From NCBI GenBank assembly GCA_018712835.1, contig DVGF01000038.1, positions 1-63,859 on the forward strand: a stretch of 63,859 nucleotides of DNA, given 5' to 3'. The notes beneath the pieces are model-generated. The model was not told the DNA's origin, ran no database searches, and was given only the letters and a program-made list of their open reading frames with translations. Every line of letters starts with the position of its first letter. Position 1 is the stretch's first letter. The position numbers were made by a program, and so were the translations under genes. Of this stretch, positions 1 to 63,859 are shown piece by piece. The stretch comes from Candidatus Ventrenecus stercoripullorum (GTDB lineage Bacteria > Bacillota_I > Bacilli_A > RF39 > UBA660).

Positions 1-1
1 T

Positions 2-1036
2 AAATTAGAAAAATATATAGAACAAGAGCCACTGGAAAAACAAAATGAATTAAAAATTCAATTATCTTATATTGATGATTTTTATCATTATTACCAAAGT
101 GAACTATATGGCCATGAAAATTATGGCTTTGATTTTGATGACTTAATTTATTATGCAACCCTATATTTAGATCACGTAAAAGGACAAGATGATTTAAATA
201 TAAACCATATCATTATAGATGAGTATCAAGACATCAGTTTTAGTCGTTATGAATTTACAAGAAAAGTAGCTAGCCAAAATCATGCCAAAGTGACCGCGGT
301 TGGTGATGATTGGCAAACTATTTTTTCTTTTGCAGGTTCAAGAATCGATTATATTTATCATTTTCAAAAATATTTTCCTGGCGCAAAACTTCTTCATATT
401 ACTAAAACGTACCGTAATAGTCAAGAATTGATTTCTTATTCCGGAGCATTCATCATGAAAAATGAAAGTCAAATAAAAAAAGAGTTAGTTTCTGATAAAA
501 AACTAAAATATCCGATTCGCTTTGTAGAATTTGAACAAGAAGAGTATGAAACATTAAAAAAATTAATTTTATGGATTCATCGCCAAAACAAAGAAGATAA
601 AATATTAATTCTTGGCCGTACCAACCAGATTATTAATCGTTGCTTTCTAGAACCGGAACTCAAAGACTCGGTAGGTACAAAAATAGAGTTTCGAGGGCTA
701 AAAGATTTAGAGATGGATGGTATGACAATTCATAAATCAAAAGGATTAACTTATGATCAAGTTATATTAATTGGTTTATCAAATGCTTGGCCAAGAGAAA
801 ATGTTTCTTCTTATTGGTTTACTAATGTTTTAAAAGAAAAAAAAGAAACAGAAAAAATATTATATCCTGAAGAAAGACGACTTTTTTATGTAGCTTTAAC
901 ACGTACTAAAAATTATGTCTATCTCTTAGTAAATAAAGATCAAACAAAAAATAGTCCTTTTATTAACGAAATAAAAAACATTATGAAAGAATATGAAAAG
1001 AGTAAGTCATCTACCCAACCAAAAATTATCAACTAA
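2..1036 (+). CDS. UvrD/Rep (helicase IV-like) superfamily 1 helicase, C-terminal part; 5' end lies outside the window
   Basis: Frame 2 is open from base 2. Upstream of the listed Met it reads IIIDEYQDISFSRY (DExQ motif II), then AVGDDWQTIFSFAG, TYRNS and EERRLFYVALTRTK (motif VI). Paralog of 4630..6114. Confidence 0.85.
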   Translation, partial: KLEKYIEQEPLEKQNELKIQLSYIDDFYHYYQSELYGHENYGFDFDDLIYYATLYLDHVKGQDDLNINHIIIDEYQDISFSRYEFTRKVASQNHAKVTAVGDDWQTIFSFAGSRIDYIYHFQKYFPGAKLLHITKTYRNSQELISYSGAFIMKNESQIKKELVSDKKLKYPIRFVEFEQEEYETLKKLILWIHRQNKEDKILILGRTNQIINRCFLEPELKDSVGTKIEFRGLKDLEMDGMTIHKSKGLTYDQVILIGLSNAWPRENVSSYWFTNVLKEKKETEKILYPEERRLFYVALTRTKNYVYLLVNKDQTKNSPFINEIKNIMKEYEKSKSSTQPKIIN

Positions 1037-1064
1037 CTTATACTACTTTTGAAAGGAGTATTTT

Positions 1065-1511
1065 ATGTTATTTGATAATACAGATTTTGATTATGCAATA
1101 AGTTTCTTATCCATTCCTGGTAGTGATTTCAATAAAGAAACAAGAGTAGATAAATTTTTAACACCAGAAGAAGGATTTTTAAGAGGAAATTTAGAAAAAA
1201 ACGAATATGTTCCATACAAAAACTACACATATTTTAAATTACAACCAGAAACGGAAAAGGAAAACTTATTATTTAAATTAATGGCTTATTCATTTGCTAT
1301 TAATGATTTAAACTTATATTTAGACCTCCATCCAGAAGACAAAACAACATTTGATTTATTTAAATGTTATGTCAAAGAAAAAAATGAATTAGAAGACATG
1401 TATACCTCAAAATATGGACCTATGACCATTACAGAAACACAAGGCTCTAGTTATAATTGGATTAACAATCCATGGCCATGGGATAGGACAGGAGGTAGTA
1501 AATATGTTTAA
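1065..1511 (+). CDS. cotJB: Spore coat protein, CotJA-CotJB fusion
   Basis: The N-terminal third has a CotJA-like motif (TPEEGFLRGNL..YVPYKNY). The rest has the CotJB signature (INDLNLYLDLHPED, YTSKYGPMT, NNPWPWD). RBS GAAAGGAG; overlaps cotJC by 8 nt. Confidence 0.75.
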   Translation: MLFDNTDFDYAISFLSIPGSDFNKETRVDKFLTPEEGFLRGNLEKNEYVPYKNYTYFKLQPETEKENLLFKLMAYSFAINDLNLYLDLHPEDKTTFDLFKCYVKEKNELEDMYTSKYGPMTITETQGSSYNWINNPWPWDRTGGSKYV

Positions 1512-2061
1512 ATATGTAAAACACTTGAATTATCCAATCAATATCAAGAAAAAAGATTTAAGAATGGCCAAAAGCCTACTTACCCAATTTGGTGGAGCAA
1601 ACGGAGAACTAGGAGCTGCCTTAAGATATTTTAGCCAAAAATTTTCTATGCCAGATGAAAAAGGAAAAGCATTACTAAATGATATAGCAACCGAAGAACT
1701 AGGTCATTGTGAAATGATTTGTACTATGGTTAGCCAACTAACAAAAGATGCTAGTCTAGAAGAATTAAAAGCTAACGGCTTACAAAGCCTTTATACAGAA
1801 CATGGCAAAGGCATCTATCCATCTGACTCTTTTGGAAATCCATTTACTGTAACATATTTTGCAGTAACAGGAGACGTATTAGCGGATTTATCAGAAGATA
1901 TGGCCGCAGAACAAAAAGCACGAGCAACCTATGAAAATCTAATTAATTTAACTGATGACGAAGATATCATAGGAGTATTACTTTTCTTAAGACAAAGAGA
2001 AATCGTTCATTTCAATCGCTTTAAAGAACTATATGATCATTATAAGAAAAAAGGGTATTAA
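1504..2061 (+). CDS. cotJC: Spore coat protein CotJC (manganese-catalase/ferritin-like family)
   Basis: Motifs LLTQFGGANGELGAALRYFSQ, EELGHCEMI and REIVHFNRF; typical ~185 aa length; follows cotJB. Confidence 0.9.
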   Translation: MFKYVKHLNYPINIKKKDLRMAKSLLTQFGGANGELGAALRYFSQKFSMPDEKGKALLNDIATEELGHCEMICTMVSQLTKDASLEELKANGLQSLYTEHGKGIYPSDSFGNPFTVTYFAVTGDVLADLSEDMAAEQKARATYENLINLTDDEDIIGVLLFLRQREIVHFNRFKELYDHYKKKGY

Positions 2062-2087
2062 GAACGTAACAAAACGTTCTTTTTTTC
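2061..2087 (+). terminator. Rho-independent terminator after cotJC
   Basis: Stem AGAACGT/ACGTTCT with loop aacaaa, followed by a T-run. Confidence 0.6.
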
Positions 2088-2155
2088 TTTTTCAGTTTTC
2101 GACAATTATTGCATAAGTTATATGATATAGTACGAAATAAAAGGAGTTGGTAAAC

Positions 2156-2183
2156 TTGACAAAAATAAAAAATATGTTAGAAT
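2156..2183 (+). promoter_or_regulatory. Sigma-A-type promoter for the Panacea gene pair
   Basis: TTGACA (2156-2161), 16-nt spacer, extended -10 TGtTAGAAT (2175-2183). Confidence 0.5.
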
Positions 2184-2241
2184 TTGTCATTAAACCATCA
2201 CAAAACTATGGTACAATGAAAATGAGAGTAGGTAAGAGAAT

Positions 2242-2754
2242 ATGAGTAAATTGGTTGACAGAAAAAAGAGTGGCATTTTTAGTGCTTTAGATATAGCGAA
2301 ATATTTAAACTATTTACATAATAAAATTTATGGTAAGGATATTTCTCCATTAAAATTACAAAAAGTGTTATTTTTCTTATTTGGAGAATGGGGTGCTTTT
2401 GTTCAAAAAGCTTCAGACGAAAATGATGGAAAAAAATTGAAGGAGTACTCAAAATATCTATTTAATGAAGATTTTCAATCTTGGGTTTACGGTCCTGTCA
2501 TTAATGAGGTATATAAGCACTTTAATAATGAACAATTATCAGAAGAGGAATTATTTAATGATGACCGAAAAAGATATGTTGGAAGTTTTATTAAAGATTT
2601 AGCCCAAGAACTTTTTGAACTTAGTGATTTTAGACTGGTAGAATTAACTCATCAAATGGATTGCTGGAAAAATAAATTTAATCCAGAGCAAGCTTATCAT
2701 AATAATGTTATGGATAAGGAAGAAATAATTAATGAATTTGCAAGGCAAATATAG
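2242..2754 (+). CDS. Panacea (DUF4065) domain protein, SocA/GepA-like putative antitoxin
   Basis: Reads SALDIAKYLNYL...ISPLKLQKVLFFLFGEW...FQSWVYGPVINEVYKHF. This matches the DUF4065 pattern (xxLKLQKLLYYaxg...aWxxGPVxxxvY) as I recall it. Confidence 0.8.
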   Translation: MSKLVDRKKSGIFSALDIAKYLNYLHNKIYGKDISPLKLQKVLFFLFGEWGAFVQKASDENDGKKLKEYSKYLFNEDFQSWVYGPVINEVYKHFNNEQLSEEELFNDDRKRYVGSFIKDLAQELFELSDFRLVELTHQMDCWKNKFNPEQAYHNNVMDKEEIINEFARQI

Positions 2755-3274
2755 TAATACAAAGATAATTAAATACCCAAATAAATATAGAAACATACCA
2801 ACTAATGAGGTAGTTTTTCTTAATAAAAAATCCATAAAAGATGATCGACTTAAATTCACAAATTTTTTGGAAAGAGGGTTATCTTCTTCTAGAAACCAAG
2901 AAATTAAAAATACTATTTGTACTTTAACAGAAAATCCTGAAAAGTTTGACTATGTTGTGAAAAGTAGAGATATTTCCATACAAACACGAGCCGATTTAAA
3001 AAAAGTAAAAAGAGTAGGAGAAATACTTCAATTAAATTTGGAAGTACCCAAATCTAACCAAATAATATTTAAAGGCACACTTTCAGAAAGTAATGAACGA
3101 GGATTTCAATTACTTTTTACGATGGACAATGATAAAAAATACATTTATTTAATAGATTTATATCATTTAATTATACCCAGTAGCACCAATAGAAAAAAGA
3201 AGAGTTTTTCCATACTTTTAGAATATGAAAAGAGAAAAAAATATAAAAAAGATATTCAAGATGTTTTATTTTAA
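2732..3274 (+). CDS. Hypothetical protein, candidate Panacea-associated toxin
   Basis: Overlaps the upstream Panacea gene by 23 nt, so it is probably in the same operon. Lys-rich, no family recognised. The C-terminal GFQLLFTMDNDKKYIYLIDLYH is faintly RelE/ParE-like. Confidence 0.55.
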   Translation: MNLQGKYSNTKIIKYPNKYRNIPTNEVVFLNKKSIKDDRLKFTNFLERGLSSSRNQEIKNTICTLTENPEKFDYVVKSRDISIQTRADLKKVKRVGEILQLNLEVPKSNQIIFKGTLSESNERGFQLLFTMDNDKKYIYLIDLYHLIIPSSTNRKKKSFSILLEYEKRKKYKKDIQDVLF

Positions 3275-3397
3275 ATTGTCTTTTCAAAATAGCTTTTGTA
3301 AAGTCGTTTTTTGCACTTTAAGATTTAAAGAATCAAAATGTTTATAAAAAACTACACATTTTCATAAAAATCCTTTATAATCAAAAAAGGAGGTTTT

Positions 3398-4567
3398 ATG
3401 GAAACTTTTTCTTATGCAATCAAAGTAGCGCTTTTGGCTTTTCCATTAGTTGCTTTATTATTTACAATTCCTTATATAATCCATCAGTACCATAAATATG
3501 GTTCAGTAAGTTCTTATCGTACGATTATCATCTATTCATTTCTTCTATATATGATAACCGCCTATTTCCTAGTCATTTTACCATTACCAAGTATGGAAAG
3601 CGTCTCAAAAATGACTACACCAAGCTATAATCTAATTCCATTTCAATTCATTAGCGAAATATTTTCAGACTCAGGTCTTATTATAAGTGATTTTGCAACC
3701 TATTTTCCAACGCTTAAAAATCCAGTAGTATATGAGTCTTTATTTAACGTTTTATTAACAGTTCCTTTTGGTATCTATTTACATTATTATTTTGAGTTTT
3801 CTTTCAAAAAGACGTTATTTGCAAGCTTTTGCCTAACTTTATTCTTTGAATTAACCCAACTAACAGGCCTATATTTTATATATCCAAGAAGTTACAGAGT
3901 CTTTGATGTAGATGATTTAATACTAAATACCTTAGGTGGAGTTATCGGCTATATCATTGCCTTTATTCCATTAAAGCTCTTACCAACCAGAAAAGAAATC
4001 GATGAAAATTCCCTAGAAAAAGGAGCAAGAGTAGGATTTTTAAAAAGAGTAGTATCCTTTACAATAGATTTCATGATTTATGGTGCATTCCTTTTCGTAG
4101 CCTTATACTTAACACACCATTACCTAGAAGATTGGGTTTCCGTTTTTAGTGTTATCTTTATCCTATGGAGTCTATTATACTATGTTTTCACACCATGCTT
4201 ATTAAAAGGAAAAACCTTAAGCATGAAATTCTTTCATCTAGAATTTACATCATCTAAAAAAGTAACCTGGTTAAGAATATTTGCCTATTATTTTTGGATG
4301 ATAGCATTTTACATCATCTTGCCATTCGGACTAACTTTTCTAGGATATTACCTTTATTATAAACAATATATTACCAGAGTATTTTTTGAATATTTCATCA
4401 TAGTAGTAGGAGCCCTAACCCTCATGATGTATCTAATTGCCTTATTAAAAAGAATATTTAGAATGCCTTTAATATTCGAAAAGATATCTCATATCGAAAT
4501 AATAAGTTCAATACAAGTACTGGTAGAAGAAAGTACAAAAGAAAATAGTGACAAAAATCTAAGCTAA
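3398..4567 (+). CDS. Membrane protein, VanZ-like domain fused to RDD domain
   Basis: VanZ-type motif DVDDLILNTLGGVIGY in the N-terminal half. RDD-type start (GFLKRVVSFTIDFMIYGAF) in the C-terminal half. Many TM helices; RBS AAAGGAGG. Confidence 0.7.
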   Translation: METFSYAIKVALLAFPLVALLFTIPYIIHQYHKYGSVSSYRTIIIYSFLLYMITAYFLVILPLPSMESVSKMTTPSYNLIPFQFISEIFSDSGLIISDFATYFPTLKNPVVYESLFNVLLTVPFGIYLHYYFEFSFKKTLFASFCLTLFFELTQLTGLYFIYPRSYRVFDVDDLILNTLGGVIGYIIAFIPLKLLPTRKEIDENSLEKGARVGFLKRVVSFTIDFMIYGAFLFVALYLTHHYLEDWVSVFSVIFILWSLLYYVFTPCLLKGKTLSMKFFHLEFTSSKKVTWLRIFAYYFWMIAFYIILPFGLTFLGYYLYYKQYITRVFFEYFIIVVGALTLMMYLIALLKRIFRMPLIFEKISHIEIISSIQVLVEESTKENSDKNLS

Positions 4568-4629
4568 TCAAGAAACTGAATTTCAATAAGATGATAAAAA
4601 ATAGATTTTTTATTACTAAAACCTAAAAT

Positions 4630-6114
4630 TCATAAGAATAATTTTCCTACATTCTTATGTTTTTTTAATTCTTTGACAAAACAAGAAGAATGATACCTAG
4701 GAGCAAGTACATATACACTAGATTTTGTTCTAGTAAGCCCTACATAAAAAAGTCTCCGTTCTTCTTCAAAAGGAAAAGGCTGTTCTTTTTTTATGAGAGA
4801 TAAAATTCTTTCATCGGGAATTAAACTAGGAAATCCATATAAAGTATGCTCAAGATTTAAAAGAATAACAACATCACTTTCTAATCCCTTAGATGCATGA
4901 ACCGTTAAAAAACGAACAGAATGATTTGGAAACTTATCAAAGATAATTTGCTTATCGTCCCTTTTAGTATAAGAAAGCTTCTTAGTATATTTTTGCATGT
5001 CAAAGTGGTTACGTCCCAAAATAAAAATCTTCTTATCTTTGGGAATTCGTTGTAGTACTTTTTCTAAGACAGTATCAACATTTTTATAAAATACCAATTG
5101 AATAGGATTACTGAAATGCTTATCACTACAAAGTTCTTTCTTAATTTGATTTGGGTTCTTTTGAATAAACTCTCCTGCAGTCTTAACAAGCTCATCACTA
5201 TTACGGTATGTCCTCTCTAGTTTATAAACTTTAGCTGTTGGATAATACTTTGTAAATTGCAAAAATATCGATAAATCACATCCTGAAAAATGATAGATAG
5301 ATTGATAATCATCTCCTACAACACATAACGAAGCATCAGTAAGTCTGAGTATTTCTTGAATAAATTGAAATCGACATAACGAAGTATCTTGAAATTCATC
5401 GATAATCAACATTTTATAAGGTAAAAATACCGAATGTGTTTTTAAATATTCTGTTGTTTTTAAAATAATATCATCAAAATCCAGAATAGAGGCCGCTTCT
5501 TTATGACTTTCATAAAGCAAATAAATAGCATAGATTAAATAGAGTAAAGGTTCTTTTTTAGCATGAAGTAATATATTTTTTAAATCATTTTGAAAATAGC
5601 CATTGGCTTTACAAAGATTGATAAACGTAATAATTTGCTTTTGAATTCCAGAAAATTTAGGAGAGTTTAGTAAAAAATTCCAAGAGAAGAAAGAAGGGTA
5701 GTCAAAGACTTGATAACATTTTTTTATTAAAAACGCATTTCCAAAACATTTGGCTTGAAAAAACTCTTGAACAGTGTAGGAAAGCAAATCCGGTGGAGCA
5801 ATTTGATAAGAAACATGTTCCTGTTTCAAAATATCTAAAGCAAGTTTATGAAAAGTAAAAACTGCTACATCTACACCACAATTTTTTTGAATGTTTTCCT
5901 TGAGATTGAAAACTGCTTCATTTGTAAAAGATATCATACAAATCTCTTCTGGTTTTAACAATTTGTTTTCTAATAAATATTTCACTTTTCCAATTAAAGT
6001 AAGTGTTTTTCCAGAACCTGCTCCTGCAACAATCATAGAGTATTTTGGATTATCGAAAATAGGCTTTAATTGTTCAGTATCTAAAGAATAATTGTTCACG
6101 ATGATTTTATCCAT
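4630..6114 (-). CDS. UvrD/Rep-family (helicase IV-like) helicase
   Basis: Walker A AGAGSGKTLT, IIDEFQDTS, VVGDDYQSIYHFSG, TYRNS, EERRLFYVGLTRTK. Confidence 0.85.
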   Translation of the reverse strand: MDKIIVNNYSLDTEQLKPIFDNPKYSMIVAGAGSGKTLTLIGKVKYLLENKLLKPEEICMISFTNEAVFNLKENIQKNCGVDVAVFTFHKLALDILKQEHVSYQIAPPDLLSYTVQEFFQAKCFGNAFLIKKCYQVFDYPSFFSWNFLLNSPKFSGIQKQIITFINLCKANGYFQNDLKNILLHAKKEPLLYLIYAIYLLYESHKEAASILDFDDIILKTTEYLKTHSVFLPYKMLIIDEFQDTSLCRFQFIQEILRLTDASLCVVGDDYQSIYHFSGCDLSIFLQFTKYYPTAKVYKLERTYRNSDELVKTAGEFIQKNPNQIKKELCSDKHFSNPIQLVFYKNVDTVLEKVLQRIPKDKKIFILGRNHFDMQKYTKKLSYTKRDDKQIIFDKFPNHSVRFLTVHASKGLESDVVILLNLEHTLYGFPSLIPDERILSLIKKEQPFPFEEERRLFYVGLTRTKSSVYVLAPRYHSSCFVKELKKHKNVGKLFL

Positions 6115-6232
6115 GAGAGTTATTATAAATTCTTACTTAAGGGTTGTCAAATGTAAAAAAAGAAAACAAAATTATTTCTTGTAAACCTCCCATCAATTTG
6201 ATAAAATATACTGCGCAGAAAAGAGGTGTGTT

Positions 6233-7297
6233 ATGCCAACTAATATATTTTTTGAAAATTTAAATAAAGAAGAAATCATCCAAATCCTAAGAATGTTTGA
6301 AGCTCGTGAAGAAAAATTACAACATCAAATAGAAAAACTAAAAAAGAAAATTCATGCCCAAAAAGAAACCGATTTAACACCCCAAGAAAAAGAACAACTA
6401 ATGAAATTCTTACAACTTGTTCCCCTCATGGATCCACAAGAATTAAAAAAAGAAAGTAGAGCATTTTTAGATATCATCTCGGCTGCTTGGCAAGATGAAG
6501 TCTTATTAAGTAACATGCAAAGAAGAATACAAAACCTTCAAAAAGTAAAAGAAGAAATATTAAAAACAGACATTACCTTTCAATCCTTTGGTAAAAAAAA
6601 TTGTCCCCATCGCTTTGTAGAAACAGATACGGGATTAAAATGTATTTGCTGTGGTCATTCTACAGATGAATATCAACTGAGTATTCATGAGTCTCTATAC
6701 TTAGTAGAAGCTGCAAAAATGCAAGGAATATTAATAAGACATGCTTGCATAAAAGAAATTCCATTTTTAGAAAACCTAGCTTATGAACAGAAGATTTTAA
6801 AGGCAGAAGACCAAGATAAAATCAGTGCCAAACAATATGAGAAAGAATTAATTGTGGCCCGAGAACAAGACTTAAGAAAAGTAAAAACGCCATATTTAAA
6901 TACGAAAGAGTCCGTCCGTTTCTTTAAAAAAATTGAAAGCGAGAAAAAAGAAATCGAAGAAACAATCAAAACACTTCAAGCCCAAGCTTTAGTAGATGAT
7001 GAAGTAAAAAGAAACTATGATAGATTATTAGAAGAAAAAAATCTTGCCTTAGAAGAATGTTTAGTAGCAACTTACGAAATATACATTTTAATGGGATATT
7101 CTGTAGAAGAACTATATTATGAAGAACAAAAAGAAGAAAACAAATATGCAGTAGTAAAAGCATATCACAATTTATCACGAAAACAATTTCAAAAAGAAAG
7201 TGGTTATTTCAAAAGCAAAGCTAGAATAGAAAGTTTTACTTGCATGACAGCCAACCCAGAAATAAACCAAATGATATTAGACCTTAGAAGAAAATGA
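6233..7297 (+). CDS. Hypothetical coiled-coil protein with a CxxxxH...CxxC zinc-ribbon-like motif
   Basis: Long Glu/Lys-rich heptad-like stretches plus CPHRFVETDTGLKCICCGH. No family recognised. Confidence 0.6.
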   Translation: MPTNIFFENLNKEEIIQILRMFEAREEKLQHQIEKLKKKIHAQKETDLTPQEKEQLMKFLQLVPLMDPQELKKESRAFLDIISAAWQDEVLLSNMQRRIQNLQKVKEEILKTDITFQSFGKKNCPHRFVETDTGLKCICCGHSTDEYQLSIHESLYLVEAAKMQGILIRHACIKEIPFLENLAYEQKILKAEDQDKISAKQYEKELIVAREQDLRKVKTPYLNTKESVRFFKKIESEKKEIEETIKTLQAQALVDDEVKRNYDRLLEEKNLALEECLVATYEIYILMGYSVEELYYEEQKEENKYAVVKAYHNLSRKQFQKESGYFKSKARIESFTCMTANPEINQMILDLRRK

Positions 7298-7410
7298 GAA
7301 AATTAAGAGTACACCTAATTTTTTTTCATTTCTGCTGTCAACTAAAGTGGGGTTTCTCTATAAAGAAAACCTCTTTTTTGATATAATAAGGTGGTAAAGA
7401 AGGTGATAAC

Positions 7411-8586
7411 ATGCAAAGAAAAACGTATGCATACATAGATGGAAATATTTTAGAAAATAATATAAAAGAAATCAAAAAAAAATATCCAGATTATAAGTAT
7501 TATATAGGTGTTGTAAAAAATAATGCTTATCATCATGGAATGAAATGTGTTCTAGATATGATAAGAGGAGGAATAAATTACTTCGCGGTATCATCATTGG
7601 AAGAAGCTCTTGCTCTAAGAAAATATACTGATTACCCAGTGTTAATATTGGAGCCGATTTCCCTAGAGTTTGTAAGCGATGCCATTAACAACAATATCAC
7701 TCTGACAGTCGAGTCATTAGAATATACCAAAGAACTATTAAAAGAAGATATTTATTCAGAACTAAAAGTGCATCTAGCCATAGACTCTGGGATGAACCGT
7801 TTAGGATTTCAAACAAGAAAAGAACTAGACGAAGCCCTAAAACTATTAAAAGAACACAAAAAAATTGTAGTAGAAGGTTTATTTACACATTTTGCAACAT
7901 CTGGAGTAATGGACCCTCATTGGGATAATCAAGTAAAGAAATTTTTAAATATTACAAAAAATATTGATTTCAAAGAAATTCCAATGGTTCATTTAGGAAG
8001 AAGTTTAACTCTAGTGAACCATCCAAAATTAGAATACGCGAACGCAGTACGCTTAGGAATTATTATGTATGGCTTTTCGCAAAGCAGAAAAGAAGGGACT
8101 TCCCTAAGAAGCAAACTACAAAAACTAAAAAGAAACCATTACCAAAAGAAATATGAATGTAGCAAGACATTCCTAGAAAATGATTTAAAACTAAATACAG
8201 CAATGTCTTTGTATACCGAGGTTATAAGTACAAGAAAAGTTCATGTTGGTGATGTTGTAGGGTACAACGCCTATCCTATAAAAGAAGACGGCTACATTTT
8301 AACACTACCAGTGGGTTATGCCGATGGAGTAACCAAAGATTATAAAGAAGTAGCCATTGAAAGTAAACGTTACAAAATCGTATCAGATTGTATGGACATG
8401 ATTATGGTTTACTCAGAAACACCCATCAAAATTGGTACAAAAGTAGAAATATTTGGTCGTACCATTCCAATTTCTAGTGTAACAAGACGTCTTGGATTAA
8501 ATAGCTATCATTTATTCAACCAAATTAGTGACCGTGTCGTCCGTGTCCATCGAAGTAATGATATCGAAGAAGAAATCACATATTAA
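7411..8586 (+). CDS. alr: Alanine racemase-family PLP enzyme
   Basis: PLP-lysine motif GVVKNNAYHHG, DSGMNRLGF, VGYNAY...LPVGYADG. Confidence 0.85.
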   Translation: MQRKTYAYIDGNILENNIKEIKKKYPDYKYYIGVVKNNAYHHGMKCVLDMIRGGINYFAVSSLEEALALRKYTDYPVLILEPISLEFVSDAINNNITLTVESLEYTKELLKEDIYSELKVHLAIDSGMNRLGFQTRKELDEALKLLKEHKKIVVEGLFTHFATSGVMDPHWDNQVKKFLNITKNIDFKEIPMVHLGRSLTLVNHPKLEYANAVRLGIIMYGFSQSRKEGTSLRSKLQKLKRNHYQKKYECSKTFLENDLKLNTAMSLYTEVISTRKVHVGDVVGYNAYPIKEDGYILTLPVGYADGVTKDYKEVAIESKRYKIVSDCMDMIMVYSETPIKIGTKVEIFGRTIPISSVTRRLGLNSYHLFNQISDRVVRVHRSNDIEEEITY

Positions 8587-8597
8587 GGAGGAGTCCT

Positions 8598-9812
8598 ATG
8601 AAAGAGTTTAAAGTACTAATACTAGGCAGTGATGCAAATGCTTATTATATGGCAAGATGTGCATACGAAGCATATCACAAAAAAGCTCATTTAATTGCCA
8701 AAGATAGACTTGCATTTACAAAGTTTTCCAATATCTTAACCATTGAGTATCATGAAGATTTATGGGACGAAACAAAGTTTATAGAATACGTAAATACCTA
8801 TGCCAAAGAAAATGCAAATTATAAAATTTTAATGATTAGTACCAACGAAACTTATTCCGTATATATTGCAAGAAATAAAGAAAAATTTTTAGAAAACATT
8901 ATCTTTCCAAACCAGTCAGAAAGTGTTTTAGTAACACTAACTAACAAAGAAAAATTTTACAAAACCTATAAACATTCTACCTTAGATTTTCCAGAAACCT
9001 ATTACTTTGATACAACAAAAAGTACAGTCATTCCAACCATGAACTACCCAATGATTTTAAAGCCAGCCAATGTCGTAGAATACAACCACTTAGAGTTTGC
9101 AGGAAAACACAAGATATTTAAACTAAATAGTGAAGAAGAATTAAAAAGAACCATTGAACTCATTAAAAAAGCAGGATACAAAGATAGACTAATTTTACAA
9201 GAGTTTATTCCTGGAGACGATTCGCATCTATTTGACTCAGTCGTCTACGTCGATAAAAAAGGCAAAGTAAAAGTAATTAGCTTTGCCCAGATTGGAATTC
9301 AAGAAAGAAGTAAAAGCATGGTTGGAAATGCTGCTGCCTTAATAAATGGCTTTAATACCTTTGGGATAGATCCAGAACCAATGAAAGAGAAAATTATCAC
9401 ATTTATGGAAACCTTAGGAATGAATGGCTTCTATGAATTTGATATGAAATACGATGAAAAAACAAAGACATTCAAAGTATTAGAAATCAATGCCCGTCAA
9501 GGAAGATGTAGTTACTATATCTCTCCATTAGGTGCAAACTTAGTAGAAACACTTGTAAAAGATTTAATCGAAAAAGAAGAGTTACCAAAAAAAGATTTAA
9601 AAGGGGAAATCTTACTTTCCTTTGTTCCAAAAAAAATTATAAAAAAATATGTAAGCAATGACAAATTTAAACAAAAAGCCTTAAAAATGTGGCGTAAAAG
9701 AGTAAGTCCAATGGAATGCAAAGAAGACAAAAACTTCTTAAGATTTCTAATGATGAAAAAAAGACTATGGCATTACCAAAAAGAATATAAAGACAGTTAT
9801 TGGAAAGAATAA
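8598..9812 (+). CDS. ATP-grasp carboxylate-amine ligase (D-aspartate-ligase-like, COG3919 type)
   Basis: N-terminal KVLILGSDANAYYMARCAYEAY, LQEFIPGDD, FKVLEINARQGR. Lies 11 nt after the racemase gene. Confidence 0.75.
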   Translation: MKEFKVLILGSDANAYYMARCAYEAYHKKAHLIAKDRLAFTKFSNILTIEYHEDLWDETKFIEYVNTYAKENANYKILMISTNETYSVYIARNKEKFLENIIFPNQSESVLVTLTNKEKFYKTYKHSTLDFPETYYFDTTKSTVIPTMNYPMILKPANVVEYNHLEFAGKHKIFKLNSEEELKRTIELIKKAGYKDRLILQEFIPGDDSHLFDSVVYVDKKGKVKVISFAQIGIQERSKSMVGNAAALINGFNTFGIDPEPMKEKIITFMETLGMNGFYEFDMKYDEKTKTFKVLEINARQGRCSYYISPLGANLVETLVKDLIEKEELPKKDLKGEILLSFVPKKIIKKYVSNDKFKQKALKMWRKRVSPMECKEDKNFLRFLMMKKRLWHYQKEYKDSYWKE

Positions 9813-9871
9813 ACAAAGAAATTTGTAGAATTTTAGAAAAATGTATTATAATAAGTAACAAGGAGGCAATT

Positions 9872-11713
9872 ATGTGCGGAATTGTAGGGTTTATAGACCA
9901 AAAAAAGAAAAAAGAAAAAACAGAAATTATTAAAAACATGGCAGACATGATAAAACACCGTGGACCAGATGGAGAAGGATACTTTGTAAATGACAAGGTA
10001 GCCTTAGGTCATAGAAGACTATCTATTATAGATGTAGAAGGTGGTTCTCAACCAATTTATAATGCTGATAAATCTTTAGTCATTATCTTTAATGGAGAAA
10101 TATACAATTATCAAAGCTTAAAAGAAGAGCTAAAAGGAAAAGGGTATAAATTTAAAACCAAAACAGATACGGAAGTCATTTTACATGGTTATGATGCATG
10201 GAAAGACAAACTCTACGAAAAACTAAGAGGAATGTTTTCCTTTGTAATTTATGACAAAAAAAACGATGAGCTAATCGGGGCCAGAGACCATTTTGGAATG
10301 AAACCATTCTACTATTACTATAAAGATGATGTTTTCATGTTTGCATCTGAAATAAAATCATTTCTAGCACACCCAGATTTTGAAAAAGAAGTAAACAAAG
10401 ATGCCTTAAAAATGTACTTGATTTTCCAATATTCTGTAAAAGAAGAAACATTCTTTAAAAATGTTTATAAACTAAAACCAGGTCATTATTTCCATTACAA
10501 AAACGGCAAATTGAAAGTAAAACCTTATTTTGAAGTTTCATTTGATAAAAACAAGAAAAAAAGCTTTGAAAGAATGGAAAGCGAACTTACCAATGTACTA
10601 GAAAGTTCTATCTATTACCATCAAACAACCAGTGATGTAGAGGTCGGAGCATACCTTTCTGGAGGAGTAGACTCATCATACGTTGTAAGTGTTGCCAAAC
10701 CAGATAAAACTTTTTCTGTTGGCTTCTCTTATGAAGGCTTTGATGAAACAGATTATGCCAAAGATTTATCAAAAATGTTAAAAATCACAAACTTTCGGGA
10801 AAAAATCAGCCCAGAAGATTTCTTTGATGCCTTACCAAAAGTAGAATGGCACACGGATGAACCACACGCTAATCTATCTACTGTACCTTTATATTTCTTA
10901 TCAGAATTAACAAGAAAACAAGTAAAAGTAGCGCTAGCTGGAGAAGGTTCTGATGAAATGTTTGGTGGCTATAACGAGTACAATGACCCGCTTGCATTAA
11001 GAATGTATTTGAAAGTTCCGTTATTCATTAGAAGAGGAATAAGAAATATCTGCAAACATCTGCCACATTTTCCAGGAAGAAATACCTTAGTGAAATATGG
11101 CCTTCCATTTAACGAAAGATATATTGGCCATGGCACATTCATGGAAGAGTGGGAAGCCAATAAAATACTAGCAGATGACTTAAAAAATGATGAAACGATT
11201 GCAAGTATTCTAGAACCATACTATAAAAAGGTGGAGAAAGAACCAGAACTTACCAAAAAAATGTTCATTGATTTCCATTTTTGGTTACCACAAGACATTC
11301 TTTTGAAAGCAGATAAAATGAGCATGTCGCATTCTATAGAGCTAAGAACTCCATTAATGGATATCGAAGTATTCAATTATGCACGTACACTTCCGAATAA
11401 ATTTCTTTTAAAAGACAAACAAACAAAATATATTTTTAGACGTATTAGTGAACATAAAATTCCAGAAGAGTGGTCAAAAAGAAGAAAATGTGGATTTCCA
11501 GTTCCATTTTCCAAATGGATCCGCGAAGAAAAATTTTATCAAAAAGTTCATGATGCTTTCAATTTATCATTCGTTCCAGAATTTTTTGACCAAAAATATA
11601 TCAACGAACTATTAGAAAATCACTATCACAAAAAAGAAAATAATGGTCGAAAAATATACAATATTTACTGTTTTATTGTCTGGTATCAACAATATTTTAA
11701 AAATTTTGAATAA
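9872..11713 (+). CDS. asnB: Asparagine synthase (glutamine-hydrolysing) family amidotransferase
   Basis: The start was moved to the ATG preceded by AGGAGG, which gives the obligatory N-terminal MCGIVGF nucleophile. PP-loop SGGVDSS is present. The track start at 9800 adds 24 non-homologous residues. Confidence 0.9.
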   Translation: MCGIVGFIDQKKKKEKTEIIKNMADMIKHRGPDGEGYFVNDKVALGHRRLSIIDVEGGSQPIYNADKSLVIIFNGEIYNYQSLKEELKGKGYKFKTKTDTEVILHGYDAWKDKLYEKLRGMFSFVIYDKKNDELIGARDHFGMKPFYYYYKDDVFMFASEIKSFLAHPDFEKEVNKDALKMYLIFQYSVKEETFFKNVYKLKPGHYFHYKNGKLKVKPYFEVSFDKNKKKSFERMESELTNVLESSIYYHQTTSDVEVGAYLSGGVDSSYVVSVAKPDKTFSVGFSYEGFDETDYAKDLSKMLKITNFREKISPEDFFDALPKVEWHTDEPHANLSTVPLYFLSELTRKQVKVALAGEGSDEMFGGYNEYNDPLALRMYLKVPLFIRRGIRNICKHLPHFPGRNTLVKYGLPFNERYIGHGTFMEEWEANKILADDLKNDETIASILEPYYKKVEKEPELTKKMFIDFHFWLPQDILLKADKMSMSHSIELRTPLMDIEVFNYARTLPNKFLLKDKQTKYIFRRISEHKIPEEWSKRRKCGFPVPFSKWIREEKFYQKVHDAFNLSFVPEFFDQKYINELLENHYHKKENNGRKIYNIYCFIVWYQQYFKNFE

Positions 11714-11739
11714 AATTAATAAAAAATGAAAAATTACAA

Positions 11740-11768
11740 TTGACATTAACCACCAATTTTGGTAATAT
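11740..11768 (+). promoter_or_regulatory. Promoter of the tRNA Val-Thr-Tyr-Gln-Lys operon
   Basis: TTGACA (11740-45), 17-nt spacer ending in TGg, TAATAT (11763-68). Confidence 0.6.
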
Positions 11769-11787
11769 TTTAAGTGTCAATTGAAAC

Positions 11788-11864
11788 GGGCGTTTAGCTC
11801 AGTTGGTTAGAGCATCTGCCTTACAAGCAGAGGGTCTGCGGTTCGAGTCCGTAAACGCCCACCA
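11788..11864 (+). tRNA. tRNA-Val(UAC)
   Basis: Cloverleaf GGGCGTT..AACGCCC, anticodon loop CTTACAA, T-loop TTCGAGT, encoded CCA. Confidence 0.95.
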
Positions 11865-11911
11865 TTATTTTTTTTGCCGAAATAGCGTAATTGGTAGCGC
11901 AACTGACTTGT

Positions 11912-12541
11912 GGGATAGAAGCCTAGTGCTTGTTGAACTATCTTGCACCTATAATTAGAAATGATTATAGTGGACGTCGCTAATTCGGGGAAAGCTAAGT
12001 AAACTGAAGGGGGATTATGGATTGCAAAAATTGTGGTAAACCATTAAAAAGAGGTAAAAGCTATTGTAGTAATGCTTGCCAACATCATTATGAATATAAA
12101 GAATATATTTATAAATGGAAAAATGGTTTAGCCAATGGCATGAAAGGAAAATATCAAGTATCCAATCACGTACGGCATTACTTATATGAAAAATATAATT
12201 ATCGCTGTGCATTATGTGGATGGAGCAAAATAAATCCTTTTAGCAATATTATTCCATTGGAAATTGAGCATATTGATGGCAATTATCTAAACAATTCAGA
12301 ATCCAATTTAACACTTTTATGTCCGAACTGTCATTCATTGGCTGCAACTTATAAAGGTGCAAATAGAGGAAATGGTAGAAAAGACAGAAAAAGATACAGT
12401 TTATATGCCAATCCCGAGCTAAAGGAAAATCCTTGAGTGTAGAGACTTTATACGACGAACCTAAGTCAACAATAAATTGATATGGTTAAGAGAAAGTCCA
12501 GACTACAAACACATTGTGGTAGTGAAAACTATAGTAGTACG
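11912..12541 (+). mobile_element. Group I intron (IC3-like) with embedded homing-endonuclease ORF
   Basis: It follows an exon U and ends in G. TAATTCGGGGAAAGCTAAG (11981-11999) resembles the P4/P5 core of the Azoarcus tRNA intron. CCAGACTACA (12498-12507) and AAACTATAGTAG (12526-12537) resemble the R and S/P7 elements. Confidence 0.8.
12017..12436 (+). CDS. HNH homing endonuclease (intron-encoded)
   Basis: N-terminal Cys cluster CKNCGKPL...CSNAC. HNH core LEIEHIDGNYLNNSESNLTLLCPNCHS. Strong RBS AAGGGGGA. Confidence 0.85.
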   Translation: MDCKNCGKPLKRGKSYCSNACQHHYEYKEYIYKWKNGLANGMKGKYQVSNHVRHYLYEKYNYRCALCGWSKINPFSNIIPLEIEHIDGNYLNNSESNLTLLCPNCHSLAATYKGANRGNGRKDRKRYSLYANPELKENP

Positions 12542-12589
12542 AATCAGTGGGTTGGGGGTTCGAGTCCCTCTTTCGGCACCATTTTTATT

Positions 12590-12673
12590 GGAGGGATAGC
12601 GAAGTGGTCAAACGCGGCAGACTGTAAATCTGTTCCTTCGGGTTCCATGGTTCAAATCCATGTCCCTCCACCA
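12590..12673 (+). tRNA. tRNA-Tyr(GUA)
   Basis: Acceptor GGAGGGA/TCCCTCC, loop CTGTAAA, long variable arm, CCA encoded. Confidence 0.95.
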
Positions 12674-12683
12674 TTATATATAT

Positions 12684-12759
12684 TGCCTCGTAGCCAAGTG
12701 GTAAGGCATCAGACTTTGACTCTGACATTCCGGTGGTTCGAACCCACCCGAGGCAGCCA
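12684..12759 (+). tRNA. tRNA-Gln(UUG)
   Basis: Acceptor TGCCTCG/CGAGGCA, loop CTTTGAC, CCA encoded. Confidence 0.95.
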
Positions 12760-12770
12760 TTCTTATTTTT

Positions 12771-12846
12771 GGTTCGCTAGCTCAGTAGGTAGAGCATTTG
12801 ACTTTTAATCAAAGGGTCTCGGGTTCGAATCCCGAGCGAGCCACCA
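12771..12846 (+). tRNA. tRNA-Lys(UUU)
   Basis: Acceptor GGTTCGC/GCGAGCC, loop CTTTTAA, T-loop TTCGAAT, CCA encoded. Confidence 0.95.
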
Positions 12847-12857
12847 GTTTATAAATA

Positions 12858-12883
12858 AACCTCGCATGATCGAGGTTTTTTCT
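12858..12883 (+). terminator. Terminator of the tRNA operon
   Basis: Stem AACCTCG/CGAGGTT followed by TTTTTT. Confidence 0.7.
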
Positions 12884-12945
12884 ATATAAAAATGCTAATA
12901 GAACTATGATCGAAAGAAAAATATACAGAAAATCATCAAAAATAG

Positions 12946-12974
12946 TTGCGTTTTCACACGTTATCGCATATAAT
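12946..12974 (+). promoter_or_regulatory. Promoter of the large ncRNA
   Basis: TTGCGT (12946-51), exactly 17-nt spacer, consensus TATAAT (12969-74). Confidence 0.6.
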
Positions 12975-12980
12975 GCTAAT

Positions 12981-13635
12981 ACATCAACGAAATCTAATAA
13001 ACTTGAAAGTTGCTCTTTGATAATTAGATAATGAACCGTATGAAAAACAAGGAGGCAACCTTGGACGGACTATATCTCGTGCTTATTACCTAATAGAGAG
13101 GTCTTTTAGGGGATTGGAGTAGATAATAATAGCAATATTATTGTCGGGACTTACAAAGTAAGAAAAGAGATATGGGTCGTTTAAAGTATTGGTTTATAAG
13201 GCACAGTCCTAATCGTGACAACCACAAACTTCTTTGGTAGAAAACAAAGAGATTCACTTTTCGACTTACTAGGGTGGCTTCCTAGAGAGAAGAAAAGAAT
13301 TAGCCAATAAGTCATTTTGCAGTTGATGTTTAGTGATAAACTATAAGATTAGAAACTGGTTAAAGTAGCACAAATCTGCAGGCCGAAAACGGTATAAGTG
13401 GTAAAGAAACGTTCAATTCGTTTAAGTTTCCTATGCGTGTGAAATTTGGGAGTGCAAGTCTCCTGTAGTGATCGTAGGTAGTTGAAGATTGAAGGTCGCT
13501 CCTTCATGAGGACAACTACTGGCTAGTGGCTGAAATAAAAAATAAACTGGTATTTTAAATGAATGAGAGAATCATCATTATCTAATTATCAAAAAGCAAT
13601 TATCAAAATACAACCGAAACATGGTTGTTTTTTCT
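12981..13635 (+). ncRNA. Large structured non-coding RNA (candidate ROOL-like ornate RNA; family not verified)
   Basis: The track shows no ORF of 60 aa or more on either strand between 12809 and 13671. The unit has its own promoter and terminator. An 18-bp perfect closing helix joins 13017-13034 and 13575-13592. Nested hairpins include 13122-13145 (10 bp, GCAA tetraloop), 13048-13063, 13270-13286, 13407-13423, 13448-13464 and 13478-13519. Confidence 0.65.
13610..13635 (+). terminator. Terminator of the large ncRNA
   Basis: Stem ACAACC/GGTTGT with loop gaaacat, followed by TTTTTT. Confidence 0.7.
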
Positions 13636-13686
13636 TTCCTTTTTTGAAATTAGTGTTATACTAAATTTAAATTGAGGGAGGGTATC

Positions 13687-15759
13687 ATGAATAAAAGAGA
13701 ATTATCAAAAAACGTTAAATTTTTAATGACACATTTAGAAGAATTATTTCAAGATGAAGACCATTTGTTTGATGAATATGTAAATTATGAAGTGCTACAT
13801 CAATTAGAAAAAGAATTAAACAACGAGTTTCAAGGTTTAATTGCAACAATTAACTACTACAAAGAACAGAAAGATAAAGCAAACGAAAGAAAATATCAAG
13901 AAGCAATAGAAATAGTAAAAGAACAGATGAACCATCTTAGCGCATACAAAAATGATTATCGAAAAAGACTAAAAAAAGAGAAAAGAAAACAAAAAGAGAA
14001 CCAAAAAAAATTACAACAAAAGAAAAGATTCAAACCAATTACCAAAGAACTTCCACCATCTCCTGTATTGGAAGACCTACTTCATTTAAAATCGCCTTAT
14101 ATGAATCAAGCATTTAAAGAGTTCATTATAGATATCAAAAGAAGTAAATATCTAGAAGAATACTACGTCGGATTAAAGTATAGTATGCCTGTAGAATTAG
14201 AAAAACTAATGAATAAAACGAACCATTTAACAGAAGAAGAGAAAGATGAACTAGCGATTGTAATTAGTGATGTTGCAAAAAATAAGAAAAGAAGTCTCGA
14301 TAAAAAAGATATAGGCTTTGAAATAGAACGATACTTTTTACAAGAAGTAATCAAATTACTATCTAACTTAAAATCTCCTGTGTATGAGGATATTCAAGAA
14401 GACACAACGCCATATTATAATATTTTAGTTTCTCTTTCCGAAAAAGATTATAATTACCCTTATATTGAAAGACTTTTAATAGAAAATCCTAAATTCATCA
14501 ATGCCAAAAAGAATGGAAAACCTATTGCGTTATACCTTGTAGAAGAATTTATCTATCATTATCGTCAAAAATTAATGAATCACAAAAATGATTGGATAGA
14601 TCCACAATTCTATAAAAAAATCATTTTATTAATGTGTCAGGAAGGCTTAAGTTTTTCCCAAACAGAAGAAGTAGAATTTTTCCAAAAGCTAGAAGAATTC
14701 AAAGATTACGCAAGTCAAAGAAGATATACAATGCTAAAAGACGTTTTAAAAGATATAGCAGAAATAGAAAATGCTTACGAAAGAAAAATAGAAAGAAATG
14801 AAGAGAAAGAAGAGACAATAAAACAAGAAATTCAACAAATAAAGAATTTTAAAATTCAAGATGCAGCATTATCCTTTATGAGAAAAGGTTATCCATACTA
14901 TGAGGCTTTCCAGTTCTCTAAAATAATGAATTATGCGTTTTCCATCACTTATAGGGATGACGGAAGTATAAACCTTCATATTCATATGTTAGATACATCT
15001 AGTATGATTGAAAAAGACAGTATATTATATGAAGAACTGAAAAAAGGAAAAGCATCACTTCCAAAGATGCATGTGAATAAAATATATCCTGTTATGACAT
15101 TTACATATAGTTTAAATAATAATAGAATAAGTAACTTAGAAGTATCTTCTTCAACAATTTTGATAAATAAAGTATACAAAGAAAAAGACTTAGATCATTA
15201 TCGCAGTATTCCTGAATTAAAGATGATGATTACCTTTCTAAAAAGATTAACACAAGCAAAAAATATTGACACAAATATTCACTATCAAGAAGGTGTAAAT
15301 GATACAATAAATAGTTCTTTAAATATGGATATTACTAAAAGTTTCAAAGAAAATAAAATGCCATTTATCTGGCAAGGACAACTAGAAAATTCTGAAGAAA
15401 TAATTAATGAAAACCATAATGCCGTATGCACAGAACTAATGAATATAAAAAAAGAAGAGGCACATAGTATTTTTAAAATATTAGATGAACCACCAACTGC
15501 CTTTTATACTGTGGAAAGTAAAGGTATATTAGAATTAGATAGCACAAAATTTTTAGGAATGTATTTATTAGAAACAATTCACACCATTCAAAGTGGAACA
15601 TACAATATCGAAGACGTACAAAAAAAATTAAAAGAAATTCTTGATGTTTTAAATAACACAGAAAAAGGTTATTACCCAACTTGTGCAGAACAAGAAGACT
15701 TAAAACTGTTACGAACGATACATCATGAATATAAAAAAGGACAGGAGCAAAATTCATGA
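13687..15759 (+). CDS. Hypothetical protein: N-terminal coiled coil, C-terminal degenerate RNB (RNase II/R)-like region
   Basis: The start was moved to the ATG after GAGGGAGGG. YAFSITYRDDGSINLHIHMLDTSSMIEKDS and PVMTFTYSLNNNRISNLEVSSSTILINKVY resemble the RNB core but lack its acidic catalytic residues. This is a weak call made by eye. Confidence 0.6.
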   Translation: MNKRELSKNVKFLMTHLEELFQDEDHLFDEYVNYEVLHQLEKELNNEFQGLIATINYYKEQKDKANERKYQEAIEIVKEQMNHLSAYKNDYRKRLKKEKRKQKENQKKLQQKKRFKPITKELPPSPVLEDLLHLKSPYMNQAFKEFIIDIKRSKYLEEYYVGLKYSMPVELEKLMNKTNHLTEEEKDELAIVISDVAKNKKRSLDKKDIGFEIERYFLQEVIKLLSNLKSPVYEDIQEDTTPYYNILVSLSEKDYNYPYIERLLIENPKFINAKKNGKPIALYLVEEFIYHYRQKLMNHKNDWIDPQFYKKIILLMCQEGLSFSQTEEVEFFQKLEEFKDYASQRRYTMLKDVLKDIAEIENAYERKIERNEEKEETIKQEIQQIKNFKIQDAALSFMRKGYPYYEAFQFSKIMNYAFSITYRDDGSINLHIHMLDTSSMIEKDSILYEELKKGKASLPKMHVNKIYPVMTFTYSLNNNRISNLEVSSSTILINKVYKEKDLDHYRSIPELKMMITFLKRLTQAKNIDTNIHYQEGVNDTINSSLNMDITKSFKENKMPFIWQGQLENSEEIINENHNAVCTELMNIKKEEAHSIFKILDEPPTAFYTVESKGILELDSTKFLGMYLLETIHTIQSGTYNIEDVQKKLKEILDVLNNTEKGYYPTCAEQEDLKLLRTIHHEYKKGQEQNS

Positions 15760-16682
15760 GTTATGTTTATCATGGAAGTCATACAAGTGGCCTCAAAAAA
15801 TTAATACCACACAAATCGACTCACGGAAATTATGTCTATGCTACAGAAGACAAAACTTTACCCGTGATATTTTCTGGGGTAGCCGGCGATGATTTAGTAT
15901 ATTCTCTATTTCGACAGAACACAGAACCTTGGCAGTTAGTAGAAAGAGTCCCTGAATGTTTCTCTGTAATATATAACACTTCTGCATCTGTTTACACATT
16001 AGAGTCCGATTCCTTTAAAGATATTCATACTGGTTTTACCGAGGTAGTATCCGAAACAGCAGTAGATGTCGTTCAAGAAGAAAAAATTCCTAATGTGTAT
16101 CAAGAACTAGAAAGGTTAGAAAAAGAAGGATTAATTCAAATATATCATTATCCTAAAAGACCAGAATCAATTCCAAAAGACGACTTGGATTTACTAGAGA
16201 GAACTATAGAATACACAAAAATGAATAATGGATCTGTCAACAAATTGACGTTTGAAAGATTATTATATTTACATCCAAACTTGCTAAAAAAAGTAAACGA
16301 AACGTTAAGTGATATGGGCGAACTGACTTATCAAAAAGAGGAACTCACGGATATTTTTGAAAAATTCATCTTTAAACAAATGACAAATCCAGAAAAAGAA
16401 TACTTTTTAAAATCTTCTATGCTACAAATAAGTACAACATATCCAAATCTCACAAATTCTTTGAAGCAAAAAATGGAAATCTTTTCAAAATCAAAAGAAG
16501 AAAAAGTAGAAAGATTGATTACTTTATTATCAAATTCTCTAGAAAATAACCCCGAGGTTTTTAAAATGCAAATGCAATCATTATACTTGAAAGATCCTAG
16601 ATCTTTGAAAGAAATTTCTAGAGAAATACTAGAAAAATATCAATTAACAAAAGCAACCAAAGAGCCAAATATTTTAAAATAA
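15756..16682 (+). CDS. Hypothetical protein (N-terminal YHGS...YVYAT motif)
   Basis: ATGA start/stop overlap with the upstream gene suggests translational coupling. The N-terminus VYHGSHTSGLKKLIP...GNYVYATED...VYTLES is reminiscent of H-Y-E ADP-ribosyltransferase folds. That link is speculative. Confidence 0.6.
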   Translation: MSYVYHGSHTSGLKKLIPHKSTHGNYVYATEDKTLPVIFSGVAGDDLVYSLFRQNTEPWQLVERVPECFSVIYNTSASVYTLESDSFKDIHTGFTEVVSETAVDVVQEEKIPNVYQELERLEKEGLIQIYHYPKRPESIPKDDLDLLERTIEYTKMNNGSVNKLTFERLLYLHPNLLKKVNETLSDMGELTYQKEELTDIFEKFIFKQMTNPEKEYFLKSSMLQISTTYPNLTNSLKQKMEIFSKSKEEKVERLITLLSNSLENNPEVFKMQMQSLYLKDPRSLKEISREILEKYQLTKATKEPNILK

Positions 16683-16776
16683 TATATTTGCCAAAAATTA
16701 CCAATTACAATATCCTTTATTTGACAAAATTTTTAGCTTTTTCTTGTTATAATACTATAGAAAAGAGAAAGTAAAA

Positions 16777-16998
16777 ATGAAAATAGTAGAAGAAAATAAG
16801 AAAAAAATCATTATTTTAGAAACAAATGAAGAAATTGAAGTAAAAACACTAAAAAGAAATCCCATTTCAATTTTCATTAAAGAAAAAGATGGAGCATTAT
16901 TAGTTGATGAAGTATCTGTAAAAAGAATTAAAGAGATTGCATTAGAAGAAGAACAAGTCAAAATTTTAAAAGAATACAATTTCAAAAAAAAGAAATAA
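16777..16998 (+). CDS. Small hypothetical protein (73 aa)
   Basis: Only a weak purine-rich stretch (GAGAAAG) lies upstream of the ATG. Charged sequence of low complexity. The antisense ORF 16755..17039 is probably spurious. Confidence 0.4.
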   Translation: MKIVEENKKKIIILETNEEIEVKTLKRNPISIFIKEKDGALLVDEVSVKRIKEIALEEEQVKILKEYNFKKKK

Positions 16999-17084
16999 AA
17001 AAGTGACAAAATTGTAGGAAAATAATACTTGGAAAACACTAGTATTATTTTTTCAATATGGTATACTTTATCATAGTGATTTAT

Positions 17085-18083
17085 ATGAAAAAAATGAAGT
17101 ATATATTAAAAAGATTAAAAAATTTGGAGTGGCGTCAATTTATAGATGTAGTAAAAAAGATAGCCAAAAAGACAAATCGCTCAAAAATCGTGATTTTCTT
17201 TGACTGTATTTGGTGTGGTTTTCGTTATGGGGCAGGCTACATGGATTATTTTGAATTTGAATTCTATTTACTAAAAGGAAAAGAAAGAAAAACATATCTA
17301 ACTTCTACTATTAATAACAAAATAATCGCAAAATATAATGACAAACAATATACCAAAGTATTTAAAGATAAAATTCTATTTAACCAAACATTCAAAGAAT
17401 ACATACACAGAGACTTTATAGATTTGCAAAAATCTTCTTTTGAAGAATTCCAAACATTCTTGAAAGGGAAAGAAAAAATAATTGGTAAAGTAATTGATGA
17501 ATGTGGTGGTAAAGGAATTAAAATTTATGAACAAAAAGACTATAAAGCAGAAGAATTATACCAAGAGCTAAGAAAAAATAAACAATACTTAGTAGAAGAA
17601 TGCATTACCCAACATGAAAAAATGAATTCCTTATATGCCAAAAGCGTAAACTCTTTAAGAATGATCAGTTTTATTCGTGATGATGGTGAAGTAGAAATAC
17701 TAAATATAGTTTTAAGAATAGGAAATGGCGGCGAAGTAGATAACTTCAGTAGTGGTGGAATGTACACGTTTGTTGGATTAGACGGGAAAGTATTAATCCC
17801 GGCAATAGATGAAAAAGGACATATCTATGAATATCATCCCATTAGCAATACAAAAATTTCAGGGTTCCAAATACCTGATTTTGAAACAGTAATAAAATAT
17901 GTAAAAGTCTTAGCCAAAGTAGAACCACATGTAAGGTATGTAGGATGGGATATTGCAGTTACAAAAGATGGTGTAGATGTGATTGAAGGAAACGAATATT
18001 CTGGAGTCTTCCAAATGAAACCAAGCATTAGTCACAAAAAAGAAGGATTACTTCCACTTTACAAAAAATACATGGATATTTAA
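17085..18083 (+). CDS. Sugar-transfer-associated ATP-grasp family protein
   Basis: N-terminus ILKRLKNLEWRQFIDVVKKIAKK..IFFDCIWCGFRYGAGYMDYFEFEFY, then VEECITQHEKM, NFSSGG and DVIEGN. The start is uncertain (17058, 17085 or 17094). Confidence 0.7.
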   Translation: MKKMKYILKRLKNLEWRQFIDVVKKIAKKTNRSKIVIFFDCIWCGFRYGAGYMDYFEFEFYLLKGKERKTYLTSTINNKIIAKYNDKQYTKVFKDKILFNQTFKEYIHRDFIDLQKSSFEEFQTFLKGKEKIIGKVIDECGGKGIKIYEQKDYKAEELYQELRKNKQYLVEECITQHEKMNSLYAKSVNSLRMISFIRDDGEVEILNIVLRIGNGGEVDNFSSGGMYTFVGLDGKVLIPAIDEKGHIYEYHPISNTKISGFQIPDFETVIKYVKVLAKVEPHVRYVGWDIAVTKDGVDVIEGNEYSGVFQMKPSISHKKEGLLPLYKKYMDI

Positions 18084-18137
18084 AAAATCTATGTATTTTT
18101 AATTTAGCGGAGTATAATAAAAGAGGAGAGTGATAAA

Positions 18138-18608
18138 TTGAAAACGGCAATTATTTACTATTCTTATGGAAATAACACAAGAAGTATCGCCCGAAAAATA
18201 AAAGAAAATATCGATGCAGATTTATACGAGATTGAGCCAGAAATACCGTACACAAAAGACTATAATGCCTTAGTGGATATGGAAGAAGAAAAAATGGACC
18301 AACAAGAAATCGTGCCAATAAAAAAAATGAATATAGATTGGAATAACTACGATAAAGTGATTTTAGGAACATCAGTTTGGTGGTATGCCATTACTCCTCC
18401 AATGAGGTCATTTTTAGAAAAAAACAAAGAAGAATTAAATAAAAAAACTTGTAGAGCATTTATTACAAATGGTGGATGGATAGGACACTCTAAAGAAGAC
18501 ATAGAAAACTATGTTCCTTTAAAAAACTATGTGAATTTAGAATTTGATGAAAACACAATTCGTAGAAATTCTCAAATAGAACTAGAAAATTGGATAAAAA
18601 GTTTATAG
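18138..18608 (+). CDS. Flavodoxin-family protein
   Basis: TTG start after AAGAGGAGAG. Reads KTAIIYYSYGNNTRSIARKI...ILGTSVWWYAITPPMRSFL. Confidence 0.75.
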   Translation: MKTAIIYYSYGNNTRSIARKIKENIDADLYEIEPEIPYTKDYNALVDMEEEKMDQQEIVPIKKMNIDWNNYDKVILGTSVWWYAITPPMRSFLEKNKEELNKKTCRAFITNGGWIGHSKEDIENYVPLKNYVNLEFDENTIRRNSQIELENWIKSL

Positions 18609-18749
18609 AAGATATAGAAAGAAAAACTATATCTTTTTTTATTTTAAAATTACAATTGTTAAGAAAACGGGCGAAAGTTCCAAGTAAAAAAGGTGGAATA
18701 TCACGCAAAGAAAATTTAAAATAAAGATAGAAAGGAGGGTAGGAATTAT

Positions 18750-19292
18750 ATGGGAAATAAAATATTGGAATTAAGAAAACAAAATCATATGTCTCAAGAA
18801 CAATTGGCAGAAAAAATAGGTGTTGCAAGACAAACTATAAGCAAATGGGAACTCGGAGAAACTTCGCCGGATATAGAACAATCAAAAAAATTAGCTCAAA
18901 TATTTCAAGTGAGTTTAGATGAATTAGTGCAAAATGATATAGTATCCAAAAATAATAATAAAATCATATCTACAAAATGGATATTGAACATATTAAAAAT
19001 AATACTGTTAATCATCGTAATTTGCCTTCTTGTACTAGTGGCAATTATATGTTTTAAAGATTACTTCGATGCCCATCCGATTTCAACAGGCAAGAGTATT
19101 ACGTGTCAAATTGATAATCAAGAGTATACTTATGAAGTATGGACAAAATATGAGACTCCAAATATTATCGAAAACTTTTATACAAATGATGAAGAAATAA
19201 ACCTAGATATTACTAGATATAATAGTATAGATAAGATGTTAGAAGATGTAGAAAACTCGGTAATATCGCGTGGTGGAACATGTATACAATAG
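18750..19292 (+). CDS. XRE-family HTH regulator with a C-terminal transmembrane/extracellular part
   Basis: LRKQNHMSQEQLAEKIGVARQTISKWELGETSPD, followed by the TM helix ILKIILLIIVICLLVLVAII. Confidence 0.8.
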   Translation: MGNKILELRKQNHMSQEQLAEKIGVARQTISKWELGETSPDIEQSKKLAQIFQVSLDELVQNDIVSKNNNKIISTKWILNILKIILLIIVICLLVLVAIICFKDYFDAHPISTGKSITCQIDNQEYTYEVWTKYETPNIIENFYTNDEEINLDITRYNSIDKMLEDVENSVISRGGTCIQ

Positions 19293-19352
19293 GAAGCGAA
19301 AGTTAGCACAATTTGTTAATTTTTAAAATTTATCCAAGGGAGTTGCAAGACA

Positions 19353-19379
19353 TAAAAAAATCTCATTATAAAATGAGAT
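19353..19379 (-). terminator. Terminator downstream of the minus-strand tRNA pair
   Basis: Stem ATCTCATT/AATGAGAT (19360-19379), followed on the minus strand by a T-run. Confidence 0.55.
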
Positions 19380-19396
19380 GTATTGTTAAATAAAAA

Positions 19397-19473
19397 TGGT
19401 CGAGAAGACAGGATTTGAACCTGCAACCCCTTGGTCCCAAACCAAGTGCACTACCAAATTGTGCTACTTCTCG
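19397..19473 (-). tRNA. tRNA-Pro(UGG)
   Basis: The reverse complement reads CGAGAAG...CTTGG-TTTGGGA-CCAAG...CTTCTCG-ACCA. Confidence 0.95.
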
Positions 19474-19524
19474 ATTTCCTATAAGTATTATACTCCAAAA
19501 AAATGAAAATGTGAATAATAAAAA

Positions 19525-19601
19525 TGGTGCACCCAAAGGGAGTCGAACCCCTAACCTTTAGATCCGTAGTCTAACGCTCTATCCAATTGCGCTATGGGTG
19601 C
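19525..19601 (-). tRNA. tRNA-Arg(ACG)
   Basis: The reverse complement reads GCACCCA...TTAGA-CTACGGA-TCTAA...TGGGTGC-ACCA. Confidence 0.93.
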
Positions 19602-19620
19602 ATTTCTTTGTTGCATTATG

Positions 19621-19649
19621 ATTATATAATAAGAAAAAGGAAAAAGCAA
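19621..19649 (-). promoter_or_regulatory. Promoter of the tRNA-Arg/tRNA-Pro unit
   Basis: On the minus strand: TTGCTT (19649-19644), 17-nt spacer, TATAAT (19626-19621). Confidence 0.5.
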
Positions 19650-19746
19650 GTATAAATTTCATTTAGAAAATATTTATAGTGCTATTTTTCTTTTGTATTT
19701 TTGCGTAATTTATTGTATACTAATTTTAGAATTGAGGGTTGCTAGT

Positions 19747-22095
19747 ATGACAAAAGTTTTAAATGAGAAAGAATTAAAAGCAATAGATGGATATTTTAGA
19801 GCAGTAAATTATGTATCTGCGGCATCATTGTATCTAAAGGATAATGTTTTATTAAAAAGACCTTTAAAGTTTGAAGATGTCAAATCCAAACTAATTGGTC
19901 ACTGGGGAAGTGCTCCCGGTCAAAATTTTATTTATACGCACTGTGACCGTATCATCAAAAAATATCATTTAAATATGATGTGGATAAGCGGTCCTGGTCA
20001 CTCTGGCCAAGCAACAATGAGTAACACATATTTTGAAGGAAGCTATGGCTACCGTTATCCAGAATTTACCCAAGATGAAAAAGGCCTAACAAAATTCATG
20101 AAACATTTTAGCTTCCCAGGCGGAACATCTAGCCATGTCGCTCCAGAAGTTCCAGGAAGTATTCATGAAGGGGGAGAATTAGGTTATAGCTTAAGCCATG
20201 CTTTTGGTGCTGTCTTAGATAATCCAGATTTATTTGTAACAGTAGTAATCGGCGATGGCGAAGCAGAAACCGGTCCTTTAGCCACCAGTTGGCATGGCAA
20301 CAAATTCCTAAATCCAAAAACAGATGGCGCTGTCATTCCTGTTCTACATTTAAATGGCTATAAGATAGCAAATCCAACGATACTTGCTAGAATTAGTCAT
20401 GAAGAATTAGAAAACTTATTAAAAGGTTACGGTTGGACTCCTTACTTTGTAGAAGGAGACAATCCTTTAAAAATGCATGAAAAAATGGCCAAAACAATGG
20501 ATGAAGTAGTAGAAAGAATATTAGAAATCCAAAAACTAGCTCGTGAAGAAAACGTAACAGAACGCCCATTATGGCCTATGATTGTCTTACGCACTCCAAA
20601 AGGTTGGACTGGTCCTAAAAAAATCGATGGCAAACAAATAGAAGGGTCATTTCGTGCTCATCAAGTACCAGTAGAAGTAACAAAAGACCACCCAGAAAGT
20701 TTAACACGTTTAGAAAGCTGGTTAAAAAGCTATCATCCAGAAGAATTATTCGACAAAAACGGAACACTCAAAGACGAATACCGCGAGTTTATTCCAGAAT
20801 TAAGTCATTGTATGGGACAAAATCCTCATGCCAATGGCGGAGAACTACTACAAGATTTAAAAATGCCAGATTTCAAAAAATATGCTGTAAAAGTTCCATA
20901 TCCTGGTAGTGTCGAAAAAGAAGATATGCGAGTATTAGGAACTTTCTTAAAAGATGTAATCAAAGAAAATCAAGAAGCTCGTAGCTTTAGAATTTTTGGC
21001 CCAGATGAAGCCTTATCAAATCGTTTAAATAACGTGTTTGAAGTAACAAAAAGACAATGGGATAATAAAATTTTAGAGACAGATGAATACTTAGCAAACG
21101 ATGGCCGTGTTATGGACTCATTTTTGTCAGAACACATGTGCGAAGGCTGGTTAGAAGGCTATTTACTAACAGGTCGACATGGTCTTTTCCATAGTTATGA
21201 GTCCTTCATGCGAATTGTAGACTCTATGATAAGCCAACATGCAAAATGGATGAAAGTAGCAAGTGAAATCTCTTGGCGAAAACCAATCTCTTCCCTAAAT
21301 CTATTAGTAACAAGTCACTGCTGGCAACAAGACCATAACGGATTTACCCATCAAGATCCAGGTATCATCAATCACGTTATTAGTAAAAAAACTAGCATGT
21401 CTAGAGTATACTTACCATGCGATACGAACACCTTATTATCCGTTGTAAATCACGTATTACAAACCAAAAACTATGTCAATGTCATCGTTGCAAGTAAACA
21501 CCCAAGACCACAATGGCTTTCTATGAACCAAGCAATTCGTCATTGTAAAGCAGGATTAGGTATTTGGGCATTTGCGAGTAACGACATTGATAACAATCCT
21601 GATTTAGTACTTGCTTGTGCAGGAGATACACCAACCCTTGAAGTCATGGCCTCAACAAGCATTTTAAGAAAATACTTACCAAATTTAAAAGTGCGAGTAG
21701 TTAACATTGTCGACTTAATGAAACTAGAAGCAAATCATCCCCATGGTTTAAGCGATACAGAATACAACTACATCTTTACCAAAAACAAACCTATCGTCTT
21801 TGCGTTTCATGGATATCCTAATGTCATTCATGAACTTACATATAAAAGAACGAACCAAAATATGCATGTAAGAGGCTACATCGAAGAAGGAACAATTACC
21901 ACGCCGTTTGACATGCGAGTACAAAACAAAATGGATCGTTTCCATTTAATACTACTAGCATTAGAGTATTTACCACAGTTTGACACGACAGAGCTACGTC
22001 TTTACTGCGAAAACATGCTAGAACGTCATGCTTCATATATTAAAGAATATGGCGTAGATATGAAAGAAATAACTGAGTGGAAGTGGGATTTATAA
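19747..22095 (+). CDS. xfp: Xylulose-5-phosphate/fructose-6-phosphate phosphoketolase
   Basis: GHWGSAPGQNFIYTH, EGGELGYSLSHAFGAVLDNPD, VIGDGEAETGPLATSWH, typical length. The start was moved to the ATG after GAGGG; the track start at 19693 adds a hydrophobic artefact. Confidence 0.9.
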   Translation: MTKVLNEKELKAIDGYFRAVNYVSAASLYLKDNVLLKRPLKFEDVKSKLIGHWGSAPGQNFIYTHCDRIIKKYHLNMMWISGPGHSGQATMSNTYFEGSYGYRYPEFTQDEKGLTKFMKHFSFPGGTSSHVAPEVPGSIHEGGELGYSLSHAFGAVLDNPDLFVTVVIGDGEAETGPLATSWHGNKFLNPKTDGAVIPVLHLNGYKIANPTILARISHEELENLLKGYGWTPYFVEGDNPLKMHEKMAKTMDEVVERILEIQKLAREENVTERPLWPMIVLRTPKGWTGPKKIDGKQIEGSFRAHQVPVEVTKDHPESLTRLESWLKSYHPEELFDKNGTLKDEYREFIPELSHCMGQNPHANGGELLQDLKMPDFKKYAVKVPYPGSVEKEDMRVLGTFLKDVIKENQEARSFRIFGPDEALSNRLNNVFEVTKRQWDNKILETDEYLANDGRVMDSFLSEHMCEGWLEGYLLTGRHGLFHSYESFMRIVDSMISQHAKWMKVASEISWRKPISSLNLLVTSHCWQQDHNGFTHQDPGIINHVISKKTSMSRVYLPCDTNTLLSVVNHVLQTKNYVNVIVASKHPRPQWLSMNQAIRHCKAGLGIWAFASNDIDNNPDLVLACAGDTPTLEVMASTSILRKYLPNLKVRVVNIVDLMKLEANHPHGLSDTEYNYIFTKNKPIVFAFHGYPNVIHELTYKRTNQNMHVRGYIEEGTITTPFDMRVQNKMDRFHLILLALEYLPQFDTTELRLYCENMLERHASYIKEYGVDMKEITEWKWDL

Positions 22096-22161
22096 TTCTG
22101 CTTCTTTTTCATGATTGAATCGCGAACAAATATCTGATAATATAAATCTAGGTGAAGTAAA

Positions 22162-23292
22162 ATGAAAGAAAACTTATTAGAAAAAAATATGCAAAGACAC
22201 AATATTGGATTAAGTAAATACGCTACCAAAGATGAAGATGCCATTCGCATACATCCTGAACAAGAAGACGTCCGTAGTCCATTTTTTCATGACATTGACC
22301 GGATTATTTATTCCTATGCTTACGTAAGATACAGCGATAAGACCCAAGTATTTTCTAAGAAATACAACGACCATATTACAAAACGCATGCTTCATGTCCA
22401 ATACGTGAGTAAAATCGCAAGAACCATTGGTCGGGCCCTAGGACTAAATGAGGATTTAATTGAAGCGGCAAGTCTGGGCCACGATTTAGGCCACGTTCCT
22501 TATGGTCATTATGGAGAAAGCGTATTAAATGAAATAAGTGTAAAAGAACAACAAGGCTATTTCAACCATAACATCGAGTCAGTAAGACTATTAATGGAAA
22601 TCGATAATGCTGGTTTAGGAAGAAATCTTAACCTTCAAGTTTTAGATGCAATTATGTGCCACAATGGCGAATTTGTAATGGGTGAGTACTATCCCAAACA
22701 AAAAACCAAAGAAGAATTTCTAGCTGAGTACCAAAATACCTATCAAGAAAAAGGTGTTGTAAAAGAGTTGGTACCAATGACTCTAGAAGGCTGTGTTGTT
22801 CGTATCAGTGATATCATCGCTTATCTTGGCCGCGACATTGAAGATGCCTGCATGCTAAACCTCATAAAAAAAGAAGATATTCCTGAAAATATTCGTGAGA
22901 TTTTAGGGGTAAAAAATAGAGAAATCGTGAATACTATTATTATGGATATTATAAAAAATAGTTTAGATAAACCATACATTAAACTAAGTGATGACGTATT
23001 TAAAGCCATTGTTGACTTAAAAAAATTTAATAATATACACATATACGAACCTTCCATGACAGAGGAAGAAAGAAAAATAGTCAAAGAAAAATTTTACAAA
23101 GTCTATGAGCATTACTTAAAAGATGTCCAAAACGAAAAGAAAGACTCCAAAATTTATCAAAATTTCTTAAATTTCAAAAAAGACATATATTTTAAAAATA
23201 CAACCGAAGAAAGAAGAGTAATAGACTTTATCGCGGGTATGACCGATGATTACTTTGAAGAGTGCTACAAGTGTACTAGAAATGACGAATAA
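22162..23292 (+). CDS. HD-domain dNTP triphosphohydrolase-like protein (dGTPase family)
   Basis: FFHDIDRIIYSYAYVRYSDKTQV, SLGHDLGHVPYGHYGE, C-terminal DFIAGMTDDY. Confidence 0.8.
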   Translation: MKENLLEKNMQRHNIGLSKYATKDEDAIRIHPEQEDVRSPFFHDIDRIIYSYAYVRYSDKTQVFSKKYNDHITKRMLHVQYVSKIARTIGRALGLNEDLIEAASLGHDLGHVPYGHYGESVLNEISVKEQQGYFNHNIESVRLLMEIDNAGLGRNLNLQVLDAIMCHNGEFVMGEYYPKQKTKEEFLAEYQNTYQEKGVVKELVPMTLEGCVVRISDIIAYLGRDIEDACMLNLIKKEDIPENIREILGVKNREIVNTIIMDIIKNSLDKPYIKLSDDVFKAIVDLKKFNNIHIYEPSMTEEERKIVKEKFYKVYEHYLKDVQNEKKDSKIYQNFLNFKKDIYFKNTTEERRVIDFIAGMTDDYFEECYKCTRNDE

Positions 23293-23320
23293 GGACATAA
23301 TAAGAAAAGAGGGTGAAAAA

Positions 23321-24580
23321 ATGAAGTACAAAAAATATGATTTTGAAAGTTTCCAAATCTTTACAGTCAAAACAGACAAATTTAAAAATGGTTATCTAGA
23401 AATAAATTTCCGCGATGACATTAGAAATGTCAATGCTTGTAGAAGAAATTTCTTAAACCAAGCAATGCTTTACAATTCCAAAAAATATCCGACCAAAAGA
23501 GATATGATTATCGCCTCAGAAGAACTTTATAACATTGGTTTTGGTGGAGGAACTAGCCGTTATGGATACAATATTATCTCAACATTTAATATAGATTTCC
23601 TTGACCCAAAATACATCACAGAAAAAGATTATTTAGAAAAATCCTTAACATTTTTCTTTAACATGATTATGCATCCAAATGTTTCTGATAACATATGGCA
23701 AGAAGAAGCATACGAAGTCGTAAAAGAACGTCTTCATATTCAAATAGAGTCTCCAAAAGAAAAACCAGCTAGCTTTGCAAGAATACAAATTTTAGAAAAA
23801 TTATTTCCTAATTCCTACAGTGGAAAAAGACTTGTCGGTACGCATGAAGAACTAGAAAGCATTACCAGAGAAAATCTCTATGAAGAGTATTTAAATATGC
23901 TTAGAAGTTCTATCTGTGAAATCGTGATCGTTGGCAATCTAGATATGGATGAAGTTGTAAAAATGATTAAGAAAATATTCCATAAATCAGCCATTGTAAA
24001 AAAAGAAATTCCTACAACTATTCAAAATCCTATGACTTCTTATAAAGAAGAAACTGTTCAAAAAAACTATAATCAGACCATTTTAAACATGATTTATCAA
24101 TTAGAGGAATTAACCCCATTTGAACAAAATTTTGTCGTTCCAATCTTTGACCGTATCTTTGGCTATGGAGCATTGAGTGATAAATTAGGTAGATACTTAC
24201 GAGCAGAAAATTCACTGTGCTATGGATATATGACAGATTTTGTATTAAAAGATGCCTATCTTGCCATCACTACGGGACTTACGAAAGAAAATGTTGAACT
24301 AGCCATCGCCTGTATAAAAAAAGCTTACCAAGAAATGCGAGATGGAATATTTACCGAAGAAGAATTAGAAACTGCCAAGAAAAAACATTTATCAGATAGT
24401 GTCTTACAACAAGATAACATATATACCATCGCCGATAAATACTACTATCATGAAGTATTTAACCGAGCATCTTTTGATGAGGTTGAAAGAGAAATTCCTA
24501 AAGTAACAAAGAAAGATTTATGTGCTTTAGCTAAAAAAATGCACTTAACTTATACATTCATAATGGAAGAGGGTGAGTAG
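23321..24580 (+). CDS. M16 (insulinase/pitrilysin) family protein, non-catalytic subunit type
   Basis: M16-like length, with the partner gene abutting its stop codon. The position of HxxEH reads RRNFLNQAML instead. The start is the ATG after GAGGGTGA. Confidence 0.7.
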   Translation: MKYKKYDFESFQIFTVKTDKFKNGYLEINFRDDIRNVNACRRNFLNQAMLYNSKKYPTKRDMIIASEELYNIGFGGGTSRYGYNIISTFNIDFLDPKYITEKDYLEKSLTFFFNMIMHPNVSDNIWQEEAYEVVKERLHIQIESPKEKPASFARIQILEKLFPNSYSGKRLVGTHEELESITRENLYEEYLNMLRSSICEIVIVGNLDMDEVVKMIKKIFHKSAIVKKEIPTTIQNPMTSYKEETVQKNYNQTILNMIYQLEELTPFEQNFVVPIFDRIFGYGALSDKLGRYLRAENSLCYGYMTDFVLKDAYLAITTGLTKENVELAIACIKKAYQEMRDGIFTEEELETAKKKHLSDSVLQQDNIYTIADKYYYHEVFNRASFDEVEREIPKVTKKDLCALAKKMHLTYTFIMEEGE

Positions 24581-25879
24581 ATGAAAGAAATCGTATTAAA
24601 AGGACTAGATGAAAAAATCTATTGTGACGAATGCGAAAATGGTTTAGGAATTTATGTTTGGGTAAATCCTAAAATAAATACCGTAAAGGGTTCACTTACT
24701 TATATAGTAGGAAGTGAAGATGTAGAATTTAAAGTAGGAACTACCAACTTTACTGTCCCATTTGGAACTGCCCATTATTTAGAACATATGATGTGTAAAG
24801 ACGAAAATGGCTCTTATATGCTTAAAAAATTCCAAGAATTAGGTTGCTACAGCAATGCCTCCACGTACGCCTACAAAACAGTTTATGAATTTGTTGGTTC
24901 CGAAAACATCAAAGAAGCGATTAATTTACTATTAGATGTGACACAAGAAAAAGAGTTTTCTTTAGACGCATTTGAAAAAGAAAGAGGCCCTATTCTAGAA
25001 GAAGCAAGACGAAATCTTGATAATGCAAGCCGTGACATCATGATTGAATTAAATAAAAGCTTATTTCACTCTTATCCAAACCGAACGCCTGGAGTAGGAA
25101 CTCTAGAAGATATCCAAAATATTTCTTTAGAAGATTTAAAATTGTTGTATCGATGCTTTTATCACCCAAAAAATAGCTTTATAACAGTCACAGGAAATGT
25201 AAATCCTAGAGAAGTAATTCGTTGGGTAAAAGATAATCAAAATCAAAAAGAATTTCCAAAATACCAAAAACCAGTTCTAAAAAAATATCGAGAACCAAAA
25301 AAAGTAGTTGAAAAATATAAAGAAATTGCAACTACAATCGAAGTTCCTCAAGTATATTTAGTAATAAAAACACCTTTAAAGCCTTTAGAAGAATACGACA
25401 TCAACACCATTTTAAATGGGGTTCAAGTAGTCCTATCTTCAAACTTTGGTACAACGTCTTTACTAAAAGAAGAACTAACCAGCAAAAACCTTGTCACAAC
25501 TTTGGGAGCAATGGCTTGGTTTGAAAAAGATTACTTATTATTGCAAGTCGTATCAAAAACAAAATATCCGGAAGAAGTAATTCCAATACTAAAAGAGAAA
25601 CTATGTCATTTAGAAATCCTTGAAGAAGATATCGAAAGAAAGAAAAAAGGAGAGATAGCAAATTTAGTATTAGGATATGAAGACCCTGAAAGCGTGAATG
25701 ATTTTATCTCTTATAGCATTGCCAAATTCGGTCATATCTGGGACGATGAAAAAGAAAGCTTTGAAAACTTAACCATCCCTAAAGTAAAAAGCATTTTAGG
25801 AAAAGTTTCTACCAAAGAACTGACAATTTTAGTTGCCAAACCAAAAACGCATCAAAAACAAGAAGACACTATGAACTAG
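24581..25879 (+). CDS. M16 family zinc peptidase (catalytic HxxEH present)
   Basis: GTAHYLEHMM inverted zinc motif. Its start codon directly follows the stop of the upstream M16 gene. Confidence 0.8.
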   Translation: MKEIVLKGLDEKIYCDECENGLGIYVWVNPKINTVKGSLTYIVGSEDVEFKVGTTNFTVPFGTAHYLEHMMCKDENGSYMLKKFQELGCYSNASTYAYKTVYEFVGSENIKEAINLLLDVTQEKEFSLDAFEKERGPILEEARRNLDNASRDIMIELNKSLFHSYPNRTPGVGTLEDIQNISLEDLKLLYRCFYHPKNSFITVTGNVNPREVIRWVKDNQNQKEFPKYQKPVLKKYREPKKVVEKYKEIATTIEVPQVYLVIKTPLKPLEEYDINTILNGVQVVLSSNFGTTSLLKEELTSKNLVTTLGAMAWFEKDYLLLQVVSKTKYPEEVIPILKEKLCHLEILEEDIERKKKGEIANLVLGYEDPESVNDFISYSIAKFGHIWDDEKESFENLTIPKVKSILGKVSTKELTILVAKPKTHQKQEDTMN

Positions 25880-25937
25880 TGTTTTCTTTTGCACATTTTT
25901 TGGGTGTTTTGCATAGATTAAACTAGAGGTGAATGAA

Positions 25938-26462
25938 ATGGCAGGTTTTAAAGAAATCGTAACCAAAGCTGTAATTGGGAAAGCCAAAAAAACAAATACA
26001 ATGCACTTTTCTTTTACTCCTGATGAAACAGTAAGCACTATTCTTGGTTGTTGGGTAATTAATCATAACTTTTCTGGTGTAAACCAAAATGGTAAAGTAG
26101 GTGTAAACGGTTCGTTTGACGTCAACGTCTGGTATGCGTATGATAACGATACCAAAACCAAAGTAAATACCAAACGATTTGGCTATAATGAATTACTAAG
26201 TGTTCCACTAAAAGACGAAGCAACATTAACAAACAATTCTGAGATTATCGTAAGAGGCTTAAAACAACCAACCGTGACAAATGTCGGAATTGAAGATGGA
26301 AATATTGCGTTAGATATCGAAAAAGAACTAGGAGTAGAGATTGTTGGAGATACAAAAATCAAAGTGCCAGTAGAAGATGATTTTGATGACTATGAAGAAA
26401 TCATAGATGAAGGAGAAATAGACTCCATCGATGAAGTAAAAGAAGATTATTTAAGCGAATAG
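25938..26462 (+). CDS. cotE: Outer spore coat morphogenetic protein CotE
   Basis: FKEIVTKAVIGKAKK...ILGCWVINHNF...VNVWYAYDNDTKT and an acidic C-terminal tail, collinear with B. subtilis CotE as I recall it. Confidence 0.85.
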   Translation: MAGFKEIVTKAVIGKAKKTNTMHFSFTPDETVSTILGCWVINHNFSGVNQNGKVGVNGSFDVNVWYAYDNDTKTKVNTKRFGYNELLSVPLKDEATLTNNSEIIVRGLKQPTVTNVGIEDGNIALDIEKELGVEIVGDTKIKVPVEDDFDDYEEIIDEGEIDSIDEVKEDYLSE

Positions 26463-26517
26463 AAGTGCGAAAGCATTTCTTTTTTTGTTATAATAATCTA
26501 AGAAAGAAGTGATTTTT

Positions 26518-26898
26518 ATGATGTTAAGTTCCGTTGTAATTGATACCGATGATGTAGCAATGCTCTCTAACTTTTACCAAAACTTGCTTGGTTGGGAGAA
26601 AAAAGTTTATGACCATGGCGAAGATGGTCTTTGGGTAACTTTGAGAAACAAAAAAGAAAGCACAACAAGATTAGTGTTTCAAGAGTTAAAAAACTATCAA
26701 AGGCCAGTTTGGCCAGAAGAAAAAGGTACACAACAGCAAATGATGCACCTAGATTTTTATGTGGATGACTTAGAAGAAAGCATCAAACATGCCCTAGACT
26801 GTGGAGCTGTATTAGCCACATATCAATCAGGTGATTGGAAAGTCTTAATTGACCCATCAGGACACCCGTTTTGCCTTGTTCCAAAAAGAGAAAGGTAG
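26518..26898 (+). CDS. VOC (glyoxalase/bleomycin-resistance) family protein
   Basis: VVIDTDDVAMLSNFYQNLLGWE...HLDFYVDDLEESIKHALDCGA...DPSGHPFCL. Confidence 0.75.
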   Translation: MMLSSVVIDTDDVAMLSNFYQNLLGWEKKVYDHGEDGLWVTLRNKKESTTRLVFQELKNYQRPVWPEEKGTQQQMMHLDFYVDDLEESIKHALDCGAVLATYQSGDWKVLIDPSGHPFCLVPKRER

Positions 26899-26954
26899 CC
26901 TTGAAAAAACAAACCTTATATGCTAAAATAACTCCTACCAAAGGGTGTTTTTAA

Positions 26955-27194
26955 ATGAAACAAAAGAAAAAAAGAACAGCAGAGCAAAAAGCATTGCTTA
27001 GTCTACAACTTGTTTTACTTGCTATTCAAAGTCTAGCTACATTGACTAGTTTTGAATTAAACGGAAAACATAAAAACAATATGGCAATAGAACAATCCGC
27101 TGATGATTTGGAAGAAGAAGCTACCAAAGAAACAGAGCAATTAGAAACCATCAAAGAAAAAATAAATCACGAATTGATGCATCTAATAATATAA
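26955..27194 (+). pseudogene. 5' fragment of a probably frameshifted membrane-anchored zincin-like gene
   Basis: Signal/TM-like N-terminus. The ORF ends just after HELMH. The next frame is open from 27107 and runs into the 27377..28300 ORF. Confidence 0.4.
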
Positions 27195-27376
27195 ATGAAG
27201 AAGAAAAGTCATTAATTTGGAACGAAAATCTAATAGAGAATGTTGTTCCATACTATGAAACTTCTGGATTTGTAGACGATGCTTATACTAGACATACTAA
27301 TATTGATATCACAGGTTTAGAAGGAGAAAAAAGAGCGGAAGACAATCTCGTAGGGTATTACACTTATGATACAAAT

Positions 27377-28300
27377 GTGATGCAAGTTCGGGATTATGAA
27401 CTAGATATGCAAATCGATGAGGAAAACGTTGCTACACTTTATTATGAATATATCCATTTATTACAAGTAAACTATGACTATCGCGTACTCACAGAAGGCA
27501 GTGCAAACATCATTTGCGAAGAATTTTTCGATCAACCTAAAGTCTCTTATCCTTTAGAAGTCCGTTACACAAAAATACTTATGGAAATCATTGGACCAGA
27601 GCCAATATGGAGATATAATTTCGAAGAAAATTCGCAAGCTTTAGAGGAAGCGATAAAACCATACCTAGAGGATGGAGAGTATAAAACCTTAATGCAAATT
27701 TTGAATACGAACATGGAAGTCTTCCCAAATCACCTAGAAAATCTAAATAATCTCTTAAAAAAACTTTATTATAATAAATATGGAAGGGCTATATATGAAG
27801 ATGACCATTTAAAAGCTTTGCTAACATATAGAGAGACATTACCAACAATAGAAGACGAGTTATATTACAATCGGAGTTATATTAATGAAGAAAAAATAAA
27901 CCAAGTTTATAATAAGGAAACGTTAGGCATTCCTCTAAATATAATAGATGAAAATCGTCCTTTATATAAATTAAGACCCATAGACTCAATCGATGAGTTA
28001 AGAAAAGAAGAATGTGTGTATATAGATGAAGCGGGAAATTATTATGCTAAAAAGTTTGTAACATCAGACGAGTATTTTTCAGGTATCGAAGACCAAGAAT
28101 ACCAATATGTAACTATAGAAAAATATTTAACGGAACAAAATGGAATTCCAAAATGTGGTGAATTAGAAGAATATCATCTTGAAAATGGACATTTAGTCTA
28201 CACAGTAGTCGAGAAAAGTTCAAATATCTTTGCAAAATTTCCAGAACAATCCATTTCTAAAAGAGAAGAAGCATTGAGTTTAACGAGAACTAAAAAATAA
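27377..28300 (+). CDS. Hypothetical protein (3' part of the split gene; degenerate zincin-like motif)
   Basis: The open frame extends upstream to 27107 with no ATG, GTG or TTG before the GTG at 27377. YYEYIHLLQ...LTEGSANIICEEF is collinear with LLHEIFHQT...FEEGLTD of the protein encoded at 39366..41126. Confidence 0.55.
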   Translation: MMQVRDYELDMQIDEENVATLYYEYIHLLQVNYDYRVLTEGSANIICEEFFDQPKVSYPLEVRYTKILMEIIGPEPIWRYNFEENSQALEEAIKPYLEDGEYKTLMQILNTNMEVFPNHLENLNNLLKKLYYNKYGRAIYEDDHLKALLTYRETLPTIEDELYYNRSYINEEKINQVYNKETLGIPLNIIDENRPLYKLRPIDSIDELRKEECVYIDEAGNYYAKKFVTSDEYFSGIEDQEYQYVTIEKYLTEQNGIPKCGELEEYHLENGHLVYTVVEKSSNIFAKFPEQSISKREEALSLTRTKK

Positions 28301-28318
28301 ACTGTCAACAAAATTATC

Positions 28319-28347
28319 TTGACAACATATACTTTCTCTGGTATGAT
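28319..28347 (+). promoter_or_regulatory. Promoter of rpsP
   Basis: TTGACA (28319-24), 17-nt spacer ending in TGg, TATGAT (28342-47). Confidence 0.6.
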
Positions 28348-28376
28348 AAAACCGTATTTATGAAGGAGGTATAACA

Positions 28377-28652
28377 ATGGCTGTAAAATTAAGATTAAAA
28401 AGAATGGGTTCAAAAGCAAAACCTTTCTATAGAATTGTTGCTGCTGACTCTAGAAGCCCAAGAGATGGAAGATTTTTAGAGACAGTTGGTACTTATGACC
28501 CAATTAAAAAAGATGCTCCTGTAACAGTAAATGAAGAAAAAGCATTATACTGGTTAAGTAAAGGCGCTATTCCTACTGATACTGTACGTAGCATTTTAAG
28601 CAAACAAGGAATTATGAAAAAGTTTGCTGACCAAAAAAAAGCAGGTAAATAA
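28377..28652 (+). CDS. rpsP: 30S ribosomal protein S16
   Basis: [42 protein letters not shown]. Confidence 0.95.
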
Positions 28653-28900
28653 TGATGAATATTGTAGAGTACGCAGAGTTTTTAGTAAAAAGTATCTGCA
28701 AAGAACCTGATTTAGTAAAAGTAAGTAGTTACACCGGAGAAGAAGATATGACAATTTTAGATATTCTAATTCCCGAAAGTGCCATGGGTTCTGTGATTGG
28801 AAAAAGTGGTCGTAACGCAAGTGCCCTAAGAACATTAATCCAAGCCTATGCTTATGTAAACAAAACAGGAAAAGTAAAAATAAACATTGATGCTTTTTAA
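28652..28900 (+). CDS. KH-domain RNA-binding protein (YlqC/UPF0109 family)
   Basis: GSVIGKSGRNASALRTLI (GxxG KH motif). Conserved position right after rpsP. Confidence 0.85.
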   Translation: MMNIVEYAEFLVKSICKEPDLVKVSSYTGEEDMTILDILIPESAMGSVIGKSGRNASALRTLIQAYAYVNKTGKVKINIDAF

Positions 28901-28994
28901 CGAGAGAAAAATTCTCGTTTTTTTCTTGTGTGGATAATTGAAAAAAAACAAAATATTCGATATACTATACATAGAAAATAAATGGAGGTTAACA

Positions 28995-29447
28995 ATGAAA
29001 AATGGATTTACATTAATTGAATTATTGGCAGTAATCGTCATTCTTGCTCTACTTGCAACCATTGCTGTTCCAAGTGCAATTAATATATCAAATAACATTA
29101 AGAAAAACATGTATTGTGAAAAAGTAGATTTACTACTAACGGATGCCAAAAGATGGGGACAAGACCATCTAAGCGATTTAAGCGAAGACTGCTATATCGA
29201 AGTATCCATAAGTTATTTAGTAGAACAAGGTATCACAAACAAAGAAAATGATGAAGGTGCTTATATCACAAATCCTTATACGGGAAGTGCTATGGATGGA
29301 GATACAATTGGACTTTACAAACATAACAAACGTGCATATGCCTTTTATACATTAAATACAAGTGGACTTCGTTCTGAGGTTGTAACAGAACTTGAAAACG
29401 CTTGTGAAGAAGTAGAACCAGAAGCTCGTCCAGCAAACAAATGTTAA
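28995..29447 (+). CDS. Prepilin-type N-terminal cleavage/methylation domain protein (pseudopilin/ComGC-like)
   Basis: The start is the ATG after GGAGG. MKNGFTLIELLAVIVILALLATIAVP is the class III signal peptide (G|FTLIE). Confidence 0.8.
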   Translation: MKNGFTLIELLAVIVILALLATIAVPSAINISNNIKKNMYCEKVDLLLTDAKRWGQDHLSDLSEDCYIEVSISYLVEQGITNKENDEGAYITNPYTGSAMDGDTIGLYKHNKRAYAFYTLNTSGLRSEVVTELENACEEVEPEARPANKC

Positions 29448-29501
29448 TTTACATTTCATCTATTTTCTGTTAAAATAAATCCCGTTAAAGGAGGTGCTTT
29501 C

Positions 29502-30803
29502 ATGAAATGCGTTTGTTTAATTGGCAGACCCAATACTGGGAAATCTAGCCTTTTTAATCGCTTAGTAGGCGAAGAAAAATCGATTATCATGGACATGCCA
29601 GGAATTACCAGAGACCGTATTTATGGTGAAGTAAATTATAACCAGAAAAAGTTTTCATTAATTGATACGGGTGGCTTAGAGTTAGGAAAGGAAAACTTCA
29701 AACAAGATATATTGGCCCAAGCAACCTTTGCCATTGACGAATCAGACCTTATCTTATTTGTTGTAGATGGCAAAACAGAATTAAATCAAAGCGACTATAT
29801 GATAAGAGATATCCTTAGAAAGTCTGGCAAAGAAGTGATAGTCGTGGTAAATAAAATCGATAACAAAGAAAGAGAAAATAGCATCTATAACTTTTATGAA
29901 CTAGGATTTGAACAAGTAATTGGAGTATCAGCAACTCATAAATTAGGAATAAAAGAATTATTAAATACGATTACAGAGGACTTAGGTGTAACAGAAGAAC
30001 AAGAAGAAAACATCTGTAGATTTTGCTTTATTGGTCGCCCAAACACAGGAAAATCAAGCTTAGTCAACGCCTTACTAAATGAAGAAAGAGCCATTGTAAG
30101 CAATGTTGCAGGTACCACAAGAGATGCTACAGATACAAGGTTTACCTATCATGGAGAAGACTATATCATGGTCGATACAGCCGGGATAAAAAAGCGTGGA
30201 AAAATTTACGAAAATATCGAAAAATATAGCTTAATTAGAAGCATGAGAGCAATAGAAAGAAGCAATGTCTGCGTTCTTGTAATCAGTGCCGAAGATGGTA
30301 TTATTGAACAAGACAAACATATTGCAGGAATGGCAATCAATGCTGGGAAAGCCTTAGTCATCTGTGTCAACAAATGGGATACCATAGAAAATAAAGATAC
30401 TGCCATAAAAAAATGGAAAGAACTATTAAAATACGAATTCCAATTTGCAACTTATGCAAAAGTCGTCTTTTTATCTGCCTTAACTAAAAAGAGAATACAC
30501 ATGCTCATGCCGGAAATTATTGGAGCATATGAAAATCATCAAAAAGAAGTAAAAACATCCCTTGTCAATAGCGTGATTGAAGAAGCAGTTGCATTACACG
30601 AACCTCCATCTTATAAAGGAAGACGTTTAAAAATATATTTTGTAAATGAAGAAGCTACAAAACCACCAAAATTTGTCTTTCGTGTCAATGACAAAAAATT
30701 AGTTCATTTTAGTTACGAACGTTATTTAGAAAACAAATTAAGAGAAAACTTTGATTTTACAGGAACTCCTATTATTTTAAAATTTAAAAATCGTTCCGAC
30801 TAA
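29502..30803 (+). CDS. der: Ribosome-biogenesis GTPase Der (EngA)
   Basis: Two tandem G domains (GRPNTGKSSLFN...DTGG, GRPNTGKSSLVN...DTAG, NKxD) plus a KH-like C-terminus. Confidence 0.95.
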   Translation: MKCVCLIGRPNTGKSSLFNRLVGEEKSIIMDMPGITRDRIYGEVNYNQKKFSLIDTGGLELGKENFKQDILAQATFAIDESDLILFVVDGKTELNQSDYMIRDILRKSGKEVIVVVNKIDNKERENSIYNFYELGFEQVIGVSATHKLGIKELLNTITEDLGVTEEQEENICRFCFIGRPNTGKSSLVNALLNEERAIVSNVAGTTRDATDTRFTYHGEDYIMVDTAGIKKRGKIYENIEKYSLIRSMRAIERSNVCVLVISAEDGIIEQDKHIAGMAINAGKALVICVNKWDTIENKDTAIKKWKELLKYEFQFATYAKVVFLSALTKKRIHMLMPEIIGAYENHQKEVKTSLVNSVIEEAVALHEPPSYKGRRLKIYFVNEEATKPPKFVFRVNDKKLVHFSYERYLENKLRENFDFTGTPIILKFKNRSD

Positions 30804-30813
30804 AAAGAAGTCC

Positions 30814-31086
30814 TTAGTGGCTTCTTTTTTGGTCAATTCTTTTCTTCGATATCACTCTATCAGGATAATAAGTGACAAGCTCAGCCGGTGTGATATGAAA
30901 AGTATTAGCAAGCTGTTCTAAAAGCTCCACACCAATATTAATCTCTCCTCGTTCAATCGAAGAAAGATATTTCACACTTAAATGATATTTCTCATAAAAC
31001 TTCTCCTGACTGAGTCCACTTTGATAACGAATATATCTCAAATTATTACCAATAACTTTCTTAATGTCAGACATAACTACCTCCAT
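30814..31086 (-). CDS. XRE-family HTH transcriptional regulator
   Basis: IGNNLRYIRYQSGLSQEKFYEKYHLSVKYLSSIERGE. Confidence 0.8.
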   Translation of the reverse strand: MEVVMSDIKKVIGNNLRYIRYQSGLSQEKFYEKYHLSVKYLSSIERGEINIGVELLEQLANTFHITPAELVTYYPDRVISKKRIDQKRSH

Positions 31087-31200
31087 ATTTCTATATTTAG
31101 TCTATTGGCGAGAGTTTGTGATGTCTACCTAGTCATCACTAGACAAAATTGACTTTTTGAAGTATTTATTATATGATTAAGTTACTTTAAGGAGTGCTTT

Positions 31201-31410
31201 ATGGAAATGAAAAGTAAAAATTATAAGTTGGAGGCATTACGAATAAAGTATGGTTTCACTTATCAAGAAATGGCTGACAAGATAGGTGTATGTAAGTCTT
31301 ATTACTGGCAATTAGAACATAATAATCGCAGATTATACTACGATGTAGCAAAAAAAATCGCGAATATTTTTTCTTTAAAACCAGATGATATTTTCTATAA
31401 TCAAGAATAA
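31201..31410 (+). CDS. Small HTH protein (69 aa), paralog of 32272..32466
   Basis: LRIKYGFTYQEMADKIGVCKSYYWQLEHNNRRLYYDVAKKIANIFSLKPDDIFY. Divergent from the XRE gene at 30814..31086. Confidence 0.7.
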   Translation: MEMKSKNYKLEALRIKYGFTYQEMADKIGVCKSYYWQLEHNNRRLYYDVAKKIANIFSLKPDDIFYNQE

Positions 31411-31456
31411 TGTTCAAGAATGATAATTTTGCATAGAATAATTTAGGAGGGAATCT

Positions 31457-31699
31457 ATGCAATTTGAAGACAGTTTTTTTAAAAAAGTAGAAAAGAAAAC
31501 AAAAGTAGATAAGGATACGATTGTACATTTAGCAGAAAAACTACAGAATGGAAATATGAAGGACGAAAAAACAATTAGAGAAGTCATTGCCACATTATCC
31601 AAAATGACAGGGAAACCGGTATCCAAAGAAAGAGAAGACAAAATTATAGAAACAATAGTAGAAGACAAAGTACCGAAAAGCATTGATAAAATGTTCTAA
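31457..31699 (+). CDS. spoVIF: Stage VI sporulation protein F-like (SpoVIF/YjcC family)
   Basis: FFKKVEKKTKV...LAEKLQNGNMKDEKTIREVI...KPVSKEREDKIIETI matches my recollection of B. subtilis YjcC. RBS AGGAGGG. Confidence 0.65.
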   Translation: MQFEDSFFKKVEKKTKVDKDTIVHLAEKLQNGNMKDEKTIREVIATLSKMTGKPVSKEREDKIIETIVEDKVPKSIDKMF

Positions 31700-31729
31700 A
31701 AAAAAGAGAGATGATATCTATCTCTGCTT

Positions 31730-32176
31730 TTATTTTCTACCAAGTAATTTATCTAATGAATAAGAAAAGTGTTTTGAAAATTCTAAGGCATACATAGTAG
31801 TAATTAGACATTTACCGGTTTCATATTTATGAATATTAGATTGTGTTGTTTGCAAAGCATCCGCGACTTGCTTCTGCGTTAGATGTTGTTCCTTACGGAA
31901 ATTCTTCATTCGCTCAGCAACTTGATCTAAATCAATAAACTTTGTTTTAGAAACAACTTTCGACTCATCATCGTTAAGTCCTGTTAAATAATCAAGACTA
32001 AGTTGATAACTATTAGAGAGTTTAAAGAATTGGCGGAGTGGCATAATGTCTTTACCTGTTTCCCAACCAGCATAAGTAGCCCTTTGAACATTCAAAATAT
32101 TCGCTACTTCTTGTTGAGTATAACCTTCGTATTTTCTTCTTTCTTTTAATCTTTCGAAAATCATTTTAATCATCAC
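31730..32176 (-). CDS. XRE-family regulator with two tandem HTH domains
   Basis: Two repeats of the LKxxRxxxGxTQxxVAxxL...I..xExG pattern (residues ~8-65 and ~85-145). Confidence 0.8.
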   Translation of the reverse strand: MMIKMIFERLKERRKYEGYTQQEVANILNVQRATYAGWETGKDIMPLRQFFKLSNSYQLSLDYLTGLNDDESKVVSKTKFIDLDQVAERMKNFRKEQHLTQKQVADALQTTQSNIHKYETGKCLITTMYALEFSKHFSYSLDKLLGRK

Positions 32177-32271
32177 CCAAACTTATTTTCGCAAAAGAAT
32201 TTTCATTATTCTTAATTTGGTGGTTATATGTGATTTTTATGTGCTATAATTGAAAAAAAGGTTGTGATAAT

Positions 32272-32466
32272 ATGAAAAAATATCAAAAATTATATGAATT
32301 AAGGAAGAAATTTTCTTATTCTTGTCAAGATATGGCAAGCAAACTAGATATCAGTTCTTCCTACTATTGGCAAATTGAAAATGGTTATCGAAGATTATTT
32401 TATGATATTGCCGTAAAAATAGCAGACATATTTAATCTTCGTCCAGATGATATCTTTTACTACTAA
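32272..32466 (+). CDS. Small HTH protein (64 aa), paralog of 31201..31410
   Basis: LRKKFSYSCQDMASKLDISSSYYWQIENGYRRLFYDIAVKIADIFNLRPDDIFYY. Confidence 0.7.
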   Translation: MKKYQKLYELRKKFSYSCQDMASKLDISSSYYWQIENGYRRLFYDIAVKIADIFNLRPDDIFYY

Positions 32467-32519
32467 ATTCTTATGAATGTTTTTGAAAGCTAATTCATAT
32501 ATTGTTTTAGGTGATTTAT

Positions 32520-33998
32520 ATGGATAAGAAAGAATTGTTAAGTTCTATTGCTCGCCGTGGAAATGGAGAAATCTATTTAGGGGTTGTTGGAGCGGTCAGA
32601 ACTGGAAAAAGTACCTTTATTAAACGGTTTATTGAAAATTTAGTAGTTCCCAGTATTAGTGATGAATACGAAAAGAAACGTTGTTTAGACGAAATTCCCC
32701 AAAGTGCTCAAGGAAAAACAATTATGACAACAGAACCAAAATTTGTCCCGTCTAATGGTGCAAAAATTAAAGTAGATGATTTTGAAGCAGACATTAAACT
32801 GGTAGATTGTGTTGGCTTTGTTATTCCAAACGCTTTAGGCTATGAAGATGCAGATGGCAACCCTAGAATGATTAAAACACCATGGTTTCAAGACTCTGTC
32901 CCTTTTGTAGAAGCAGCAGAAATAGGAACAGAAAAAGTAATCAAAGACCATTCAACGATTGGTATAGTCGTTACCACAGATGGTTCTTTTGGAGAACTTA
33001 GAAGAGAAGACTATCTAGACGCGGAAGAAAAAGTGATTGGCGAGTTAATAAGTATTGGAAAACCCTTTATTATTGTATTAAATAGTAGTAGACCAAATTC
33101 CGAAGAAACAAGAGGATTAGCTGAGTCCTTACAAAATACCTATAATGTACCAGCCATTCCTATGAATGTCGAAACAATGGAAGAAAAGGATATTCTAGAA
33201 GTATTAAAACAAGCGTTATACGAATTTCCTGTGATGGATATTGCAATTGATATGCCAGAATGGGTTCATGTTCTTCCAAATACCCATGAGATTAAAAGCC
33301 ATTACTTAGAAAAAATCAAAGAAAGTGTCATGAGTGTTTCCAAAGTAAGAGATGTTGAAGAAATTATTACTCACTTTACTGACTCTGAGATTATTTCCAA
33401 GGCTTATATCAGCGAATTAGACACTGCCTCAGGGGTTGTCCATCTTCGCCTAGAAAGTAGCGATGAACTATACCAAAACGTCTTAAAAAGCTTAGTAGGG
33501 GATGCTGCAACATCAAAAGCGGGTCTCTTAAAAGTATTTACTACTTATGCGGAAGGAAAAGAAGAACTAGATAGTATCAAAGATGCCTTAAAAATGGCCA
33601 AGAGCACTGGTTATGGAATTGTCTATCCAACTTTAAAAGATATGAAACTAGATACGCCAGAAATTATTAAACAAGGCAATCGTTATGGGGTAAAACTAAA
33701 AGCCAAAGCAAGTTCTATTCATCTTATGAAAGTAGATGTAGAAAGCACATTCGAACCAATTATCGGTTCAGAACTCCAAAGCAAAGAACTCATTAATTAT
33801 ATTATGAAAGATTACCAGACAGACCCATCTAGTATTTGGAAAAGTGAAATCTTTGGAAGAAGCCTTGATGTCATTGTCAAAGAAGGAATTCAAGCTAAAC
33901 TATCTATCATGCCAGAAAATACTCGTTATAAACTAAGCCAAACAGTTACCAAAATCGTCAATAAAGGCTCTAGTAACCTAATTGCCTTCGTGCTTTAG
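32520..33998 (+). CDS. spoIVA: Stage IV sporulation protein A (coat-basement ATPase)
   Basis: IARRGNGEIYLGVVGAVRTGKSTFIKRF (Walker A) and full-length collinearity. Followed by hup, as in Bacillus. Confidence 0.92.
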   Translation: MDKKELLSSIARRGNGEIYLGVVGAVRTGKSTFIKRFIENLVVPSISDEYEKKRCLDEIPQSAQGKTIMTTEPKFVPSNGAKIKVDDFEADIKLVDCVGFVIPNALGYEDADGNPRMIKTPWFQDSVPFVEAAEIGTEKVIKDHSTIGIVVTTDGSFGELRREDYLDAEEKVIGELISIGKPFIIVLNSSRPNSEETRGLAESLQNTYNVPAIPMNVETMEEKDILEVLKQALYEFPVMDIAIDMPEWVHVLPNTHEIKSHYLEKIKESVMSVSKVRDVEEIITHFTDSEIISKAYISELDTASGVVHLRLESSDELYQNVLKSLVGDAATSKAGLLKVFTTYAEGKEELDSIKDALKMAKSTGYGIVYPTLKDMKLDTPEIIKQGNRYGVKLKAKASSIHLMKVDVESTFEPIIGSELQSKELINYIMKDYQTDPSSIWKSEIFGRSLDVIVKEGIQAKLSIMPENTRYKLSQTVTKIVNKGSSNLIAFVL

Positions 33999-34160
33999 AA
34001 GAAAAAACATTGTAAAATAAAGGTCAAATGACAGAAAACCAATGAAAATTTTGTGAAAAAAAGCTATAAAAGAGCTTTTTTTCTTGCATTTATCCCAATT
34101 TTTTGCTAACTTTAATATGTAAGGATAAACACCTTATGTTTTGAAAGGGAGGTCAAAAAA

Positions 34161-34433
34161 ATGACAAAACAAAGTTTAATTGATTATGTAGCTGAAAAAG
34201 CTGAAATGAGTAAAGCAGAAGCTGGACGTGCATTAGATGCAGTTCTAGATGGAATCGTTGCTGGACTTAAAGAAAGTGGTGACGTTACATTCGTAGGATT
34301 TGGAAAATTCTCAGTAAAAGAACGTCCTGCAAGAGAAGGAATTAATCCTGCAACAAAAGAAAAAATCACAATTCCTGCTAAAAATGCTGTTACATTCAAA
34401 GCTGGAAGCAAATTAAAAGACGCTATTCAATAA
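34161..34433 (+). CDS. hup: DNA-binding protein HU
   Basis: GFGKFSVKERPAREGINPATKEKITIPAKNAVTFKAGSKLKDA. Confidence 0.95.
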   Translation: MTKQSLIDYVAEKAEMSKAEAGRALDAVLDGIVAGLKESGDVTFVGFGKFSVKERPAREGINPATKEKITIPAKNAVTFKAGSKLKDAIQ

Positions 34434-34442
34434 TAGGAAAAA

Positions 34443-34472
34443 GACTAACGAAATCTGTTAGTTTTTTTTTTG
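34443..34472 (+). terminator. Terminator after hup
   Basis: Stem ACTAAC/GTTAGT followed by a 10-nt T-run. Confidence 0.6.
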
Positions 34473-34538
34473 GGATAAACGGCTTTTATTTGAATAAATG
34501 ACTAGAATATTGTATACTTTATATAAGAAGGTGATGAC

Positions 34539-35336
34539 ATGTTAAAAAAAGTCATAAGCGCAATTGTAATGCTCTTAATATTTATACCTATACTCTTAGC
34601 TGGTGGCAAAGTATTCTATTTAACAGTAGGTATTTTAGCATTATTTGCTTGTAAAGAAATGCTAGACTTAAAAGAAAGCCATTCAAAAATTCCTAGTGGA
34701 TTAGTTCTAGTTTCCATGTTAGCATTACTGGTATTAGTTTTTAGAGATGCCGAAACAAGTATTTTATCTTATGGAATTAGTACACGGTTATTTGCCTTAT
34801 TAATTTTAATTTTTCTTATTCCAACACTATTTTCCTATAAAAAGGGCGAATATAATACCAGAGATGCCTTTTACTTACTAGGAATGCTTCTATTTTTAGG
34901 AACTTCCTTCAATGCTATGATTGTTTTAAGAAATATGAATTTATATATTTTAATTTATCTTTTTGGAATTACAATTATTACCGATACATTTGCTTTGTTA
35001 ATAGGTATGGCATTTGGTCGTCACAAACTAGCTCCAGAAATTAGTCCTAAAAAAACATGGGAAGGCTTCTTAGGAGGGGCTATTTTTGGAACCATTATCC
35101 CAAGTATTTTTTATTACTTTTTTATTAGTAGTGAAAATATAATAGGCACTATCATCATGACTCTAGTAATATCAGTCGTAGCTCAATTAGGAGATTTGAT
35201 ATTTAGTAAAATAAAAAGAGAAAACAATATCAAAGACTTTTCAGATTTAATACCAGGTCATGGAGGCATATTAGACCGCTTAGATAGTACAATTTTTGCC
35301 ATAATTACTTACATTCTAATCATAATATTAATATAA
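34539..35336 (+). CDS. cdsA: Phosphatidate cytidylyltransferase
   Basis: SPKKTWEGFLGG and GDLIFSKIKRENNIKDFSDLIPGHGGILDRLDS. Confidence 0.9.
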   Translation: MLKKVISAIVMLLIFIPILLAGGKVFYLTVGILALFACKEMLDLKESHSKIPSGLVLVSMLALLVLVFRDAETSILSYGISTRLFALLILIFLIPTLFSYKKGEYNTRDAFYLLGMLLFLGTSFNAMIVLRNMNLYILIYLFGITIITDTFALLIGMAFGRHKLAPEISPKKTWEGFLGGAIFGTIIPSIFYYFFISSENIIGTIIMTLVISVVAQLGDLIFSKIKRENNIKDFSDLIPGHGGILDRLDSTIFAIITYILIIILI

Positions 35337-35348
35337 GGGAGGAACAAT

Positions 35349-36398
35349 ATGTGGATTATTAGTTTAATTGTATTTATTTTTATTCTCGGAATTATTATTT
35401 TAATTCACGAATTTGGACATTTTATCTGTGCTAAAAAATCAGGAGTATATATTTATGAATTTTCGATAGGAATGGGGCCAGTCATCTTTACTCATAAAGG
35501 GAAAGATGGCATTGACTATAATATCAGGGCCTTACCAATTGGTGGATTTGTCCAAATGGCTGGTGAAGTCTATGAAGACGATAGTAAAATAAAAAAAGAA
35601 CAATTTATGTGTAATCGTCCATGGTATCAAAGATTATGCATTTTAGTAGCCGGTGTATTTAATAACTTCTTACTAGCACTTGTCTTACTATTTGTAATGT
35701 CTTTGATTTGGGGCCCAACAAGTAGTACACCAAGGATTTTAATGGTTCAAGAAGGTTCTGCTGCCGAAGATGCTGGAATACGTGCTGGAGATTTAATTAC
35801 TAGTATTAACGGTCATAATTTTTCATCGTGGGATGTCGGGCAAATCTATCTGTACTACAAAGATAGTGATGGCATCTATGATTTTGGAGTAACGCATACA
35901 GATGGCACGAGTGAAATCATTTCCGTAAAACCAAATATTGTGACAGATGAGGAAGGCGAGGAAACAAGAGTATTTGGAATTCAAATCGACAATAGTCGTG
36001 AAAAAAATGTTTGGGAAAGCATCAAATTTACTTTTCAAAAATTTATCGATATCATCCATTCGATGGTAATTACAATAGGTGGACTTATTACAGGTCAAAT
36101 TTCTATTAGTAACTTAGCCGGCCCAGTTGGAATTTATCAAGTCATTGATCAAAGTGTGCAGTATGGCATTCAACAATTAATTTATATCACTGCATTCTTA
36201 TCAATCAATGTTGGATTTATTAATATTTTACCGTTCCCAGCATTTGATGGCGGTCATGTATTATTCTTAATCATAGAAAAAATAAAAGGAAGTCCAGTAA
36301 ACATGAAAGTAGAGACGATTTTAAATCTTATAGGCTTTGCTTTACTAATGCTTTTAATGATCGTAATTACGATTCAGGATATCACTAGACTATTTTGA
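35349..36398 (+). CDS. rseP: RIP metalloprotease RseP/RasP (site-2 protease, M50)
   Basis: HEFGHF zinc motif, central PDZ-like segment, NILPFPAFDGGH. Confidence 0.9.
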   Translation: MWIISLIVFIFILGIIILIHEFGHFICAKKSGVYIYEFSIGMGPVIFTHKGKDGIDYNIRALPIGGFVQMAGEVYEDDSKIKKEQFMCNRPWYQRLCILVAGVFNNFLLALVLLFVMSLIWGPTSSTPRILMVQEGSAAEDAGIRAGDLITSINGHNFSSWDVGQIYLYYKDSDGIYDFGVTHTDGTSEIISVKPNIVTDEEGEETRVFGIQIDNSREKNVWESIKFTFQKFIDIIHSMVITIGGLITGQISISNLAGPVGIYQVIDQSVQYGIQQLIYITAFLSINVGFINILPFPAFDGGHVLFLIIEKIKGSPVNMKVETILNLIGFALLMLLMIVITIQDITRLF

Positions 36399-36434
36399 AG
36401 AACATAAAGTTCTTCCTTTTTAGAAAGGCAGATT

Positions 36435-36791
36435 ATGAAATATAATATATTCGAATTATTTGTTATAAAAGAAAAATTAGATGAGAAAGAGATATATTTT
36501 ATATGTCAAAAAAGCTTTTATGATACGACATATAGGGAAGTATTTACGAAAAGAAAAATAATAGTACCAAAACATTTAGAAAGCATCTTAGTAGAAGAAT
36601 TAGCAGATTATTATTCTGTTTTAGCAGTGGCAAATTATACCACAGGAACACCGGCTATGCTTTCTAAAAAGGAATTACTTCAAAAAATGATCTCAATTAA
36701 TTTACTAAAACAGCGCTTGCAACTTGAAAAAGAATTACAAGCTGATAAGAAGAAAGAGTATCCGGCTGTGTTAACAAGAAAATACCAATAA
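36435..36791 (+). CDS. Hypothetical protein (118 aa)
   Basis: ORF only; no motif recognised. Confidence 0.5.
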   Translation: MKYNIFELFVIKEKLDEKEIYFICQKSFYDTTYREVFTKRKIIVPKHLESILVEELADYYSVLAVANYTTGTPAMLSKKELLQKMISINLLKQRLQLEKELQADKKKEYPAVLTRKYQ

Positions 36792-36835
36792 AACATATTG
36801 AAAGTATCTAAAGAGTTATGCTAAAATATTCTTGT

Positions 36836-36912
36836 GTTCTGATAGTTCAGCTGGATAGAACGTTAGCCTCCGGAGCTAAAGGTCGAGGGTTCGAATCCCT
36901 CTCGGAACACCA
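36836..36912 (+). tRNA. tRNA-Arg(CCG)
   Basis: Acceptor GTTCTGA/TCGGAAC, loop CTCCGGA, CCA encoded. Confidence 0.95.
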
Positions 36913-36917
36913 GAATT

Positions 36918-37004
36918 GCAAGAATGGCGGAATCGGTAGACGCGCTACTTTGAGGGGGTAGTGAGCATATGCTCGTGGGAGTTCAAGTCTCCTTTCTTGC
37001 ACCA
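36918..37004 (+). tRNA. tRNA-Leu(GAG)
   Basis: Acceptor GCAAGAA/TTCTTGC, loop TTGAGGG, long variable arm, CCA encoded. Confidence 0.95.
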
Positions 37005-37046
37005 TAAGAATTTAATCTAAATCATTGTGTTTTGGAATCATTTATA

Positions 37047-37113
37047 AATAGAACTTGTGAAAAGTTCTTTTTTATGTTATTATGAATATGTCAAGGAAAC
37101 TTGCATAAAATAA
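37047..37113. repeat. Repeat family R, copy A (terminator hairpin plus -10-like box)
   Basis: GAACTTgtgaaAAGTTC + TTTTTT (37051-37073), then TATGTTATTATGAATATG..TTGCATAAAAT. Related to the copies at 39067, 41756 and 45165. Confidence 0.7.
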
Positions 37114-37117
37114 AAAA

Positions 37118-37203
37118 GGGAACATTCAGTTTTTCCGCGTTGAATGTCTACCTAATTAATGTGCAGACATTTAATTCAATATAGAATTAAGTGTCATTTT
37201 TTT
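37118..37203 (+). ncRNA. Candidate type I antitoxin sRNA, locus 1
   Basis: Starts after TAAAAT (37106-11). 5' hairpin ACATTCA/TGAATGT. 12-bp terminator hairpin 37166-37195 plus T-run. Fully antisense to the 3' UTR and stop codon of the minus-strand toxin ORF. Confidence 0.55.
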
Positions 37204-37286
37204 ATTACAACTATCATAATGATAAGGAGAAATAAAATGATAGCAATGAGCTTAAGAACTTTTATAATAAAAGTCTTAGTTTTCAC
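37194..37286 (-). CDS. Candidate type I toxin, 30-aa hydrophobic peptide MKTKTFIIKVLKLIAIILFLLIIMIVVIKK
   Basis: GTG start 10 nt after GAGGAGG. A single TM helix flanked by Lys residues. TATAAT at 37358-37353 on the minus strand. Homologous copy at 45317..45409. Confidence 0.7.
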   Translation of the reverse strand: MKTKTFIIKVLKLIAIILFLLIIMIVVIKK

Positions 37287-37549
37287 TTTTATCAAACCTC
37301 CTCTCTATAAAGATTAGAGGTAGACACTCAACAACTGATATTCCCTGTGGGAATTATACTATTGAATATATTAAAAAACAAGCGAACAGCTATATATTTA
37401 ACAAAAAAATTTATAACAAAATTTGCTAATGTTAGAGTAGTGTTAAAAAATTGTTCACTATTGTAAAAATGTATAATATATTGTTACTGGACTGGGATGA
37501 GAGTACTAACTTAATCTTAGGTTCACTATTTAAACTCTCAAGACACCAT

Positions 37550-37626
37550 GGGTGATTAGCTCAGTTGGTTAGAGTGCTTGCTTGACGTGCAAGAGGTCAT
37601 AGGTTCGAGTCCTATATCACCCACCA
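37550..37626 (+). tRNA. tRNA-Val(GAC)
   Basis: Acceptor GGGTGAT/ATCACCC, loop TTGACGT, CCA encoded. Confidence 0.95.
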
Positions 37627-37783
37627 GATGAAATGTTACTTGAACTTTATTTTGTGAAAGTTCGGGTTTTAATATATGTTAAAATTGAATTATAATTTTT
37701 ATAGAAATTAAATTGATTTTATCAATTAGAAAAACACTTGTATATTGGTAATATCAATGAATAGTGATAAGAAAGGTGGTTTT

Positions 37784-39040
37784 ATGCAATCTATCCAATT
37801 ACCATCAGGATATGGACAGGAAGTTTATGTCGATCCAGATGAGCTTTATATTAAGCCTGAATGGATAAATCAAGAACTGCATTACATAAATTTTCCTGAT
37901 ATTCCAATTAGTCAAAGTAATCCTGTTTATGAGGCATATAAAGAAATGTTTAAATATTTGTTCGAGAATGGCTATAAAGTTGTGACAAATAGTAGTACAG
38001 TTGGAAATGACGCATTTTTTTTCACTCCTTGTTTAGATACGCACATGAATAATACTAAAGAAGATTATAGTTTTAAGAAAAAAAATAAAATCGACTATTA
38101 TCTAAACAGTGAAGGAATAACAGAACCTTTTAGTATTTCATTCCCTACCGATTCATTTCCAGAAACATTACCAAGTTTACCATTTGTTCTTAAAAATGAA
38201 GAAAGCCAAGGTGGAATAGAAAAATTTATAATAAGAACGCCTGAACAAATAGATATACTAAAAAGGTTCTATAATGAAATAAATTTTTATGACCGTCAAA
38301 AAAGAATAGAGAAAGTGAAAAGTCAGTGGTCATGTTATCCAGATTTAGAATTTGATGAAAATGGGCATTCTAATAAAGGAATAAGCCTTAATTTCGTAGA
38401 TTATAAAAAAGAATTTCATCAAAATATGAGAATACAAAAATTTATTAAAACACCAACTAAATACAATACATCTTTAAGGGTTATTACATCATCATCTGGC
38501 GATATTCTAGCATCAAGTCTTAAGTATTCAAAACCATCAACCAATACTAAGGAAAAATATTATGGGCTTTTTGATAAGTATTTATCAGATCCGTCATCTC
38601 CATATTTTTTAAGAAGTGAAAGTATTGTTTCAAATACAATAGCTGGAGGGAATAGTATTTTACTTGAAAAGGATAATTATTCTGAATTAGAACAAGAAAT
38701 TTTAAGGGCACATGGTATTAATCCGAACGGCGCTATTCTTCCACCTGATGTAATGAACGCATGTATAAAGATAGCAAGTAATTGTAGTCGTGAGATTGGA
38801 GCAATTTGTGGCTTAGATTTTATTTATGATGATGAGGAGAAAACTTGGAAATATCTTGAAGAACATGAATATCCCATGTTATATTCCTATGCCGAGAAAT
38901 ATAATTTACCATATAACCCTAATGCGAAAGATTTTTATACTACTAATCAATTACTGGATTTGAGGGTAAGATTACATGCTTTAGCTTTAACGTTGAAAAA
39001 GAAACAATTATTTATTTCAGAAAATCAAAAGCATAGATAA
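37784..39040 (+). CDS. ATP-grasp-like protein (RimK-type fold, function unknown)
   Basis: The start is the ATG after AAAGGTGG. LPFVLKNEESQGGIEKFII, RIQKFIKTP..SLRVITSSSGDIL, SNTIAGGNS and CGLDFIYDDEEKTWKYLEEHEYP follow the order of ATP-grasp motifs. Confidence 0.55.
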   Translation: MQSIQLPSGYGQEVYVDPDELYIKPEWINQELHYINFPDIPISQSNPVYEAYKEMFKYLFENGYKVVTNSSTVGNDAFFFTPCLDTHMNNTKEDYSFKKKNKIDYYLNSEGITEPFSISFPTDSFPETLPSLPFVLKNEESQGGIEKFIIRTPEQIDILKRFYNEINFYDRQKRIEKVKSQWSCYPDLEFDENGHSNKGISLNFVDYKKEFHQNMRIQKFIKTPTKYNTSLRVITSSSGDILASSLKYSKPSTNTKEKYYGLFDKYLSDPSSPYFLRSESIVSNTIAGGNSILLEKDNYSELEQEILRAHGINPNGAILPPDVMNACIKIASNCSREIGAICGLDFIYDDEEKTWKYLEEHEYPMLYSYAEKYNLPYNPNAKDFYTTNQLLDLRVRLHALALTLKKKQLFISENQKHR

Positions 39041-39066
39041 ATGTTGTTGGACGTCCTTCTTTAGGG

Positions 39067-39165
39067 CACCATAAAAAAAATAGTTCGATTAAGCGGACTT
39101 TGAAATAGGGAACTTGGAAAAAGTTCTTTTTTATATTACTATCTGTATGCAAGCAAGTATAATAA
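39067..39165. repeat. Repeat family R, copy B (99-bp perfect direct repeat of 41756..41854)
   Basis: CACCATAAAAAAAATAGTTCGATTAAGCGGACTTTGAAATAGGGAACTTGGAAAAAGTTCTTTTTTATATTACTATCTGTATGCAAGCAAGTATAATAA, identical in both copies. Confidence 0.9.
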
Positions 39166-39365
39166 TTAGTGTTGACTATTATTCATAACATAAATTGTAT
39201 TCTATAAAATCGTTACAACAGAAAAATATAACGATAACAACAAATCGATAAAAATTAAATTATAGAAGTCTTAAATTTTACTATAAAAGTGATAAAAATT
39301 AAATTGTAAATTCATAGATTATTTAAAAGTATAATGATATACTTATTCTAATAGGAGGCAATGCT

Positions 39366-41126
39366 ATGGATATAAGAATTGATGAAACTATCGATAAAGC
39401 TCCATATTATAAAAAAATTTCAGATGATAAAGTTATAAATATTACTGGTGAAGGTGGAAGCGGAAAATCTACAATAGCAAGTAAATATAAAAAAGATGAT
39501 AATTATATAGTAGTAGATTATGATTTGATTATGTTAAATCCAGAAGAAGGAACAATAGAATATGAACTAAGACAAATGTTATTAAATAAATATGGTGAAG
39601 TATTATTTAAAGGTATTAATGAACTTGGACTGGATAAAGTAAAAGAAAATTTTACAACCATGTATACAGAAATCATTAATTATCTTTCAAAGAAAGAAAC
39701 AAACAAAACAATTGTTTTAGATGGCTCACAGTTACGATTTATTAATGATGTACAAGTGATTAAAGGAGAAGTCTTTGTTTTAAGACCATCTATACAAACT
39801 TGTATTTCTCAATCTGTTAAAAGATACATTCAAAAAAATCCACAAGCAACTATCGAACAAATTCAAGAATATACCCAAAAAAGAACAAATATACTATATC
39901 AATTAAATCCACTGATGAATGAATTATTGATTAAAGTATCTACGCTTCCAGAAGTGGAAAAAAAAAGAGCTGAATTATTTAATCAAAACTTAAATACTAT
40001 ATTTTCAGATGAAATAATTTATAATATTTTAAATAGAATAAGTGAAAATGAAGATTATAAAAATCCGATTACAAAAGAGCAATTTTTGCAATCAATAAAC
40101 CAAAAGGGATACAATATTATAACAACTCATAAAAAACTAGAAAATGAATTAGAACAAAAACTAAAAAGTTATGCTTACAATAAAAGTCAATTTCAACCTG
40201 ATTGTTTATATGAATATGCGGCATACATAATAACATTGATAAAGGAAGATTATAAAACATCTATAAAACCTGAAGCAATAGAACGATTAGAAGATTTGAT
40301 AACACAAAAGAAAATTGTACTTTGCAAAAAAGAACAAGGCACTGCTCATACAGATGGTAGTATCGAAATACCTTGGGCCAATCCGGCTGATCCGTTATTT
40401 ATAAGAAATGTTCGATATAGTTTAGATACCTTATTGCACGAGATATTTCATCAAACACATAGATACAGAGTTGGTGAGGATTTGAATATTATAGTAAACG
40501 AAAAAGAAGTAGTAGCAAAAAACTTTGGAGGCTATTTGTTTGAAGAAGGTCTTACTGATAAATGTACCGTTGATTTTGCAAGAAAGCATCAATTGTCTTG
40601 TAGTCCATTTTTTGAATATCATATCTATACTCAATTAGTAGCTGCTGTTGAAAAACAATTGGGCGTTACAAATGAATACTTGTTTGATAAGGATTATCGG
40701 CAAATATTTAATAAAATAGATCCAACAGGTCAAATGCTAGAACATTATCGTTTTGCGGAGCTATCGCGATATGCTTCGACAGCAAAGAAAAGAAAAGCCA
40801 AGGTAGAATTTGTGTTTAACGGAAAAAAATATGAAGCACAAGAATTTCCTTCATTAAAACAAGAAATAAAATCCCAGAACGCAATTATTAACAATGAGGA
40901 GCAAAAAAAATATTTTGACCAAAGAAGTGAAATTGAAATCCAAATTGCAGAACAAATAAGAATAAAAAATCAGGCAATAGCTCAACAAAAGCAGAAAAAG
41001 CCAAAAATGTTAGTGAAAACCAGCGCAACTTCTTCTCTTACAAGTAAGGGCTATATTAATGGAGTGATTTTATCTTTTATTGTAAGTGGTATGTTAGCAA
41101 TGATAATCTATTTTCTTTTTAAGTAA
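39366..41126 (+). CDS. Multidomain protein: P-loop NTPase/kinase-like N-terminus, zincin (HExxH..ExxxD) middle, coiled coil, C-terminal TM anchor
   Basis: INITGEGGSGKSTIASKY (Walker A). LLHEIFHQTH plus FEEGLTD about 30 aa later. C-terminal GVILSFIVSGMLAMIIYFLF. RBS AGGAGG. Confidence 0.7.
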   Translation: MDIRIDETIDKAPYYKKISDDKVINITGEGGSGKSTIASKYKKDDNYIVVDYDLIMLNPEEGTIEYELRQMLLNKYGEVLFKGINELGLDKVKENFTTMYTEIINYLSKKETNKTIVLDGSQLRFINDVQVIKGEVFVLRPSIQTCISQSVKRYIQKNPQATIEQIQEYTQKRTNILYQLNPLMNELLIKVSTLPEVEKKRAELFNQNLNTIFSDEIIYNILNRISENEDYKNPITKEQFLQSINQKGYNIITTHKKLENELEQKLKSYAYNKSQFQPDCLYEYAAYIITLIKEDYKTSIKPEAIERLEDLITQKKIVLCKKEQGTAHTDGSIEIPWANPADPLFIRNVRYSLDTLLHEIFHQTHRYRVGEDLNIIVNEKEVVAKNFGGYLFEEGLTDKCTVDFARKHQLSCSPFFEYHIYTQLVAAVEKQLGVTNEYLFDKDYRQIFNKIDPTGQMLEHYRFAELSRYASTAKKRKAKVEFVFNGKKYEAQEFPSLKQEIKSQNAIINNEEQKKYFDQRSEIEIQIAEQIRIKNQAIAQQKQKKPKMLVKTSATSSLTSKGYINGVILSFIVSGMLAMIIYFLFK

Positions 41127-41136
41127 GGAGGAACTA

Positions 41137-41736
41137 ATGTATAATATTGAAAATATAAAAGGTGAAATATTAGAAATCTTTGCAGAAAAACAAAATTACG
41201 ATGAAAAATATAATAGTTTAATGTTTGACTTTATTACTAAAGCTTATGAGCTTGTTGAGTTATCAGAAGACTTATATCAAGTAGAACATACAATAAAACT
41301 AAATCAAATATCATTAAAAGATTATATTTTAAATTCAAAGATATGTAATTATTTGAAAGACAATAATTTTAATAATTACTCGATTGAAGATTTAAAGGAA
41401 TATATGCAAAAATATGAAAATCAAAATCCTTCAGATATGATTTCTTATAAATTAGCTTTAGAATTGTACGAAAAATTAGAAGAAATAAAAGATATAGAAA
41501 AGTCAAAAATCGATTATGAAATAAGTCGAATGGGTAATTTATTAGACAATGTTAGTAAAATTGAAAGTGTTACCAAAGATAAATATCAAGCGCTATATAA
41601 TGATTTATTGCAACAAGTTAAAGTAAAATATTTAGATAATAATCTTATTGATGATAAGACAAATAATTATGTTATGAAAATATTAAACGACATATTTAAT
41701 TATTATTTATATGGAAATAAAGAAATTCCATTGTGA
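41137..41736 (+). CDS. Hypothetical acidic helical protein (199 aa), operon partner of 39366..41126
   Basis: RBS AAGGAGG, 10-nt gap after the upstream stop. No motif recognised. Confidence 0.65.
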   Translation: MYNIENIKGEILEIFAEKQNYDEKYNSLMFDFITKAYELVELSEDLYQVEHTIKLNQISLKDYILNSKICNYLKDNNFNNYSIEDLKEYMQKYENQNPSDMISYKLALELYEKLEEIKDIEKSKIDYEISRMGNLLDNVSKIESVTKDKYQALYNDLLQQVKVKYLDNNLIDDKTNNYVMKILNDIFNYYLYGNKEIPL

Positions 41737-41755
41737 TAGCCAATTGCTTTATAGA

Positions 41756-41854
41756 CACCATAAAAAAAATAGTTCGATTAAGCGGACTTTGAAATAGGGA
41801 ACTTGGAAAAAGTTCTTTTTTATATTACTATCTGTATGCAAGCAAGTATAATAA
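41756..41854. repeat. Repeat family R, copy C (99-bp perfect direct repeat of 39067..39165)
   Basis: Identical 99-mer, including the GAACTTggaaaAAGTTC + T-run hairpin and TATAAT. Confidence 0.9.
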
Positions 41855-42020
41855 AAAAAGAAAAATACCCAACAATTAGTATTGCCTGTATACATTATCT
41901 GTATAAACCAAAAGAGAATTTAAAAACTATTGAAATATTTATAACTGTAATAAAGTATCATTAATAGATAGATTATATTTAGAAAAAATAGTATAATGAA
42001 GCTAGAAACGAGGTGTAATA

Positions 42021-42566
42021 ATGGTTGAGTTAATGCAAAAATTAAATTTTCCTTTATTAGAAGTTCAACCAGTAATGGAATATTTTAGACAATTTGAAAA
42101 ATATGGAATAATAAGAGAAGAAGTAGAAAAAGATAATGGTGAAATAGATATATTAGTAAAAGATGAACTCATAAGAATAGTATACCTCATGATTAATGGA
42201 GGAAAATTCTGGAGTGTATATAGATACCATTCAAATGGCATAAAATATGAACAAATAGATATAATAGCTTGGGATAAAATAAAAGAGGGCGGATATAATA
42301 AAGTTATTAAATATGCAGGACACATAGAAGATGCTAATTATTCTTATATTACATGTTCTGGATTTTCTTATTTAAATGGAGAAATTACAAAAAGTTGGAA
42401 ACAGACGAGAGTAGTGCCAGTACAAGATATACAGAAAATCCAATATAGCAATGAGATGAATTTGACAGAACTAATTATAATGGCTGATAGCAAAAGTAAT
42501 AATATTGTAAAAAAAGAAGAACAAAAAGATATAGAAACATTAGTTTTAAAATTACAAAAGGTATAA
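42021..42566 (+). CDS. Hypothetical protein (181 aa)
   Basis: ORF with RBS GAGGTG; no motif recognised. Confidence 0.6.
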   Translation: MVELMQKLNFPLLEVQPVMEYFRQFEKYGIIREEVEKDNGEIDILVKDELIRIVYLMINGGKFWSVYRYHSNGIKYEQIDIIAWDKIKEGGYNKVIKYAGHIEDANYSYITCSGFSYLNGEITKSWKQTRVVPVQDIQKIQYSNEMNLTELIIMADSKSNNIVKKEEQKDIETLVLKLQKV

Positions 42567-42616
42567 TTTATTTTATATTAATATAAAATGCGATGTCTAT
42601 TGAAAGGAGTAAATAC

Positions 42617-42913
42617 ATGGAAGCAAATAATGAAGAATTAAATACATTAATCAATACTATTAATGATAATATGAGAGCATATGATAGAGATATTAAAGTA
42701 AGAATGAAAATATCAGATAATTTAGAAATAAAAAGATTAAAACAGGCAGCAACAGTACTTTTTTAAGAACTAAGTGAGCTCACACAAGGACCTTTTGCGC
42801 TAGATTTAGAAGAGGAAACTTCCACAATAACTACGAAAGAAGAGTCAACAGAGGAGTGCATAAATCCATCAATGCCTAGCCAAGTTATGAAAAGGACATT
42901 AGTAAAAAAGTAA
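42617..42913 (+). pseudogene. Small ORF interrupted by an in-frame TAA (49 + 48 codons)
   Basis: ATG after GAAAGGAG. TAA at 42764-42766, then the same frame stays open to the TAA at 42911-42913. Confidence 0.35.
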
Positions 42914-42975
42914 GTTTTTTGTTTGGCGTTCTTGATACAACACAATGAATTTAGACTTCATTTTTTCAATATTTT

Positions 42976-43004
42976 TTGACAAGTTCAATAAAATATACTA
43001 AAAT
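42976..43004 (+). promoter_or_regulatory. Promoter of the trpS leader
   Basis: TTGACA (42976-81), 17-nt spacer, TAAAAT (42999-43004). Confidence 0.55.
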
Positions 43005-43010
43005 TAGCTT

Positions 43011-43260
43011 ATATTTAAATCGTTGATTTGGAAAAGTACATATTAATGAAGCTTGTAGAAAGTAACTGGTTGATGAAAAGTTATAGTGGAGTAATATGGA
43101 ATGGCCCAATGAGAGTTTTTCTGAAATTATCAAAATAAAAGTATGGAAAATCGGAGTTTCTATCCGTTATCAATAGAACATATATGGTAGTATATGAAAT
43201 AAATCTATTTTTAGGTGGCACAAGATTCTTGTCCTATTCTTAGGAAAAGAGTCTTTTTTT
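43011..43260 (+). promoter_or_regulatory. T-box riboswitch leader, Trp specifier (UGG)
   Basis: Stem I-like GGAAAAGTAC / GTAGAAAGTAACTGGTTGA. TGG followed by A at 43097-43100. T-box-like ATTTTTAGGTGGCACAAG (43206-43223). Terminator AGATTCTTGTCC/GGAAAAGAGTCT plus TTTTTTT (43223-43260). Confidence 0.75.
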
Positions 43261-43284
43261 AATATCGTAAGAGGAGTGATTAAA

Positions 43285-43323
43285 ATGTTTATATTAGCTA
43301 AGCGATGGTGGTTTTCATTTTAA
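43285..43323 (+). CDS. Candidate 12-codon leader peptide MFILAKRWWFSF with tandem Trp codons
   Basis: Strong RBS AGAGGAG 8 nt upstream. TGG TGG at 43306-43311. Lies between the T-box terminator and the trpS RBS. Confidence 0.5.
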   Translation: MFILAKRWWFSF

Positions 43324-43357
43324 TAAAAAATAAAAAATAAGAAAGAGGGAATAAAAA

Positions 43358-44350
43358 ATGAAAACAATGATTACTGGTATTAGACCAACAGGTACGATAA
43401 CTTTAGCCAATTATATTGGAGGAATTAAAAAATTTATTGAACAACAAAAAGAATATAAATCTTTAATATTTATAGCTGATATTCACGGGCTTACCACATA
43501 TATTGAACCAAAGGAAATAAGAAACAATATACTTGATATAACTGCTCTTTATTTGGCTTGTGGTATTGATTTAGAGCATACAATAATATTTCAACAAGGT
43601 GACGTTTTAGAACACTGTAATTTAGGCTTTTTAATATCATTTCAATGCAGTGTAGGGGAATTATCTAGAATGACTCAGTACAAATCAAAAAAATTAGAAT
43701 TAGCAAAAACAGATAAAGATATGGGACTCTTTATTTATCCGACATTAATGGCTGCTGATATTTTATTATATGATGCTTCAATCGTACCAGTAGGGGAAGA
43801 TCAAAGAACTCATATAGAAAAAACAAGAGATTTAGGAGAAAGATTTAACAAAGTTTATGGCAAAACTTTTGAACTCCCTGAATATCAAATACCAAAGATT
43901 GGAGCCAAAATCATGAATTTACAAAATCCCAAAGTAAAAATGAGTAAATCGGCGCCCAAAAACGATAAGGGAACAATATTCATACTAGATGACGTTGAAA
44001 TAACCAAGAAAAAAATAATGTCTGCAGTTACTGATAATGAGGGTAAAATTTATTTTGATCCAGAAAGAAAGCCAGGAATTTCAAATCTCTTATCCATCAT
44101 GGCAGTCATTGACAACCTAAGTATTGAAGAAGTTTCTGATAAATATAAAGATTATACTTATAAGGACTTTAAAATAGAAGTGGCGGATAAAGTATCAAAG
44201 TTTATTTTAAATATTCAAGATAAGTTTTATAAGTATAGAAATGATGAAGATTATCTAAAAAAAGTTTTAAAAGAAGGCGCAAATAAAGCAAGAAAACTTG
44301 CAAGCAAAAAAATGGACGAAGTAAGAAAAACAATTGGATTAAAGCTTTGA
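43358..44350 (+). CDS. trpS: Tryptophan--tRNA ligase
   Basis: Collinear with Bacillus TrpRS: GIRPTGTITLANYIGG, MAADILLYDASIVPVGEDQRTHIE, KMSKS, KPGISNLL. Confidence 0.95.
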   Translation: MKTMITGIRPTGTITLANYIGGIKKFIEQQKEYKSLIFIADIHGLTTYIEPKEIRNNILDITALYLACGIDLEHTIIFQQGDVLEHCNLGFLISFQCSVGELSRMTQYKSKKLELAKTDKDMGLFIYPTLMAADILLYDASIVPVGEDQRTHIEKTRDLGERFNKVYGKTFELPEYQIPKIGAKIMNLQNPKVKMSKSAPKNDKGTIFILDDVEITKKKIMSAVTDNEGKIYFDPERKPGISNLLSIMAVIDNLSIEEVSDKYKDYTYKDFKIEVADKVSKFILNIQDKFYKYRNDEDYLKKVLKEGANKARKLASKKMDEVRKTIGLKL

Positions 44351-44382
44351 TTTATGATATGCTAAAGACATGGAGTGATTAT

Positions 44383-44904
44383 ATGACAATAACGAGATAT
44401 AGTAAAAGAAAAAATATAAATGAAAGAGAAAGTATTAATACCAAGCTAAAAGTTACAGATTATGTTTTTAATTATAATAATGAAGATTTTAACAATGCTA
44501 CATTAGAATACTATTTTGATAAAATAAAAAATGTAGAGATGAGTTATGAAGATGAAAAGAAAATATATAAAAAAGAAAGTTTTAGCCCAATTATAACATT
44601 TTTGATAAGTGCCGAAGACAAAAACAAAGAAAAATATTCATTTGAATTTTCTTTAAATTTAGATATAAAAGATTTAAATAAAATGAGCCAAACAAATCCA
44701 ACAAATATAATCGATTATGTGATAGAAGGAGAAATCTTTTTTCAAAATCCATATAAAAAAGGAGTAGAGTTCTGGGAAATCGAGAAAAAAGAAAATATTT
44801 ACCATTTTACTCCAAGCTATTGGGTTCAAAAGCTGTCAGAAAATAAATTTGCTTTTAAAATACAATACCAAACATTATTTATATGGTTTCATGTTGATAT
44901 TTGA
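44383..44904 (+). CDS. Hypothetical protein (173 aa) immediately downstream of trpS
   Basis: ATG after GGAGTGA. The frame is already open from 44347, where it overlaps the trpS stop. No motif recognised. Confidence 0.6.
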   Translation: MTITRYSKRKNINERESINTKLKVTDYVFNYNNEDFNNATLEYYFDKIKNVEMSYEDEKKIYKKESFSPIITFLISAEDKNKEKYSFEFSLNLDIKDLNKMSQTNPTNIIDYVIEGEIFFQNPYKKGVEFWEIEKKENIYHFTPSYWVQKLSENKFAFKIQYQTLFIWFHVDI

Positions 44905-44985
44905 ATAATAAAAGTTAGAAGGAAGAAAAATACAATTAAAATAAGAAATAATTAATATTTGAAAAAAGATAAGGAGTTTTCTAAA

Positions 44986-45135
44986 ATGAATGAAATAATA
45001 ATTACACCCCTTGGAACAATATCCCCTTACACAAAAGGAAATAGGAATTGTCCTGGTTTTTTAATCGAATACAATAACCAAAAAATATTATTAGATTGCG
45101 GTAATAGTGTATATGAATTAAGCAAAAATCAATGA
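44986..45135 (+). pseudogene. Truncated N-terminal fragment of an MBL-fold metallo-hydrolase
   Basis: MNEIIITPLGTISPY..NCPGFLIEYNNQKILLDCGN stops after 49 codons, before the HxHxDH motif. This is about 30 nt upstream of where repeat copy D and TA locus 2 begin. Confidence 0.5.
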
Positions 45136-45164
45136 AGTGACATAAAATAATTAGTTTTGTAACT

Positions 45165-45238
45165 TTAAGGAACTTGAAAAAAGCTCATTTTTATGCTACT
45201 ATTTGTATGAAAGCAAGAAACCTTGCGTATAATAAAAA
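45165..45238. repeat. Repeat family R, copy D (degenerate hairpin plus TATAAT)
   Basis: GGAACTTGAAAAAAGCTCATTTTTATGCTACTATTTGTATGAAAGCAAG..GCGTATAATAAAAAAAG aligns with copies A to C. Confidence 0.65.
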
Positions 45239-45239
45239 A

Positions 45240-45326
45240 AGAGGAACATTTGATTTCGCAAGTGAATGTCGCCTCTAAAATATTAGTGCTGACACTCAAT
45301 CAATGCTGAAAGAGTGTCATATTTTT
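45240..45326 (+). ncRNA. Candidate type I antitoxin sRNA, locus 2
   Basis: Starts after TATAAT (45228-33). Terminator hairpin GACACTC/GAGTGTC (45291-45318) plus T-run. Antisense to the 3' UTR and stop codon of toxin 2. Confidence 0.55.
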
Positions 45327-45409
45327 ATTGCTATTACCAATAAGGTAAGGAGTAATAAAATGATAGCAATAAGACGGAGGACTTTTATAATAAAAGTTCT
45401 TTTCTTCAT
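45317..45409 (-). CDS. Candidate type I toxin, 30-aa peptide MKKRTFIIKVLRLIAIILLLLTLLVIAIKI
   Basis: ATG 5 nt after AAAGGAGGG. TATAAT at 45477-45472 on the minus strand. Homologous to the 37194..37286 peptide. Confidence 0.7.
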   Translation of the reverse strand: MKKRTFIIKVLRLIAIILLLLTLLVIAIKI

Positions 45410-45588
45410 TGTATCCCTCCTTTCTTTCTCAAGATTGGAGGACGACACTCACATCAAATGTTCCGAGTAAAATTATATAATAATTGAATGATCAAAACAA
45501 GCAAATTGGTAAAGTTTTGATAAAAATTAGTACCAATGATATCATTTCAATACCAAAATATGTTAAGATATAGTCATAAGGGAAGGTT

Positions 45589-46113
45589 ATGATTATGGAT
45601 AGAACAGAAAAAGTAAGAAAATTACAAGAATTAAAGAAAGAAATCAAAAGAAAAGAATTGCAAATAATAGAGAAACAAAGTGAACTAAAAATATTAGAAG
45701 AAGAATATATGCAAGAAGAAACATCAGAGTTACCAATACTATTATTTTTAATTGATGAAACATTACCTATGCCAGATGAACCAAGAGATTTTATGTATGA
45801 ATATGTTTATTATTGTCCTGATACAGATGAAAAACTCTATATCGATCAGCATTCAGAGGAGGTATTTTTACCAAACACGATTGATTTACGAGATAGTTTT
45901 TCTACATTTAATGTTCCAAGAAAAAGTTTTCCTGCAACTGCATTAGATTATTCATCGGAAATTAATTTAGCAATAAGCATTTTAAAATCACAAATCGATG
46001 ATATATTTCGTCATGATACAATTGATTCTTGGGCTGATTTAGGAGCATCTTTAAAAGTAGCAGCTTTAGAAAAACAATTTTCTAGAGACTTAAAAGCAAC
46101 TAAACAGAATTGA
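45589..46113 (+). CDS. Hypothetical protein (174 aa, N-terminal coiled coil)
   Basis: ORF with RBS-like GGGAAGG; no family recognised. Confidence 0.6.
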   Translation: MIMDRTEKVRKLQELKKEIKRKELQIIEKQSELKILEEEYMQEETSELPILLFLIDETLPMPDEPRDFMYEYVYYCPDTDEKLYIDQHSEEVFLPNTIDLRDSFSTFNVPRKSFPATALDYSSEINLAISILKSQIDDIFRHDTIDSWADLGASLKVAALEKQFSRDLKATKQN

Positions 46114-46206
46114 TTAAGCTATTTACAAAGAATAATTTGTGAATATATGTAAACTAGCCAAAAACAAATCTCTTGACAAACCTAATCCAAAAAGAGTAAA
46201 CTTTTC

Positions 46207-46719
46207 ATGTACAAAATAGAAAGTAGGCTAGATATGGTACCAAATAAATTTGATGAATTATTTCAAAGCAAAGATACAGTATATATTTTTGATGTGGATG
46301 GTGTCCTAGCAAGAATAGAGTATGGAGAATATAACCATTATTACTATGATGACGAAGCATGGGGCAAAAACATTTATAAAATGAATTATTATGAAGATTA
46401 CCGAGCAATCAAAACGATGCAAAACTTTTTAAGTGATAAAGATATGAAAAGAGTTTACGTATGTACAAAAGTAATGAACGAAGAAGAATTTAGACAAAAG
46501 AGTGATTTCCTAGAAAAAAACTATCATATCCAAAAAGAACACATGTATTTAGTATATAAAAACGAAGACAAATTAGAAACCATAAAACAAATTCAAAAAG
46601 AGTATCCCAATCTAGAAGAAAAATACTTTGTCTTAATCGATGATAGTGTGGATGTACTAAACCATGTGATGGAAAATTCTAAGTTTAGTACAGTTCACAA
46701 CAGTAGTTTTCTCCCTTAA
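46207..46719 (+). CDS. HAD-superfamily hydrolase, 5'(3')-deoxyribonucleotidase-like
   Basis: VYIFDVDGVLA (DxDG nucleophile motif) and the late VLIDDS motif. Confidence 0.6.
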   Translation: MYKIESRLDMVPNKFDELFQSKDTVYIFDVDGVLARIEYGEYNHYYYDDEAWGKNIYKMNYYEDYRAIKTMQNFLSDKDMKRVYVCTKVMNEEEFRQKSDFLEKNYHIQKEHMYLVYKNEDKLETIKQIQKEYPNLEEKYFVLIDDSVDVLNHVMENSKFSTVHNSSFLP

Positions 46720-46751
46720 GAAAACTATTTTTTTATGAAAAAAAGAAACCA

Positions 46752-47729
46752 TTACTGATTTCCTTCAATATAAAATGCATAATATTCATCATAGGTAATT
46801 CCTTCATCATGAATAACTTTTGCAACATCCTTACCAACATAACGCCAATGCCATGACTCAGGAGAGTATCCAGTAATATAAGTTTTATCCTCTGGATATC
46901 TTTCTATCCATCCATATTCATGTGCGTGTTTTTGTAGCCATTTATAAGCCTCACTATCAGAAAAACTTTCCGCATTAGGCTCCGTCGTACTTGTCATATC
47001 TACAACAAGTCCTGTTTGGTGTTCAGAGTGTCCTGGTCTTGCTGCAATTTCATTCGCTCTTCGTTCTCCCAAAGAAGTCTTATAATCATTATATACAGCT
47101 TCTTGACTAGCATAGTCTCGATAACTAGAATTCACCATTAAATAAAAGCCTTCCTCATGAGCAGCGTCCCATAAATCAATAAAAGCATCATAAGCATAAT
47201 CAACTAATTTATTATCGCCTTCATTTCCATAAGAATAATCCAAAGAAATATTTTTTAAATTCTCAGGAGTATAATCACTAGAAAGTGCATAAAATTTGTT
47301 AACATTGACACGCTCATTTAACGAAGGATCACTATCCAAAATAGTTTCATACCAGTTTTGATAAGCATGAACATTAACAACAGCCACAACATCACTAAGA
47401 CTTAATTCAGCTTCTTCCTCATGATATTCCAAATACGTATCTAAATTTTTTGATAAAAAATATTTTTCATTGACAAGGTCTACAATCGTATCATTCTTAT
47501 CTTTTCCTAAAATATTAGCAATTTCTTCTGAACTTAACTTTCCTTGTAAAATAGTTGCTTGCTCTAGTGTATATCCTTTCTCTATAAGTTTATATTCATC
47601 TGTTTGTTGATACTCTATTCGCTTATAAAAATTAAAACCAAGAATAGAAATGACAATAACTGCAACCACACCAGCAAACAGAAAGTAGGCTTGTTTCTTT
47701 AATTTCAATTTTCTTTTTTTTCTCTTCAT
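46752..47729 (-). CDS. M15B D-alanyl-D-alanine carboxypeptidase (VanY-like), membrane anchored
   Basis: N-terminal TM helix, then SSYRDYASQ, RPGHSEHQTGLVVD and ESWHWRYVG. Confidence 0.85.
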   Translation of the reverse strand: MKRKKRKLKLKKQAYFLFAGVVAVIVISILGFNFYKRIEYQQTDEYKLIEKGYTLEQATILQGKLSSEEIANILGKDKNDTIVDLVNEKYFLSKNLDTYLEYHEEEAELSLSDVVAVVNVHAYQNWYETILDSDPSLNERVNVNKFYALSSDYTPENLKNISLDYSYGNEGDNKLVDYAYDAFIDLWDAAHEEGFYLMVNSSYRDYASQEAVYNDYKTSLGERRANEIAARPGHSEHQTGLVVDMTSTTEPNAESFSDSEAYKWLQKHAHEYGWIERYPEDKTYITGYSPESWHWRYVGKDVAKVIHDEGITYDEYYAFYIEGNQ

Positions 47730-47839
47730 TTACTGTATCCTCCTACAATTCATTATAACATAATTCATTTGTTCTTGCATTTTTTTCCATTCCGTTGTAT
47801 TCTTTATTTAAGAGTATTTTAGAAAGTAGGGGATAAACA

Positions 47840-48199
47840 GTGGATAATGCAAAAAAAATACTAGATTATTGTAAGAATTACCAAAGAATAGTTAATTTTG
47901 ATTATTTGCAAGATGACTTAATCTCTGCCAAATTAATCAGAGTATATAAAGATTATGTATTTAAAGTAAATATTAATAGCAGTGAAGAAGTAGAGGAACT
48001 AACACATTTTGATTATGTTCTTGGAAAATATATTGATGATTATAATTTTAGAAAAGAATTAAAAAAAGAAATTGTTCATGTCAAAATCAAAAAAAGTTGT
48101 ACAGACATTTTACGGGCAATTGTCGCAAGTATCTTAAAAATATTTGATAATTATTTAGAAAATTCTACCAGAAAAATTACAATCGCACGTTGGATTTAA
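47840..48199 (+). CDS. Hypothetical protein (119 aa)
   Basis: GTG start after AGGGGA; no motif recognised. Confidence 0.5.
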   Translation: MDNAKKILDYCKNYQRIVNFDYLQDDLISAKLIRVYKDYVFKVNINSSEEVEELTHFDYVLGKYIDDYNFRKELKKEIVHVKIKKSCTDILRAIVASILKIFDNYLENSTRKITIARWI

Positions 48200-48258
48200 A
48201 TTTTCCCTTGCGAATACGTCATTTTTTTGATATATTCTTTATGTTTGGAGGGTGAGTT

Positions 48259-48375
48259 ATGAAAACTTATAAGAAAAATTTACCAGACGGTGTAAAAAAA
48301 GTATTTACAACCGAACGTGGTGTAAAAGTAAGAATATTAAATAAAAAATATTGTAAAAAAAAGAGTTCAAAATAA
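48259..48375 (+). CDS. Possible small basic protein (38 aa)
   Basis: ATG 7 nt after GGAGGGTGA. MKTYKKNLPDGVKKVFTTERGVKVRILNKKYCKKKSSK. Ends inside the terminator hairpin. Confidence 0.35.
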   Translation: MKTYKKNLPDGVKKVFTTERGVKVRILNKKYCKKKSSK

Positions 48376-48390
48376 GAAAACTCTTTTTTT
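48355..48390. terminator. Bidirectional terminator between convergent genes
   Basis: Stem AGAGTT/AACTCT, flanked by an A-run and a T-run. Confidence 0.6.
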
Positions 48391-49132
48391 ATGCTAGTGA
48401 ACTTTCTCCGGTTAAATAATCAATTGTAATACCATCTTGTACATTATAAATATAAACATTGAACTGGACACCTGCACCATTATCTTCTACAGAGTATGCT
48501 TCCATTTGCACTCCACTAGCTAGTAAATTATCTCCCTCAAAATAAGGAGTTACCCGATACAAGACATGATTGTTTGTTTCTTTAATATAATCAGCAACTT
48601 GATTTTCAAACTCAAGCATCACCCCAACATTCATCTGTCTAGTACATGTAATTAAATTCTTTTCATTCGCATCTTCACCAGTTAATTGATAGCCTATTAA
48701 ATGACACCGATTATATAAATATTTTCCACTGACAATATCATACTTTACCGTATGCCATCCGCTTGGTTGTACCATTCCGATACTACCACGTTCTTCCGTA
48801 GGCATTAAATCACTTCCGATACTAGCCATTGCGACACCACAACGTCCAAGACTATCTAATTCACTGTAAGACTCATACGATGTCGTAGTGTAATCACTTT
48901 CCCAAAAACTAGGTACATTATTATTTAAAATAACGTATTCTTCTCCTGTGTAATCAGGAACATTCTCTAAAGAATAACTAGTGGGAGTATTACCATAAGA
49001 TGTTTCAATCACAGAAAAGAAATCTTCTCGATAATAACCAATATATGCGACTAAAAGAAAAATAAGTACGCCTAAAACAACCTGATAAATATTAGTTGTT
49101 TTTTTCTTTCTTCGTCGTCTTCGCTTCGCCAT
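48389..49132 (-). CDS. DNA/RNA non-specific endonuclease (DNA-entry-nuclease-like), membrane anchored
   Basis: N-terminal RRRRKKK plus a TM helix, then GWHTVKYD, YLYNRCHLIGYQLTGE, NLITCTRQMN. Confidence 0.8.
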   Translation of the reverse strand: MAKRRRRRKKKTTNIYQVVLGVLIFLLVAYIGYYREDFFSVIETSYGNTPTSYSLENVPDYTGEEYVILNNNVPSFWESDYTTTSYESYSELDSLGRCGVAMASIGSDLMPTEERGSIGMVQPSGWHTVKYDIVSGKYLYNRCHLIGYQLTGEDANEKNLITCTRQMNVGVMLEFENQVADYIKETNNHVLYRVTPYFEGDNLLASGVQMEAYSVEDNGAGVQFNVYIYNVQDGITIDYLTGESSLA

Positions 49133-49196
49133 CTACTTCACCTACCATATAAATATTATACCATACTAAAATATTAAGAAGAAAAAAACATTCAAA

Positions 49197-50774
49197 TTAC
49201 AACCGTAACTTAAATGTTTTAGGAGCCAAATGATAAACAAGAAATAATGAAATAAGAGAGTAAAGAATGCAAAAGATACAAGTTGCAATTCCAAAGTAAA
49301 ATGTCGGTAAATGTAAATCAATCATAAAATAACAAACAAAATAAGTAAGTCCTTGTACTAAACTATAAGTGCTGCTTTTCATTTCTGTTTGTACATTGTA
49401 AGGTTGTAATAAATAATACATCACAAGATAATGAACAGAAAAGAAGACACTCATAGCCGGTATAGAAACAAAGAGTACAAGGTAGTTAAAAAGATTATCT
49501 GTTCCTCCAGTCACATATAGTAAAATAGTAAGAGCACTTCCTAAAATAAATGCTGGAATAAGATTTAAAGAAATCAACGTTTTTAGTCTCTCACGAAAAA
49601 TTCCTAAAATGACTCTTGGTGTCCGGTAAATACGATAAGTAAGCATACTATGATCACAGTTCATAAACATCGCTTGAGTTACAGTGGTCCCACGGTTTAA
49701 TAAATACATAATAAATACAAAGTAAGGTAGATAAGTAAGCAAAAGCCCATTAATCTCTCCATGAATATCTTTATTAATAAGTAAAAGAACCAATGCTCCT
49801 AGAAATAATAGAAGAATTACAATAGATTGTTTTTTTATTGCTAAAGTAAGTATTTTACGATGTCTTTTTACAAATAAATCATGGAAGAAAGCAAACCCTT
49901 TCTTATTACTAGTAAATCGTGCATCAAATTGAATATATTTATGAGTTGTTTCTTGTGTAACCTTATTTTTTTGTTCACTTGCTGAAAGAATAATAGAATG
50001 ATTGGCAAGTAAAAAACGATAAATAGAAAAATAATAAGGAAAATACCAAATCTTAACCCACGCATAAATGCCACAAAGTGCAAAAAATAGAAATAAAATA
50101 CCAAAGACAAGTGGCGTAATTGTGATATGAAGAGCCGGAAGACCATAAGCACATAACAAGCAAATACCAACAACAATCCAATAACTTTTAGGAGGATTAT
50201 TCTCATTGATAACTTGTTTTTTATTCTGATAAACAGCTAAATTATAACAAGACACAATACTTTTCGTGAAAGCTATAAAAAAGGGAAGAAGAATAGAAAT
50301 CCAAAGAGGCATACCAATTAGAAATCCAAATAAAAGAGTAAAAGGAAGAAATCCAATAATTGTCTTTAACATCGAGTAAAGATAATTACTAACAGTATAC
50401 CATCTAGCATCCATTCGCATCAGTATCATCGCATAATACTTATCCTTTGTTGGATTAAACATATAAGTATTCATAAGTGCTCCAGCAATGGTTAAAAAGA
50501 AGATAAGATGTAAAAAAGTGTTAGCTGGATTGGTTGGATATAAAGTTAAAAATGCATAAATCATGAGCCAAAGATAAAGAATTTTACCTAAGAAAATATT
50601 AACTATTTCTAACAGAATACTAATAATATTTCCAAGTATTTTTAAAGCCTTACTTTGATAAAGACGATCAAGTAATATCTTCTTTACAAGTGGTATCTGC
50701 TTCAAAGAATAAAGAATACTATTCACGCGATAGGCATTTCTTAATCGAAATGACAAAACAAAAGAATGCAACAT
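49197..50774 (-). CDS. Polytopic membrane protein, probable permease partner of the ABC ATPase
   Basis: At least 10 hydrophobic helices. Lies 4 nt downstream of the ABC ATPase gene. Confidence 0.7.
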   Translation of the reverse strand: MLHSFVLSFRLRNAYRVNSILYSLKQIPLVKKILLDRLYQSKALKILGNIISILLEIVNIFLGKILYLWLMIYAFLTLYPTNPANTFLHLIFFLTIAGALMNTYMFNPTKDKYYAMILMRMDARWYTVSNYLYSMLKTIIGFLPFTLLFGFLIGMPLWISILLPFFIAFTKSIVSCYNLAVYQNKKQVINENNPPKSYWIVVGICLLCAYGLPALHITITPLVFGILFLFFALCGIYAWVKIWYFPYYFSIYRFLLANHSIILSASEQKNKVTQETTHKYIQFDARFTSNKKGFAFFHDLFVKRHRKILTLAIKKQSIVILLLFLGALVLLLINKDIHGEINGLLLTYLPYFVFIMYLLNRGTTVTQAMFMNCDHSMLTYRIYRTPRVILGIFRERLKTLISLNLIPAFILGSALTILLYVTGGTDNLFNYLVLFVSIPAMSVFFSVHYLVMYYLLQPYNVQTEMKSSTYSLVQGLTYFVCYFMIDLHLPTFYFGIATCIFCILYSLISLFLVYHLAPKTFKLRL

Positions 50775-50778
50775 AAAC

Positions 50779-51477
50779 TTATTCCTCCATTAAAGAGGCC
50801 ATAATTTTTTCTTTAAAAGCCTTTTCACTTTTTCTATCAGGTTCAATAGGTTTTAAAACACCTTTATTTAATACAACAATTTCATCGCACAAATCCAAAG
50901 CTAGTTCCATAATATGAGTAGAAAAAATAATAATATGGTCCTTTTTAATACTGCGTAATAAATTCTTCATTTCTTCTGCTACCACCACATCAAAACTAGT
51001 TAAAGGTTCATCTAACAAAAGGACTTTAGGACTCATAATAATATTAACAAGCATTTGCATCTTGTTTTTCATACCATGAGAATAATCCTTTAATAGTTTG
51101 TCACGGTCTTCTTCTAAAATCTTCATTAATTCAAAATATTCATCGATAGATCTCAAATTAGTAATGTGTTCTTCATTAATATCAATGAAAAACTTTAGAA
51201 ATTCTCGTCCTGTTAAAAATTCAGGAACATTTGGTGTAGAAAGAACATAACCAATATCTTCAGCTTCCATCGGTCTTTTTTGTTTATCTTCGACTAGATA
51301 AAAAGAACCCTCATCTACTTCCAAATCTTCATTCAAACAATTAAATAGAGTAGTCTTTCCAGCTCCATTTCGTCCTAATAAACCATAAATTTTACCTTTT
51401 TCAAATTCAAAATCAATTCCTTTTAATACTTCTTTTTTATCAAATCTTTTTTTTACATTTTCAATAACTAATTTCAT
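50779..51477 (-). CDS. ABC transporter ATP-binding protein
   Basis: Walker A GRNGAGKTT, signature-like YSHGMKNKMQM, Walker B LLLDEP. Confidence 0.9.
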   Translation of the reverse strand: MKLVIENVKKRFDKKEVLKGIDFEFEKGKIYGLLGRNGAGKTTLFNCLNEDLEVDEGSFYLVEDKQKRPMEAEDIGYVLSTPNVPEFLTGREFLKFFIDINEEHITNLRSIDEYFELMKILEEDRDKLLKDYSHGMKNKMQMLVNIIMSPKVLLLDEPLTSFDVVVAEEMKNLLRSIKKDHIIIFSTHIMELALDLCDEIVVLNKGVLKPIEPDRKSEKAFKEKIMASLMEE

Positions 51478-51495
51478 AATAAATCCTTTCTATGC

Positions 51496-52131
51496 TTAAG
51501 ATAAATCATCTTTAATTTTCACTCCCAATAATCTTACGATAGTAGGGCTTTGAAACATATCAATAATCATTCCTTGTACAGATGTATAATCAAATAACGT
51601 TCCTTCAATAAAACATGTGGAAAAATCTATTTGTCTAAGACTAGTATGAAAAAACTCAGCTTCTTCAAAATGTACCTTATCCAAAAAAACATTCTTAAAT
51701 AAAACCTCACTAAACGTAGTCCAACGAAAGTCACTCTCACAAACCTTAAAATTTTCTATTTTACTACCATAAAAATTAGCATACTCCACCTGACATTCTA
51801 AAAAAGAAACGTCTTTAATATGACTATCAATAAAGCTAGTTCCCAAAAGCTTACAATTAGAAAAAGAAAACCGACTAATGAGCTTTTTATCAAACCTTTG
51901 ATTAGATAAATCACAATTCTTAAAAACCACATCAACAAAATCAACATTTTCTAACTTGATATCTGTAAAATCAATATTTTCAAAGATACAAGTATCAAAA
52001 GTGACATCTTGAATGAGGAGAGGCTTTTTAGAAATATCACGAAAAATTCCTTGATAAAATTCGTGTGTTTCCACGCATTCCAAAAAGTTTTTCAAAACAC
52101 ATTCCTTAATTTTTGGCGTATTTAATTTCAT
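51496..52131 (-). CDS. Pentapeptide-repeat protein
   Basis: A long run of A(D/N)LxF-type pentads (FENIDFTDIKLENVDFVDVVFKNCDLSNQRF...). Confidence 0.8.
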   Translation of the reverse strand: MKLNTPKIKECVLKNFLECVETHEFYQGIFRDISKKPLLIQDVTFDTCIFENIDFTDIKLENVDFVDVVFKNCDLSNQRFDKKLISRFSFSNCKLLGTSFIDSHIKDVSFLECQVEYANFYGSKIENFKVCESDFRWTTFSEVLFKNVFLDKVHFEEAEFFHTSLRQIDFSTCFIEGTLFDYTSVQGMIIDMFQSPTIVRLLGVKIKDDLS

Positions 52132-52159
52132 AAAAACTTCCTCTTTTCAAAAACGCTAA

Positions 52160-52984
52160 TCATGCCTCTAATATTTTAATAGTTCCAATTCCGCCATCGA
52201 TATCAATATAATCTTGTCCTTGTCCATAAGTAGAGTCATCCCTCATATCCTCATCTTGGATAGTAACAGAGCCAATCCCTTTATTTACGTGAAAAGTATA
52301 ACGATTTAACCCATTCTCTAAATGAAGAGCGACACTTCCAATGCCAGCATTCATTTCACTTTTTCCAATTAATTCTCCATGAAGCGTAAACTTACCAATT
52401 CCTAAATCCAAATCCGCATTGGTAAGAGTAGAGGACTCAATATTCATTTCTCCAGCTCCTCCAAAAATATCAGCCTTCGAATGAATATAAACATCACGAA
52501 GAGAAACCCTCCCAGCTCCTTGGTCTAATTCAAAATAATAACTTTGTAACCCCGAAATATCAATCGTTCCAGCTCCTGCCTCAATCGCAACTTTTTCAAA
52601 AACAGAGTCTGGAAGAGAAATAACTAAACAATCCTGTTCATTCCCAAAAGAACTGTCTAAAAAGTTGACATTTTCTCGAATATACGCAGTATTATCTTTT
52701 TTCTCATAAGTAATAGCAGAACTATTAGAGCTCACTTGAAACTCTGAACCTCTTTGAATAACCAAATGAGTAAAATTAAGTTCAATATCTAACTTAGAAG
52801 GAAAAGTAGTTTCACTAGCTATCTCCGTCATATGAGAAGAGCAAACAACTTCTTCCTCATCATAAAGCCCTAAGAAACTTCCAAACAACCGAAATCCCCA
52901 TAAAATAAGAAAAATAATTTGAAAGATTAAAAAGAACGCTAGTAAAATCGCTCCATATTTAATGATTTTTTGCCAAGTTGTCAT
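52160..52984 (-). CDS. DUF4097-like beta-repeat protein with N-terminal TM helix
   Basis: Repeated G(A/I)G-x-(I/V)-x-(I/L) units (GAGTIDISG, GAGRVSLRD, GIGSVALHL, GIGTIKILE). Confidence 0.6.
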   Translation of the reverse strand: MTTWQKIIKYGAILLAFFLIFQIIFLILWGFRLFGSFLGLYDEEEVVCSSHMTEIASETTFPSKLDIELNFTHLVIQRGSEFQVSSNSSAITYEKKDNTAYIRENVNFLDSSFGNEQDCLVISLPDSVFEKVAIEAGAGTIDISGLQSYYFELDQGAGRVSLRDVYIHSKADIFGGAGEMNIESSTLTNADLDLGIGKFTLHGELIGKSEMNAGIGSVALHLENGLNRYTFHVNKGIGSVTIQDEDMRDDSTYGQGQDYIDIDGGIGTIKILEA

Positions 52985-53667
52985 TTGATTTCAACCTCAC
53001 CAAATAAACAAGTAGCATTGATATAAAGAGTATGCTTATCTTCATTTTTTTCATCATGTTTATGATGATTATCAACACCTCCAAAAATAGAGTTAGACTT
53101 CACTTTAACTTTTACGTTTTTAGGAACATAAATATCGATGCCACCAAAAATAGCAGAACAATTAATAACTTGATTTTCCTTAATAGTAGATTTTCTTAAA
53201 TCAAGTTTTAATCCTCCAAAAACACTTGTTAAATTAGCCCCTTGAAATACTTCCTCATCATAGTCGACGTCTTGACTAGAAAAAGTAGAGCAGTACTCAT
53301 TTTCTTTATTTTTAGATTGATTAATTTTCTTAATTTCTTTATTAATTTTACTATGCAAACTATCTTTAAAAAGAAAAGATAACCCAATAATAATTAAAAT
53401 CGCTGGCAATAAAAGTTTCCAAACTAGTTCAAAATTTAAAACATTCAAACAGCAGAGTAGAAGAACAACTCCAATCACAAGTCCAATAAAGTTGCCAGTT
53501 TTTCCAGGCTCTGTAAGTAAACCAATAAAACACGGAACAATAATAAATAAAGTCCACCATCCATCAAAGAAAATATTGATATGAGTGATATCTAAAGCGT
53601 TAAGACCTAAAATCACTCCAAGGATAATCAAAACTATCCCCCATAAAAAATTCTTAAATTTGTTCAT
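52981..53667 (-). CDS. LiaF-like cell-wall-stress membrane protein
   Basis: Four TM helices followed by SVFGGLKLDL...SAIFGGIDIYVP...SIFGGV. The start was moved to the ATG after GGGAG. 4-nt overlap with the downstream gene. Confidence 0.65.
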   Translation of the reverse strand: MNKFKNFLWGIVLIILGVILGLNALDITHINIFFDGWWTLFIIVPCFIGLLTEPGKTGNFIGLVIGVVLLLCCLNVLNFELVWKLLLPAILIIIGLSFLFKDSLHSKINKEIKKINQSKNKENEYCSTFSSQDVDYDEEVFQGANLTSVFGGLKLDLRKSTIKENQVINCSAIFGGIDIYVPKNVKVKVKSNSIFGGVDNHHKHDEKNEDKHTLYINATCLFGEVEIK

Positions 53668-53938
53668 AATTTTCTCCCTCACTTTTAATGTCTTTATTAT
53701 ATCATTTACTTATCTATATGAAAACAAGAAAGCATAAAATAACAATTTCTTTTTTTAAAATCATTTCAGTTGAATGAAGTTTGTTATTTTAATCGGAAAA
53801 TTATAGGAAAGGGAGAAGAAGAAAAAATTTGTTTTACCGCTCTTTAGATTATTTACTCATATATAATAACTTAAATTTTAGGTATATTTTTATTTTTTGG
53901 TAGTATATGAATAAAGTCTTCATTTTTATAATTTTCTT

Positions 53939-54538
53939 TTAAAGTTCACATTGATTATAAAAAATATCTTTGATAGTATTTCCAGTAACACAAAAGGCTT
54001 GAATTCCACATTCTTTCGCAACTTGTACATTCTTTTCTATATCATCAAAAAAATAAATATCATTAGGATTAACTTGTAAAGTATCTATCATTTTAAGGTA
54101 AATATCTTTGTCTGGCTTATTTAAATGCATTTCATAAGATAAAAATAATCTATAAAATTTATGAACATCAAAATGGCTTTGAAACCATTCAAAGTCGATT
54201 TTTCTTAAATTAGAAAGCAAGCAGACTTTTTTTCTTTGCTTGATTAATTGATCAATAATGTCTACTGTATCAGAGAAAAAAACACCTTTAGCTTCATAAT
54301 AAATCCGTTTATATTCTTCTATAGATTTTTGGCTTTTTGAAAAATCTAATAATTTTTGAATATGCTTTTTATCCGAAATAAGCCCGGCGTGAGCATCAAT
54401 AACTGATTTATCATAAAGAAAAAAAGATAAAAAGTTTTCATAAGAAATAAGACAGTCTAGTTTTTCATATAAAAATTTTGTGTTGATAGGTGTTACAATA
54501 ACATTTCCTAAATCAAATACATATATTTTTTCTTTCAT
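53939..54538 (-). CDS. HAD-superfamily hydrolase
   Basis: IYVFDLGNVI (motif I), LLSN (motif II), FFDD (motif IV). The start is the ATG after GGAGG. Confidence 0.8.
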   Translation of the reverse strand: MKEKIYVFDLGNVIVTPINTKFLYEKLDCLISYENFLSFFLYDKSVIDAHAGLISDKKHIQKLLDFSKSQKSIEEYKRIYYEAKGVFFSDTVDIIDQLIKQRKKVCLLSNLRKIDFEWFQSHFDVHKFYRLFLSYEMHLNKPDKDIYLKMIDTLQVNPNDIYFFDDIEKNVQVAKECGIQAFCVTGNTIKDIFYNQCEL

Positions 54539-54819
54539 TATTTCCTCCATATCTTAGTATAATTATTATATCATTGAGTACTAAAATAAAAAAGAGAATA
54601 ATCTTTTATATTCTCTAATATCTTAAAGCAAATTATTGTTTTTAATCTATTAAAATAATAACTAAAATAGCAATCCCAAAAATCACTAAAGCCTTGAAAA
54701 ATTAAATAAAAAAATAATTTTCGACATTTTAAGGGAATTATATTTACTTTTGTTCGGCAAAATTCTATAACGTACGTACAAAAGTAAATGAGATAGATAT
54801 AAACGTTTTAAAAGAAGCT

Positions 54820-55032
54820 ATGGATAATACATTTACTAAAAGGAATTCATTTGAATATTTAAATGACTATGAACAAATTATAGATTCGATAATTGTTAAT
54901 GAAAGAATAGAAAAATTATGGAATATTTATAGTAATAAGTATAAATATGCTAGTGGTATAGATATTTATGAAATATTAAATTTATTGAAAAATATAATTA
55001 AAGAAGTAGATTTAGAACTTGTTGCAGTATAG
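54820..55032 (+). CDS. Hypothetical protein (70 aa)
   Basis: ORF only. Confidence 0.4.
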   Translation: MDNTFTKRNSFEYLNDYEQIIDSIIVNERIEKLWNIYSNKYKYASGIDIYEILNLLKNIIKEVDLELVAV

Positions 55033-55182
55033 AACTATTGTAACGGTGATATAAAAGGAAACAACACTGTATGTTGTTTTTTTATTAACCTTTAAAGATG
55101 TTATCTGCGTAAGCAGAAAATCAAAAAAAGGTCAAGAAATTAATTATTTAATTTCCCGACAGCTTCTATAAAAAAATTCAAA

Positions 55183-55893
55183 TTACTTACAATAATTGAT
55201 TAATTCTTCAATCGTCGGATTACTATTTTGTTGAATAGTCCAATATTCATTATCTTCATCAAAATGACATCGATAGACATCATAGAATAGAGTATCATAA
55301 TAAATAACGTCTCCCGTAGTAGTAGTTGTTAACCGAAACCTTGGTGCTTCCTTATTATTCTTAACATTGACATAGTCAGCAAATAATAAAATGGATAAAG
55401 TAACAAATACAGTTACAATTAAAATAATAGATTGCTTTAATAATCCTAAATGTTTAAAATTCAACCCAATTCCAATAATAAAAAGAGTAACCCCTATAGT
55501 GGAATAAATAGAACCCCAACTACTTTCAGAAGGAAAAATAGTAATAGCCGTGATAACAATAAATAATCCAAAGATAATAAGTAATAAATATACAAACCTA
55601 GAATACTTAGCAATTTTCTTATTAGAATAATTGATTGTATCTAATATATTTTCTTCAAATTTTTCCTGATAATTTTCTTTACTTAATTTCTCGCCACTTA
55701 ATAATTCATTAATTGTAATTCCAAGTATATTACATAAAGGCTTAAATAAAGATAAGTCAGGCATATTTTTCCCATTTTCCCAATTAGAAACAGCTCGGTC
55801 TGTTACCCCTAATTGTTCAGCTAACTCTTGCTGGGTCATATTTTTATCTTTTCGACATGTAGCAATAAACCTTCCTATTTTTTCTTGACTCAT
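55183..55893 (-). CDS. XRE-family HTH regulator with TM helices
   Basis: IGRFIATCRKDKNMTQQELAEQLGVTDRAVSNWENGKNMP followed by three TM helices. The start is the ATG after AAAGGAGA. Confidence 0.8.
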   Translation of the reverse strand: MSQEKIGRFIATCRKDKNMTQQELAEQLGVTDRAVSNWENGKNMPDLSLFKPLCNILGITINELLSGEKLSKENYQEKFEENILDTINYSNKKIAKYSRFVYLLLIIFGLFIVITAITIFPSESSWGSIYSTIGVTLFIIGIGLNFKHLGLLKQSIILIVTVFVTLSILLFADYVNVKNNKEAPRFRLTTTTTGDVIYYDTLFYDVYRCHFDEDNEYWTIQQNSNPTIEELINYCK

Positions 55894-55998
55894 AATTTTT
55901 TCTCCTTTCACATCTTCATAATACAATGCAAAAGCAAAATTTAACACGAAGTATTACTTGAGTTAGATAACTTGCAATCTGCTAGCCTAATCTCTATT

Positions 55999-56532
55999 TT
56001 ATAAAGATATCTCATGAATTATGTCGTCTAAACTAGAAAAATCAATAAAATTGACTTTCTTATTATAAGTTTCTATCATTGCTTTATTCTCAGACGTTTG
56101 CTTTTCTTCTGGCAAATTCTTAATAGAATTATAAAGCAACCCCAACATAGTTTTATGACCAAAATTTAATTTAGAATAATCAATTCCACCTCTTAAATGA
56201 AATATCTTTGCTTTTTCAAACACTTCTTTTTTTAACTGTCTTTTGATATTATTTCTTATGTTATTTTTATTAACTTCATCTGTCGGGTCAGCAAGACCAA
56301 CCGTTACTAAAATAATTTTTTTATGGGATACATCATTTAAATTTTTTAGAGTTTTAGCCATTCCTAAAACACCACCGGCATACAATCCTCCTAAATAAAT
56401 AATTGTTTCATACTGATTAATATATTTAATAGTTTTAAAAGAACTCACTTCAATATTCGTTCTTCTAGAAAGTTCTTCAGCATATTGCTTTGTTGTTCCA
56501 TAATGAGAACCATATAAAATAATATTACTCAT
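55999..56532 (-). CDS. Flavodoxin-domain protein (HemG/Flavodoxin_5-like)
   Basis: MSNIILYGSHYGTTKQYAEEL, typical ~175 aa length. Confidence 0.7.
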   Translation of the reverse strand: MSNIILYGSHYGTTKQYAEELSRRTNIEVSSFKTIKYINQYETIIYLGGLYAGGVLGMAKTLKNLNDVSHKKIILVTVGLADPTDEVNKNNIRNNIKRQLKKEVFEKAKIFHLRGGIDYSKLNFGHKTMLGLLYNSIKNLPEEKQTSENKAMIETYNKKVNFIDFSSLDDIIHEISL

Positions 56533-56544
56533 AAACCCTCCAGT

Positions 56545-56706
56545 TTATCTTTGCTTTTTAAACACAAGAATAGCCTTGGCAGTTCCTGTAATTGACATAG
56601 TAATAAGTTCATATCCATCTTGTAACATTTCATTTGCTTTTTCTTCAATCTTTTTTGCCATATCATCTGCTTTTGGCGAATATTCAATAACAATAGTTTT
56701 ATACAT
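56545..56706 (-). CDS. Small hypothetical protein (53 aa)
   Basis: ATG after AGGAGGT. MYKTIVIEYSPKADDMAKKIEEKANEMLQDGYELITMSITGTAKAILVFKKQR. Too short to appear in the track. Confidence 0.5.
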   Translation of the reverse strand: MYKTIVIEYSPKADDMAKKIEEKANEMLQDGYELITMSITGTAKAILVFKKQR

Positions 56707-56735
56707 TGCTATACCTCCTAACTTTTTTATATAAA

Positions 56736-56936
56736 TTATTTATGGCTATCATTTTTCGAAATAAATAGTACTAATAATATAATTCCGATAAGATTAATTC
56801 CTACAGATAACCCTAATAATAATCCTGTACTAAACTCAGCAAATGGTGTAGTTTCATTACCACAAAAGAAAATATAAGCTAAATACAAAATATTTCCTAA
56901 TATTATCATCAATATTCCAGTTTTACCTTTATTCAT
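56736..56936 (-). CDS. Small two-TM membrane protein
   Basis: The start is the ATG after GGAGG. Hydrophobic. Confidence 0.5.
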   Translation of the reverse strand: MNKGKTGILMIILGNILYLAYIFFCGNETTPFAEFSTGLLLGLSVGINLIGIILLVLFISKNDSHK

Positions 56937-57103
56937 AAATCCTCCATACAACTTATTATTCCTATATGCTTATTATCGCATTTATTTTAGGAATTTCAAC
57001 AAAGCAAGGATAAAAATATTCCTTACTTACACTTATTAAAATAATTATAGCATTTCTATTAAAAAATAGGGATAAATTTTAAAAATCTATCTCTAGTTTA
57101 TTA

Positions 57104-57499
57104 TTACTTATTATCTTTATTTTTAAGTAAATAAATTGCTAAACAACTCATTCCTATTCCTAACATAATTACTGCGTTATTCGTATCCATTTGGTTCAAA
57201 ATAGACGAAACTATGATACAAATGCCCATTGCTAGCCCAACACCAATCAATGAAATATTAACAATATCATCAATTTTATTGGTCTGTTTTTTAACTTGAG
57301 CATTTAATAAATCTTCTACTGATGTCCCTAATATCTCTGCTAATTTTGGAATAGAATTAATATCAGGACACGAAAGATTTCTTTCCCATTTTGATACAGC
57401 TTTGTCAGTTACATTCATTTTTTCTGCTAAATCATTTTGTGTCATTCCTTTTTCTTTTCTTAAAGAGCTAATCATCTCTCCAATACTTTTATTTGACAT
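57104..57499 (-). CDS. XRE-family HTH regulator with C-terminal TM helices
   Basis: ISSLRKEKGMTQNDLAEKMNVTDKAVSKWERNLSCPD. Confidence 0.8.
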   Translation of the reverse strand: MSNKSIGEMISSLRKEKGMTQNDLAEKMNVTDKAVSKWERNLSCPDINSIPKLAEILGTSVEDLLNAQVKKQTNKIDDIVNISLIGVGLAMGICIIVSSILNQMDTNNAVIMLGIGMSCLAIYLLKNKDNK

Positions 57500-57667
57500 C
57501 TAACTTCCTCCTTTGCTAATTCTATTGTAATATTCCTTTTTAATAATCTCAACCGACAGTTAGTTTATTTTAATAAACTTTTAGTTTAGTTCTAGTTTAT
57601 CATACGAAGTACTAGTTATTATTTTTAAATAAAAACTAGACACTGCTGTCTAGTTAATAATCAATCT

Positions 57668-57744
57668 TGGTAGCGAGAGGGGGATTCGAACCCTCGACGC
57701 CGCGGGTATGAACCGCGTGCTCTAGCCAACTGAGCTATCTCGCC
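57668..57744 (-). tRNA. tRNA-Met(CAU), elongator-like (an Ile2 identity through lysidine cannot be excluded)
   Basis: The reverse complement reads GGCGAGA...CGCGG-TTCATAC-CCGCG...TCTCGCT-ACCA. It has a G1-U72 wobble and an A50:C64 mismatch. Confidence 0.88.
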
Positions 57745-57917
57745 ATAAGAACAAGAAAATTATAACAAAATAAAAGGGGAGTTTCAAGTGCTTTTTTCAA
57801 AGAAAAGCAAAATTATAGAGAAATATTAAAAAATTGTAATATAAAATAAATTGAAAAATCCAGAAAATAGTGTATGATATAGTTAAAGAAAGGAAGAAAA
57901 AGGATTTTTGTGATTTT

Positions 57918-58493
57918 ATGAAGTGGAGTAGAAGTAAAATTATTAAAGAAATAATGTTTTATATTTTCTTATTTTTTATATTTTCTTTCTTAGGATATAT
58001 CATCGAAGTCATCGTGGCCTTTATACAATCAGGAAGATTTATTAATCGTGGTACCTTATTTGGACCATGGTTACCGATTTATGGAAAAGGTGGAGTCTTA
58101 ATAGTCCTCGTATGTAAATTCTTTAAAAAGAAACCAAGTTTAGTTTTCTTAGTAAGCTTACTTCTTTGTGGAATACTAGAGTACTTTACTGCCTGCTATT
58201 TAGAACTTGTGAAAAACATGAGTTGGTGGGATTACAGTCATTTGCCACTGAATATCGCCGGGAAAATATGGATACCAAGCTTAATTTTCTTTGGATTATT
58301 AGGATTAGTCGTAATTTATATACTAGAGCCTAAGCTAAGAAACTTATGGCAAAAACTTTCAAAGAAACCACAAATAATCTTTTGCGTCGTATTCATAACC
58401 CTTTATTTAATAGATTATACATATTCTTTCTTCCATCCAAATACAGGCGAGGGGATAACCACCGTAGCAACCAGAGAGATAAAAAGCGAGTAA
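57918..58493 (+). CDS. Polytopic membrane protein (CmpB / putative ABC-transporter type IV family-like)
   Basis: FLGYIIEVIVAFIQSGRFINRGTLFGPWLPIYGKGG. Start uncertain (57870 or 57918). Confidence 0.6.
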   Translation: MKWSRSKIIKEIMFYIFLFFIFSFLGYIIEVIVAFIQSGRFINRGTLFGPWLPIYGKGGVLIVLVCKFFKKKPSLVFLVSLLLCGILEYFTACYLELVKNMSWWDYSHLPLNIAGKIWIPSLIFFGLLGLVVIYILEPKLRNLWQKLSKKPQIIFCVVFITLYLIDYTYSFFHPNTGEGITTVATREIKSE

Positions 58494-58540
58494 TCCAAAA
58501 CTCGCTTTTTGAAAAATTAAAAAAAGCTCTTTCTGAGCTT

Positions 58541-59545
58541 TTAGGCATTGTTACTTCTAGCATTTGCAATTTGATTTGCAATGTAGTTAGAATATTGTTC
58601 TTTAATATCAGTATCAGTAATATCCATACCGTATTCTTTTCTCATTTCATCTAACGCAGTAATTTGAATAGTCGCGTCTTCATTTAATTTTTCTTCAGCA
58701 AGAGCTTCTTCAATATCTGCTAAAGCGTCTTCATAAGAAGGCTTTTCAGAAGAAGACTCACGATAAATAATATGATATCCAAGTTCTGTAGTAATTACAG
58801 AAGTAGAGTATTCGCCATCTTTTAAATTTCTAGCAGCCTCTAATAACTCATCATATTCACTAGATAACGTTCCAGTATTAATAGCTCCTAGGCTACCACC
58901 ATTATCCTTTGTCGCGTCATCTTCAGAATATTGAGCAGCCAAATCCTTAAAAGTAGCAAGCTTATCATCTGCATTATTTAACTCTTCAATAATACTATTT
59001 GCTTTTTCTTTTGCTTCATTTTCTTTCTCTGTCTTTTCTTCATCTGTCATATCATCTGTAACACCAGTTGTAATTAAGATATGGTCTACTGTAACATCTC
59101 CATAAACATTCTTTTCATAGTAAGACTCTTTTTCATCATCACTAAGCAATGATTTCGCATAATCTGTAACAGCTTTATTCCGTAAATTACTTAAATATAA
59201 CGTATCAATATAATTATCTACAGAACCATAATAATAAGTAATTTGTTCTTCTCCATAAGTTTCTTTCATAGAATTAGCAGTATTCTCAGCACTTTCTCTT
59301 GCACTTTCTAAATCATCTGGATATTTCTGTTCTAATATTTTCGTATCAATAAGTGTAATCAAAGAGTCCAATGCATAAGATTCTTTCATCTTTTCATACA
59401 ACTCATTCGCAGAAATTCCTTCCGTTCCTTCATTAAAATTAACTACAGCTTGACTGCCATCACTTAGTGTTGGAACAGTCTTACCACAACCAGTAAGTAG
59501 TAGGGCACAAGCACCTATTGCAATTATTTTTTTTGTTTTATTCAT
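58541..59545 (-). CDS. prsA: Foldase lipoprotein PrsA (parvulin-type PPIase)
   Basis: Lipobox LLTGC. VDHILI...GGSLGAINTGTLSSEYDE...TELGYHIIY. Confidence 0.85.
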   Translation of the reverse strand: MNKTKKIIAIGACALLLTGCGKTVPTLSDGSQAVVNFNEGTEGISANELYEKMKESYALDSLITLIDTKILEQKYPDDLESARESAENTANSMKETYGEEQITYYYGSVDNYIDTLYLSNLRNKAVTDYAKSLLSDDEKESYYEKNVYGDVTVDHILITTGVTDDMTDEEKTEKENEAKEKANSIIEELNNADDKLATFKDLAAQYSEDDATKDNGGSLGAINTGTLSSEYDELLEAARNLKDGEYSTSVITTELGYHIIYRESSSEKPSYEDALADIEEALAEEKLNEDATIQITALDEMRKEYGMDITDTDIKEQYSNYIANQIANARSNNA

Positions 59546-59725
59546 ACACATTCTCCTATCATTTCAACCAAGTTAATTATATCAAACCCCCAAAGGCATT
59601 ACAAGTTTTTTAAGTAAGAAAACGCTTTAGAAAGGCAAAAAAGAGCAGAAAAAACACACCTATGCACAATTCTAGAAATTATCCATAAACTATAAATGAA
59701 AAGACAAATAAAAGGAGGGAGTTTT

Positions 59726-59815
59726 ATGAACTGCTGTCATGAAAATGGACTTGGACCTGCAATCATATTAGTATTATTCATTTTATTAATTTTAATTGTA
59801 GGAGCATTCATTTAG
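59726..59815 (+). CDS. Tiny TM protein, YjcZ-like sporulation peptide (29 aa)
   Basis: RBS AAAGGAGGG. MNCCHENGLGPAIILVLFILLILIVGAFI. Confidence 0.6.
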   Translation: MNCCHENGLGPAIILVLFILLILIVGAFI

Positions 59816-59837
59816 TCTTTAAGTTAGGAGGTGCCTT

Positions 59838-59966
59838 ATGAGTTGTTGCAAAAAGCCAGTAGATTGTGGTAACGAATGTGGTAACAATAGCTTCTTAAAT
59901 GGAGCATTTATTATTCTAGTATTATACATCTTACTTGCAATTATTCTAGGTGGAATTTTATTCTAA
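59838..59966 (+). CDS. Tiny TM protein, YjcZ-like sporulation peptide (42 aa)
   Basis: RBS TAGGAGGTG. MSCCKKPVDCGNECGNNSFLNGAFIILVLYILLAIILGGILF. Confidence 0.6.
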   Translation: MSCCKKPVDCGNECGNNSFLNGAFIILVLYILLAIILGGILF

Positions 59967-60079
59967 TAAAGAGGGGTTAACCTTCTTTTTTTTAAACATA
60001 AATTAAAAGGAAAAAAATGTTGAAAAACTATGATAGTTTAGTATAATGAAATTAAGACAAGAAAGTGAGAAAGATAATT

Positions 60080-60451
60080 ATGAAAGATATATCATTAGCT
60101 GTAAAACACATTAATTGGAGTATAATAGGCCCAAAAGAGTGGACCAATATTGAATGGACCATTTATACTGATTTAAGCGTTGATATAAAACTCTTTTATA
60201 ACGCTAAAGATCAAGATCAAGAAACAAAATGCAAAATAACAGAAGAAATGTATAAGAGATTATTAGATCAAGTAACATTAGCAAAAGAAAATAAAAATAA
60301 AGTAGAAGCATCCGATGGTTCAGCTTGGGAAATAATACAGTATGAAAACGGTCAAGAAATATGGCATAGAAGCCCGGATTATATATATGGAATTTCTTCA
60401 TTTGAAGAAATCGCAAGTATTTTAAACAGTTTATTACCTAACGAAAGATAA
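60080..60451 (+). CDS. Hypothetical protein (123 aa)
   Basis: ORF; ATG preferred over the upstream GTG at 60065. Confidence 0.55.
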   Translation: MKDISLAVKHINWSIIGPKEWTNIEWTIYTDLSVDIKLFYNAKDQDQETKCKITEEMYKRLLDQVTLAKENKNKVEASDGSAWEIIQYENGQEIWHRSPDYIYGISSFEEIASILNSLLPNER

Positions 60452-60674
60452 AATAAAAGTACATGGAATAAATAAAATTGAAAAAAGTACTACAGCCAAA
60501 AAAAGTTCAACAAGCATAAGAAAGTTTTATTTTTCACCAGATATCTAATGTTAGAAAATATAGATACAATGAGAAATATGCTTTATTATAGCGTATATGC
60601 TACTGAACTTTTTTTCATTGTATCAAACTAAAAAATAGGGTATAATAAAAAAGTAGAATAAAGAGGTGTTTACC

Positions 60675-62465
60675 ATGTTTGGAAAAGTAATAAATATACG
60701 AGATAACAAAGTAATCGTTGAAAATATATCAGGGACAGTTCCCTTACACATTAAAGATATCCATGTAACATTTGAAGAAAACAATCGTAAAATTATCGGA
60801 CGTATTACCGATGTAACAAAAGAAAACTTTGAAATTATGTTAATCGGAGAAATTGTTAATGGAGACTTTATCGCTGGTATTTATCGTCAGCCAGCCCTAG
60901 TAAATCCTCCAAGAGTCGTATCTGGTGAAGAATTAGTAACATTCATTGGAAGTCAAAACATCAAAGACCCTCAAGTCATGTTAATTGGAAACTCAACCCT
61001 TTACGAAAACTTCAAAATAACAGGGGACTTAAATGACTTTTTCTCCAACCATTTTGCCATCATCGGAAACTCTGGAGCTGGTAAATCTTGTGGTGTTGCA
61101 AGAGTATTACAAAATATTTTCTATTACAACGAAAAACCTCCAATCAATGCTCACATTATTTTATTTGATGCTTATGGAGAATACAATCAAGCTTTCCATA
61201 ATTTAGACCAAATTCCAGGCTTACACTTTAAAAACTTTCGTAACGAAAGAGATAGTGTATCCAATGTTATTTCCATCCCGCCATATTTTCTAGATGCAGA
61301 TGACTTAGCAATTCTATTAAATGTGGAAGATCCAGGACTTATTCCTATTTTAGAGAAAACATTACAATACGTTCAAATCTTTAAAAGCGATGACCCTGTT
61401 TCTATCGAATACAAAAACGATATTATAGCATCTTGCTTACTAGACGTTCTATCAAGTGGTAAAAACTCATCGCAAATTCGTGACCAAATATTAAGTATTT
61501 TAAATAAATACAATACCCCAGACTTAAATGAGTCGAGTGAAATTAGAGAACCGGGATACGTGAGAACCATAAGACAATGCTTAAACATCGATAACCAAGG
61601 AAAAATTAATGCAATTTCTCAAGTAATTGATTTCTTAAGTAAATTTAAAAAGAAAAACTTACAAGAATTTGCTATGATACCAAACTTAGTATATACCTTA
61701 GAAGACCTCTATGACGCTTTAGAATTTGCCTTACTAAGTGAAGGAGTCTTTAATAGTGAAACTGCCTATGACAAAGCAAATTCCTTAAAAATCCATTTAC
61801 ATCATATTATCAATAGCCCAAATAAAATGTTTTTCGAATACGATGGAGCAATAAGCAAAAAAGATTATATTGAAGGACTATTTAAAATGCCAAATGGCGA
61901 AAATGCTCAAATAGTCAACGTAACCCTTGATAGTTTAGAGGATAGATTTGCAAAAATCTTAACAAAACTATATTCAAAATTATTCTTTAACTATGCAACT
62001 GGACTACAAGATAGAGGGTCTTTTCCAATTAACATTATCCTAGAAGAAGCCCATCGTTACGTAAATAACGACCGTGATATTGATGTCCTTGGATACAACA
62101 TCTTTGACCGGATTACAAAAGAGGGTAGAAAATATGGTATCATTTTAGGTTTAATTACCCAAAGACCAAGCGAATTATCAAGAACAGCCTTATCTCAATG
62201 TTCAAACTTCTTGATTTTCCGTATCTTCCACCCAGAAGATTATACAATGATTGAATCTATTGTTTCATCCAGTGCAAGAGAAGAACTAAATCAATTAAAA
62301 GGTCTTCGTAAAGGAATTGCCCTAGTATTCGGAACAGCTTTCCGTATTCCAATACTTGCCCAGTTAGAAATGCCAAATCCATCTCCATTAAGTAGTAATG
62401 TTATGATTACTCAAAAATGGTTTGAAGCAGAAAAAGAAAAACCAGGAATTATCATACAATCCTGA
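60675..62465 (+). CDS. HerA/FtsK-type (DUF87) hexameric ATPase with N-terminal HAS-barrel-like domain
   Basis: The start is the ATG after AAGAGGTG. Walker A IIGNSGAGKSCG, Walker B ILEEAHRY, KEGRKYGIILGLITQRPSEL. Confidence 0.8.
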   Translation: MFGKVINIRDNKVIVENISGTVPLHIKDIHVTFEENNRKIIGRITDVTKENFEIMLIGEIVNGDFIAGIYRQPALVNPPRVVSGEELVTFIGSQNIKDPQVMLIGNSTLYENFKITGDLNDFFSNHFAIIGNSGAGKSCGVARVLQNIFYYNEKPPINAHIILFDAYGEYNQAFHNLDQIPGLHFKNFRNERDSVSNVISIPPYFLDADDLAILLNVEDPGLIPILEKTLQYVQIFKSDDPVSIEYKNDIIASCLLDVLSSGKNSSQIRDQILSILNKYNTPDLNESSEIREPGYVRTIRQCLNIDNQGKINAISQVIDFLSKFKKKNLQEFAMIPNLVYTLEDLYDALEFALLSEGVFNSETAYDKANSLKIHLHHIINSPNKMFFEYDGAISKKDYIEGLFKMPNGENAQIVNVTLDSLEDRFAKILTKLYSKLFFNYATGLQDRGSFPINIILEEAHRYVNNDRDIDVLGYNIFDRITKEGRKYGIILGLITQRPSELSRTALSQCSNFLIFRIFHPEDYTMIESIVSSSAREELNQLKGLRKGIALVFGTAFRIPILAQLEMPNPSPLSSNVMITQKWFEAEKEKPGIIIQS

Positions 62466-62491
62466 TTTTTTTTCGTTTAAATAAATTGAAA

Positions 62492-63595
62492 TTAATATTC
62501 ATAAAAGGTAAATGGATCACTAGAAGTACCAATACCATCTTGATAAATTGCTTCACTTGGAATAGCAATAACAATTCTTAAATCTTTTCGACTACTTGCA
62601 GAGTCTAAAGCAATCGCACCTGTAGAGTTCGATGCATAAACTTGATAAGTATTTTCATTTGTTCCATTCATAAGCCACCATCTATTTTTAGTAGTAGATA
62701 AATAATTATAATTAGAACAATTTCGACTAGTTGCAATTAAACACATTGGGTCTAAAGAAGCATTCATATAATCATAAACACTAAGTAAAGAAATAGGGGT
62801 TTTAAACGTTGAGTAACACTCAATTGCTCCCGTTTTATCTTGGTCTTGTTCACTTCTTGTATGAACACAAGCATCCATCGTATTTAAATAAGCATGATGA
62901 TTTGCAAAATATCCATCATAAAAACCTTGTAAAGTTAAATATACACGACTATTAGCAAAATCATTCTTTCCACGATAATTATTAATAGACTCATTAAACC
63001 GATCATCAAAGACATACATTTCATCACCATTTAAAGTATCTGATAAAATTAAATACATCATTTCATCATTAAACTTTAAAATTCTCCAAGAATAATTTAC
63101 AAAATTCACATAATTATTAACGTATTCTCCTCGGTAAGTATAATAATCATTCATTTCATACAAACCATTTCCATCTGTTACAATCGTTTCACGACTTAAA
63201 ATCGTTTCACTTATTGAATAAGTTTCATAATTCGTACAAACAAGTTCTGGAATATAACGTAACGTATTATTATTAAAAACCACTTTTATATTTCCAGTAC
63301 AACCTTCTTCAGTACTTAATTTACTCAAATCTTTTAAATATTTTCCTTCTACTAAAGTATTTACTTCAATCGTAACAGGACCACTTTCTGCAGTCGGAGT
63401 CATTTCTCTATGTTCACTCAAATATTCTTTTGCAGCCTCGACCATCATACTTTCTACTTGACTAGGACCATATCTTCGAAAAACATTCACTAAGATAATA
63501 ATCACAATAATTAAAATAATAAGACTTAAAAGCCCAATTCCTCCATACAAAAACGCTTTTTTATTTTCTAAAAATATATTCTTTAATTTTTCCAT
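62492..63595 (-). CDS. Membrane-anchored extracytoplasmic protein, function unknown
   Basis: N-terminal TM helix (LYGGIGLLSLIILIIVIIILV), several Cys residues, a WRILKFNDEMMYLILSD motif. Confidence 0.6.
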   Translation of the reverse strand: MEKLKNIFLENKKAFLYGGIGLLSLIILIIVIIILVNVFRRYGPSQVESMMVEAAKEYLSEHREMTPTAESGPVTIEVNTLVEGKYLKDLSKLSTEEGCTGNIKVVFNNNTLRYIPELVCTNYETYSISETILSRETIVTDGNGLYEMNDYYTYRGEYVNNYVNFVNYSWRILKFNDEMMYLILSDTLNGDEMYVFDDRFNESINNYRGKNDFANSRVYLTLQGFYDGYFANHHAYLNTMDACVHTRSEQDQDKTGAIECYSTFKTPISLLSVYDYMNASLDPMCLIATSRNCSNYNYLSTTKNRWWLMNGTNENTYQVYASNSTGAIALDSASSRKDLRIVIAIPSEAIYQDGIGTSSDPFTFYEY

Positions 63596-63810
63596 GTGTC
63601 TAATCTCCTTATAAAAAAATTATACAAGGTATCGAAAAAAAAAGCAATGAAATGCTGAATGATTATAAAAAATCTATGAAAGAATAGGGGACTTTCTATA
63701 ATAAAAGTCAAAAAAAATCTATCAAATAATGAAATGCACCCCTTAGGGTAGACATACAAAAAAAGTCTAATTTATGATAGAATACACCTCCGAAAGGAGG
63801 TGTATTTCTT

Positions 63811-63859
63811 ATGGCTGAAAAAGTAAATAAAACATATAGATATTCATATGAAGAAAAAA
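63811..63859 (+). CDS. 5' end of an unidentified CDS running out of the window
   Basis: ATG 9 nt after AAAGGAGGTG. Only 16 codons are visible. Confidence 0.3.
   Translation, partial: MAEKVNKTYRYSYEEK

Follow-up and report, generated by a model that had tools for sequence, protein, structure and literature searches.

The window, by which we mean the whole 63,859-nt stretch of DNA that was analysed, contains a trpS gene preceded by a promoter, a T-box leader RNA with its terminator, and a short open reading frame (ORF) that includes Trp codons (Table 1). The promoter matches at 11 of 12 positions, is the top site of the 2.1 kb scanned (42500-44600), and lies approximately 10 nt 5′ of the first position of the T-box model. 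The original prediction placed a good promoter, a T-box with a T-box-like sequence and a strong terminator at this locus, and all of these are present. The check that it proposed against the Rfam T-box model returned a full-length match (model positions 1-219 of 219; 85.6 bits, E = 3.6e-19), and the terminator has a predicted stability of -15.7 kcal/mol (z = -5.07), a value reached by none of 200 shuffled sequences. The 5′ arm of this terminator is common to the antiterminator helix of the model. Because its score falls below the Rfam gathering score of 93 for RF00230, the T-box is missed in a default Rfam scan and was seen in E-value mode; at the gathering threshold, neither the window nor the Oscillospiraceae loci described below yield a T-box. 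The sub-threshold scores, here and in the relatives (59-87 bits), reflect a compact, A/U-rich variant of the element.

The window T-box can be aligned with 17 orthologous leaders, and the motif GAAUGG, which contains the specifier codon, is invariant in all 18. The specifier agrees with the amino acid of the downstream gene. The base that follows it is C in the window rather than the usual purine, A in most relatives, and A, G or C overall. A different specifier, a UGG followed by A, had been proposed earlier; that site (43097-43100) is not conserved. Within the T-box sequence, the NCCA end of uncharged tRNATrp would find its pairing partner in UGGC (43216-43219); the 63.9-kb window holds no tRNATrp gene. 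By sequence and family membership this leader is a Trp T-box, for which tRNA binding and read-through are predicted.

Table 1. Positions of the features of the trpS leader region in the window
Feature	Position	Strand	Details
sigma-70-type promoter	42976-43004	+	TTGACA 42976-42981, 17-nt spacer, TAAAAT 42999-43004
T-box leader RNA	43014-43239	+	RF00230; Stem I, Stem III, T-box sequence, antiterminator
Specifier codon UGG (Trp)	43102-43104	+	Stem I specifier loop, GAA-UGG-C-CCAA; from model alignment
T-box sequence UAGGUGGCAC	43212-43221	+	model alignment to GGGUGGUACC; kept in aligned relatives
Intrinsic terminator	43222-43260	+	stem 43222-43255, loop 43237-43240, U7 43254-43260
Shine-Dalgarno of leader ORF, AGAGGAG	43270-43276	+	8 nt 5′ of its ATG
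Leader ORF, 12 codons and stop, MFILAKRWWFSF*	43285-43323	+	ATG 43285, TAA 43321-43323
Conserved core AAG CGA UGG (Lys-Arg-Trp)	43300-43308	+	proposed pause site
Second Trp codon	43309-43311	+	varies in relatives (W/C/Y/L)
Leader 3′ segment GUUUUCAUUUU	43311-43321	+	perfect complement of the trpS start region; MFE structures
trpS Shine-Dalgarno core GAGGG	43345-43349	+	inside AAGAAAGAGGG
trpS initiation segment AAAAUGAAAAC	43355-43365	+	includes AUG 43358-43360; partner of 43311-43321
trpS, tryptophanyl-tRNA synthetase, 330 aa	43358-44350	+	PF00579 at 1.5e-59

Between the terminator and trpS lies the short Trp-codon ORF with an excellent Shine-Dalgarno (SD) sequence that had been predicted there, its two TGG codons at 43306-43311. 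It is the sole ORF of 8-15 codons with an SD, an ATG and a Trp codon on either strand of the window, and it exceeds chance: such an ORF arises in 32 of 20,000 dinucleotide shuffles of 43261-43357 (0.16%). Its translation is predicted from conservation. Among metagenome-assembled genomes of related gut Bacilli (RF39-like), all 17 T-box-bearing orthologous trpS leaders have the ORF, the absence of which from related leaders had been named as grounds for discarding the idea. The SD, the start codon and a frame of 10-13 codons are kept in every one, and GGAG stands 8-9 nt before the leader ATG in 18 of 18 leaders when the window is counted. Two further lineages (L090 and L091) also carry the ORF, with the peptide MGIKRWWWFYLK. 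From the leader stop to the trpS AUG, the relatives have 24-45 nt, and AAGAAAGA[AG]GG at the trpS SD is conserved in the aligned orthologous leaders.

What selection appears to have held constant is a Lys-Arg-Trp unit. These three residues are invariant over 15 distinct leaders of the RF39 group, where flanking codons vary freely and the core itself changes only by synonymous third-position substitution (AAA/AAG, CGA/CGG). Tandem Trp codons had been taken as the hallmark of the leader, and this survives in part: the first Trp is invariant, but codon 9 is TGG in 3 leaders, TGT in 6, TGC in 3, and TAT, TAC and TTG in one each. One lineage has WWW, and the distance from Trp to the stop ranges across leaders from 0 to 5 codons. 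The unit is Lys-Arg(CGA)-Trp and not a Trp pair. The Arg codon is CGA in 13 of the 15 leaders and CGG in 2, never AGA; in the window as a whole, CGA accounts for 51 of 451 Arg codons and AGA for 53%.

The same design is found in Oscillospiraceae, where a Trp T-box, a terminator, an SD and a short ORF containing R(CGA)-W precede a gene for a TrpX-like ABC transporter (a substrate-binding gene, PF04392) and, in one case, a PALP (trpB-like) gene. These T-boxes have UGG specifiers and score 59-87 bits in five complete matches; a sixth, L029, is truncated by its contig and scores 36.6 bits. The leaders take the form M-x(4-7)-[KN]-R-W, with Asn in place of Lys in L088, and nearly always stop at UGA, often directly after Trp. 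Arg is encoded by CGA in every one, as against 1 of 136 Arg codons in neighbouring genes, and the Pro, Gly and Lys codons adjoining CGA vary synonymously. The metagenome pattern that led to this family required K-R-W, so that the later, protein-based sampling alone is unbiased; sampled through the transporter protein alone, 6 of 6 readable homologues have the leader. Apart from this real family, the pattern scan returned chiefly chance matches in G+C-rich coding DNA, and it missed the RF39 family because it demanded 15 nt between ATG and AAR where RF39 leaders have 12. Conservation and recurrence thus favour the earlier suggestion that a Trp-codon leader behind a Trp T-box constitutes a second reading of tRNATrp, wrong as that suggestion was in its tandem Trp codons and its specifier. 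Since the pairing occurs in unrelated gut bacteria at other tryptophan genes, tryptophan supply seems to be checked a second time, by the ribosome, in a way that has largely escaped notice.

A related arrangement serves another amino acid in the same RF39 lineage. There a Tyr T-box (95.2 bits) precedes tyrS, and behind this T-box come an SD and a leader in which five Tyr codons stand in a row (YYYYY), an arrangement conserved in three genomes; a blastn search found this T-box and leader in none of the other collected loci. In L007 the leader ORF passes over both the SD and the start of tyrS, with its end 20 nt inside the gene. metS in this lineage has a T-box and no leader. One annotation pipeline called the tyrS leader as a gene of 32 aa.

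In yeast, an I:A wobble pair in the P site is reported to slow decoding of the A site, and the role proposed here for CGA is drawn from that background; the two relatives with CGG count against it. Tentatively, and with somewhat less than even confidence, we speculate that CGA-UGG (Arg-Trp, usually after Lys) is the core of an unrecognised class of leader that is routine after Trp T-boxes in several lineages of Firmicutes, that the rare CGA, read by inosine through such a wobble, sensitises a single Trp codon, enough by itself for a ribosomal checkpoint on charged tRNATrp behind the RNA checkpoint on uncharged tRNATrp, and that together with the tyrS leader it represents a general two-signal design and no mere oddity of the anti-TRAP operon of B. 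subtilis.

TrpRS of the window has no Trp residues and so can be produced during a shortage of Trp; Trp is likewise absent from 117 of 120 TrpRS homologues and 118 of 120 homologues of the binding protein. The lack of Trp in both proteins suits a circuit meant for times of Trp shortage.

In the anti-TRAP operon of B. subtilis, a T-box is followed by the rtpLP leader peptide and rtpA (PMC4027176, PMC10327191). The window resembles it in having a Trp T-box attenuator and then, on read-through transcripts, a leader ORF of about 10 codons with Trp codons, so that two readings of tRNATrp charging would be taken, the first by RNA and the second by the ribosome. According to work by Chen and Yanofsky in 2003 and 2004, the rtpLP stop codon reportedly sits on the rtpA SD, which the terminating ribosome blocks. 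The two differ in the regulated gene, which here is trpS and not a TRAP antagonist, and in the leader, since rtpLP has three Trp codons and the conserved unit here has one obligatory Trp. They also differ in geometry. The leader stop in the window lies 34 nt before the trpS AUG and 21 nt before the SD core, in agreement with the gap of about 20 nt noted originally, and this distance rules out SD occlusion of the rtpLP type for trpS. Overlap of leader and SD is found, in form, in the L007 tyrS leader.

Short Trp-codon leader ORFs, similar in length and with Trp near the end, also stand 5′ of Trp genes in E. coli trpL, whose peptide ends ...KGWWRTS, and in a Streptomyces attenuator. The latter, trpS/trpRS1, is a ribosome-mediated transcription attenuator with a trpS gene as its target (PMC1262725). 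In attenuators of this type the position of the ribosome decides which of two overlapping hairpins, antiterminator or terminator, will form. The sole terminator in the present case belongs to the T-box and is upstream of the leader ORF. No terminator-like site was found between 43261 and 43357, nor any G+C-rich hairpin with a U run in folds of 43255-43380, and we reject classical attenuation because no terminator follows or overlaps the leader ORF. The tnaC-tnaA leader of E. coli is likewise short and Trp-related, and a stall in its peptide, which senses free Trp through 24 residues, masks a Rho loading site. In Oscillospiraceae, the spacer just past the leader stop has much C (33%) and little G (11%), and a paused ribosome could hide what resembles a Rho utilisation site, a candidate parallel to tnaC. 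Such masking cannot apply in the window, where the A-rich leader-trpS spacer, predicted to be unstructured, has 1 C in 37 nt.

On balance we lean towards control of trpS by a sensor of tRNATrp charging with two tiers, the second of which would unmask the ribosome binding site (RBS) of the gene. The terminator would be read through only when uncharged tRNATrp binds both the UGG specifier and the UGGC bulge, and the read-through transcripts would carry the strongly initiated 12-codon leader ORF with its Lys-Arg(CGA)-Trp core. With Trp-tRNATrp scarce, a ribosome holding tRNAArg(ICG) on CGA in its P site would pause over the UGG codon (43306-43308) in its A site, covering approximately 43291-43320 and with it the segment 43311-43321; the trpS RBS would consequently stay open during the pause, in the manner of ermC, and the mRNA may be shielded by the halted ribosome as well. 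When Trp-tRNA is plentiful, translation would run on to the UAA, the ribosome would depart, and the pairing of leader with start would re-form. Conservation lends good support to a pause at UGG that acts as a second sensor of tRNATrp, and we infer that this sensing affects trpS.

The weakest link is the output step, where the 11-bp pairing in the window fits RBS unmasking in folding models. The duplex has a predicted energy of -16.1 kcal/mol, where shuffled leaders give -7.9 ± 2.2 (z = -3.8, p = 0.003), a comparison to be read in the knowledge that sequences of 28% GC form many chance A/U pairings, and the pairing is weak once the loop of about 35 nt is counted. A modelled ribosome paused at UGG raises the unpaired probability of the trpS initiation region from 0.65 to 0.98. 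Across 11 lineages, the duplex of leader and start is more stable than shuffles in 10 and significantly so in 5 (p 0.003-0.03), own pairs exceed cross pairs (permutation p = 0.03), and L019 and L090 have lineage-specific complements. In the three relatives closest to the window the pairing is missing or falls short of significance (z = -0.35 in L001, +0.67 in L003 and -1.7 in L005), and for most relatives the models predict an accessible initiation region with or without a ribosome on the leader. Uniform RBS unmasking is unsupported: modelled accessibility shifts only in the window and L029. RNAalifold, run on the Oscillospiraceae spacers, yielded no consensus structure. As in ermC, a ribosome paused in a short leader ORF would open a helix masking the downstream start. 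The trigger would be a lack of Trp-tRNA and not an antibiotic, and the helix, unlike that of ermC, is a short, A/U-rich one that is conserved in only some relatives.

The stalled ribosome on ermC has a second effect, the stabilisation of the mRNA, and this erythromycin-dependent effect is the analogy for a different output from the same UGG-pause sensor. A ribosome paused near the 5′ part of the read-through mRNA would shield it from decay by RNase J/Y, whether 5′-to-3′ or endonucleolytic, so that trpS mRNA would last longer when Trp-tRNA is scarce, with no need of downstream structure. The initiation regions predicted to be open in most relatives speak for this reading, as does a leader-gene spacer that is very variable both in length (24-63 nt) and in sequence, and in every case a very strong leader SD follows the terminator after 10-15 nt. 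In the many Oscillospiraceae leaders with a stop directly after Trp, moreover, paused and terminating ribosomes would differ in dwell time, not position. We nevertheless think shielding unlikely to be the output, since the tRNA-bound T-box already gives the 5′ end a structure and the significant complementarity of leader to start in the window, L016, L019, L049 and L090 would go unexplained.

A pure hungry-codon sensor needs neither Lys nor Arg, and yet both are conserved and CGA is selected at the codon level. K-R-W could then be a nascent-peptide or tRNA-specific arrest motif, with the stall brought about by the peptide and the P-site tRNAArg(ICG) and possibly modulated by free Trp or another ligand, like TnaC or PepNL. 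In PepNL, Trp-tRNA can act at the UGA stop of a short arrest peptide (PMC11890864), and the Oscillospiraceae leaders stop almost exclusively at UGA, in many cases with Trp as the codon before it. We consider this improbable: the peptide would have just 6-9 residues when the putative arrest sets in, and known ligand-independent arrest peptides are longer; the Lys becomes Asn in L088; the spacing from Trp to stop is loose; and the tyrS leader of the RF39 lineage simply repeats its cognate codon.

The logic might also be reversed, with translation of the leader feeding trpS by reinitiation and the Trp codon acting as a throttle when there is no Trp-tRNA at all. An A-rich, nearly C-free spacer that is predicted to be unstructured would suit this, and the geometry of the tyrS leader is compatible with termination-reinitiation, but we find the idea very improbable, given that trpS has its own strong, conserved SD, that the T-box signal would be opposed, that Trp-free regulated proteins make sense only if made during a shortage of Trp-tRNA, and that stalling raises expression in the B. 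subtilis precedent (PMC4027176). Finally, the invariance of CGA could be a nucleotide-level signal and AARCGAUGG an RNA element in an untranslated ORF, for example a helix arm whose GAUGG could pair with the CCAUC found 28-53 nt downstream in 7 of 8 Oscillospiraceae leaders, the frame being incidental, a view rendered scarcely credible by an SD, an 8-9-nt spacing, an ATG and an in-frame stop that are kept though the other leader codons differ completely, by core variation confined to third positions in phase with the frame, and by the 0.16% chance expectation for such an ORF.

Should the two-tier sensor prove true, transcripts that pass the terminator would still face a second test, one of actual Trp-tRNA supply. 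To our knowledge, T-boxes are usually treated as self-sufficient switches, and rtpLP-rtpA is the one documented case of a leader-peptide back-up, regarded as specific to TRAP. The literature searched yielded no combination of T-box and leader peptide beyond rtpLP; a prior description is possible. Here the two-step logic appears at the aminoacyl-tRNA synthetase gene trpS, at an ABC transporter gene and at a trpB-like gene, and, built on Tyr codons, at tyrS, in uncultured gut lineages without model organisms. If it is real, there is a translated element that T-box databases and annotation pipelines overlook. With its invariant rare CGA before UGG, the leader lets codon-pair-tuned pausing in bacteria be tested directly.

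A phage origin, prompted by tRNAs and a ROOL RNA in the window, was rejected on chromosomal context. The match to two Listeria phage records amounts to 129 nt inside trpS and nothing more.

It is likely, judging from the sequence of the trpS leader and of its counterparts in related genomes, that a second, ribosome-based sensor of tRNATrp lies upstream of trpS, in addition to a T-box that is in itself ordinary at this position. The promoter and T-box that the original prediction placed here were both recovered, the latter as a full-length match in an Rfam covariance-model search; because its score falls below the RF00230 gathering score of 93, it is missed at the Rfam default threshold. The strong terminator and the tandem TGG codons likewise stand where they had been placed, and only the specifier needs correction: it had been read as a UGG followed by A, but the UGG-A at 43097 is present in the window alone, whereas GAAUGG is invariant in the alignment of orthologous leaders, the next base being A in most relatives and C in the window. 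We therefore assign the specifier to the UGG of the invariant motif.

Features of the trpS leader in the window and of the tyrS leaders in related genomes (L007, L093 and L095)
Feature	Position	Strand	Basis
Promoter TTGACA-17-TAAAAT, near-consensus	at head of 42976-43357	+	promoter scan
T-box RF00230	43014-43239	+	85.6 bits, E 3.6e-19, all 219 model positions (Rfam E-value mode)
Specifier UGG, in GAA-UGG-C-CCAA	43102-43104	+	RF00230 model alignment
T-box sequence UAGGUGGCAC	43212-43221	+	RF00230 model alignment
Terminator	stem 43222-43255, U7 to 43260	+	-15.7 kcal/mol, z = -5.1
Leader SD AGAGGAG	43270-43276	+	ten bases 3' of U tract, eight bases before ATG
Leader ORF, peptide MFILAKRWWFSF	ATG 43285, TAA 43321-43323	+	sequence reading
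Tandem TGG TGG in leader ORF	43306-43311	+	sequence reading
trpS SD GAGGG	43345-43349	+	sequence reading
trpS, 330 aa, PF00579	ATG 43358	+	ORF and domain match
tyrS T-box and leader region	L007:4211-4537; also L093:1170-1520, L095:1170-1520		

The mini-ORF between the terminator and trpS is, on comparative grounds above all, beyond chance. When both strands of the window were scanned for frames of 8-15 codons that include Trp and have GGAG 5-11 nt ahead of their ATG, it was the sole instance, and when the 97-nt spacer was dinucleotide-shuffled 20000 times, such an ORF arose in only 32. Conservation in related leaders, on which the original prediction had been staked, is the stronger test. Taking one genome per species, we compared 19 close trpS loci (protein identity 75-85%); a T-box is found in 17, all 17 of which have the ORF at the same position, encoding MYLLVKRWWFII; MVLLVKRWWFKY; MFLLVKRWLL; MEKY[LV]KRWCKLY; MKKNVKRWCKLY; MEKYLKRWYKLY; MIKYAKRWCKYY; and MKLLSKRWYFLII. 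Two further lineages (73-74% identity) carry the leader MGIKRWWWFYLK. L002 and L004 have neither T-box nor leader ORF, and in a third further lineage (L092) trpS begins within the end of a PALP-family (trpB-like) gene; trpS regulation in these three may lie further upstream. The trpS gene of L004 directly abuts the upstream gene. At L013:2998-3000 the trpS start reads ACG rather than ATG in an otherwise identical context, either through an assembly error or because an in-frame ATG at codon 4 is used.

Among 15 distinct nucleotide versions of the leader ORF, the ATG, the GGAG and the 8-9-nt spacing between them are constant, and substitutions at all three positions are found in codons 2-5 and 9-12. 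In every version codons 6-8 encode Lys-Arg-Trp and change at third positions only (AAA 12, AAG 3; CGA 13, CGG 2). The tandem Trp codons, proposed as the hallmark of ribosome-mediated sensing, thus hold up in part: the first Trp is invariant, but the pair is not conserved (W 3, C 9, Y 2, L 1 at the second position), and the conserved unit is K-R-W.

The same design recurs in Oscillospiraceae. A metagenome pattern scan that required K-R-W, with an ATG-to-Lys spacing one codon above that of the RF39 leaders (the window's own lineage, which was hence missed), turned up true Trp T-boxes in bacteria with a G+C content of about 56%. Five are complete (59-87 bits) and a sixth, in L029, is clipped by the contig end (36.6 bits); the specifier reads AAUGGG in the displayed alignments, and after each T-box come a terminator, an SD and a short leader (MRKQPGKRW, MKKLPGKRW, MKKLPGKRWWA, MMFLMVKRW or MKTERQKRW, each then a stop). 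The downstream gene encodes a PF04392 ABC substrate-binding lipoprotein or, in one case, a PALP (trpB-like) protein; PF04392 is the family of TrpX, a T-box-regulated tryptophan uptake protein (PMC9382623). Since the scan had demanded K-R-W, homologues of the binding protein were also sampled by protein alone (70-75% identity, Oscillospiraceae/Faecousia), and all six with readable upstream DNA have T-box and leader (MKKNPGKRW, MRNPGKRW, MKKLPGKRW, MKKLPGKRWQN, MKIPLNRWRP and MTKKLPGKRWQT, each then a stop). Synonymous variation occurs at the Pro, Gly and Lys codons, and Asn once replaces Lys.

The trpX-like ABC operons comprise binding protein, permease and ATPase and mostly lie beside lexA; a Trp T-box and a ...PGKRW leader precede the ABC_sub_bind gene by about 100 nt in L049, L060, L059, L077, L080, L082, L084, L086, L088 and L089. 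On the minus strand of L029 (leader and gene start at about 2400-2834, clipped T-box at 2637-2834), MKTERQKRW precedes a PALP-family, trpB2-like gene, the single example of a third gene family. At L059:6650-6900 and L087:1-165, leader and ABC gene are separated by a palindromic insert rich in G+C (...GGGGGCGGCGTCCTCGACGCCCCG... and an inverted copy), apparently a small repeat element.

In the window's lineage, leaders where present carry, as far as their sequences tell, the cognate codons. In L007 tyrS is next after trpS. A T-box of its own with specifier UAC (95.2 bits) and a terminator precede AAGGAGG and an ORF, MDSDYYYYYFDDCNLINYTNYLGG..., in which five Tyr codons stand in a row. This ORF of 32-33 codons spans the SD and start of tyrS, stops 20 nt into the gene, and is kept in two more genomes (three in total) with one synonymous change; in L093 it is annotated as a 32-aa gene. 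In the tyrS T-box, the 3' strand of Stem III (L007:4353-4363) is formed by an 11-nt sequence, ACUAUUAUUAC, of which an exact copy lies inside the Tyr-codon run (L007:4455-4465), so the Stem III 5' strand could pair with either copy. Downstream of tyrS in L095, metS has a T-box (L095:2745-3083, specifier AUG) with no leader ORF, its SD following directly on the terminator. This locus serves as a negative control within the lineage and indicates that leaders are not a by-product of every T-box.

The codon before UGG appears to be selected as a codon (or for its tRNA) as well as for its amino acid, since CGA is kept though rare and AGA, one synonymous step away, is absent from all leaders. Every Oscillospiraceae leader uses CGA for Arg, as against 1 of 136 Arg codons in neighbouring genes (CGG 83, CGC 26); in the window Arg is encoded by CGA in 11% of cases and by AGA in 53%. 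We hypothesize that CGA, through an I:A wobble pair in the P site, would slow decoding in the A site. It is possible that CGA is conserved for a reason at the RNA level, such as pairing of GAUGG with a potential partner, CCAUC, found 28-53 nt downstream in seven of eight Oscillospiraceae leaders.

We suggest that the T-box would act by its standard mechanism and that, when charged tRNATrp is short, a ribosome would pause at UGG of the leader. Such pausing is suggested by the conserved frame, the obligatory Trp codon, the Tyr analogue at tyrS, the B. subtilis precedent, and the Trp-free targets; in the anti-TRAP system of B. subtilis, uncharged tRNATrp affects both transcription and translation (PMC4027176, PMC10327191). 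Since the regulated proteins are Trp-free (117 of 120 TrpRS homologues, 118 of 120 binding-protein homologues), a pause should raise expression rather than lower it. Classical attenuation at trpS is excluded because no terminator lies 3' of the leader ORF. Occlusion of the SD of the rtpLP type, already doubted in the original prediction with the leader stop about 20 nt before the trpS SD, is excluded by that distance.

For the output step, the main rival to a change at the trpS start is protection of the mRNA by the paused ribosome. Our best guess for the window, a weak one, is unmasking of the ribosome binding site. GUUUUCAUUUU (43311-43321) is exactly complementary to AAAAUGAAAAC (43355-43365, trpS AUG included); the duplex energy is -16.1 kcal/mol, and shuffles give -7.9 +/- 2.2 (p = 0.003). 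The first arm would be covered by a ribosome whose A site holds 43306-43308, and in the model the trpS start then becomes more accessible, going from 0.65 to 0.98. Leader and start complements occur also in L019 (UUUUUGAUAAUUU with AAAUUAUGAAAAA), L090 (UUUUAUUUAA with UUAAAUAAAA) and the L006 group (UAAUCAUUG with CAAUGAUUA). Own pairs exceed cross pairs (p = 0.03) and the duplex z-score is negative in 10 of 11 lineages, statistics that are soft given the A/U-richness and the relatedness of the RF39 sequences. The pairing is missing in L001, L003 and L005, and in most relatives the trpS start region is predicted to be accessible with or without a ribosome on the leader. In Oscillospiraceae the spacer 3' of the leader is rich in C and poor in G (33% C, 11% G), with conserved CCUGACCAG and CCAUCCACAA; it resembles a Rho loading site, which a paused ribosome might mask as in tnaC.

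The closest match to this tandem arrangement is rtpLP-rtpA, the anti-TRAP leader peptide and gene of B. subtilis, whose defining geometry, a stop codon on the SD, the trpS leader lacks; target gene and conserved core differ as well. Streptomyces has Trp-codon attenuators of trpS (PMC1262725), but those are terminator-based and have no T-box. In the literature covered, among it a T-box review from 2020 and a study of the trpX T-box of S. suis, rtpLP is the only leader peptide described after a T-box.

The window comes from the chromosome of an uncultured gut bacterium of the Bacilli (28-30% G+C), and its closest relatives bear the labels 'Bacilli bacterium', 'Mycoplasma sp. CAG:776' and Candidatus Onthousia; TGA ends 8 of its 34 long ORFs, so UGA is a stop codon here. 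The neighbours of trpS (39366-42566 and 44347-46719) are ORFs without a Pfam match, with one weak exception, AAA_22 in a 586-aa protein upstream (39366-41126); there is a 4-nt overlap between the trpS stop and the ORF at 44347. Ten tRNA genes lie in the window, among them tRNAArg(ACG), the reader of CGA (19525-19601), and a Val, Tyr, Gln, Lys cluster (11788-12846), directly 3' of which lies a ROOL RNA (RF03087, 180.7 bits, 13012-13594).

Follow-up and report, generated by a model that had tools for sequence, protein, structure and literature searches.

What is the function of a 0.37 kb cassette which, in the genome of an uncultured gut bacterium, sets an ORF for a 30-residue membrane-type peptide opposite a predicted convergent antisense RNA? 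The cassette, referred to here as locus 2, is found in a 63,859-nucleotide contig of Candidatus Ventrenecus stercoripullorum; this whole stretch of DNA was analysed and is called the window below. An initial annotation, made from the letters alone, had suggested a type I toxin-antitoxin (TA)-like module, a type of locus which is almost invisible to homology-based annotation. Our analysis makes it probable that locus 2 belongs, as one copy among others, to a type I TA-like family of uncultured low-GC gut Bacilli that had not been annotated before. Judged by its layout, the module looks like a member of the Gram-positive, 3′-overlapping type I TA kind, with the peptide as a candidate toxin.

The toxin candidate ORF comprises 30 codons plus a TGA on the minus strand (45317..45409; ATG at 45409-45407, TGA at 45319-45317) and encodes MKKRTFIIKVLRLIAIILLLLTLLVIAIKI. 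This peptide has a Lys/Arg-rich N-terminus, about 16 uncharged, largely hydrophobic residues, and a C-terminal K. The Shine-Dalgarno (SD) sequence AAAGGAGGG lies 5 nt ahead of the ATG. All features that had been named for locus 2 (the ORF, the SD, both TATAAT boxes, the hairpin and the complementary UTR segments) were found where the initial annotation had placed them. A plus-strand ORF (45303-45470, 55 aa) was rejected, as it is without an SD and starts inside the loop of the antisense terminator; its frame contains stops in 5 of 28 homologs. The peptides had no match in Pfam or NCBIfam (both at E up to 10) or in PADLOC, and no TA RNA family from Rfam matched at the locus, either with gathering thresholds or in permissive mode. 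When homologous proteins were searched with an upstream-extended query of 43 aa, six unnamed protein clusters were matched and no more, and a full-text literature search on words of the peptide found no papers.

Locus 2 has a paralog in the window, at a spacing of 8123 nt and in the same orientation. This locus 1 (37038..37409, minus strand) carries an ORF with a GTG start (37286..37194), which encodes VKTKTFIIKVLKLIAIILFLLIIMIVVIKK, and a predicted plus-strand antisense RNA at about 37083-37210, the counterpart of the one in locus 2. The two loci align with 72% identity over 290 nt (E=1e-32), which bears out the paralogy that had been claimed. A search for further homologs, as the initial annotation had advised, yielded relatives at about 50 loci in other genomes and metagenomes, which come from “Tenericutes” MAGs and uncultured low-GC Bacilli. 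Together with this recurrence and with the stability of the mRNA fold given below, the alignment places the module far outside what chance would produce. Most of the loci have kept a 30-31-codon ORF with an SD, in agreement with the earlier view that both the peptide and the SD context are preserved. For folding and covariation, 38 non-redundant homologs were used.

The toxin promoter (45472..45500, minus strand) combines the −35 element TTGTTT (45500-45495), a 17-nt spacer, and the −10 element TATAAT (45477-45472). It is identical in locus 1 (TTGTTT-17-TATAAT) and takes the form TTGTTn-17-TAnnAT in homologs. In a simple promoter/terminator scan, locus 2 scores near or under the cut-offs for its two promoters and for the toxin terminator, and neither the previously noted TATAAT promoters nor the toxin terminator were flagged. 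The toxin promoter stayed under the threshold because its −35 element matches at 3/6 positions only. From the geometry of promoter and terminator, we predict an mRNA of 231 nt (45234..45464, minus strand), starting about 7-8 nt past the −10 element and ending in the U7 tract of the terminator. Its fold has a free energy of −78.7 kcal/mol, versus −42.4 ± 3.9 kcal/mol for shuffled sequences (z = −9.3).

An exceptionally stable fold of this kind would also suit a pair of structured non-coding sRNAs, in which the 231-nt RNA serves as a regulator or scaffold and the short ORF is not translated. The SD, which modelling predicts to be closed in each state considered (see below), points the same way. 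However, the coding sequence itself makes such a pair very improbable. Among the 30-codon ORFs, each of the 28 unique sequences is open; variation peaks at the third codon position, and dN/dS is below 1 (0.36-0.39, about 0.37). By this substitution pattern, the toxin candidate ORF is under purifying selection. Moreover, the divergent paralogs L019a, L032a, and L053b encode different yet hydrophobic peptides of 25-27 aa on the same RNA scaffold, and divergent paralogs retain the SD, the start codon, and a hydrophobic 25-31-aa ORF even though their nucleotides have changed.

The two ends of this mRNA are predicted to pair with each other. The 5′ UTR GUCGUCCUC is complementary to the 3′ UTR GAGGCGAC, and a long-range helix between the two, maintained by compensatory changes, had already been proposed. 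The helix was recovered, yet at 23-27 bp it is much longer than the one first drawn. In the minimum free energy (MFE) structure, the 5′ arm GGAACAUUUGAUGUGAGUGUCGU (nt 1-23 of the mRNA; 45442..45464, minus strand) pairs with nt 193-203 and 211-222. The 3′ arm consists of both arms of the toxin-terminator hairpin (45243..45272, minus strand), with a 7-nt bulge, UUGCGAA, at 45261-45255. In locus 2 this 5′-3′ clamp has 25 bp and −33.1 kcal/mol (z = −7.9 versus shuffled 5′ arms); in locus 1, the helix arms are GUCUACC/GGUAGAC.

The same clamp is predicted across the homologs, in which the first 23-27 nt form base pairs with the two arms of the mRNA's own terminator. Pairing of the 5′ with the 3′ end is present in the MFE structure of all 38, and is partial in four of them (9-13 of the first 30 nt). 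Per sequence, the duplex has a median of 24 bp and −30.5 kcal/mol (z = −6.8), and its arms occur in 37 distinct haplotypes, among which many changes are compensatory. RNAalifold recovered the core helix with the pair types UA/GC/AU/GU; it is 97% paired in the 38 non-redundant homologs, with both sides changed in 5 of 10 pairs. In the alignment, 81.8% of cells are paired versus 39-47% in slid controls, and none of 500 shuffles reached the observed values; the covariation statistics are drawn from related sequences, uncorrected for phylogeny. The claim of a helix upheld by compensatory changes is thus borne out beyond the two loci on which it was based.

A non-coding repeat or mobile element, MITE-like or att-associated, could also be imagined at locus 2, with the ORF and the helices as by-products of an inverted repeat. 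The long-range helix would then be an inverted repeat at the DNA level, and the multiple copies, which lie beside tRNA or tmRNA genes and border inserted DNA, would fit, as would truncated copies at cassette junctions. The direction of the mismatches speaks against it, however. Transitions in the clamp arms are wobble-compatible 92 times on the toxin-sense strand versus 24 times on the other strand, and therefore reflect RNA pairing and not a DNA inverted repeat, which does not predict such a fourfold asymmetry. Furthermore, the ORF is open, with an SD at the proper distance and a dN/dS of about 0.37; two convergent promoters are conserved along with two terminators, and neither target-site duplications nor a transposase were seen. 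A viral-contig scan, a phage blastn and a plasmid tblastn gave no match, so these collections provide no evidence of phage or plasmid origin. Taken with these observations, a repeat element has a very low probability, and we read the clamp as a structure of the toxin mRNA.

Directly next to the clamp, an SD-sequestering hairpin is predicted at 45416..45441 (minus strand). In the MFE structure, the anti-SD CCUCC (45441-45437) pairs with the SD GGAGG (45420-45416), and the hairpin stacks on the clamp helix. Both kinds of SD-sequestering cis element known from type I TA modules, a local anti-SD and a 5′-3′ long-distance interaction, are present in the predicted mRNA, the latter as the clamp of 23-27 bp. 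In most homologs, the SD is by prediction unlikely to be unpaired; the column-based covariation of the hairpin is weak (57% of cells paired) owing to alignment indels. The median unpaired probability of the SD is 0.16 in the full-length mRNA, 0.055 in the 3′-truncated form, and 0.06 in the antisense-bound form, so that in each of the three modelled states the SD is expected to be mostly paired, a prediction that counts against the TA reading. We also considered a switch in which the anti-SD is captured by the clamp and the SD thereby freed, and rejected it, as only a small effect was seen in ensemble folding.

On the opposite strand, the best-supported antisense promoter is at 45174..45202 (plus strand), with the −35 element TTGAAA (45174-45179), 17 nt, and the extended −10 region TG-c-TACTAT (−10 element at 45197-45202). 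Its −35 element lies inside the hairpin GAACTTG..AGCTC of an upstream terminator-like element. The promoter was found by the simple scan, and locus 1 has an equivalent site. At this position, 32 of the 38 homologs have a −35 element of the TTGnnA/TTTGCA type, a spacer of 17-18 nt, and a TG-extended TAnnnT; a perfect TTGACA is present in 13 of these 32, and the homolog form is TTGACA-17-TGnTAnnAT. The initial annotation had likewise predicted a convergent plus-strand RNA ending in a hairpin across the toxin stop codon, but had let it start after the TATAAT at 45228-33. As the promoter at 45174-45202 is better conserved, a start of the antisense RNA about 30 nt further upstream is most likely, and the TATAAT would be internal to it or, at best, a weak second promoter.

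The predicted antisense (antitoxin) RNA is about 121 nt long (45209..45329, plus strand, ends inferred) and folds into three stem-loops (−30.8 kcal/mol, z = −3.8). SL1 (45213-45226) has a GCAAG/CUUGC stem. Its stems vary among homologs while pairing is kept, as in a covarying 5′ hairpin, and the A-rich linker on its 3′ side contains the TATAAT discussed above. The sequence of SL2 (45241-45275) is complementary to the toxin terminator. With its U-tract, SL3 (45291..45318) forms the intrinsic terminator of the antisense RNA; it is built from GACACTC (45291-45297) and GAGTGTC (45312-45318), spans the toxin stop, and is followed on the plus strand by ATATTTTTATT. The homologous hairpin of locus 1 was scanned as a plus-strand terminator. 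Each of the three hairpins has a higher stability on the antisense strand than its counterpart on the toxin strand (p = 0.007, 0.006, and 0.0006); for SL3, this is so in 23 of the 38 homologs. A covariance model of the antisense RNA, R1, found 45 copies. As the terminator helix is out of register in the R1 alignment (30% of cells paired), this alignment was left out of the covariation analysis of SL1 and SL3, which were judged by strand asymmetry and by the folds of individual sequences. The antisense RNA and the toxin mRNA are predicted to overlap at 45234-45329, with about 96 nt of perfect complementarity covering the entire toxin 3′ UTR together with the stop codon and the 3-4 codons before it.

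Small non-toxic membrane proteins may resemble the peptide of locus 2. The gene could encode a harmless small membrane protein, for example one that serves in a membrane complex as accessory subunit or as regulator, with a cis-antisense RNA to adjust its expression and without any TA behaviour. Purifying selection would fit any functional peptide, and known toxin-family motifs are lacking. Nevertheless, the behaviour of the copies renders a harmless protein unlikely. Many loci contain tandem copies, the cassettes are multi-copy and strain-variable, and some copies consist of an orphan antisense gene or have a toxin ORF disrupted by deletion. The neighbours of the module vary between loci, with no conserved partner gene. 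In addition, SD sequestration together with an end-to-end clamp amounts to an elaborate silencing, typical of toxin mRNAs (PMC8594479). A secreted peptide, either a leaderless bacteriocin or PSM-like, would likewise be short, cationic, and hydrophobic. Among all readings it is the one we would least expect, as the flanks examined contain no immunity, ABC-transporter, or modification genes, the peptide reads as a continuous uncharged, largely hydrophobic transmembrane-type core and not as an amphipathic helix, and convergent antisense architecture with decayed copies is typical of type I TA loci.

In the Gram-positive class of type I systems, the antisense RNA gene lies 3′ of the toxin gene in convergent orientation, with a partial overlap (PMC8594479; SR6, PMC5848175). 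The predicted antisense RNA of locus 2 has this placement, overlapping the predicted toxin mRNA as given above. TxpA/RatA, BsrG/SR4, BsrE/SR5, and YonT/SR6 of Bacillus subtilis have the same layout, and further share with locus 2 a small hydrophobic peptide, an SD sequestered in the toxin mRNA, and a location in accessory or prophage-like DNA. When SR4 binds the 3′ end of its target, it tightens SD sequestration from afar, and the folding prediction for locus 2 points likewise. Neither the peptide nor the RNA has detectable homology to TxpA, BsrG, BsrE, or YonT in Pfam, NCBIfam, or Rfam. Locus 2 differs from the Bacillus systems in that the overlap includes only the 3′ UTR and the last 3-4 codons, and in that the antisense target is the 3′ partner of a 23-27-bp 5′-3′ clamp. 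To our knowledge, a clamp of this kind has not been described for the Bacillus systems.

The par locus of Enterococcus faecalis pAD1 (Fst/RNA II; Fst/Ldr superfamily) resembles locus 2 in its convergent promoters and complementary terminator regions, and the Fst toxin is a membrane-directed peptide of about 30 aa, as is, by its sequence, the peptide of locus 2. Fst is characterized by a PXXXG motif in the hydrophobic domain, a conserved Trp, and an acidic/charged C-terminal tail (PMC7472228). In the peptides of the locus 2 family, PXXXG and the conserved Trp are missing, and the C-terminus carries no acidic tail but K-I, K-K or the like. A second complementarity of the DRa/DRb type was sought with RNAduplex between the non-overlapping 5′ part of the antisense RNA and nt 1-110 of the toxin mRNA, and was rejected, with a median z of −0.68 and scattered target positions. 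The 5′-UH helix of par, which hides the extreme 5′ end, and its SD-sequestering 5′-SL have functional analogues in locus 2. This is a mechanistic resemblance, which does not establish membership in Fst/RNA II.

Two Gram-negative systems resemble locus 2 in their long-distance locking. In hok/Sok and aapA1/IsoA1, the full-length mRNA is locked by a 5′-3′ interaction and its SD is occluded (PMC8594479, PMC6733600, PMC9841398). Locus 2 shares the lock and the occluded SD with hok/Sok (E. coli R1) and aapA1/IsoA1 (Helicobacter pylori), and anti-SD-like words inside its ORF (CCUCC in codons 10-12, CUCCUU in codons 20-21) also call these systems to mind. In both of them, however, the target of the antisense RNA is the 5′ or translation-initiation region, and 3′ trimming has to open the clamp beforehand. 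The antisense RNA of locus 2 targets the 3′ partner of the clamp instead and overlaps the mRNA at the 3′ end only, without conserved complementarity to the 5′ region, and the anti-SD is found beside the SD and not at the 3′ end.

These features suggest how the module may work. A moderately strong promoter of the sigma-A type would produce the mRNA of about 231 nt for a cationic, single-transmembrane-type peptide of 30 residues, presumed to be a membrane-damaging toxin. The first 23 nt of the mRNA would fold onto both terminator arms to form a blunt 5′-3′ clamp, with the CCUCC-GGAGG pairing stacked next to it. The clamped mRNA would probably be translationally silent, and long-lived because neither end would be accessible to RNase J1-type or 3′ exonucleases. 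From the stronger convergent promoter, the antisense RNA of about 121 nt would be made, which covers the 3′ partner of the clamp. Contact may begin loop-to-loop or loop-to-bulge and extend into a long duplex that RNase III could cleave, displacing the 5′ arm of the clamp; the 5′ end would then be exposed and the SD closed slightly more tightly. As long as antisense synthesis continues, the peptide would not accumulate. After loss of the cassette, or after an end to antisense synthesis, the stable mRNA would presumably outlast the antisense RNA, and the peptide would be made.

A more speculative extension, which we propose tentatively and with some doubt, is that the antisense RNA and the 5′ end of the mRNA compete for one 3′ UTR sequence. 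The antisense RNA would then act as antitoxin by strand displacement, and a single remote binding event would set both decay and translation: the freed 5′ arm would leave the 5′ end uncapped for RNase J-type decay, while the anti-SD would close more fully on the SD. In the same model, the family might also serve as a tRNA-flank stabiliser or marker of small integrated cassettes in gut Bacilli with reduced genomes. An antisense RNA aimed at the partner of a 5′-3′ clamp is a testable idea for the remote control of translation and decay. The 37 helix haplotypes, and the wobble asymmetry which marks the folded strand, constitute a natural data set on the silencing of toxin mRNAs. If our reading is true, type I TA systems would extend to an uncultured lineage of reduced-genome gut Bacilli, for which none have been described.

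The genomic setting of the copies adds to this picture. In about 16 of 49 loci, a tRNA or tmRNA gene is situated 20-60 nt past the antisense promoter, and locus 1 lies directly downstream of tRNA-Leu(gag) (36918-37004). The module could be used as a marker of variable cassette junctions beside tRNA genes in these genomes. The earlier suggestion that the two loci bracket an accessory segment applies only loosely, as the insertions in the window are at the 3′ end of tRNA-Val and delimited by 99-nt repeats, whereas locus 2 is within a separate strain-variable hotspot and absent from other strains. A truncated MBL-fold gene had also been reported beside locus 2. The ORF in question (44959-45135) has no Pfam match of its own, but two slightly longer relatives carry PF00753, which favours the assignment in part. 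Cassette junctions are marked by truncated copies of the module.

The toxin candidate of locus 2 is a 30-codon ORF on the minus strand (MKKRTFIIKVLRLIAIILLLLTLLVIAIKI, 45409..45317). Its SD context, AAAGGAGGG, ends 5 nt before the ATG, and its promoter consists of TTGTTT (45500-45495), a 17-nt spacer and TATAAT (45477-45472). The hairpin GACACUC...GAGUGUC lies 3' of the ORF and takes in the stop codon, and further downstream of the stop comes an imperfect hairpin (GAGGCGACAUU...AAUGUUCCUC) that leads into U7. The ORF, the SD at 5 nt and the minus-strand TATAAT are all present where the initial annotation placed them. The proposed same-orientation paralog about 8.1 kb away was also borne out. 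Locus 1, the second module of the window, has a GTG-initiated ORF (VKTKTFIIKVLKLIAIILFLLIIMIVVIKK, 37286..37194, minus strand), lies 8123 nt from locus 2 in identical orientation, and aligns with it across ~370 nt (blastn 72% over 290 nt, E = 1e-32). With these features in place and a paralog at hand, the observation of a type I toxin-antitoxin (TA)-like module at locus 2 is confirmed. A tblastn search found no third copy in the window.

The toxin candidate ORF is, judging from its sequence conservation, a real coding unit. In most relatives, an ORF of 30-31 codons is preceded by an SD at the proper spacing, which agrees with the earlier claim that peptide and SD context are kept. None of the 28 unique 30-codon ORFs is interrupted, their third codon position is the most variable, and pairwise NG86 comparison of the 30-codon ORFs gives a dN/dS of ~0.36-0.39. 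In three divergent paralogs, the RNA features on either side of the ORF are retained, and the encoded peptides differ but are hydrophobic (MRKIDFLVTALIIIIFLLIALLFVK, MHKKDLLIFSLILIIFLLIVLLFTFVK and MKKKDILISSLIIIIFLLLFLLFIVLI). A nearly invariant palindrome, ACTTTTATTATAAAAGT (45381-45397, codons 5-10 of the minus-strand ORF), codes for TFIIKV and folds into a 7-bp hairpin within the toxin mRNA. Read on the opposite strand, it gives the same peptide words, as RTFIIKVL in a plus-strand ORF (45303-45470). In this segment, the best conserved of the peptide, selection may act on both the RNA and the protein. Anti-SD-like words (CCUCC, CUCCUU) also occur inside the toxin ORF.

The predicted toxin mRNA, assumed to start 7-8 nt past the -10 and to end in the U-tract, is 231 nt long and folds at -78.7 kcal/mol, compared with -42.4 ± 3.9 for shuffles (z = -9.3). 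In the MFE structure, nt 1-12 pair with nt 211-222 and nt 13-23 with nt 193-203, so that the 5' end bridges both terminator arms, with a 7-nt bulge in between. Stacked on this clamp is a hairpin between CCUCC (nt 24-28) and the SD GGAGG (nt 45-49). The clamp is much longer than the GUCG(U)CCUC/GAGGCGAC helix noticed initially, which makes up its inner end. All 38 non-redundant homologs, divergent paralogs included, show end-to-end pairing in their MFE, although in four the contact is partial, with 9-13 of the first 30 nt. Computed sequence by sequence, the duplex of the first 30 with the last 48 nt reaches a median length of 24 bp at -30.5 kcal/mol (z = -6.8).

Maintenance of this helix by compensatory change, first proposed from the two loci, extends to the 38 homologs. 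The clamp arms occur in 37 distinct haplotypes. RNAalifold recovers the core helix from a plain MAFFT alignment, with pair types such as UA 16 / GC 9 / AU 5 / GU 3 and AU 15 / UG 9 / CG 6. This core is 97% paired, with both sides changed in five of its ten pairs. Over the full structure, 81.8% of cells are paired versus 39-47% with the partners slid, in related sequences and with kinship ignored. The covariation score is 0.225 versus at most 0.113 in controls, and none of 500 shuffles reached the observed values, again ignoring kinship. Both the MAFFT and the covariance-model alignments are imperfect near indels. Since the clamp arms also form an inverted repeat at the DNA level, we asked which strand tolerates mismatches as G·U. 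Transitions giving G·U number 92 in the toxin-sense RNA versus 24 on the other strand (kinship ignored), an excess that favours pairing inside the toxin mRNA over a DNA-level repeat.

The convergent plus-strand RNA of the initial annotation is supported by a promoter, hairpins and a terminator, but not with its start after the TATAAT at 45228-33 (plus strand). A simple promoter scan made no call at this site; it called TTGAAA-17-TG-c-TACTAT at 45174-45202 instead, and TTGTGA-17-TATTAT at the equivalent position of locus 1. This upstream promoter is near-consensus in 32 of the 38 homologs (TTGnnA-type -35, 17-18-nt spacer, TG-extended TAnnnT), 13 of which have a perfect TTGACA. Within a few nucleotides past it, the homologs have a short hairpin, SL1, whose stems vary by lineage with pairing kept (AUGUAAG/CUUACAU, AUGCAA/UUGCAU, GAUGAAG/CUUCAUC, GUGAAG/CUUCAU and others), some wobble pairs being valid on the antisense strand only. 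Covariation in SL1 implies that this hairpin is transcribed, which puts the most likely antisense start near 45209 and the RNA length at ~121 nt. The predicted RNA (-30.8 kcal/mol, z = -3.8) would consist of SL1, an A-rich linker holding the TATAAT, SL2 (the complement of the toxin terminator), and SL3 with a U-tract. SL3 is the GACACUC/GAGUGUC hairpin across the toxin stop codon, present as described initially and serving as the predicted antisense terminator; its locus 1 counterpart is called as a plus-strand terminator by the scan. For each of SL1-SL3, hairpin stability favours the antisense over the toxin strand in 23-26 of the 38 sequences (Wilcoxon p = 0.007, 0.006 and 0.0006), with kinship ignored. 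The covariance-model alignment of the antisense RNA was too poor for covariation in the terminator helix. The TAnAAT word at 45228 is itself conserved, and where the upstream flank is a different one, as in the homologs L025, L035 and L042, it is the sole promoter-like site; it may therefore provide a weak second start.

Both convergent promoters are conserved, the antisense one being nearer to consensus, and the two predicted RNAs overlap perfectly over ~96 nt, a stretch that spans the final codons and the entire 3' UTR of the toxin mRNA. SD sequestration and the end-to-end clamp are both seen in the predicted folds. We propose that the clamp keeps exonucleases off both mRNA ends and holds the SD hairpin shut, which would leave the toxin message stable yet silent. 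Antisense binding would start through loops, as the 7-nt mRNA bulge and the SL3 loop would face complementary antisense loops, and would then yield an RNase III substrate. Antisense binding to the 3' partner of the clamp must displace the 5' arm. In ensemble folding, the SD is closed in every modelled state, with a median P(SD unpaired) of 0.16 in the full-length mRNA, 0.055 with the 3' partner removed and 0.06 with the partner occupied by antisense. According to this model, antisense binding would tighten SD closure rather than loosen it.

Tightening of SD closure has been reported for the binding of SR4 to bsrG mRNA, which the predicted behavior resembles. The module shares its organisation with Gram-positive type I families that have the antisense RNA on the 3' side (PMC8594479). 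Its 5'-end helix and SD stem-loop parallel the 5'-UH and 5'-SL of par RNA I (PMC7472228, PMC5608710), and its clamp parallels that of hok and aapA1 (PMC8594479, PMC6733600). Membership in these known families fails, however, because Pfam, NCBIfam and Rfam searches gave no match for peptide or RNA, the peptide lacks the PXXXG motif, no DRa/DRb-like second complementarity was found, and the antisense target lies outside the 5' region. A full-text search of the literature library for the peptide words found no paper, and the protein database gave six matches only, all unnamed. Given a known organisation with no family or literature match, we file the module, on sequence grounds, as a putative new sequence family of the type I TA kind, in the 3'-overlapping class. 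Its distinctive geometry, as modelled, is an antisense RNA aimed at the clamp's 3' partner.

Back-translated peptide patterns retrieved 30 loci from species-representative genomes, all MAGs, labelled as uncultured Bacilli, Tenericutes, Clostridia or Firmicutes, Candidatus Caccenecus avistercoris and Clostridium sp. CAG:594 among them. Metagenomes yielded 19 loci; viral contigs, phage records and plasmids yielded none. An nhmmer profile of the whole module revealed two or three tandem copies in many loci and, via the RNA scaffold, also the divergent paralogs, while a covariance model of the antisense RNA found 45 copies, including orphans. The ORF is fused to the terminator by internal deletions in L016 and L027, has altered and extended C-terminal ends in L034 and L020b, and contains a premature stop in L040. 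In another strain, the toxin ORF is deleted, leaving an orphan antisense side. Copies without toxin ORF lie in L002 (470-630), L041 (1280-1409) and L032 (1197-1325). Such orphans and the deletion-broken ORFs (L016, L027, L034) are, from their sequences, members of the family in decay. Chromosomal TA families look just like this, with conserved, duplicated and decaying copies side by side.

Classical island integration sites are the 3' flanks of tRNA genes, and the module family is preferentially found there. In ~16 of 49 loci, a tRNA (Arg, Met, Gly/Cys, Leu, Ala, several isoacceptors) or tmRNA gene, oriented as the antisense RNA, lies beyond the antisense promoter, usually at 20-60 nt (L005, L006, L007, L020, L021, L027, L032, L035, L037, L040, L043, L044, and L042 with the tmRNA). 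Locus 1 comes after tRNA-Leu(gag). Two perfect 99-nt direct repeats (39067-39165 and 41756-41854) start with CACCA, the 3' end of tRNA-Val (37550-37626), and continue with its native flank, as found directly 3' of tRNA-Val in another strain (L002). Each includes the antisense promoter and half of SL1, and is thus a remnant of the TA-like module. The repeats delimit what look, by sequence, like two small cassettes inserted in tandem at the tRNA-Val 3' end, one (37627-39066) with a 431-aa ORF, the other (39166-41755) with a 586-aa AAA_22/NB-ARC-like ATPase and a 199-aa ORF. No integrase was recognised in either. The P-loop ATPase (39366-41126), a possible defence gene, matches AAA_22/NB-ARC and PADLOC VakA weakly.

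Locus 2 lies in a separate hotspot of strain-variable content. Many ENA metagenome contigs encode a TrpRS protein identical to that of the window (30% G+C), and some of these strains have locus 1 and other genes in place of locus 2. Compared with L002-L004, the hotspot (44905-46206, between a 185-aa and a 170-aa gene) holds an MBL fragment, locus 2 and a 174-aa ORF in this strain, and DUF1835/DUF3658, HNH, CYTH or radical-SAM genes in the others. The truncated MBL-fold gene reported beside locus 2 is indirectly supported. The short ORF just before locus 2 (44959-45135) is similar to an MBL-fold N-terminus; a Pfam search of the ORF itself gave no match, but two of its relatives (77 and 84 aa) have PF00753. 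All 26 relatives are short (35-84 aa). The fragment seems, from these sequences, to be widespread as a fragment. Elsewhere in the window, the TrpRS gene (43358-44350) is preceded by a T-box leader (43014-43239), whose 85.6 bits fall just short of the Rfam gathering score of 93, and a ROOL RNA (RF03087, 180.7 bits, 13012-13594) adjoins a tRNA cluster.
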